This document shows, piece by piece, positions 1 to 12,346 of a stretch of 12,346 nt of DNA. Positions within the stretch are counted from its first letter, which is position 1. Each line of letters opens with the position of its first letter. Under the pieces are notes generated by a model. It searched no databases, had not been told where the DNA came from, and saw nothing but the letters and a program-made list of their open reading frames with translations. Origin of the DNA: a virus; UHGV virus genome UHGV-0322540; one strand, given 5' to 3'. Both the position numbers and the translations under genes were made by a program.

Positions 1-567
1 CTGTGAGCCATCATGACGCCGATGGAGCCTGTCCGGGCGGTCTGCGTGACCAGACGCCGGGAGGCGGCGCTGGCAAGCAGCTGACCTGCACTGCAGTTCA
101 TGTCGTTGGCCAGCGCCCATACCGGTTTTATGTCTCGCACACGGGCGATGATGTCAGCACAGTCAAATGCTCCCGCCACCATCCCGCCCGGTGTGTCCAT
201 ATCCAGCAGAATGCCGTCCACCATCGGATCGCTGGCAGCCTGTTGCAGACGGGCGATAATGCCGTTGTAACCGGTCATCCCCGAATACGGCTGTAGCGCC
301 CGCGTCCGGCTGACCAGCGTGCCGGAAACCGGCAGCACGGCGATGCCGTTCATGACCTGATAACTGCGGGCCTGTCGTGGTCCGTCATCATCAACGGATA
401 ACGCCAGCGCCGCGGGTGCCTCTCCGGCAGTCAGGCTGTCGCCGGACACCGCATCCGTCAGGCGGCTGATCCCAAGCTGGCCTGCAAGCGCACAAAAGAA
501 AACCCGCGCATAGGCGGGTTCAAGCATCAGCGGCTCATTAAAGGCCATACTGGCAATATGCGGGAGA

Positions 568-587
<20 letters not shown>
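1..587 (-). CDS. C: Prohead protease/scaffold gpC, N-terminal part only (C-terminus lies beyond the left edge)
   Basis: Minus-strand translation from a GTG at 587 gives VTAELRNLPHIASMAFNEPLMLEPAYARVFF..., and further in ...ALQPYSGMTGYNGIIARLQQ, matching lambda gpC as recalled. A strong AGGAGGAG Shine-Dalgarno precedes it. It overlaps the portal gene end by 20 nt as in lambda. Not in the ORF track as such because it runs off the window. Confidence 0.88.
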
Positions 588-4268
<3,681 letters not shown>

Positions 4269-4294
<26 letters not shown>

Positions 4295-4814
4295 TCAGCA
4301 ACCCCGGTATCAGTTCATCCAGCGCGGCTGCTTTGTTCATGGCTTTGATGATATCCCGTTTCAGGAAATCAACATGTCGGTTTTCCAGTTCCGGAAAACG
4401 CCGCTGCACCGACAGGGGGATCCCGTCGAGAATACTGGCAATTTCACCTGCGATCCGCGACAACACGAAAGTACAGAATGCGGTTTCCACCACTTCAGCG
4501 GAGTCTCTGGCATTCTTCAGTTCCTGTGCGTCGGCCTGCGCACGCGTAAGTCGATGGCGTTCGTACTCAATAGTCCCTGGCTGGAGATCTGCCTCGCTGG
4601 CCTGCCGCAGTTCTTCAACCTCCCGGCGCAGCTTTTCGTTCTCAATTTCAGCATCCCTTTCGGCATACCATTTTATGACGGCGGCAGAGTCATAAAGCAC
4701 CTCATTACCCTTGCCACCGCCTCGCAGAACGGGCATTCCCTGTTCCTGCCAGTTCTGAATGGTACGGATACTCGCGCCGAAAATGTCAGCCAGCTGCTTT
4801 TTGTTGACTTCCAT
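4269..4814 (-). CDS. nu1: Terminase small subunit Nu1
   Basis: 181-aa ORF MEVNKKQLADIFGASIRTIQNWQEQGMPVLRGGGKGNEVLYDSAAVIKWYAERDAEIENEKLRREVEEL..., recognised as lambda Nu1. Lies immediately beside cosB. Confidence 0.96.
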
Positions 4815-4837
4815 TGTTCATTCCACGGCCAAAAACA

Positions 4838-4953
4838 GAGAAAGGAAACGACAGAGGCCAAAAAGCTCGTTTTCAGCACCTGTCGTTTCCTTTCTTTTCA
4901 GGAGGTATTTTAAATAAAAACATTAAGTTACGACGAAGAAGAACGGAAATGCC
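4838..4953 (-). promoter_or_regulatory. cosB: Nu1-binding R elements R1 (4838-4856), R2 (4877-4894, inverted), R3 (4934-4953) with an AT-rich IHF-type site between R2 and R3
   Basis: Three copies of the CGTTTCC/GGAAACG core (one degenerate, GGAAATG) in the arrangement and spacing expected for lambda cosB between cosN and the Nu1 start. The sequence matches my recollection of the lambda left end. Confidence 0.75.
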
Positions 4954-4992
4954 TTAAACCGGAAAATTTTCATAAATAGCGAAAACCCGCGA

Positions 4993-5004
4993 GGTCGCCG
5001 CCCC
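4993..5004. other. cosN: 12-nt cohesive-end site (AGGTCGCCGCCC here, complement of lambda GGGCGGCGACCT); cosQ-side sequence follows to about 5060
   Basis: Exact 12-mer of the lambda cohesive end, flanked on one side by ...CGCGGGTTTTCG (lambda left end) and on the other by CGTAACCTGTCGGATC... (lambda right end), both in reverse complement. Confidence 0.9.
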
Positions 5005-5202
5005 GTAACCTGTCGGATCGCCGGAAAGGACCCGAAAAATGATAATAATTATCATCTACATGTCACAACGTGCATCTACGCCATCAAACCACGTCAAATA
5101 ATCAATTATGACGCAGGTATCGTATTAATTGATCTGCATCAACTTAACGTAAAAACAACTTCAGACAATACAAATCAGCGACACTGAATACGGGGCAACC
5201 TC

Positions 5203-5436
5203 ATGTCAACGAAGAACAGAACCCGCAGAACAACAACCCGCAACATCCGCTTTCCTAACCAAATGATTGAACAAATTAACATCGCTCTTGAGCAAAAAGG
5301 GTCTGGGAATTTCTCAGCCTGGGTCATTGAAGCCTGCCGCCGGAGACTGTGCTCAGAAAAAAGAGTTTCGCCTGAAGCAAACAAAGAAAAGAGTGACATT
5401 ACTGAATTGCTCAGAAAACAGGTTAGACCAGATTGA
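5203..5436 (+). CDS. Small ribbon-helix-helix (Arc/MetJ-type) DNA-binding protein, YlcI/YnfO-like (DUF3950-like)
   Basis: 77-aa ORF with a GGGG Shine-Dalgarno about 9 nt upstream. The segment RNIRFPNQMIEQINIALEQKGSGNFSAWVIEACRRRL fits the RHH pattern (strand, helix A, G-x-N turn, helix B), comparable to Arc FNLRWPREVLDLVRKVAEENGRSVNSEIYQRVMESF. Family name is from memory of small proteins next to Nu1 homologues in E. coli cryptic prophages. Confidence 0.6.
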   Translation: MSTKNRTRRTTTRNIRFPNQMIEQINIALEQKGSGNFSAWVIEACRRRLCSEKRVSPEANKEKSDITELLRKQVRPD

Positions 5437-5492
5437 AGCAATTTAGATAATCGTGCAGACTACGCCCCTCATATCACATGGAAGGTACTACA

Positions 5493-5903
5493 ATGGCTCA
5501 GGTTGCCATTTTTAAACAAATATTCGATAAAGTGCGAAATAATTTAAACTATCACTGGTTTTATTCTGAACTAAAACGTCACAATGTCTCACATTACATT
5601 TACTATTTAGCCACAGAGAATATTCATCTTGTTCTTGAAAACGATAATACGGTTTTAATAAAAGGACAGGGTAAGGTTGTAAATGTAAGATTTTCAAAAA
5701 ATAAATGCCTTATAGAAGCCACCTTAAAAGGATTCAAATCAGGAGAGTTATCATTTTACGAATACAGAAAAAATCTTGCTACAGCAGGGGTTTTCAGATG
5801 GATTACAAATATCCACGAAAACAAAAGGTATTACTATACCTTTGATAATTCATTACTCTTTACTGAGAACATTCAGAACACTACACAAATATTTCCGCAC
5901 TAA
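5493..5903 (+). CDS. DUF1398-like protein (YbcV/YdfO-like), function unknown
   Basis: ORF track gives 5478..5903, but the second ATG at 5493 has a GGAAGG Shine-Dalgarno about 9 nt upstream, giving 136 aa ([42 protein letters not shown]...). Strongly AT-rich compared with neighbours. Resemblance to YbcV/YdfO is from memory only. Confidence 0.62.
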
Positions 5904-6252
5904 ATCATAACGTCCGGTTTCTTCCGTGCCAGAACCGGACTCGCTGGCATGATGAAATATGTGTACCCGGTAACCCCGGTGTGCATCGTTTTTGATTATT
6001 CCCGCACACTCGCGCAGAAGGAGTTCCCCGTCGGGCTACGGTCTCTGTTAATACGGGAATACGGCGACGATACAGCGCATGATGTGTCAGGCTTGAATGC
6101 CTTTATCCGTTAAAAGGGATATCAGTTAAGTTATCCCGTGCAGGGTATAAGCCATTATCAAGCCCACCCGTAGATGGGCTTTGTAATGGATAGCCGTTGC
6201 TCAGTTCTAGTAATGCTTTGATTTTTTCGATAACGCAGTTTTGCGTTTGCCA

Positions 6253-6774
6253 TCAGCACGCGATATCGAGAGTCAACTGCAGTTGCTCGCGCCAGTACTC
6301 AACATTTGCTTCAATAACCGGCTTATCCCATCGCCAGCGAGCCATCTCTCTTGCCCCATTGCTGGCTTTTGATTTCCGGTCATCGCGAATGCGACATGCT
6401 TGCTCATATTTCTGCTGCTCAGTCAGTTCACCGCGAAGCAGACTATCAATGTGCAGGTCGCACCACACAGCAAAACGAGCATCACACCAACGGGCAAATG
6501 CAACTGAAAGTTTTGGATGTAGCCACGTACCACCACCCCTGTCCTTTCGTGCCTTGCTGGTTTTTACATACCTCGATTGTGAGGGATGTAAAATTTGAGA
6601 TTCTTTCCCGGTCAACGCTTCGTCTAAAGCACGAACGTATTCAAGCGTTTCTGCCAAACGCATCCAGTTATCAATGCGTTTCCCAAATCTCTCAGCAACA
6701 CCTGTGACGTTGATCCAACCATCAGTGTTGAAACTGACAATTTCACCTTTGTAATTAAGTGGCACGATATTCAT
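6253..6774 (-). CDS. KilA-N domain (APSES-type DNA-binding) protein
   Basis: 173-aa ORF MNIVPLNYKGEIVSFNTDGWINVTGVAERFGKRIDNWMRLAETLEYVRALDE...GGGTWLHPKLSVAFARWCDARFAVWCD..., showing the characteristic KilA-N core (tW.hP.La..FA.W). AGGTAA Shine-Dalgarno-like sequence about 7 nt upstream. Same strand as, and downstream of, the lysis genes. Confidence 0.68.
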   Translation of the reverse strand: MNIVPLNYKGEIVSFNTDGWINVTGVAERFGKRIDNWMRLAETLEYVRALDEALTGKESQILHPSQSRYVKTSKARKDRGGGTWLHPKLSVAFARWCDARFAVWCDLHIDSLLRGELTEQQKYEQACRIRDDRKSKASNGAREMARWRWDKPVIEANVEYWREQLQLTLDIAC

Positions 6775-6889
6775 AACGTTTACCTACCATTTGAAATGAA
6801 CCTTTGCCGCACAGGAAACCAGCCCACCGAGGCTCGCCAGCACTAACTGGTATCCTCAAAGGCCCATTCCAAAGGGGCAGGTTCGGTGT

Positions 6890-6917
6890 AAAAAAAAACA
6901 TGCGTTGCGGTACGCAT
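6890..6917 (-). terminator. Candidate intrinsic terminator between Rz and the KilA-N gene
   Basis: On the minus strand: 6-bp stem ATGCGT / ACGCAT (6917-6912 and 6905-6900) with a 6-nt loop, then G and a run of nine T (6898-6890). Stem is short, so strength is uncertain. Confidence 0.45.
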
Positions 6918-6979
6918 TTATTGCAAAAAAGCCCCGCATCGCGAGGCTCATTAAATGGACTTTGTGATTTGCAAAAAAA

Positions 6980-7417
6980 TTATTTCAGACATTGCGTCCT
7001 GATGTACTCCTGCAGGTAGTTAACCTGCGCGGTTATCCTGTCGATTCCACTTCGGAGACGGTAATAATTGAGTTCAGCATCTGCTGTAAGTCTTGGGCTT
7101 TCTCCATCGCCCATGCTGCTGGCTCCGGTCTTTGACTTTGCACAGGAGGCGGCGACTTGCAGCCGCTTACGCCCAGCAGAAACATCATCACGGAGACTTT
7201 CGATAGTCGCGTTAGCATCAGCAAGTTCCTTTGTATATCTGGCATCGAGTTCTGCTACGTCACGTTGACGCTTCTGCATGTCAGCGATGATGGATGTGGC
7301 TTTGTCGCGCTGTTCTTTGTAGGTCATGGCGTTATCACGGTAATGATTAACAGCCCATGACAGGCAGACGATGATGCAGATAACCAGAGCGGAGATAATC
7401 GCAGTTACTCTGCTCAT
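6980..7417 (-). CDS. Rz: Rz, inner-membrane spanin (i-spanin)
   Basis: ORF track begins at MGAAMSRV...; from the internal Met the N-terminus [30 protein letters not shown] matches lambda Rz as recalled. That start (7417) overlaps the endolysin stop in an ATGA arrangement. About 145 aa with an N-terminal transmembrane segment and coiled-coil-like remainder. Confidence 0.9.
7033..7218 (-). CDS. Rz1: Rz1, outer-membrane lipoprotein spanin (o-spanin), embedded in Rz in the +1 frame
   Basis: ORF 7033..7245 lies entirely inside Rz in another frame. It contains a lipoprotein signal (..[19 protein letters not shown]|[14 protein letters not shown]..) with lipobox V-S-G-C and a proline-rich mature part typical of Rz1. 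The start at 7218 is my choice of Met and is uncertain. Confidence 0.75.
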
Positions 7418-7917
7418 TGCTGCCCCCACAAACAGACTTCACGCTCAATCTCACGGCGAGTCATCAGCCCTTTCCATTGCTTACCGCCAGCATATGTCCA
7501 GCGACGTAGCTGATCACATGCGCCTTTGATATCGCCCTGGTTTATTTTGCGAAGAAGCGTCGATGTTCTGAAATTGCCAGCACCCACGTTGTAAACGAAT
7601 GAGTAAAGAGCGCCGCGCGTTGTTTCCGGTATATCGACTTTGATGTACGGGTTAATTTGTCTGGCGACCGTGGCAAGGTCTTTATTCAGGAGGGCTTTGC
7701 ATTCTGCTTCGGTATACGTTTTACCGAGCATGATGTCTTTTCCGGTGTGCCCGTGGCATACAGTCCATACACCAACAATATCTTTGTATGGTATGTAGCT
7801 GACACCTTCCAGACCATCGTTACCACTCGGTCCAGTGATTAACACAGATGCTATAGCAATAGCCCCGCCACTTATCGCCGCTATTACGCTATTTCGTAGT
7901 GCCGGTGACATTGCCAT
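7414..7917 (-). CDS. R: SAR endolysin (T4-lysozyme-like muramidase, glycoside hydrolase family 24 type), phage-21 R-like
   Basis: 167-aa [62 protein letters not shown]... The N-terminal Gly/Ala-rich weakly hydrophobic segment is a signal-anchor-release domain, followed by an E...D...T catalytic arrangement. Closely resembles the phage 21 endolysin as I recall it; it is not the lambda R transglycosylase. Confidence 0.9.
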
Positions 7918-8092
7918 TCAATCTGTCCTCGCGCTCTTTGCGCTTGTAGTACCAGTTGATGCCAAATGTGCCGACAGTACAAAGAATACCAATGATGACA
8001 GCCCAGTCATTCAGGGAGAGAATGCCACCCATCGCAGTCAGTCCTCCGAAGCTGTAACTGAACCATTCTCTGATTTTGTCCATACGGTACAT
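7889..8092 (-). CDS. S: Class II holin, pinholin-like, with dual start (MYRM)
   Basis: 67-aa [60 protein letters not shown]... with two predicted transmembrane segments (the first Gly-rich) and a charged C-terminal tail. Two in-frame Met codons (8092 and 8083) are separated by a basic residue. It overlaps the endolysin start by 29 nt and is paired with a SAR endolysin. Confidence 0.82.
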
Positions 8093-8498
8093 GCTCTACC
8101 CCTTCATTGAGGGGATTTGCTCTATTTAATTAGGAATAAGGTCGATTACTGATAGAACAAATCCAGGCTACTGTGTTTAGTAATCAGATTTGTTCGTGAC
8201 CGATATGCACGGGCAAAACGGCAGGAGGTTGTTAGCGCGACCTCCTTCCACCCGCTTTCACGAAGATCATATGTAGAAGGCCGCAGCGTAACTATCACTG
8301 ATGAATTCAGGATAGCCAGTGGCTACGGCTCAGTTTGGGTCGTGCTGTTGCTGGGCGGCGATGACGTCTGTACGCATTTGGTGATCCGGTTCTGCTTCCG
8401 GTACTCGCTTAATTCAGCACAACGGAAAGAGCACTGGCTAACCAGGCTCGCCGACTCTTCACGATTATCGACTCAATGCTCTTACCTGTTGTACAGAT

Positions 8499-8556
8499 AT
8501 AAAAAATCCCGAAACCGTTATGCAGGCTCTAACTATTACCTGCGAACTGTTTCGGG
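8499..8556 (-). terminator. tR' intrinsic terminator (3' end of the 6S RNA)
   Basis: On the minus strand: stem CCCGAAAC (8556-8549) / GTTTCGGG (8515-8508) with an internally paired loop, then A and a T-run (8506-8499). Matches the lambda tR' region GGGATTTTTTATATCTG as recalled. Confidence 0.75.
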
Positions 8557-8693
8557 ATTGCATTTTGCAGACCTCTCAGCCTGCGATGGTTGGAGTTCCA
8601 GACGATACGTCGAAGTGACCAACTAGGCGGAATCGGTAGTAAGCGCCGCCTCTTTTTATCTCACTACCACAACGAGCGAATTAACCCATCGTT
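8499..8693 (-). ncRNA. 6S RNA: short pR'-initiated leader transcript ending at tR' (substrate for Q antitermination)
   Basis: Distance from the predicted pR' start (about 8693) to the tR' T-tract (about 8499) is about 195 nt, consistent with the roughly 194-nt lambda 6S RNA. Sequence is lambda-like throughout. Ends are approximate. Confidence 0.6.
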
Positions 8694-8699
8694 GGGTCA

Positions 8700-8728
8700 A
8701 ATTTACCCAACTTTATTCAAAAAGTCAA
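8700..8728 (-). promoter_or_regulatory. Late promoter pR' with overlapping qut site
   Basis: On the minus strand: -35 TTGACT (8728-8723), 17-bp spacer, -10 TAAATT (8705-8700), followed by the initial transcribed sequence ...TGACCCAACGATGGG... carrying the -10-like pause element. Matches the lambda pR'/qut arrangement as recalled, immediately downstream of Q. Confidence 0.65.
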
Positions 8729-8770
8729 TATCATGCCGTTAATATGTTGCCATCCGTGGCAATCATGCTG

Positions 8771-9394
8771 CTAACGTGTGACCGTATTCAAAATGCTGTC
8801 TGCGATTGACTCTTCTTTGTGGCATTGCACCACCAGAGCGTCATACAGCGGCTTAACAGTGCGTGACCAGGTGGGTTGAGTAAGGTTTGGGATTAGCATC
8901 GTCACAGCGCGATATGCTGCGCTTGCTGGCATCCTTGAATAGCCGACGCCTTTGCATCTTCCGCACTCTTTCTCGACAACTCTCCCCCACTGCTCTGTTT
9001 TGGCTATATCAACCGCACGGCCTGTACCGTGGCAATCTCTGCATCTTGCGCCCGGCGTAGCGGCACTACGGCAATAATCCGCATAAGCAAATGTTGCGAG
9101 CACTTGCAGTACCTTTGCCTTAGTATTTCCTTCAAGCTTTGCCACGCCACGGTATTTCCCCGATACCTTGTGTGCAAATTGCATCAGATAGTTGATAGCC
9201 TTTTGTTTGTCGTTCTGGCTGAGTTCATGCTTACCGCAGAATGCAGCCATTCCGAATCCGGCTTGTGATTGCGCCATCCCCATAGCAGCCATCACATCAG
9301 TACCGGAAAGGGAGTCAGAAGCCGTGGCCCGTGGTGAGTCGCTCATCATCGGGCTTTTTGGCGAATGAAATTTAGCTACGCTTTCGAGTCTCAT
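8771..9394 (-). CDS. Q: Late-gene antiterminator Q (lambda type)
   Basis: 207-aa [86 protein letters not shown]..., recognised as lambda Q (same length) with its Cys-rich zinc-binding region (CRDCHGTG...CGRCKG). Confidence 0.96.
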
Positions 9395-10056
9395 GCGCCT
9401 TCTCCCTGTACCTGAATCAATGTGAGGTTTCCGCAGAACACTGCTCCGGTATCGATATACATTTGGTTGGCAAACTTGAGTGGTTTCACTGCTGGCGTAT
9501 GACCAAAGATGAACGTGTCCGCTCCTTTGATTTCTTTTACGATCCCGTCTTGTGAGTTGCTGATTCGTTCGCGGTTCCAGATTACCTGCTGATGATCAAC
9601 TGGCTTTCCAAACTCGTATTCGTCACAAGGATAATCGGCGTGGCAGATGACATATTTTTTACCTTTGCTCACCAGTTCAATGATTAACGGAAGTTCATCT
9701 GCTTTATGGGCAAGAGCTTTAGCCAGAATTTCTTTGTCGTAATCGAGATTAAAGAACCAGCCACCGCCATTAAACAGCCAGTGATTGACGTTTCCACGCT
9801 CTGATAAGCCCTCAATCATCATTTGCTCATGGTTTCCACGTACAGCTCGGAACCAGGGGAATGTGATTAAATCCAGACATTCGACGTTCTCTGTACCGCG
9901 ATCGACCAAATCGCCAACCGAGATAAGCAGGTCTTTTTTGGTGTCAAATCCTATCGTCTCCAGTTTTTTCATCAGGTTCGTGTAGCATCCGTGCAGATCG
10001 CCAACTACCCAAATATTTCGGTATTTGCTGCCATCAATTCTTTCGTAATAGCGCAT
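9391..10056 (-). CDS. Ser/Thr protein phosphatase (lambda PPase, NinI/orf221)
   Basis: ORF track starts at 10131, but the true start is most likely [29 protein letters not shown]... at 10056, giving 221 aa with a GGAG Shine-Dalgarno upstream. Contains the GDLHG, GDLVDRG and GNHE metallophosphatase motifs. ATGA overlap with the Q start. Confidence 0.94.
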
Positions 10057-10240
10057 CTCTTTCACTCCATCCGCGATGAACCATGAGAACGTCGTTGACG
10101 ATGGCGTGCATTTTCCCGTCTTTATCATCAACGTATTTTCTGACCGTGCCGCGACTACATTTCAGTCTGCGTGCTACTTCTGTCTGGTTTCCGTATGCTT
10201 CAACGAGCATGTCTGGAATGGTTTTTACTGAGAACGTCAT
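10034..10240 (-). CDS. ninH: NinH
   Basis: 68-aa [61 protein letters not shown]..., recognised as lambda NinH (same length, helix-turn-helix-like). Confidence 0.88.
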
Positions 10241-10848
10241 GCGGCCTCACTTCTGCTATTTCGCAGGTCTTTGAGTTTCTGTTGGTACTCTGCCTTGATC
10301 GCCTTGCACTCTTCGATAGTCCAGCGATGGCGGTTATGGTTTGATTCGATTTCGTCTACTGCTTCCTGCCCGATGCGGCTAATCAGTTCGACGCGATACG
10401 GAACGAGATTTCCGCTTTTGTGCTGGTTGCACACCACGCATTGCTTGTGAATATTGCGTTCATCAAATCGGAGTTGAGGTGCCGCAGCAGTTGTCCGGTA
10501 ATGTCCGGCATCCCACTGAGCAGACGTGAGCGTTCCGCACGAGATACATGGTAAGTCGCGGTCTCTTTCTCTGATGAAGGCGTTTACGGCTTGTTGGGCT
10601 TGTTTAATCCAGTAACTGCGGGGCTTTAAGGCGAGTTTTCGAATCTTAAGTTTATCTTTCTGTTTCTGCTCCTCTCGTCGTCGTTTCTTTTCTGCTGCTT
10701 TTTCCGCTTTTTCGCGTTCTTTGCTTCGTCGTTCGAGTGCTATCTTGGTTCCACACTCTGGAGAGCACCACCACTGATTAGCGAATGCAGGGTGAAACCA
10801 TTCCCGGCATTCATCGTTTTTACATCGTCTTCGCGCTGGTTTAGCCAT
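10237..10848 (-). CDS. ninG: NinG (Rap, recombination-associated structure-specific endonuclease family)
   Basis: 203-aa [61 protein letters not shown]..., recognised as lambda NinG/Rap with multiple Cys clusters. Confidence 0.9.
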
Positions 10849-11117
10849 TATGGTTCGCTCCAGTAATTCTCAATTGCAGCAGCCATTCTCTGCATCCACT
10901 CAGCCAGCTTTAACGCGGCTTCTCTTTCAGAACCACATTTAGGGAAATCCTTCATTTCCATGCTGGCCTTATATGTTCTGAATGCCAGGTCTCCGGTAAT
11001 AACCAACTCCTGATCAAGCACCGAGCGTTTATTCCGATGTTGAACGTAATAGACAGATTCAGTCCGCATTTCTTCTCTGTCTTTTTTGAAGGAAATAAGC
11101 TCAGAGAAATCACTCAT
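10848..11117 (-). CDS. Hypothetical 89-aa protein, no family recognised
   Basis: [92 protein letters not shown]. Its stop overlaps the ninG start (TAATG), and its ATG overlaps the ninF end (ATGAGTGA), so it fits operon-style translational coupling. Lambda has no gene at this position as far as I recall. Confidence 0.55.
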
Positions 11118-11286
11118 CGTCTTCTTCCTCGTACATTGAGCTATTCGGATCGCTCATCAGTTCTGCGCAGCAGTGCTCACACACGTGAACTTCCAGCACA
11201 TGCAGCTTCTGACCGCAGTTAGCGCACGTTAAAGCTCGCTCGACGCTTTCTTTCTGGTATTGAAGGGATTGGGATGGGCTAAGCAT
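11110..11286 (-). CDS. ninF: NinF (small Cys-rich protein)
   Basis: Not in the ORF track (under 60 aa). My manual minus-strand translation from the ATG at 11286 gives [58 protein letters not shown] (58 aa), matching lambda NinF as recalled. TAATG overlap with the upstream orf. Confidence 0.82.
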   Translation of the reverse strand: MLSPSQSLQYQKESVERALTCANCGQKLHVLEVHVCEHCCAELMSDPNSSMYEEEDDE

Positions 11287-11651
11287 TATTGGATTCTCTG
11301 CATCATGAGAAAGACAATCATGGCGGCGCGAAGGGGATTTTTATGTATAGCTCGCTTAGATTTACAGTAGGCCACACCACGTGCACCCCACTCGTCTTCA
11401 TCGAGATTGATAATGCTAATCCTGTATTTTTCAATAATCGGCCATGAGTCTGCTGGGTTTGCGCATGGGTTAAAGGATCCGCGCTCAACTTCTACTTCAA
11501 CTGCGTCTCCGTTTACAATGTCTCCCTCAAATGAGACAAACACCATATCGCCATTCTCACCTTCTTTGTAATCCGGTGATCCGTTATGAATGGCTTCGAA
11601 TACCGCCACGTTAATTTCAAAATCACTTAACTGTGAATAATCCATTGTCAT
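11286..11651 (-). CDS. Hypothetical protein, NinX-like by position (between ninE and ninF)
   Basis: ORF track gives 11286..11687, but the ATG at 11651 forms an ATGA overlap with the ninE stop, giving about 121 aa ([58 protein letters not shown]...), acidic. Lambda lacks a gene here; P22-type nin regions carry ninX at this position. Assignment is positional only. Confidence 0.55.
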
Positions 11652-11824
11652 TTCCTCGCACGATGTCTTAGCCACCGGATATCCCACAGGTGAGCCGTGT
11701 AGTTGAAGGTTTTTACGTCAGATTCTTTTGGGATTGGCTTGCGTTTATTTCTGGAGCGTTTCGTTGGAAGGTATTTGCAGTTTTCGCAGATGATGTCGGT
11801 GATACTTCGTCGCTGTCGTCTCAT
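11648..11824 (-). CDS. ninE: NinE
   Basis: ORF track extends to 11914, but the internal Met at 11824, preceded by an AGGAGG Shine-Dalgarno, gives [58 protein letters not shown] (58 aa), matching lambda NinE as recalled. ATGA overlap with the upstream methyltransferase stop. Confidence 0.82.
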
Positions 11825-12346
11825 GCCGCCCTCCTGACGCCCTGCCCGATCGCCATCAATGCCGCTTTGGATACGGTAGTAAACATCCGTCGAGGACTGA
11901 TGAACGGTCGCCAAATCAGCAGCATGGAACCTTTGCTGTTTCCCTTCTTCTCCAGCCCCGTCGATGGTTCGATAAAATTAATCCGTCCATCAGTGATAAT
12001 GCGAACTTCGTCAACGCTCTCCAGAGCCTTGCTGAACCAGCCGACAGACATATCTTCTGGCACAAGCATCACTACCGCCTGTCGCTGTTGTATGCACTGC
12101 TCAGCGGCTTTTTCCACCCACGGTCTGATATTGCTGTACGGTGGGTTATTCCAGATTGCACCGTGGCTTATCCACTCAGAATTTAGCGCGTCGTCGGCCT
12201 CAGTCAGCCAGTGAGCACACAGAGCATTTTTGTCGCTCGCTGCCGAATCCAGCCAGAATCCAAACTCAATATCCAGTGCATCAAAAAGCCAAAGCGGCGT
12301 TTGCCAGCAGTCCTTGTCGTGTGCTGGCGTATTTGATTTGATAGTC
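11821..12346 (-). CDS. Phage Dam-family DNA N6-adenine methyltransferase, C-terminal part (N-terminus beyond the right edge)
   Basis: My manual minus-strand translation is open from the right edge to the stop at 11821: ...[71 protein letters not shown]...[12 protein letters not shown]... It contains the NPPY catalytic motif (12147-12136) and the upstream LD.AAS motif typical of phage Dam methyltransferases. The ORF-track entry 11821..12117 is only its tail. Confidence 0.8.

Follow-up and report, generated by a model that had tools for sequence, protein, structure and literature searches.

Does a small gene for a putative DNA-binding protein, followed after a short spacer by a larger gene on the same strand, form a functional two-component module, or are the two separate genes that share a slot in a prophage? 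The question is raised by the viral genome UHGV-0322540, of which the stretch analysed here (12,346 nt, hereafter the window) carries two plus-strand genes between cosN and the lysis genes, antisense to the late operon and separated by a 56-nt spacer. A sequence-only reading had described the two as lying beside cos in a moron-like position and had taken their layout for that of a toxin-antitoxin or other autoregulated module. Its account of position, orientation and spacing is correct, and the module is not borne out. Here, we assign both genes to known families and describe their distribution and surroundings, which together make it probable that they are two separate accessory genes, a putative ribbon-helix-helix (RHH) regulator of the prophage state (gene 1) and an AT-rich cargo acquired separately (gene 2). 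The features of the locus, in positions of the window, are:

4992-5003, minus strand: cosN, with the 12-nt cohesive end GGGCGGCGACCT (minus-strand reading); exact match, retained when aligned with lambda and other loci
5027-5033, minus strand: cosQ-like heptamer GGGTCCT; exact match, at the position of the annotated cosQ of phage 434
5039-5055, no strand: ATGATAAT-A-ATTATCAT, a perfect palindrome of 17 bp immediately inside cosQ, some 150 nt before gene 1 begins
5203-5436, plus strand: gene 1, YlcI/YnfO family (DUF3950), 77 aa; Pfam PF13132, NCBIfam NF041551, PHROG 949
5366-5419, plus strand: 54-bp junction segment inside the gene 1 tail, delimited by blastn breakpoints against lambda
5417-5433, no strand: AACAGGTTAGACCAGAT, matching a reported PdhR box (box sequences in PMC7660256)
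5424-5451, plus strand: promoter-like site TAGACC-16-GATAAT, 9 of 12 in a consensus scan, 41 nt upstream of the gene 2 start
5493-5903, plus strand: gene 2, DUF1398 (YbcV/YdfO/YcgX family), 136 aa; Pfam PF07166 and the solved YdfO structure 2HH8
5912-5940, plus strand: hairpin GUCCGGUU...AACCGGAC, directly following the stop codon of gene 2 and lacking a U-run, present in the MFE and centroid folds
5961-6080, no strand: conserved stretch of roughly 120 bp closing off the variable slot, blastn identities 82-93%

The cosN site marks the end of the phage genome, and genes 1 and 2 lie on its right-arm side. To the left of the pair are Nu1 and the large terminase subunit, and to the right KilA-N, Rz, lysozyme, holin and Q, all on the minus strand. 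The remaining long plus-strand ORFs, at 3467-4234, 2663-3139, 11690-12214 and 8342-8626, face minus-strand genes or fall within the Q-S spacer, and none matches Pfam. Another small plus-strand ORF, at 5949-6113 (54 aa), appears in the annotation of one phage record and is not annotated by RefSeq.

The palindrome beside cosQ was matched 0 times in 200 shuffles and is found in 35 lambda-type loci, including one (L007) with a Nu1 only 37% identical; it is absent upstream of gene 1 in HNH-type phages, as none of L050, L055 and L056 appears in the list of matching loci. It is overlapped by a minus-strand sigma-70-like site (GTGACA-16-TATCAT), resembles a Fur box, and could be part of cos or an operator, which makes it a candidate site for the gene 1 protein. 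A promoter scan found none for gene 1, and no operator motif emerged from a search for k-mers common to its upstream regions in lambda-type and HNH-type phages. At the other end of the pair, the hairpin after gene 2 is at most a weak terminator or stabiliser; it was not flagged in the terminator scan, and folding of 5896-6120 on either strand was no better than that of shuffles (z of -0.86 and -1.25). An Rfam search of the whole window gave no match. The block that closes the slot recurs in lambda in the ybcV-bor interval, in 434 on the upstream side of bor and in BP-4795 directly after Rz, and in HK629 an annotated bor promoter lies inside the homologous stretch.

HMM searches returned the two families that had been predicted from the letters alone, both far above the Pfam cut-offs. 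Gene 1 matches PF13132 (DUF3950) with E=2.8e-21 and 75.6 bits (cut-off 25) and NF041551 with 36.7 bits (cut-off 30), and gene 2 matches PF07166 (DUF1398) with E=3.3e-43 and 147 bits (cut-off 22) over profile positions 1-119 of 119.

Gene 1 encodes a basic protein (pI 10.6) in which an N-terminal arm rich in Arg and Thr precedes a putative RHH core (residues ~13-50) and a variable C-terminal tail. The first ~50 residues are near-identical to those of the lambda, 434 and 2H10 proteins and differ by 5-7 substitutions from the Lys8385Vzw and BP-4795 types, and beyond residue ~50, in the tail, the sequence varies most. Against the phage types with unrelated upstream DNA, the first 50 codons carry synonymous and non-synonymous changes at 20:5 and 11:7, and gene 1, as judged from these codons, encodes a functional protein under purifying selection. 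Weak matches of gene 1 in Pasteurella phage Pmp7 and in vB_KppS-Ant were dismissed because they lie opposite annotated genes.

Gene 1 had been called a textbook RHH fold. The sequence pattern and the helix layout fit this description, and its statistical support is weak. The model shows helices at 19-32 and 34-54 after an extended N-terminus, with no strand predicted in the monomer (pLDDT 67.5), and hhalign places RNIRFP...KG in register with FNLRWP...NG of Arc at E=0.018 and a probability of 2.5%. The top Foldseek matches are RHH proteins (NikR, ParD2 and the VapB-type antitoxin Rv0301), all at E>=5, and a weak HicB-like match was found in PHROG (E=0.009). A profile search of PDB sequences with the DUF3950 alignment returned nothing even at E<=10, a Pfam search at E<=10 returned only DUF3950 and no RHH family, and a BFVD structure search gave no match at E<=0.001. 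An Arc-like RHH fold is plausible for gene 1.

Gene 2 was listed as an ORF of 141 aa (5478-5903), and its likely start is the ATG at 5493, giving 136 aa, since a GGAAGG Shine-Dalgarno sequence lies 7 nt upstream and both the RefSeq start and the start of the 2HH8 alignment fall there. The protein is ~76% identical to YdfO/2HH8 and matches this structure by sequence and by fold. Its two alpha-alpha-beta-beta-beta repeats give it a pseudo-dimeric alpha/beta fold, which is an orphan. No toxin-family match and no toxin fold were found for it. It is soluble, with no signal peptide or membrane segment and a highest 19-residue hydropathy of 0.39. The AT-richness noticed by eye is confirmed by a GC content of 0.311 (GC3 0.30) against 0.508 for the window, 0.53 for Nu1 and 0.44-0.62 for the neighbours, and gene 1, at 0.444, is mildly low against the window. 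In PADLOC-DB 2.0, gene 1 has no match and gene 2 matches only Csx23 (E=0.023, 12.7 bits), which is not a significant defence match. Resistance to oxidative stress on over-expression of YdfO (PMC4077768) traces to Wang et al. 2010, who worked on yfdO of CPS-53; the sole published phenotype quoted for YdfO thus goes back to a mix-up of the two names.

Of 5,426 complete E. coli genomes, about 1,900 contain this DNA, and the RefSeq gene names in identical E. coli DNA bear out the identity of both genes. A scan of genome contigs was of little use for taxonomic range because the hits were mostly lambda DNA contaminating unrelated assemblies. Among 50,697 phage records searched by tblastn, gene 1 is present in 155 and gene 2 in 43, with at least 112 of the 155 carrying gene 1 without gene 2. 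Phage 434 has cos, DUF3950, bor and Rz and no DUF1398, and BP-4795, Stx1_699 and Lys8385Vzw have DUF3950 alone beside an HNH/TerS/TerL packaging module, with no co-directional neighbour. Conversely, solo DUF1398 homologues (23-44% identity) are found in K. aerogenes, Raoultella, E. coli (ycgX, beside bluR) and elsewhere; the flanks of the chromosomal ones gave no DUF3950 match, and those of Klebsiella and Raoultella stand in ordinary metabolic neighbourhoods. The 77-aa (ynfO) arrangement is represented by 80 IMG/VR loci, 79 of which have gene 2 at 56-59 nt downstream; the same 77-aa gene 1 is followed by a gene 2 allele of either 99-100% or 75-77% identity.

Alignment with lambda, 434 and BP-4795 (blastn) reveals sharp breakpoints at 5365, 5420, 5961-5972 and 6080, and window 4800-5365 and 5420-6079 correspond to positions 1501-2066 and 2680-3339 of the lambda locus (L001). 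What all four phage types have in common is limited to the 5961-6080 block and the first ~47-54 codons of gene 1; gene 2, ybcW, bor and KilA-N replace one another from type to type. On these comparisons, gene 1 is the conserved anchor of a slot at the last-packaged genome end and gene 2 is swappable cargo. With respect to the usual marks of a moron, base composition deviates for gene 2 and marginally for gene 1, and presence or absence between homologous phages has sharp boundaries; a promoter-like site (9 of 12) was found for gene 2 and none for gene 1, with no canonical terminator.

The promoter-like site at 5424-5451 is a candidate promoter for gene 2 alone, and its GATAAT is also found in the homologous lambda/DLP12 region upstream of ybcV. 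It overlaps the PdhR-type box at 5417-5433, a block conserved in the window and in lambda, DLP12-type and Qin-type loci, which a PdhR consensus scan at <=3 mismatches missed because the box has 4. Genomic SELEX has placed PdhR boxes in Qin (ynfO/ydfO) and DLP12 (ybcV/ybcW), and ybcV mRNA is down 10-fold in a pdhR mutant (PMC7660256). In K-12, convergent ybcW-ylcI transcripts overlap in at least 50% of RNA-seq samples, ydfO is induced more than 100-fold by ionic liquid, and ybcV rises more than 1000-fold on expression of T4 MotB, which perturbs H-NS. All of these expression data, like the viability data below, come from the K-12 homologues and not from the UHGV-0322540 element. Gene 2 is probably transcribed from its own promoter overlapping the PdhR-type box, and its composition together with the indirect data above suggests that, like other AT-rich foreign genes, it is probably kept low by nucleoid (H-NS) silencing and turned on under stress. 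The terminator scan found no canonical terminator and no terminator-like site between genes 1 and 2, and co-transcription is therefore also likely in the UHGV-0322540 arrangement, which, like the stable adjacency in the IMG/VR loci, counts against two separate genes.

A type II toxin-antitoxin or autoregulated module, in which gene 1 is an RHH antitoxin-repressor neutralising a DUF1398 toxin through its C-terminal tail, is very unlikely. The order does follow the usual antitoxin-toxin layout, with a larger gene coming 56 nt after a small, putatively RHH-encoding one on the same strand; the weak matches of gene 1 include RHH antitoxins (ParD2 and Rv0301 in Foldseek) as well as the HicB-like PHROG, and the adjacency is stable in 79 of the 80 ynfO-type loci. 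However, joint inheritance, a toxin family or fold, and a conserved, co-varying antitoxin tail, by which such systems are judged, were not found. The sequence-only reading had itself named failure of the two genes to co-occur as an argument against a two-component module, and this is largely what the records show (155 against 43, with solo genes on both sides): gene 1 lacks gene 2 in at least the 112 of 155 phage records given above, gene 2 homologues lack gene 1 in several chromosomal contexts, and in lambda and DLP12 the pair is split by ybcW, which runs the other way. Conservation within gene 1 is lowest in the tail, which shows no co-variation with a toxin; the last 17 nt of its coding sequence (5420-5436) are homologous to lambda DNA upstream of ybcV, and one and the same tail occurs with two gene 2 alleles about 24% apart. 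Gene 2 has a promoter-like site of its own and neither the fold nor the family of a toxin. The Keio ybcV::Kan strain and the ASKA ybcV over-expression clone have both been used in published work, the latter being viable enough for glycogen scoring, and this indirect evidence suggests that the YbcV homologue is not overtly toxic. The adjacency of genes 1 and 2 in the Qin arrangement differs from lambda/DLP12 by one 614-bp insertion/deletion, and is not a toxin-antitoxin design.

Protection of the lysogen, with gene 2, alone or under the control of gene 1, as an anti-phage, superinfection-exclusion or other lysogenic-conversion factor in the manner of bor, is unlikely, if the least so of the alternatives. 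Gene 2 sits where bor does, running against the late genes, is foreign in base composition and very widespread in E. coli prophages, its homologues are transcribed from cryptic prophages, and a 2026 preprint on an immune NADase mentions lambdap79/ybcW, which lies between the two genes in lambda, six times, together with the word 'escape'. Neither protein, however, has a significant PADLOC match, no phenotype was reported in the literature searched, the solo Klebsiella and Raoultella homologues sit among ordinary metabolic genes, and gene 2 is without the signal peptide or membrane segment that would liken it to Bor or Lom. The right end of lambda is packaged last and enters first, and the pair, less than 1 kb from this end and reading inward from cosN, might thus be transcribed on DNA entry, before circularisation, to counter a host barrier or bias the choice between lysis and lysogeny. 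Lambda-type and HNH-type genomes do have gene 1 at an unchanged position close to the right end, but no promoter was found between the genome end and gene 1, and in HNH-type phages the HNH and gene 1 start codons are only 41 nt apart, so that any promoter would lie inside HNH. Ejection of lambda DNA is fast and the gain in time would be small; the basic, repressor-like gene 1 is unlike the known anti-restriction DNA mimics, and transcripts of its homologues come from cryptic prophages as well, which inject no DNA, all of which makes such a role highly improbable. Database labels, finally, would make gene 2 a virion or envelope component: PHROG 413 is labelled 'head protein', a label repeated in RefSeq phage records, and older lambda-type records read 'putative envelope protein', next to the label 'phage envelope protein'. 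We give this almost no credence, as gene 2 is antisense to the late operon that makes the virion proteins, has no signal peptide or membrane segment, has homologues that are single chromosomal genes far from any phage, and is missing from 434 and the Stx phages, and the literature searched gave no support for the labels.

The two genes are thus best read, with reasonable likelihood, as separate accessory genes of a lambda-type prophage, both running against late transcription in a variable slot that lies between cos and the lysis cassette. Gene 1 would most likely form an Arc/CopG-like RHH dimer that binds DNA, and we infer that the prophage expresses it as a transcriptional regulator, one that probably controls its own gene and possibly also the antisense genes nearby or the junction of cos and terminase. 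Gene 2 would be a soluble cytoplasmic protein, AT-rich cargo that was acquired separately and probably has its own promoter. The analysis establishes the identity and distribution of both genes, the mosaic breakpoints, the fold of gene 2 and purifying selection on gene 1, and from these DNA binding, regulation, silencing and any host phenotype are inferred. It is an improbable extension of this reading that DUF3950, far from being an accessory of DUF1398, is a dedicated genome-end regulator of lambdoid phages with unrelated packaging modules and DUF1398 one of several effectors plugged in behind it. If so, DUF3950 might be an Arc-like repressor, encoded at the end that is packaged last and ejected first, that guards the prophage cos/terminase junction against stray transcription or acts right after DNA entry, and DUF1398 might have an undescribed host-directed or anti-phage activity.

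As a finding the locus is ordinary and already known, since genes 1 and 2 belong to two catalogued, uncharacterised lambdoid prophage families present in lambda and most E. coli genomes, and nothing new was found. The analysis removes the toxin-antitoxin reading, finds the 'head protein' and 'envelope protein' labels to be without visible basis, separates DUF3950 as the conserved anchor of the slot from DUF1398 as its swappable cargo, and traces the quoted YdfO phenotype to yfdO. Lambda, the best-studied phage, still carries both as conserved genes under selection.

Among known systems, gene 1 resembles the RHH repressors Arc, Mnt and CopG in size, in its basic N-terminal arm, in the order N-x-R-[FW]-P/helix/G/helix and in helix lengths, but has no significant sequence or structure match to them, and its dimer and DNA binding are putative. 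The pair resembles the ParD-ParE, CopG-like-VapC and HicB-HicA operons in gene order, in sizes and in having the putative RHH protein first, and is unlike them in its unfaithful linkage, the absence of a toxin fold, the promoter-like site in the spacer and the unconserved tail. Bor and Lom are outer-membrane proteins with known phenotypes. Their genes are morons that are expressed in lysogens (PMC7067206); the pair shares with bor and lom the late-region location and deviating base composition, and with bor the slot itself, whereas its products are soluble and basic, with no phenotype known.

The closest relatives are lambdoid. In lambda both genes are present and antisense to the late operon, with 96% identity to the window over cos and the N-terminus of gene 1 and 82.5% over gene 2 and its upstream region. 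The order at the lambda right end, as in DLP12, is a ylcI-like ORF, ybcW (lambdap79, opposite strand), ybcV (lambdap78) and bor, so that 614 bp holding an alternative gene 1 tail (64 aa) and ybcW stand in place of window 5366-5419, and lambda has bor where the window has the KilA-N gene. The earlier statement that the same pair recurs beside Nu1 homologues in cryptic E. coli prophages proved accurate, both for DLP12 (ylcI-ybcW-ybcV, beside nohD) and for Qin (ynfO-ydfO, beside nohA). An apparent natural DUF3950-DUF1398 fusion (P0014) was rejected as a gene-calling artefact with TGA read as W; both Qin ORFs are in one frame, and some gene callers therefore fuse them across the TGA. Qin of E. coli K-12 differs from the window in this respect, the window ORFs being in different frames, and in its gene 2 allele, that of the window being ~76% identical to YdfO. 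It matches the window in its 77-aa YlcI/YnfO protein, 56-59 nt spacer, 136-aa DUF1398 protein, adjoining Nu1 homologue and cos, and PdhR-type box at the end of gene 1, and in a Qin-type locus (L009) gene 1 is 98.7% identical to that of the window, tail included.

The window represents the late region of an E. coli phage or prophage of lambda type, whose late operon occupies the minus strand: portal, W-like gene, large terminase subunit, Nu1, KilA-N, Rz, lysozyme, holin, Q, phosphatase and Nin genes, in that order. The sequence-only reading had pointed to two plus-strand ORFs beside cos with an AT-rich second gene, an observation that was right in every checkable detail, including the 56 nt spacer; G+C content is 31.1% for gene 2 (GC3 30%), 44.4% for gene 1 and 50.8% for the window. 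The remaining long plus-strand ORFs of the window have no family match. Both genes are already known, belonging to two catalogued families of unknown function, DUF3950 (gene 1; YlcI/YnfO family) and DUF1398 (gene 2; YbcV/YdfO/YcgX family), and we consider it probable that they are two independent accessory genes, a regulator at the right genome end and AT-rich cargo. We are highly confident of what the genes are and that they are independent, and have moderate to low confidence in their regulatory mechanism.

Features around the two genes
4992-5003, cosN
5027-5033, cosQ
5039-5055, perfect 17-bp palindrome, ATGATAAT-A-ATTATCAT, 6 bp inside cosQ
5203-5436, plus strand, gene 1, 77 aa, between cos and the KilA-N gene
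5493-5903, plus strand, gene 2, 136 aa (141 aa if an upstream ATG is used), between cos and the KilA-N gene
5961-6080, conserved block of ~120 bp, 82-93% identical in lambda, 434 and BP-4795

The KilA-N domain gene (6253-6774, minus strand; E=8.2e-22) sits where lambda and 434 carry bor, weakly matches the candidate defence protein PDC-S22 in PADLOC (E=1.2e-5), and has PHROG matches labelled 'transcriptional regulator'. The Q-holin spacer (8093-8770, ~680 bp) holds no ORF that matches a family. In E. coli ECCHD184 and PhiR49_1, the closest relatives, a plus-strand gene for an OmpC/OmpD-like porin occupies this place, so the window's element is one without that moron.

By blastn, positions 4800-5365 and 5420-6079 are 96% and 82.5% identical to lambda, respectively, while only 5004-5365 and 5972-6079 are kept in 434 and only 5203-5343 and 5961-6080 in BP-4795. 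These sharp, mosaic breakpoints indicate that codons 1 to ~47-54 of gene 1, together with the 120-bp block, form a constant frame, and that all between them is exchangeable cargo. The block, which is the far boundary of this variable slot, lies between ybcV and bor in lambda, upstream of bor in 434 and directly after Rz in BP-4795; its lambda copy contains the bor promoter as annotated in HK629, and it overlaps a 54-aa ORF (5949-6113) annotated in one phage record only. Starting slightly left of cosN and continuing across both genes, a locus from Escherichia sp. MOD1-EC7003 (L007, 3941-5555) differs very little from the window. Its cosB side is unrelated and its small terminase subunit shares only 37% identity with Nu1 of the window; this places a recombination joint at cos itself.

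The first 50 codons of gene 1 are under purifying selection, with synonymous to non-synonymous changes of 20:5 against Lys8385Vzw and 11:7 against BP-4795, phages whose DNA upstream of gene 1 is unrelated to the window's. The protein is basic (pI 10.6; six Lys/Arg among the first 16 residues) and is modelled with helices at 19-32 and 34-54 after an N-terminus in extended form (pLDDT 67.5). Foldseek ranks ribbon-helix-helix (RHH) proteins highest (NikR, ParD2, a VapB-type antitoxin), though all at E>=5; hhalign aligns RNIRFP...KG with FNLRWP...NG of Arc at E=0.018 but 2.5% probability; and a PHROG HicB-like match has E=0.009. Profile searches against PDB and Pfam gave nothing further. We accept an Arc-like RHH as the likeliest fold, though by no score is it the textbook example first described.

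Searches upstream of gene 1 found no promoter, and no operator common to the upstream regions of different phage types. The palindrome, which had zero matches in 200 shuffles and which we take to resemble a Fur box, is kept in 35 of 35 lambda-type cos loci retrieved, one of which has a Nu1 of only 37% identity. It is missing in the HNH-type phages (BP-4795, Stx1_699 and Lys8385Vzw) and therefore cannot be a universal gene 1 operator. A minus-strand promoter-like sequence (GTGACA-16-TATCAT), directed at cos and Nu1, overlaps it.

Gene 2 encodes a soluble protein without a membrane segment, built of two alpha-alpha-beta-beta-beta repeats. Its family is small, with only 189 matching clusters (50% identity), many of them fragments, among 1.84 billion representatives. 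A promoter-like TAGACC-16-GATAAT (5424-5451) lies 41 nt ahead of its start and is overlapped by AACAGGTTAGACCAGAT (5417-5433), which matches the PdhR box reported in Qin and DLP12; a pdhR mutant has 10-fold less ybcV mRNA (PMC7660256). Lambda, DLP12-type and Qin-type loci all retain this block, which marks the exact point where lambda homology resumes, so that gene 2 comes with an upstream region of its own.

Lambda right-end DNA also occurs in assemblies assigned to Pseudomonas, Shewanella, Flavobacterium, Cohnella, Bradyrhizobium and others (L013-L040, from a genome contig scan), often as ~3.5 kb contigs or terminally on contigs of ~48.5 kb. It looks like contaminating lambda control or spike-in DNA, the ~3.5 kb size fitting the nanopore lambda control amplicon, and this explains the many ~3.5 kb ENA contigs among the protein matches. 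An apparent DUF3950+DUF1398 fusion from the sequence-cluster search (P0014, 233 aa, cluster of 761 sequences) was rejected, being a Qin-type ynfO-ydfO pair whose TGA stop was read as W under TGA=Trp gene calling; in the window, gene 1 and gene 2 start 290 nt apart and do not share a reading frame.

The proposal that the genes form a two-component module, such as a toxin-antitoxin pair, fits the 80 IMG/VR loci with the 77-aa gene 1, 79 of which have gene 2 56-59 nt downstream; several independent lines speak against it. Of 50,697 phage records, 155 contain gene 1 and only 43 contain gene 2. DUF1398 is lacking from phage 434, which does have cos, DUF3950, bor and Rz, and HNH-type phages, in which an HNH/TerS/TerL packaging module replaces Nu1/A, have DUF3950 alone, divergent from HNH across 41 nt and with no co-directional neighbour. 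Full-length DUF1398 homologues of 23-44% identity are single chromosomal genes, in Klebsiella aerogenes (flanked by lipoprotein and adenosine deaminase genes), in Raoultella and elsewhere, and as E. coli ycgX adjoining bluR, with no DUF3950 match in their flanks. Across the IMG/VR loci, identical gene 1, tail included, precedes gene 2 alleles of two kinds, 99-100% and 75-77% identical, a pattern that does not fit an antitoxin and toxin evolving together. The mosaic breakpoints, the gene 1 tail past residue 50 (its least conserved part), and the published use of both a Keio knockout of ybcV and an ASKA clone over-expressing it, with lethality not reported, also argue against the module, and we judge a toxin-antitoxin pair very unlikely.

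The K-12 homologues are transcribed in cryptic prophages and stress-responsive: ydfO rises >100-fold under an ionic liquid, ybcV rises >1000-fold on expression of T4 MotB, a perturber of H-NS, and is up in sabinene-adapted cells, and ybcW/ylcI transcript overlap is seen in at least half of RNA-seq samples. For ycgX, a 2025 survey found no consistent inference of function. The sole phenotype cited for YdfO, raised oxidative-stress resistance on over-expression (PMC4077768, citing PMC3105296), is a mis-citation, as PMC3105296 does not include ydfO and reports yfdO, yfdK and yfdS of prophage CPS-53; the names ydfO and yfdO were probably confused. A lysogen-protecting or conversion factor is an unlikely reading, if the least so of the alternatives. 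A first-in function tied to the first-ejected DNA end is highly improbable. A virion or envelope component is scarcely credible; DUF1398 proteins are labelled 'head protein' via PHROG 413 (NC_001416, NC_019711, NC_042057 and others) and 'putative envelope protein' in older phage records, and no support for either label was found in sequence, orientation, distribution or the literature searched.

Under the favoured reading of two independent genes, gene 1 would be a small, conserved, putative DNA-binding regulator with an anchored place at the right genome end and gene 2 AT-rich cargo with its own regulatory region. The conserved unit is DUF3950, not the pair. In lambda, ybcW (lambdap79; 2263-2469 of lambda locus L001), absent from the window, separates the two homologues; a 2026 preprint about an immune NADase domain (10.64898/2026.09.04.749371) mentions lambdap79/ybcW six times and 'escape' eight times. 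Lambda still carries two conserved genes without an assigned role, and has 614 bp (an alternative gene 1 tail plus ybcW) in place of the window's 54 bp; the tight adjacency of gene 1 and gene 2 is a single insertion or deletion away from the lambda/DLP12 arrangement.

Follow-up and report, generated by a model that had tools for sequence, protein, structure and literature searches.

A KilA-N/ORF11CD3 protein gene as probable late-operon cargo behind a shared and structured leader in enterobacterial temperate phages

In the window, by which we mean the whole 12,346-nucleotide stretch of viral DNA analysed here (UHGV virus genome UHGV-0322540), the minus-strand gene at 6253-6774 reads from its sequence as the payload of a cassette, in which a terminator after the spanin gene Rz, a small hairpin (P0), a hairpin of ~85 nt, a Shine-Dalgarno (SD) sequence and ATG at a fixed distance, the cargo gene and a 3' hairpin follow one another in that order. 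We think it probable that this gene encodes a late-expressed, dispensable DNA-binding-type protein of the Bro network, pairing a KilA-N domain with an ORF11CD3 domain and carried as exchangeable cargo behind a structured leader. The gene itself is already known and has an ordinary distribution; the structured leader that stands ahead of different cargos is the more interesting item, and published accounts cover it only in part. Among the accessory genes of phages, those for Bro-network proteins (KilA-N, Rha, P22_AR_N and others) rank with the most common, with a function known for almost none of them, and the window presents genes of this network as swappable cargo that follows the lysis genes behind a shared leader.

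The gene runs from ATG to TGA and encodes 173 amino acids, a call that draws on the list of open reading frames, Pfam, homologues and dN/dS. An in-frame TAG four codons 5' of the ATG rules out a longer N-terminus, and a Shine-Dalgarno region, GGUAGGU (6782-6788, minus strand), lies 7 nt 5' of the ATG, with AGGT at 6782-6785 and with AGG conserved at this position throughout the leader alignment. Measured against an Enterobacter homologue of 86% nucleotide identity, dN/dS is 0.057, which points to purifying selection, and the two-domain layout of the protein is kept in 704 homologues from Enterobacterales and Pseudomonas recovered by a database search. These two results bear out the open reading frame of the original prediction and argue for a real coding gene. 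The same prediction had assigned the protein to the KilA-N family, and here too the profile search agrees: Pfam PF04383 matches residues 7-114 (6433-6756, minus strand) at E=8.2e-22, scoring 77.5 bits where the cut-off is 23.8 and covering profile positions 4-106 of 107.

The C-terminal part, which the prediction had set aside as matching nothing recognisable, has to be read differently, as its last ~55 residues appear to be a divergent ORF11CD3 domain, a standard partner of KilA-N. Several comparisons converge on this ORF11CD3-like helical hairpin (residues ~117-169; 6268-6426, minus strand). PF10549 scores 19.5 bits on the isolated C-terminus and 16.2 bits on the whole protein, both below the cut-off of 25, and is among the database's precomputed matches for near-identical homologues of the protein. 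In the PhiR49_1 protein the ORF11CD3 domain is unmistakable (50.5 bits), and residues 68-160 of that protein align by BLASTP (E=7e-11) with residues 81-169 of the 173-aa protein. When a profile built from 34 homologues was aligned by hhalign with a profile of the PhiR49_1-type proteins, which we call KilA-N-ORF11CD3 type 2, the match had a probability of 99.2% (E=1.3e-19) over 154 columns and reached the C-terminus.

The fold of the 173-aa protein is predicted with high confidence, with an APSES-like alpha/beta DNA-binding fold and C-terminal helices at 116-137 and 141-172. The KilA-N/APSES-type N-terminal domain would presumably bind DNA, and the ORF11CD3 hairpin presumably mediates dimerisation or binding of a partner. 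A search of the PDB returned no sequence homologue at E≤10. Neither PADLOC nor NCBIfam assigned the protein to an informative family, PADLOC giving only a weak match over the KilA-N part, to PDC-S22, a candidate family (E=1.2e-5). KilA-N and ORF11CD3 have been placed with ANT, AntA, P22_AR_N and P22_AR_C in one domain-shuffling network (PMC10111431); a literature search for what KilA-N proteins do when encoded in late operons gave no specific result.

The window comes from a lambdoid phage or prophage whose late genes run on the minus strand. The gene lies in the late operon where it had been predicted to lie, between the spanins and cos and co-oriented with the late genes. On the minus strand, the Q gene (8771-9394) is followed by a candidate late promoter pR' (TTGACT-17-TAAATT; 8700-8728), located by a consensus scan 43 nt 3' of the Q stop codon, and in HK544 the annotated PR'/qut stands at an equal distance from the Q gene. 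The holin gene (7889-8092), the lysozyme gene (7414-7917) and the Rz i-spanin gene (6980-7429; Pfam Phage_lysis, E=9e-36) come next on the same strand, Rz being the last lysis gene 5' of the cassette and carrying Rz1 (7033-7245, minus strand) embedded within it. On the other side, cosN (4992-5003, minus strand) is an exact match to the lambda cohesive end, GGGCGGCGACCT, with Nu1 (4269-4814) 3' of it and then terminase A, W and the portal gene. A convergent opposite-strand module (5203-6113, plus strand), identified with Pfam and NCBIfam, belongs to the context and lies outside the cassette; it comprises a YlcI/YnfO-like gene with DUF3950 (5203-5436), a YbcV-like gene with DUF1398 (5478-5903) and a 54-aa open reading frame (5949-6113), all on the plus strand, and is common to lambda and PhiR49_1. 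A search for tRNA or tmRNA found none.

Lambda, which the prediction had described as having no same-strand gene between Rz and cos, has no characterised gene of that kind there, as claimed, but does have one annotated hypothetical open reading frame: in the corresponding stretch of its genome, bor and a YbcV-like gene lie on the opposite strand and this 68-aa frame on the late strand. The cassette occupies the place of lambda's bor, and truncated copies of the gene, of 96 and 102 aa, are found at some related loci. Because lambda has bor there instead and some copies are truncated, the gene at 6253-6774 would appear to be dispensable.

Nor is the gene the unusual insertion for which it had been taken; it is instead common and annotated, in a variable slot that was already known and that P22 rha also occupies. 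A 901-bp query (6100-7000) is 100% identical to the chromosome of E. coli C2, where it belongs to a prophage and where the annotation gives an identical protein as WP_001028465.1, "KilA-N domain-containing protein", and at least 80% of the 6100-7000 interval is present in ~140 of 5426 complete E. coli genomes. Orthologues at the same position, which the prediction had proposed to look for, do exist: the same gene directly follows Rz, behind the same terminator and leader, in ev099 (99% identical DNA) and in HK544 (gp62, YP_007151669.1) and Emek (97%), although the packaging modules downstream in HK544 and Emek are of the HK97 type or of other types and not the lambda cos/Nu1 module. Homologues in Pseudomonas are placed elsewhere, those of P. 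aeruginosa (54% identity) lying in the early region, next to an S24 CI-like repressor, and those of the P. putida type (58% identity) lying between the tail K/NlpC-P60 genes and gpJ. Because the Pseudomonas homologues occupy these other genome positions, late placement is not a trait of the family. We also considered whether the leader travels with the protein family and rejected this idea, as nhmmer found no leader near the Pseudomonas homologues.

What stands between Rz and the gene bears on when the gene would be expressed. An intrinsic terminator follows Rz (6925-6947, minus strand), with a GCCUCGC-GAU-GCGGGGC stem and U6 in the minimum-free-energy fold, and the annotations of HK544 and ES18 list this element as a rho-independent terminator. 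It is conserved 5' of the leader in P22, O111 and ES18, and a Hafnia phage has a different hairpin and T-run instead. The small hairpin P0 is itself followed by U9 in this lineage, in the manner of a second terminator, with the T-run absent in most other lineages; one or two intrinsic terminator hairpins thus separate Rz from the gene. On the minus strand of 6775-6979, a simple scan, which weak or non-sigma-70 sites can escape, found no sigma-70-like promoter. Compared with a classical moron, then, the gene has no sigma-70-like promoter of its own found by this simple scan, and the hairpin downstream of it (6152-6189) has no U-tract on the late strand.

In lambda, Q-modified polymerase reads through intrinsic terminators, and since it passes terminators of this kind the cargo should be made only late. 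Late, Q-dependent expression of the gene can reasonably be inferred from this arrangement of the sequence: transcription would come solely from Q-antiterminated polymerase that started at pR' and read through the terminator or terminators, and the protein would be made late, alongside the lysis and packaging proteins. P22 rha is likewise described as belonging to the late operon (PMC4936722).

The leader extends over ~130 nt in total, 3' of the post-Rz terminator. Its first element is P0 (AUGCGU-ACCGCA-ACGCAU; 6890-6917, minus strand), recognised by a terminator scan and by covariation, with CG in 80 and UA in 12 sequences at columns 11/20 of its stem; RNAalifold places the hairpin proper at 6900-6917. 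A long hairpin follows (6790-6873, minus strand; RNAalifold and pair counts), built of 16 pairs in P1, 9 in P2 and 5 in the apical stem. With scans for a conserved core we gathered 155 good copies of the leader, 94 of them distinct, from IMG/VR contigs and ~25 Enterobacterales species. Across the 94 distinct sequences and the 34 pairs formed by P0 and the 30-pair long hairpin, 99.6% of cells are paired. Double compensatory changes occur in 7 pairs, against 2.7±0.7 in shuffles (0 of 500 reaching 7) and at most 4 pairs in slid controls, with one position, for example, being U-A in 67 and C-G in 26 sequences and another U-A in 81, G-C in 9 and C-G in 2. Covariation above both controls points to a structured RNA. 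The fold is specific to the late-strand transcript, since several of its G·U pairs would turn into A·C mismatches if the opposite strand were transcribed.

The apical ~22 nt of the leader, including GUUAGUGCUGGCGAGCC, are invariant in copies that were mostly gathered by an exact core word. Because the scans of IMG/VR and of species genomes needed such a word (a 22-mer and a 17-mer), this invariance is partly by construction; 10 copies obtained by blastn, which carries no core-word requirement, also keep the apical region. Among 5426 complete E. coli genomes, 836 carry the leader, and a single genome may have as many as 5 copies. Rfam returned nothing for the whole window at gathering thresholds, and for 6100-7050 at E≤10 it gave chance-level matches only (rimP leader, E=2; isrJ, E=3.4; a lncRNA) that leave the leader hairpin uncovered. 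Two further ideas about the leader were tried and set aside. The SD is predicted to be paired in 99% of leaders, with a pairing probability of 0.97; since this probability remains at 0.86 when the upstream region is shuffled and at 0.79 when a conserved upstream CC is changed to AA, specific occlusion of the SD by this CC was not counted as evidence. A coding role, as an N-terminal extension or a small open reading frame, was rejected as well: most leaders lack the ATG of the 48-aa frame at 6755-6901, and substitutions in the stems are compensatory.

A full-text literature search with the leader core sequence matched a single report, on P22 (Noncoding RNA 2026;12:21, PMC13397905), which describes P22F as an 89-nt sncRNA that was validated by RT-PCR, is abundant in the cytosol and in vesicles during P22 infection and ends 6 nt from the rha ATG, and which gives its function as unknown. 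The leader in the window is 99% identical to that of P22 over 99 nt, and the homologue of P22F here is 6781-6868, where it immediately precedes the start codon of the cargo. The report on P22F treats it as a small RNA of a single phage, and accumulation of the RNA is known for P22 only (PMC13397905); the covarying structure, the fixed spacing to the ATG and the association with many cargo classes are results of the present analysis. The leader may determine how the cargo mRNA is processed, how stable it is or how it is translated, the candidate roles being processing, stabilisation and translational gating. The accumulating RNA could also be a structure-protected decay fragment that has no regulatory role. 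As one leader precedes several cargos in phages as tractable as P22 and HK544, it offers an experimental handle on late expression.

The interchange of cargo is directly visible in the comparison of genomes, where ~100 nt 5' of the ATG are nearly identical ahead of unrelated genes. The slot, with this leader ahead of it, is taken by P22 rha, Stx2-1717 gp49 and ES18 gp79. The leader precedes Rha cargo in P22, ES18, an O111 prophage and a Hafnia phage, KilA-N type 2 cargo in PhiR49_1 and Stx2-1717 and, in Klebsiella phage RothC, an HNH endonuclease. Classed by Pfam, the cargos comprise Phage_pRha, KilA-N (two types), HNH_3, T5orf172/MUG113 and P22_AR_N+ORF11CD3, and a direct comparison of the 173-aa protein with the O111 Rha cargo detected no similarity. 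In 148 of 155 copies the leader core is followed at 71-74 nt by the ATG of an open reading frame. An Rz-like frame lies just 5' of the leader in 94 of 140, and one locus, L046, carries leader-HNH and leader-Rha units in tandem.

Relative to PhiR49_1 the difference is confined to 6193-6769, with homology ending at the ATG and restarting at 6192, at the 3' hairpin. This conserved boundary hairpin (CCAUUA-CA-AAGCCCA-loop-UGGGCUU-GA-UAAUGG; 6152-6189, minus strand) stands 3' of KilA-N type 1, KilA-N type 2 and Rha cargo in 55 copies at fetched loci, and C-to-T variants in its 5' arm preserve G·U pairing. The flanks of the cargo are up to 99-100% identical among phages of E. coli and Salmonella (P22, HK544, Stx phages) and 86-90% identical in more distant hosts, and in both sets the cargo differs.

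These observations admit a broader reading, which we offer tentatively as a possibility: that leader and 3' hairpin bracket payloads of Bro-network and homing-endonuclease type in a previously unrecognised cassette system of enterobacterial temperate phages, the leader being a new class of cis-regulatory or processing RNA that would restrict the translation of potentially toxic genes to Q-antiterminated late transcripts, for instance as a gate processed by RNase III or RNase E.

Other readings differ in what they would have the payload do. It is unlikely, in our estimation, that the protein is a late antirepressor or cross-talk factor, which would bind and inactivate the repressors of heteroimmune co-resident prophages, or bind their operators, so that lytic growth of this phage would induce or sabotage them, in line with the role that the prediction had proposed against co-resident or superinfecting phages. 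In its favour, heterologous repressors are inactivated by P22 Ant, other phages have a P22_AR_N+ORF11CD3 protein in this slot behind the leader, RefSeq gives the rha gene of P22, which lies there too, the label "anti-repressor", and the domain-shuffling network described above joins KilA-N and ORF11CD3 to ANT, AntA, P22_AR_N and P22_AR_C. The label on Rha, however, is an annotation; repressor binding has been shown for no KilA-N+ORF11CD3 protein, and the slot also houses nuclease-type genes (HNH and T5orf172), which are not antirepressors.

Those nuclease-type genes speak rather for a selfish mobile cargo, in which gene, leader and 3' hairpin would spread by recombination in the flanks or by homing-like events with little benefit to the phage, the leader mainly limiting cost through low expression. 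Six unrelated classes of N-terminal domain, including HNH_3 and the GIY-YIG-like T5orf172, lie within the same flanks, which are near-identical across phages while the cargo differs; cassettes occur in tandem (L046), some copies of the gene are truncated, and the protein family is also found at unrelated genome positions in Pseudomonas phages. T4-like phages, moreover, carry free-standing homing endonuclease genes in operons behind hairpins that sequester the ribosome-binding site. Even so, we give this reading a low probability: the dN/dS of 0.057 and a two-domain architecture maintained over 704 homologues indicate a selected protein function, and we know of no catalytic residues in KilA-N.

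We regard it as quite improbable that the gene serves prophage defence in the lysogen, by abortive infection or superinfection exclusion, in the manner of BstA, a protein of ~300 aa whose gene lies close to the repressor, genes of this type being expressed in lysogens. The resemblance lies in the KilA-N-like N-terminal domain of BstA, an Abi protein in which this domain (residues 32-147) is followed by a separate conserved C-terminal region (bioRxiv 10.1101/2020.07.13.199331), and in the weak PADLOC match to PDC-S22 (E=1.2e-5). Against this, the protein has only 173 aa and ends in ORF11CD3 with the BstA-type C-terminal region absent, its gene follows Rz among the late genes, with one or two terminators ahead of it and no promoter detectable by the simple scan, and PADLOC matched no named defence family, PDC-S22 being its only hit. 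Least of all do we credit a non-functional remnant or mis-called open reading frame, which the truncated copies of 96 and 102 aa at related loci might suggest and which the intact frame, the good SD, the dN/dS of 0.057, the high-confidence fold prediction and hundreds of full-length homologues already disfavour.

The reading that we prefer, of a late-expressed and dispensable cargo protein, can be set beside several named systems. KilA-N-ORF11CD3 type 2 proteins (PhiR49_1 XSB42956.1, Stx2-1717 gp49, HK620 p38) share the architecture, the slot and the leader of the 173-aa protein and are ~24-28% identical to it, with the 99.2% probability of the profile-profile match extending across both domains; their genes are followed by an extra overlapping 85-aa open reading frame, which is absent here. 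P1 KilA, which is lethal when expressed, and the fungal APSES factors Mbp1 and Swi4 differ from the 173-aa protein in their C-terminal parts, Mbp1 being a eukaryotic transcription factor.

P22/phi80 Rha (P22 ORF201, ES18 gp79) provides the only known precedent at the slot. It shares the post-spanin position in the late operon and a leader of 99% identity, and some Rha-type cargo bears the same ORF11CD3 C-terminal domain, whereas the N-terminal domain of Rha is Phage_pRha, of winged-helix type, and not KilA-N, with no detectable similarity to the 173-aa protein. The rha gene is described as dispensable and its product as detrimental to lytic phage growth in hosts deficient in IHF (PMC4936722). 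An IHF site in 6775-6990 would be a candidate explanation of this link, and none was found in that interval; a perfect IHF motif, WATCAANNNNTTR, is present at 6211-6223, in a window whose overall count of such motifs is at chance level (13 vs 10.1).

On the minus strand directly 5' of the KilA-N/ORF11CD3 gene, the cargo gene of the window, lies a structured leader (6781-6917) made up of a small first hairpin, P0, and a hairpin of ~85 nt in which compensatory base changes are present. The leader, which has no Rfam entry, is a homologue of P22F, the 89-nt sncRNA upstream of rha in phage P22 (PMC13397905), and is common to at least six unrelated classes of cargo gene, with a constant spacing between leader and ATG. 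In P22 itself (L005, NC_002371.2), the annotated start codon of rha (ORF201, 1546-2151) falls inside the conserved leader, and 23 codons further downstream comes the ATG with which the start codons of all other cargo genes align. The N-terminal extension annotated for P22 rha is probably wrong; the P22F paper likewise takes the downstream ATG as its reference point (PMC13397905).

The T-run 3' of P0 (6890-6898, minus strand) is between five and nine residues long (T5 to T9) in E. coli copies that hardly differ in the rest of their sequence; it is missing from the majority of those in Salmonella and Enterobacter. Because of this variation in length and these absences, the apparent second terminator formed by P0 and the T-run is, on sequence comparison, confined to some lineages, and the homopolymer beneath it may be readily altered in length.

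Two IMG/VR contigs (L046 and L032) carry two leader copies in the same orientation ~2 kb apart, and the order in L046, in which a leader-HNH endonuclease unit is followed by a leader-Rha unit, indicates that cassettes can be stacked. In Klebsiella phage RothC (L008, 1460-2104), the leader and its HNH_3 endonuclease cargo precede the lysis genes instead of following Rz; they have tRNA-Ile/tRNA-Arg genes on one side and the holin gene on the other. Homologues of the KilA-N/ORF11CD3 protein in Pseudomonas prophages (L178-L183) share 54-58% identity with it. In P. aeruginosa they adjoin the S24 CI-like repressor, and in P. putida-type phages they are flanked by the tail K-like genes on one side and gpJ on the other; the enterobacterial leader was found at none of these loci.

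At the 3' side, several cargo classes are followed by a conserved boundary hairpin (CCAUUA..AAGCCCA-loop-UGGGCUU..UAAUGG, 6152-6189, minus strand). Variants with T in place of C still form G·U pairs in the late-strand RNA, where a U-tract is absent; read from the opposite strand, the hairpin could weakly terminate transcription of the convergent ybcV-like module. A perfect match to the IHF consensus (AATCAAAGCATTA, 6211-6223, minus strand) lies after the stop codon of the KilA-N gene and before this hairpin, and is worth recording because Rha, at the same slot, has an IHF-linked phenotype; across the whole window the motif occurs at chance level, so the match may be fortuitous. Among the IMG/VR loci, a short sequence absent from the window, GGTGATCCGATCTTGCTGACGGGTAAGCCGTAAGT, turns up repeatedly in the 3' flanks of cargo genes of the KilA-N type 1, Rha and T5orf172 classes. 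The stretch downstream of P22 rha corresponds to a second reported sncRNA, P22G.

Elsewhere in the window, the ~680-bp interval between Q and the holin gene (8093-8770) holds a pR'-like promoter (8700-8728, minus strand) and no convincing gene; in Stx phages, the same interval carries tRNAs and toxin genes. The Ser/Thr phosphatase (NinI-like) ORF (9391-10131, minus strand) is listed as starting at an upstream TTG. The 666-bp length of its HK544 homologue suggests that an internal ATG is the true start.

Follow-up and report, generated by a model that had tools for sequence, protein, structure and literature searches.

The time at which a phage lyses its host weighs heavily on its fitness, and the dual-start holin systems of lambda S and S21 serve as textbook models. 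In lambdoid phages, it is normal to find mosaic joints at the boundaries of genes, and work on S21 reportedly found that unrelated lambdoid holins have in common both the dual-start motif and a stem-loop at the Shine-Dalgarno (SD) sequence. In lambda, an upstream stem-loop at nt -21 to -7 gates ribosome access to the GGGGG SD for Met1, from which the antiholin is made, and UAAG at -6 to -3 serves Met3, the holin start; the resulting ratio is about 1:2 (bioRxiv 10.1101/2025.05.14.654169). Mutations in the stem shift both the product ratio and the lysis time (summarised in bioRxiv 10.1101/2025.05.14.654169). A basic residue between the two methionines is the signature of those dual-start holins that have been tested, as in MKM of lambda and MKSM of S21 (PMC9636201). 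The holin of Haemophilus phage HP1, the type member of Pfam family PF16080, behaves in experiments as a pinholin-like protein with a SAR endolysin as partner, and it has neither a dual start nor a known antiholin (PMC7312051).

We analysed a 12,346-nt stretch of virus genome UHGV-0322540 (hereafter the window), in which all genes relevant here lie on the minus strand. A lambda-type late leader there gives way to an HP1-family holin gene, and the boundary between the two modules falls, as judged by alignment, within a hairpin that holds the holin SD. By analogy with lambda, this hairpin would probably set the antiholin:holin ratio of a dual-start holin and, through it, the time of lysis.

The late leader and its match to lambda

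Taken as a whole, the window is best matched by lambda itself and by lambda-like phages of E. coli. Against lambda (NC_001416), blastn aligns window positions 9400-8090 with lambda 43880-45188 at 97.3% identity over 1312 nt, and the homology to lambda 43886-45170 takes in both the late promoter and the terminator. The window therefore has a lambda-type leader from Q through pR′, tR′ and the spacer, just as the preliminary description had stated. Within this match lies the Q antiterminator gene (8771..9394, minus strand), which encodes 207 residues, 204 of them identical to lambda Q, and scores 192 bits against Pfam Antiterm (PF03589). The nin region is upstream of Q on the same strand.

A promoter scan located TTGACT-17-TAAATT at 8700..8728 on the minus strand, which we infer to be pR′; the alignment with the lambda pR′ region has two substitutions nearby. 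The terminator tR′, at the end of the 6S RNA, was read from the sequence at 8501..8559 on the minus strand (AAUCCCGAAAC...GUUUCGGGAUU followed by a U run), in a stretch identical to lambda. The distance from the predicted pR′ start to tR′ is ~193 nt, in agreement with the known length of the lambda 6S RNA. From tR′ to the holin hairpin runs an untranslated leader of ~390 nt (8115..8500, minus strand) that is 97–99% identical to lambda and reaches 99.3% over the last 150 nt before the CCCC; its part from 8338 down is also common to Salmonella P22-like phages. Phage 21 is unlike the window in this region, having its own Q21 and pR′, a tRNA-containing leader and a hairpin of unrelated sequence. 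The window gave no RNA family match in Rfam (gathering threshold) and no tRNA match in ARAGORN. Downstream of the lysis cassette the minus strand carries the lambda-type genes Nu1, A, W and B, and a KilA-N gene lies at 6774-6253 on that strand.

A mosaic lysis cassette

The gene that follows the leader (7889..8092, minus strand; 67 codons) encodes a class II holin of the HP1 family. It scores 75.1 bits against PF16080 (cut-off 28.8), is assigned to the PHROG 20 holins and has two hydrophobic segments followed by a charged C-terminus; among the 45 homologues found, all but one (P0043) carry PF16080. The first transmembrane domain (TMD1, residues 10–28) is weakly hydrophobic, with 47% G/A/S/T, much like the SAR-type TMD1 of S21, the second is strongly hydrophobic, and charged residues abound in the C-terminus. 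S21 is built in the same way, with two TMDs, the first of them weakly hydrophobic and rich in G/A/S/T, and with charges in its C-terminus. Membership in the S21 family was nonetheless rejected: the holin scores 19.5 bits against PF04971 (cut-off 26; S21 itself, 122 bits), and BLASTP aligns it with S21 at 28% identity over 49 aa with E = 0.05. The HP1 holin, although of the same Pfam family, differs in its length of 78 codons, its host and its P2-like genome.

The endolysin gene (7414..7917, minus strand; 167 codons; PF00959) overlaps the 3′ end of the holin gene by 29 nt. Its product is 94.5% identical in amino acid sequence to phage 21 R, a protein that the OL657228 annotation calls a SAR endolysin. 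The E37/D46/T52 triad (Glu-8aa-Asp-5aa-Thr) is present together with a G/A-rich, SAR-like N-terminal segment, placing the protein among the R21-type SAR endolysins of the T4-lysozyme fold (GH24). Phage-21-like DNA (96.8% identity) is confined to 7871-7301, that is, to the endolysin gene from about codon 16 and the first 117 nt of Rz; it begins 18 nt past the holin stop.

The i-spanin gene Rz (6980..7417, minus strand; PF03245) is chimeric, with its first 117 nt lambda/21-like. A second blastn match to lambda covers this start of the gene (7417-7301) at 95.7% identity, whereas 7284-7169 matches at 76–78% and, overall, Rz beyond 7301 is about 77% identical to the Rz genes of lambda and phage 21. 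Embedded in it is the gene for the o-spanin lipoprotein Rz1 (7033..7245, minus strand), which was found by translation and a search for the lipobox (LLGVSGC) and scores 72 bits against Pfam Rz1 (PF06085).

As read from these alignments, the cassette is a chain of modules: a lambda leader, an HP1-family holin, an R21 endolysin with the 5′ end of Rz, and a 3′ part of Rz/Rz1 of other derivation. Its original designation as a phage-21-type cassette holds for the endolysin and the 5′ end of Rz and fails for the holin. In function, the cassette is 21-like, combining a two-TMD class II holin with a SAR endolysin. That this holin is a pinholin is suggested by its SAR endolysin partner, by a TMD1 rich in G/A/S/T and by the experiments on the HP1 holin (PMC7312051).

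A predicted hairpin over the holin ribosome-binding site

Between 8125 and 8090, the minus strand reads AUAGAGCAAAUCCCCUCAAUGAAGGGGUAGAGCAUG. The RNA is predicted to form the hairpin CCCCU-CAAUGA-AGGGG (8114-8099, or -22 to -7 from the ATG), with five base pairs and a 6-nt loop. Folding gave this hairpin, proposed in the preliminary description, as the minimum-free-energy structure in 41-, 81- and 131-nt contexts; on its own, it has an energy of -6.8 kcal/mol. The 5′ arm, CCCCU (8110..8114, minus strand), is the end of the lambda-type leader module and is the same in lambda and in each of the 121 IMG/VR loci with the leader end. The loop, CAAUGA (8104..8109, minus strand), opens with the first lambda mismatch at 8109 and appears to be the module boundary. 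The 3′ arm, AGGGG (8099..8103, minus strand), is the SD for Met1: it gives the best anti-SD duplex, at -13 to -5, and the SD pairing probability is 0.97. The spacer UAGAGC (8093..8098, minus strand) occupies the place of lambda UAAG (-6 to -3), and its GAG is possibly a weak second SD for Met4, as the lambda arrangement would suggest.

We scanned positions -30 to -1 with the 3′ end of 16S rRNA for blocks of -3 kcal/mol or better. One block was found, AAGGGGUAG at -13 to -4, with a best value of -8.0 kcal/mol; it corresponds to the 3′ arm, and the earlier statement that this arm is the only SD-like sequence ahead of the ATG is borne out. The predicted fold thus places a stem-loop directly upstream of the holin gene, with the SD for the first start in its 3′ arm.

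The lambda hairpin, AUCCCC-UUAUU-GGGGGU, differs from that of the window in having six base pairs rather than five, a UUAUU loop in place of CAAUGA and an energy of -8.7 rather than -6.8 kcal/mol. The two nevertheless follow the same leader, occupy the same position (-21/-22 to -7), have CCCC in the 5′ arm and a G-run SD as the 3′ arm, are separated from the ATG by a weak purine stretch, and precede two in-frame starts split by a basic residue. On this comparison, the window hairpin is the positional counterpart of the upstream stem-loop of lambda S and reuses the CCCC arm of lambda. The preliminary description had drawn an analogy with the lambda sdi element; the parallel holds, and the shared position and CCCC 5′ arm make it more than an analogy. 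The differences lie in the starts, which are Met1/Met4 with Arg3 in the window and Met1/Met3 with Lys2 in lambda, and in the protein, since the two-TMD class II holin of the window is unrelated to the three-TMD S105/S107 of lambda. S21 resembles the window in its Met1/Met4 spacing (S21-71 antiholin, S21-68 pinholin) and in having its SD, at about -12 to -7, in the 3′ arm of a hairpin (UCCGUU/GGCGGA, -4.7 kcal/mol).

Judged by its own sequence, the hairpin does not exceed what chance would give: its z-scores against dinucleotide shuffles are -1.0 to -1.7, and when the upstream segment is shuffled, ~5% of the shuffles pair the SD as well as that of the window does. The significance of the hairpin rests on comparison. 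Read on the plus strand, the inverted repeat might instead be an intrinsic terminator for antisense transcription, and a pattern scan does list CCCCTTCATTGAGGGG followed by ATTTGCTCTA as terminator-like. The T run in the tail is poor, however, and the scan gave two such sites against a chance expectation of 1.0 ± 0.9; no notable plus-strand gene or promoter lies upstream, and the holin SD fully explains the position of the repeat. We give a terminator here almost no credence and rejected it as a pattern artefact.

Conservation of the hairpin among relatives

The loop differs while both arms are kept in lambda (UUAUU), in Salmonella phage PS34 (one substitution) and in the Enterobacter-type relatives of the L207 type (CGAUUUUGA) and in the L216 type (AUUUUCUC), and at least six versions of the loop occur between CCCC and GGGG arms. 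A second leader lineage, 65% identical to the first, keeps AAATCCCC...GGGGTAGAGCATG with either of the loops CGAUUUUGA or AUUUUCUC, and GGGGTAGAGCATG is identical in the Enterobacter-type relatives despite the 65% leader identity. Among the IMG/VR loci, nearly all minor variants affect the loop or the number of Gs in the run; the 3′ arm of one lambda-type locus, L082, has a T in place of a G.

Relatives with unrelated leaders, from Citrobacter, Yersinia, Photorhabdus, Serratia, Pectobacterium, Providencia, Morganella and others, bury the SD with other stems (CCGA/UCGG, CCAUC/GAUGG, CACUCC/GGGGUG and CCUCC/GGAGG), as S21 does with UCCGUU/GGCGGA. The median SD pairing probability is 0.79 for 17 distinct dual-start leaders vs 0.56 for 188 control ribosome-binding sites of the same loci (Mann-Whitney p = 1.8e-4), and the mean for 22 distinct dual-start holin leaders is 0.795 vs 0.659 ± 0.043 when the upstream segment alone is shuffled (0 of 300 sets reach 0.795), figures in which the leaders are not phylogenetically independent and C-rich composition supplies part of the signal. 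MAFFT and RNAalifold yielded no consensus structure for 25 distinct holin leaders because the stems are out of register between leaders; the figures above come from folding each leader by itself, with two controls.

These comparisons bear on whether the hairpin might be a by-product of a C-rich leader end lying beside a G-rich SD, leaving ribosomes unaffected. Such a reading would account for the weak z-scores, for the SD pairing of ~0.66 that shuffled C-rich upstream segments still reach, and for the lack of compensatory changes in the CCCC/GGGG lineage, whose arms never vary. We consider it improbable all the same, given that the arms are invariant despite at least six loop sequences and leader divergence to 65%, that unrelated leaders bury the SD with different stems and do so with significant enrichment, and that experiments have shown the corresponding lambda element, at this same place, to be functional. 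The recurrence of SD-sequestering hairpins before dual-start relatives supports the reading that we prefer, in which the hairpin would exert an sdi-like control over antiholin and holin initiation.

Placement of the module boundary

Uninterrupted identity with lambda stops at CCCCT (8114-8110), and the first mismatch is at 8109, in agreement with the earlier claim of a divergence just before the holin start. Past 8110, the blastn alignment needs three gaps to reach the ATG, setting CAATGAAGGGGTA-GAGCATG of the window against TATTG--GGGGTAAGA-CATG of lambda; from the sequence, this stretch from 8109 to the ATG appears to be an SD/ATG-like resemblance only. Neither blastn nor protein comparison found any similarity to lambda after the holin ATG (8092), so the lambda-like sequence does not continue into the holin gene, in line with the preliminary description.

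The window and lambda are thus 99.3% identical in the leader (150 nt), merely resemble each other from the 3′ arm to the ATG and have no homology in the holin ORF. For the window and the Enterobacter-type relatives (L207-L212), the corresponding values are 65% in the leader, 13 of 13 positions from GGGG to the ATG and 90.7% in the holin ORF. Since both comparisons switch at the loop, the 5′ arm belongs to the leader module, and the 3′ arm, the SD and the spacer belong to the holin module. Judged from these alignments, the module boundary is the hairpin loop, and the finest placement of the joint is about 8109-8100.

The IMG/VR loci divide in the same place. Among the 121 that contain the leader end, 95 have a complete lambda S ORF and 25 have this holin; one record, with a lambda S-type continuation, ends before completion of the ORF. 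The leader continues as CCCCTTATTGGGGGTAAGACATG with lambda S and as CCCCTCAATGAAGGGGTAGAGCATG with the MYRM holin, and in no locus does the loop and 3′ arm of one holin type stand before the other. A search of IMG/VR for CCCCV, CCCCTR or AAATD after the exact lambda-type leader found none, CCCCT being followed by T or C only, which indicates that in this database the exact lambda-type leader is joined to two alleles only.

A joint at or after the start codon would make the hairpin a diverged lambda stem-loop that stayed with the leader. The gapped lambda alignment does reach the ATG, with GGGGTA and CATG in common, and in one relative (L214) a third, unrelated holin is preceded by the hairpin, SD, spacer and M-F/Y-R-M codons of the MYRM type, so that the joint in L214 lies downstream of Met4. 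For the window, we find such a placement quite improbable. Next to a leader that is 99.3% identical over 150 nt, a loop that is mostly different and altered in length by 2 nt is too abrupt a change for point divergence; the loop and 3′ arm are never separated from their holin type; GGGGTAGAGCATG accompanies the holin into a 65%-identical leader; and an SD and a start codon alone would yield the 3′ similarity. We therefore retain the placement in the loop.

The dual-start motif of the holin

The holin gene begins AUG UAC CGU AUG (M-Y-R-M), with Met1 at 8092-8090, Arg3, and Met4 at 8083-8081, and both of the Met codons to which the preliminary description had referred are thus present in frame. 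Their spacing falls in the range of 1–3 codons, and the N-terminal extension contains a basic residue. The motif M-[YQH]-R-M is kept among 24 aligned homologues, where four entries without it start at Met4. More widely, M-x-R-M is kept in homologues down to 59% identity and M-[YQHF]-R-M or M-R-M to about 55%, and loci with 50–95% identical holins start with M-x-R-M, M-R-M or M-K-M. Position 2 is free to vary and the Arg codon changes synonymously (CGT, CGC, CGA and AGA), as expected if purifying selection acts on a translated Met1 extension with one extra positive charge. These patterns indicate that the extension is translated and under purifying selection. Because HP1 hol has no such motif, the dual start is a feature of this enterobacterial branch.

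Met4 lies 16–19 nt from the GGGG and has a weak GAG as its own SD-like sequence; initiation there may be inefficient. Neither the 81-nt nor the 131-nt fold contained anything stable or convincing as a counterpart of the intragenic stem-loop of lambda (nt 31–47).

The hairpin could also act on a single start, throttling total holin translation and so slowing the lysis clock with no antiholin involved. The rate of holin translation is known to set lysis time, the type member HP1 hol has neither a dual start nor a known antiholin, and some database entries for the present holin start at Met4. We judge this unlikely: the conservation of Met1 and Arg3, with synonymous Arg codons and a free position 2, would be unexpected if the extension were untranslated, and a basic residue between two methionines marks the dual-start holins that have been tested, those of lambda (MKM) and S21 (MKSM). 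Initiation at both Met1 and Met4 remains our favoured reading.

A model for start-site control

In the model that we favour, Q-antiterminated late transcripts from pR′ would run through tR′ and the leader. The hairpin would keep the strong SD (GGGG) in its stem and limit initiation at Met1, which would give a 67-aa presumed antiholin with an extra positive charge. Initiation at Met4, by way of the unstructured UAGAG or of the same SD after melting of the hairpin, would give a 64-aa presumed active pinholin. The ratio of these products would set the timing of membrane depolarisation, which in turn would release and activate the membrane-tethered R21-type SAR endolysin, and Rz/Rz1 would then disrupt the outer membrane to complete lysis. 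The use of both starts, the opposed action of the two products and a ratio set by the hairpin are inferred by analogy with the described dual-start systems.

The invariant arms are common to at least three unrelated holin types, namely lambda S, the HP1-family MYRM holin and the unclassified 105-aa MFRM holin of L214, and to two leader lineages with 65% identity between them; sometimes different holin types have in common the entire hairpin together with the SD and the M-x-R-M start block. It is conceivable, though doubtful, that the CCCC-loop-GGGG hairpin is an adaptor for plugging unrelated holin genes into Q-dependent late leaders. If it were, recombinants joined in or beside the loop would automatically regain start-site control, and the loop would represent a scar of recombination or else a quickly adjusted dial for the timing of lysis.

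These observations place the same layout, an SD-burying hairpin followed by Met-basic-Met, ahead of a third holin family that is common among prophages of E. coli and Salmonella. An exchange point between leader and holin inside a regulatory hairpin offers a natural example of joints that spare regulatory elements. Two annotation errors are corrected along the way, the assignment of the cassette to the phage 21 type and the start of the holin at Met4. What is new is modest: the documentation of this layout for the HP1-family holin branch, a boundary that sequence comparison pins to the loop from both sides, and, in the alignments, invariant arms round a hypervariable loop in two leader lineages and three holin types.

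Distribution of the junction

The junction is already in GenBank with the entry for Salmonella phage PS34 and is ordinary lambdoid mosaicism that leaves current understanding unchanged. PS34 (AJ011580, genes 23-13-19-15) has the same arrangement of leader, hairpin and holin with one substitution in the loop (CCCCTCTATGAAGGGG). The preliminary description had proposed a recombination point within a few nucleotides of the holin start that preserved the hairpin. The joint in the loop agrees with this; the presence of the same junction in PS34 and in many other phages and prophages means, however, that it is older and was not formed in this prophage. The PS34 cassette and the P22-like Salmonella phages Emek, SPN9CC and BTP1 share the leader-hairpin-holin-endolysin block (8338-7301) at 93–98% identity, with 97.5% in the holin ORF, and differ in that they have P22-type genomes whereas the window has a lambda-type head and terminase context. 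The same junction occurs in 25 IMG/VR contigs, and of 5426 complete E. coli genomes, 82 contain 80% or more of 7850-8350.

Leader ends shared between holin families

In L214 (IMGVR_UViG_3300033074_000193), one of the compared genome loci, we observed a holin of 105 aa (L214:7446-7790, minus strand; MFRMNTQNGFW...) that contains two hydrophobic segments, bears a long charged tail, lacks a Pfam match and constitutes a third, unclassified holin type. The gene lies behind the diverged lambda-like leader, a second lineage about 65% identical to that of the window, with a SAR-type lysozyme and Rz/Rz1 downstream. It has the hairpin arms, Shine–Dalgarno (SD) sequence and spacer (GGGGGTTAGAGC) in common with the gene of the MYRM holin, the 67-aa HP1-family holin of the window. 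The first four codons are also alike, reading M-F-R-M in the L214 holin and M-Y-R-M in the MYRM holin, and the two proteins are unrelated beyond them. In L214 the module joint is thus located 3′ of the dual-start motif.

In two further groups of loci (L205/L206 and L124-L126), where the holins are 79-85% identical, the antiterminator is a different one (PF06530, Phage_antitermQ) and the leader is unrelated. The leader end there reads ...CACCCGC-loop-GCGAGGTGAGAGC ATG and has an SD-burying stem of its own. Its 3′ part, GGTGAGAGC/GGAGGTGAGGCT ATG, is also found with holins of the phage 21 (S21) type, for example in Lambda_2E9, pointing to another family of leader ends which, like the first, different holin families have in common.

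When lambda is folded in an 81-nt context, the minimum-free-energy prediction is a structure other than the local stem-loop (L001:1341-1385, lambda 45140-45184). Instead, a 12-bp long-range helix is predicted between leader CUUAUUCCUAAU and AUUGGGGGUAAG, in which the SD would be buried as well. The window retains the leader half of this helix without the complementary 3′ half, and its local hairpin is predicted to win in every context folded.

Public gene calls of the MYRM holin disagree at the start region (window 8081-8092, minus strand; entries P0013, P0017, P0023, P0025 and P0039), with a 67-aa product from Met1 in some records and a 64-aa product from Met4 in others, and the dual-start motif is therefore hidden in databases. 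The adjoining endolysin is named rrrD by RefSeq.

Further mosaicism in the window

The lysis cassette contains two more mosaic joints, at 7871-7872 and 7300-7301. Phage-21-like DNA (96.8%) starts 18 nt past the holin stop, in the N-terminal codons of the endolysin, and stops 117 nt into Rz, the remainder of which matches lambda and phage 21 at only ~77% identity.

Upstream, a 65-nt leader segment (8275-8338; ACTGAGCCGTAGCCACTGGCTATC...GCGGCCTTCT) is 97% identical to the phage 21 DNA directly after tRNA-Thr. In several Salmonella P22-like phages, some with a tRNA-Thr nearby, homology to the window starts exactly at 8338. This position resembles one border of a slot that holds tRNA genes in other lambdoid phages; neither the window nor lambda has any (0 by ARAGORN).

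Between Rz and Nu1, at the place of bor and small ORFs in lambda, the window has a gene with a KilA-N domain (6253-6774, minus or late strand; 173 aa) and, on the opposite, plus strand, a DUF1398 gene (5478-5903; 141 aa), both of which look like morons or accessory genes.

Follow-up and report, generated by a model that had tools for sequence, protein, structure and literature searches.

The 89-codon reading frame (ORF89) that lies between ninF and ninG in the prophage DNA analysed here (the window, i.e. the whole stretch of 12,346 nucleotides from virus genome UHGV-0322540) is a genuine protein-coding gene. In a lambda-like prophage, it forms part of the pR (nin) operon, which is delayed-early, with translational coupling to both flanking genes (ninF upstream, ninG downstream), and it constitutes an independently mobile cassette made of one gene. 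It encodes a single-domain protein that is soluble and mildly acidic and that is already catalogued, being annotated in phage mEp235 and belonging to PHROG 1258 and to the family of N15 gp44. As to what it does, we tentatively propose that it binds stoichiometrically to a protein of the host or of the phage, anti-defence and host takeover being plausible forms of such a role.

Read on the minus strand, the window spans the late-to-early junction of a lambda-like prophage, with the genes in the order Dam, ninE, ninX, ninF, ORF89, ninG, ninH, ninI phosphatase and Q. The relevant features are collected in table 1; ninH is in turn matched by the Pfam family NinH. The other genes of the window are those for the portal protein, terminase, Nu1, Rz, lysozyme and holin, and a DUF1398 and a KilA-N gene. 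The stretch that holds the latter two is another mosaic accessory spot, and its KilA-N gene occupies the position that Bor has in lambda. At the other end, the window begins 2 nt past the ATG of the Dam gene, which is intact; a 98-aa GTG-start ORF (11821-12117) in the ORF list was set aside as an artefact of the window end, the Dam frame being open to the edge.

Table 1. Features of the window in and around the ninF-ORF89-ninG region.
Feature	Position	Strand	Remarks
ORF89 CDS	10848..11117	minus	ATG start, 89 aa, C-terminal end ...IENYWSEP
Overlap of the ORF89 start codon with the last codons and TGA stop of ninF	11110..11117	minus	8 nt, ATGAGTGA
TAATG, ORF89 stop and ninG start	10846..10850	minus	one base in common
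Shine-Dalgarno-like GAGGA	11126..11130	minus	8 nt upstream of the ORF89 ATG, read from the sequence
Shine-Dalgarno-like GGAG	10858..10861	minus	in the last ORF89 codons (..TGG AGC..), 9 nt upstream of the ninG ATG
269-nt segment absent from otherwise collinear ninF-ninG loci	10849..11117	minus	from alignment; spans of 2078 versus 2347 bp
ninF	11110..11286	minus	58 aa, zinc-ribbon-like; Pfam NinF, E 1.8e-12
ninG/rap	10237..10848	minus	203 aa; Pfam NinG, E 4e-92
ninX	11286-11687	minus	Pfam match NinX
DUF1398 (YbcV-like) gene	5478-5903	plus	between the lysis cassette and cos/Nu1
KilA-N gene	6253-6774	minus	between the lysis cassette and cos/Nu1
Dam methyltransferase	11821-12346	minus	frame open up to the window edge

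A sequence-only reading of the window had pointed to an extra ORF of 89 codons fitted between ninF and ninG, with stop and start codons overlapping on both sides, and had taken it for a translated member of the operon. All of this is borne out, on the minus strand. The frame of ninF ends in ...GAC GAT GAG TGA and the ATG of ORF89 stands at 11117-11115; at its other end ORF89 reads ...GAA CCA TAA TGG CT, the final A of its stop codon being the A of the ninG ATG (10848), so that the overlaps amount to 8 nt with ninF and 1 nt with ninG. Both starts are preceded by Shine-Dalgarno-like sites. The GAGGA of ORF89 is placed within the acidic tail of ninF, and in loci that lack ORF89 the same GAGGA stands before the ninG start. 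The GGAG is embedded in the conserved C-terminal ..YWSEP codons of ORF89 and, as it precedes the next ATG by 9 nt, the cassette brings along a Shine-Dalgarno-like site for whichever gene comes next. Between 10200 and 11800, no sigma-70-like promoter was found on either strand and no intrinsic terminator on the minus strand, and no Rfam family is matched anywhere in the window. Thus, having neither a promoter nor a terminator of its own, ORF89 is to be regarded as a delayed-early operon member rather than as a moron. It resembles the named nin genes of lambda and P22 (ninA-H, ninX, ninY, ninZ), which share the same operon and the same overlapping-codon packing, and whose dispensability, like that of ORF89, is deduced from patchy presence; however, ORF89 is not homologous to any of the named nin genes (there is no match to a Pfam Nin family), is absent from lambda and falls outside the named set of P22.

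That ORF89 is translated and maintained is evident from its relatives. The protein is 100% identical to annotated coding sequences in phages mEp235 (mEp235_051), ECP1 and phiv205-1, and 98-99% identical to its counterparts in vB_EcoP-611R6 and in Salmonella P22-like phages such as SPN9CC; the exact protein sequence is found on at least 1000 contigs. The dN/dS ratio is 0 against mEp235 and 0.16 against SPN9CC, while for the homologues of Yokenella, Serratia and Yersinia (61-71% amino acid identity) dS is saturated and amino acid identity exceeds nucleotide identity. The notion that ORF89 is spurious, or a decaying and functionless frame, could draw on the few variants with a frameshift or a truncation that draft and metagenome data contain (P0021, P0010, P0019 and others). 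It is nonetheless hardly credible in view of the purifying selection, of a motif that is kept across relatives at 30-100% identity, of a very confident predicted fold, and of the 148 E. coli copies, all but one of which (147) align over 80% or more of the gene with at least 97.8% nucleotide identity; on the conservation data, the spurious-ORF reading is already effectively refuted. As to the variants, the 88-aa P0021 begins in an alternative-frame ORF of 53 aa (10952-11113, minus strand) and then shifts to the ORF89 frame: it is a frameshifted copy from a short-read assembly, reflecting either a sequencing error or a rare pseudogene.

The gene is also precisely delimited as a unit of presence and absence. 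When the window is aligned with lambda and with an E. coli prophage (23CRST042) that is otherwise 98-99% identical to it, the extra 269 nt correspond exactly to ORF89 from its ATG to the TA of its stop codon, i.e. to one gene. In lambda and in many E. coli prophages, ninF is joined straight to ninG, as the sequence-only reading had stated for lambda; these loci read ...GAAGAAGACG up to the junction and ATGGCTAAA... from there on, and the ninF stop and the ninG start overlap there by 8 nt. Of 5426 complete E. coli genomes, 148 (about 3%) contain ORF89, at 155 places, all with at least 97.8% nucleotide identity, and 1694 contain ninF-like DNA, at 2117 places, the cassette being carried by about 7% of the E. 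coli ninF loci. Absence from close relatives, or a frameshift in them, had been named beforehand as a finding that would speak against ORF89. Absence is indeed the rule, at about 93% of the ninF loci, but it is gene-precise and the gene is intact where it is present; such a clean absence of one gene is how an accessory gene behaves and, therefore, is no argument against ORF89 being a gene.

In all the E. coli and Salmonella loci listed or inspected, ninF lies upstream of ORF89. What follows varies: in the full-length E. coli records listed, ORF89 is followed by ninG or by a DUF1364/HNH gene and then by rusA, and in mEp235 and SPN9CC the order is ninF, ORF89, the DUF1364/HNH gene and rusA. The ninG gene and the unrelated DUF1364 gene share the opening ATGGCTAA (window 10846-10853; mEp235, L001, 3270-3277; L007 1342-1349), and the cassette itself opens with ATGAGTGA at the same position relative to ninF (window 11110-11117). 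It is because of such short sequences, common to the module boundaries, that the two junctions of the 269-nt indel both fall exactly at an ATG. Mosaic joints at gene boundaries are a known pattern of lambdoid nin regions, and the ORF89 junctions fit it. The clean indel, along with the lack of a flanking promoter, terminator or Rfam element, makes ORF89 a mobile, gene-precise module of the delayed-early operon, and we infer that it encodes a dispensable, accessory protein of lytic growth.

A single extra gene, present or absent among collinear relatives, also describes the phage morons, and the presence/absence polymorphism of ORF89 among prophages could be read as that of a gene for lysogenic conversion or superinfection exclusion, expressed from the prophage to the benefit of the host. 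Classic morons, however, come with a promoter and a terminator of their own and are expressed in the prophage state, whereas ORF89 has neither element near it on the strand that encodes it, is coupled in translation to the adjacent genes, and lies on the same strand as these genes, overlapping them, inside the repressed pR operon. A promoter-like sequence was annotated at the 3′ end of the gene by the depositors of mEp235, but it would drive the downstream gene and not ORF89. Furthermore, the protein has no PADLOC match, and its sequence shows no evident signal peptide or membrane segment. A moron-type function is, on balance, very improbable.

The family to which ORF89 belongs is well delimited but poor in names. 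The PHROG 1258 profile is matched with an E value of 4.7e-38, residues 2-89 aligning with positions 9-97 of 97, and a PHROGs scan of ORF89 and 54 family members returned phrog_1258 and, more weakly, phrog_30735 (E 3e-4), both of unknown function. ORF89 is identical to mEp235 gp51 (AFM76269.1; phage record JQ182731.1). Relatives at 30-45% identity comprise N15 gp44, phiKO2 gp43 and HK225 gp58 (E 2e-9 to 5e-15 by tblastn), the proteins of the P1-like RCS47 (gp052) and SJ46, and the product of a Proteus phage gene. The profile match extends over the full length, the members from N15, phiKO2, HK225 and the P1-like phages are 35-44% identical to ORF89, and the PHROG 1258 members share with ORF89 a location in early accessory regions of temperate phages and an annotation as hypothetical. 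All names on family members are either ‘hypothetical protein’ or ‘putative Gp44’, the former being also the PGAP name of WP_001279421.1 in the 97.9%-identical MB19 locus. Nor did the literature, searched by locus tag, accession, phage name and nin-region terms, yield any study of the ORF89 protein.

The family is confined to Enterobacterales, where its members sit in temperate phages, in prophages and in phage-plasmids. A scan with one genome per species found it only in Enterobacterales prophages (of Yokenella, Serratia, Yersinia, Photorhabdus, Xenorhabdus, Citrobacter, Brenneria and others), to which a profile search added Providencia, Proteus and Morganella. Homologues are present in 369 plasmid records, of which 345 are non-mobilizable and nine conjugative; judged by mobility and by size, which fits P1-like elements (about 90-120 kb) and N15-like ones (about 50-60 kb), most of the records are phage-plasmids. 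The family is small, since of 1.8 billion cluster representatives searched exhaustively by HMM, only 67 scored E ≤ 1e-3. Two contigs labelled as Bacillota and Collinsella MAGs (L009 and L010; JAEZIN010000021.1 and JAIHTM010000136.1) hold a 100% identical ORF89 among nin genes of the E. coli type, and an assembly of the alphaproteobacterium Limoniibacter (L025) holds a homologue with 40% identity; all three cases probably reflect enterobacterial prophage DNA that entered as a contaminant in binning or assembly.

The sequence-only reading had recognized no motif in the protein, and had allowed for a match to a characterized family with a mundane function. The first statement holds across Pfam, NCBIfam, PADLOC and the PDB, and as to the second, the profile and sequence searches led only to PHROG 1258 and, more weakly, to phrog_30735, neither of which has a known function. 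In Pfam, no family matches ORF89 at E ≤ 1, while its neighbours match NinF, NinG, NinH and NinX. No model of Pfam, NCBIfam or PADLOC hits ORF89 or recurs among the 54 diverse members, and the PADLOC defence-protein HMMs give no match to ORF89 even at E ≤ 10. Two stray hits, to NF008256 (E 0.016, one of 54 members) and to Cmr5 (E 0.004, four of 54), were judged to be due to chance. No PDB sequence is matched by ORF89 or by the family profile, and a profile search of a set of 5.8 billion sequences returned just ‘hypothetical protein’ names and no Pfam domain.

Conservation and prediction agree on a compact protein. The AlphaFold2 model built on a 54-sequence alignment (pLDDT 95.5, pTM 0.80) has predicted strands at residues 2-13, 18-28, 33-43 and 48-54 and a helix at 64-87, i.e. 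an antiparallel beta-meander of four strands that wraps around a C-terminal helix of 24 residues; an earlier model, from a 12-sequence alignment, had the same predicted topology with a pLDDT of 79.6. The most conserved parts are the beta2-beta3 hairpin (V-x-H-x-N..T-T-L-E-Q), with the conserved residues H27, N29, T32 and Q36, a D-F-P loop, and the helix (S..EAALKLA[D/E]W..R...AI), one face of which carries the conserved K70, W74 and R77. Across the 54 diverse members, conservation reaches 90% or more at each of the residues Q36, F58, K70, L71, W74 and R77. The median pI of the family is 5.8 and its median net charge -2, with eight of the 54 members being basic.

The fold comparisons were made with the earlier model (pLDDT 79.6). 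With this model, the best match of Foldseek in the PDB had an E value of 0.2, and in BFVD the sole significant match was a viral protein of 92 aa (30% identity, TM 0.73, E 4e-6), which is most likely itself a member of the ORF89 family. A curved antiparallel sheet on a long helix, as predicted for ORF89, is found in the NTF2-like and cystatin-like cone folds and in the PC4, Whirly and PUR units, and the beta-beta-beta-beta-alpha order of the PC4 and PUR units is that of ORF89; in the comparisons with the pLDDT 79.6 model, no significant score was obtained for the same topology as the NTF2-like or cystatin-like fold, and no significant superposition with PC4, Whirly or PUR.

Small size, the lack of a signal from any catalytic family, a non-basic composition and a conservation that is localized on the surface are the reasons for favouring, tentatively, a stoichiometric binder. 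The dispensable protein would be made in lytic growth and would bind its partner, a host or phage protein, through the conserved surface formed by loop and helix, an enzyme or a general nucleic-acid binder being less likely roles. Three points weigh against such a binder: the conserved polar residues H27, N29, T32, Q36, K70 and R77 might just as well make up a small site for catalysis or for binding a ligand; a delayed-early product comes late if restriction is to be countered as the DNA enters; and the fold searches used the pLDDT 79.6 model, so that a characterized structural relative could have been missed. More ambitiously, the family as a whole, with the N15 gp44, P1-like and P22-like homologues, might represent new counter-defence or host-manipulation proteins on a compact beta4-alpha scaffold for which the searches with the pLDDT 79.6 model gave no solved relative, and which would address a host target found throughout Enterobacterales with the D-F-P loop and the helix; this extension is doubtful at present.

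The narrower alternative that ORF89 is an anti-defence protein proper, which would inhibit, or serve as a decoy for, a host immune system whose trigger comes after early gene expression, must be considered unlikely, with points on either side. Circumstantially, it would suit a small, dispensable cassette that is patchy in its occurrence and has spread among unrelated temperate phages and phage-plasmids, and a compact fold for which the searches with the pLDDT 79.6 model found no solved relative, all of them traits that many counter-defence genes display. In size, accessory status and horizontal spread, ORF89 is indeed comparable to Ral, Ocr, the anti-CRISPRs and the Tad and Gad proteins. However, no similarity to these was detected and ORF89 is delayed-early, not immediate, its expression being late as N antitermination is needed. 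More generally, no solved anti-defence protein resembles it in sequence or, as judged with the pLDDT 79.6 model, in structure; there is neither enrichment on conjugative plasmids (9 of 369) nor a link to plasmid leading regions; and known anti-defence genes are not adjacent in the loci examined. To our knowledge, no function has been assigned to most of the small genes of the nin and ea type, which keeps the prior for anti-defence modest, and ORF89 is typical of the many small nin-region genes whose role is unknown. The suggestion of anti-defence or host takeover made in the sequence-only reading was derived solely from position and size; the analysis turned up nothing to speak for it or against it, and anti-defence is not lifted beyond a reasonable prior.

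The main rival of the binder is an accessory role in DNA metabolism, by which ORF89 would bind single-stranded or branched DNA, or modulate NinG/Rap, RusA, NinB/Orf or the phage Dam methyltransferase. Its grounds are the neighbourhood and the beta4-alpha order, and it too is to be held rather unlikely. In E. coli and Salmonella, ORF89 is always directly upstream of a junction-resolvase module, be it ninG or DUF1364 and rusA, and relatives adjoin ninG, rusA or ninB-like genes in Yokenella, Yersinia, Symbiopectobacterium and HK225. A DNA methyltransferase gene precedes three relatives, and the Dam gene of the window lies three genes upstream of ORF89. As for structure, the beta4-alpha order is that of the PC4, Whirly and PUR ssDNA-binding units, and the weak matches of the pLDDT 79.6 model include Pur-alpha and a Whirly protein. 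The clustering of ORFs from 33 loci revealed no conserved partner gene beside the ORF89 homologues. Their typical neighbours are replication genes upstream and ninB, ninG, rusA and Q downstream, in early-right or early-left regions, others being Ead/Ea22-like, HK225 gp57-like and N15 gp43-like genes. The remaining probability lies with functions other than those named here.

Whatever the function, ORF89 is a well-defined and tractable candidate for functional screening, being a real gene with a confident predicted fold. Its carriers are easy to manipulate, as the gene is present in mEp235 and the ninF-ninG junction of lambda is a naturally vacant site for it, and a phenotype, if found, would annotate thousands of database entries at once.

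Some further features of the loci of relatives can be recorded. The homologue follows directly on a DNA methyltransferase gene in three distant loci, namely phiKO2 (gp42-gp43), a Logan contig (L005) and a Citrobacter locus (L019), with stop and start codons that overlap or nearly abut (2282-3255 in the phiKO2 locus L041, 5476-6297 in L005 and 4095-5255 in L019); as an association, three of 33 loci are not convincing. A gene for a DnaQ/Rv2179c-like 3′-5′ exonuclease is found a few genes upstream of the homologue in N15 (L002, 1438-2352) and phiKO2 (L041, 1213-1821), and at 1-492, about 5.5 kb upstream of the homologue, in the Logan contig L005. An apparent fusion of an exonuclease fragment with an ORF89-like domain (P0043) is probably a deletion artefact, and fusions with Ead/Ea22 look like deletions or gene-calling read-through from neighbouring genes. 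Nothing was matched by the extensions of P0044, P0070, P0083 and P0086. In the last of these, which is metagenomic, residues 1-95 belong to a small protein family with the pattern ..VVE.DWPEYE.VW.. and are fused upstream of the ORF89-like domain; in a Serratia prophage (L012, 5273-5521), this small family, which has no Pfam match, is encoded directly after the ORF89 homologue.
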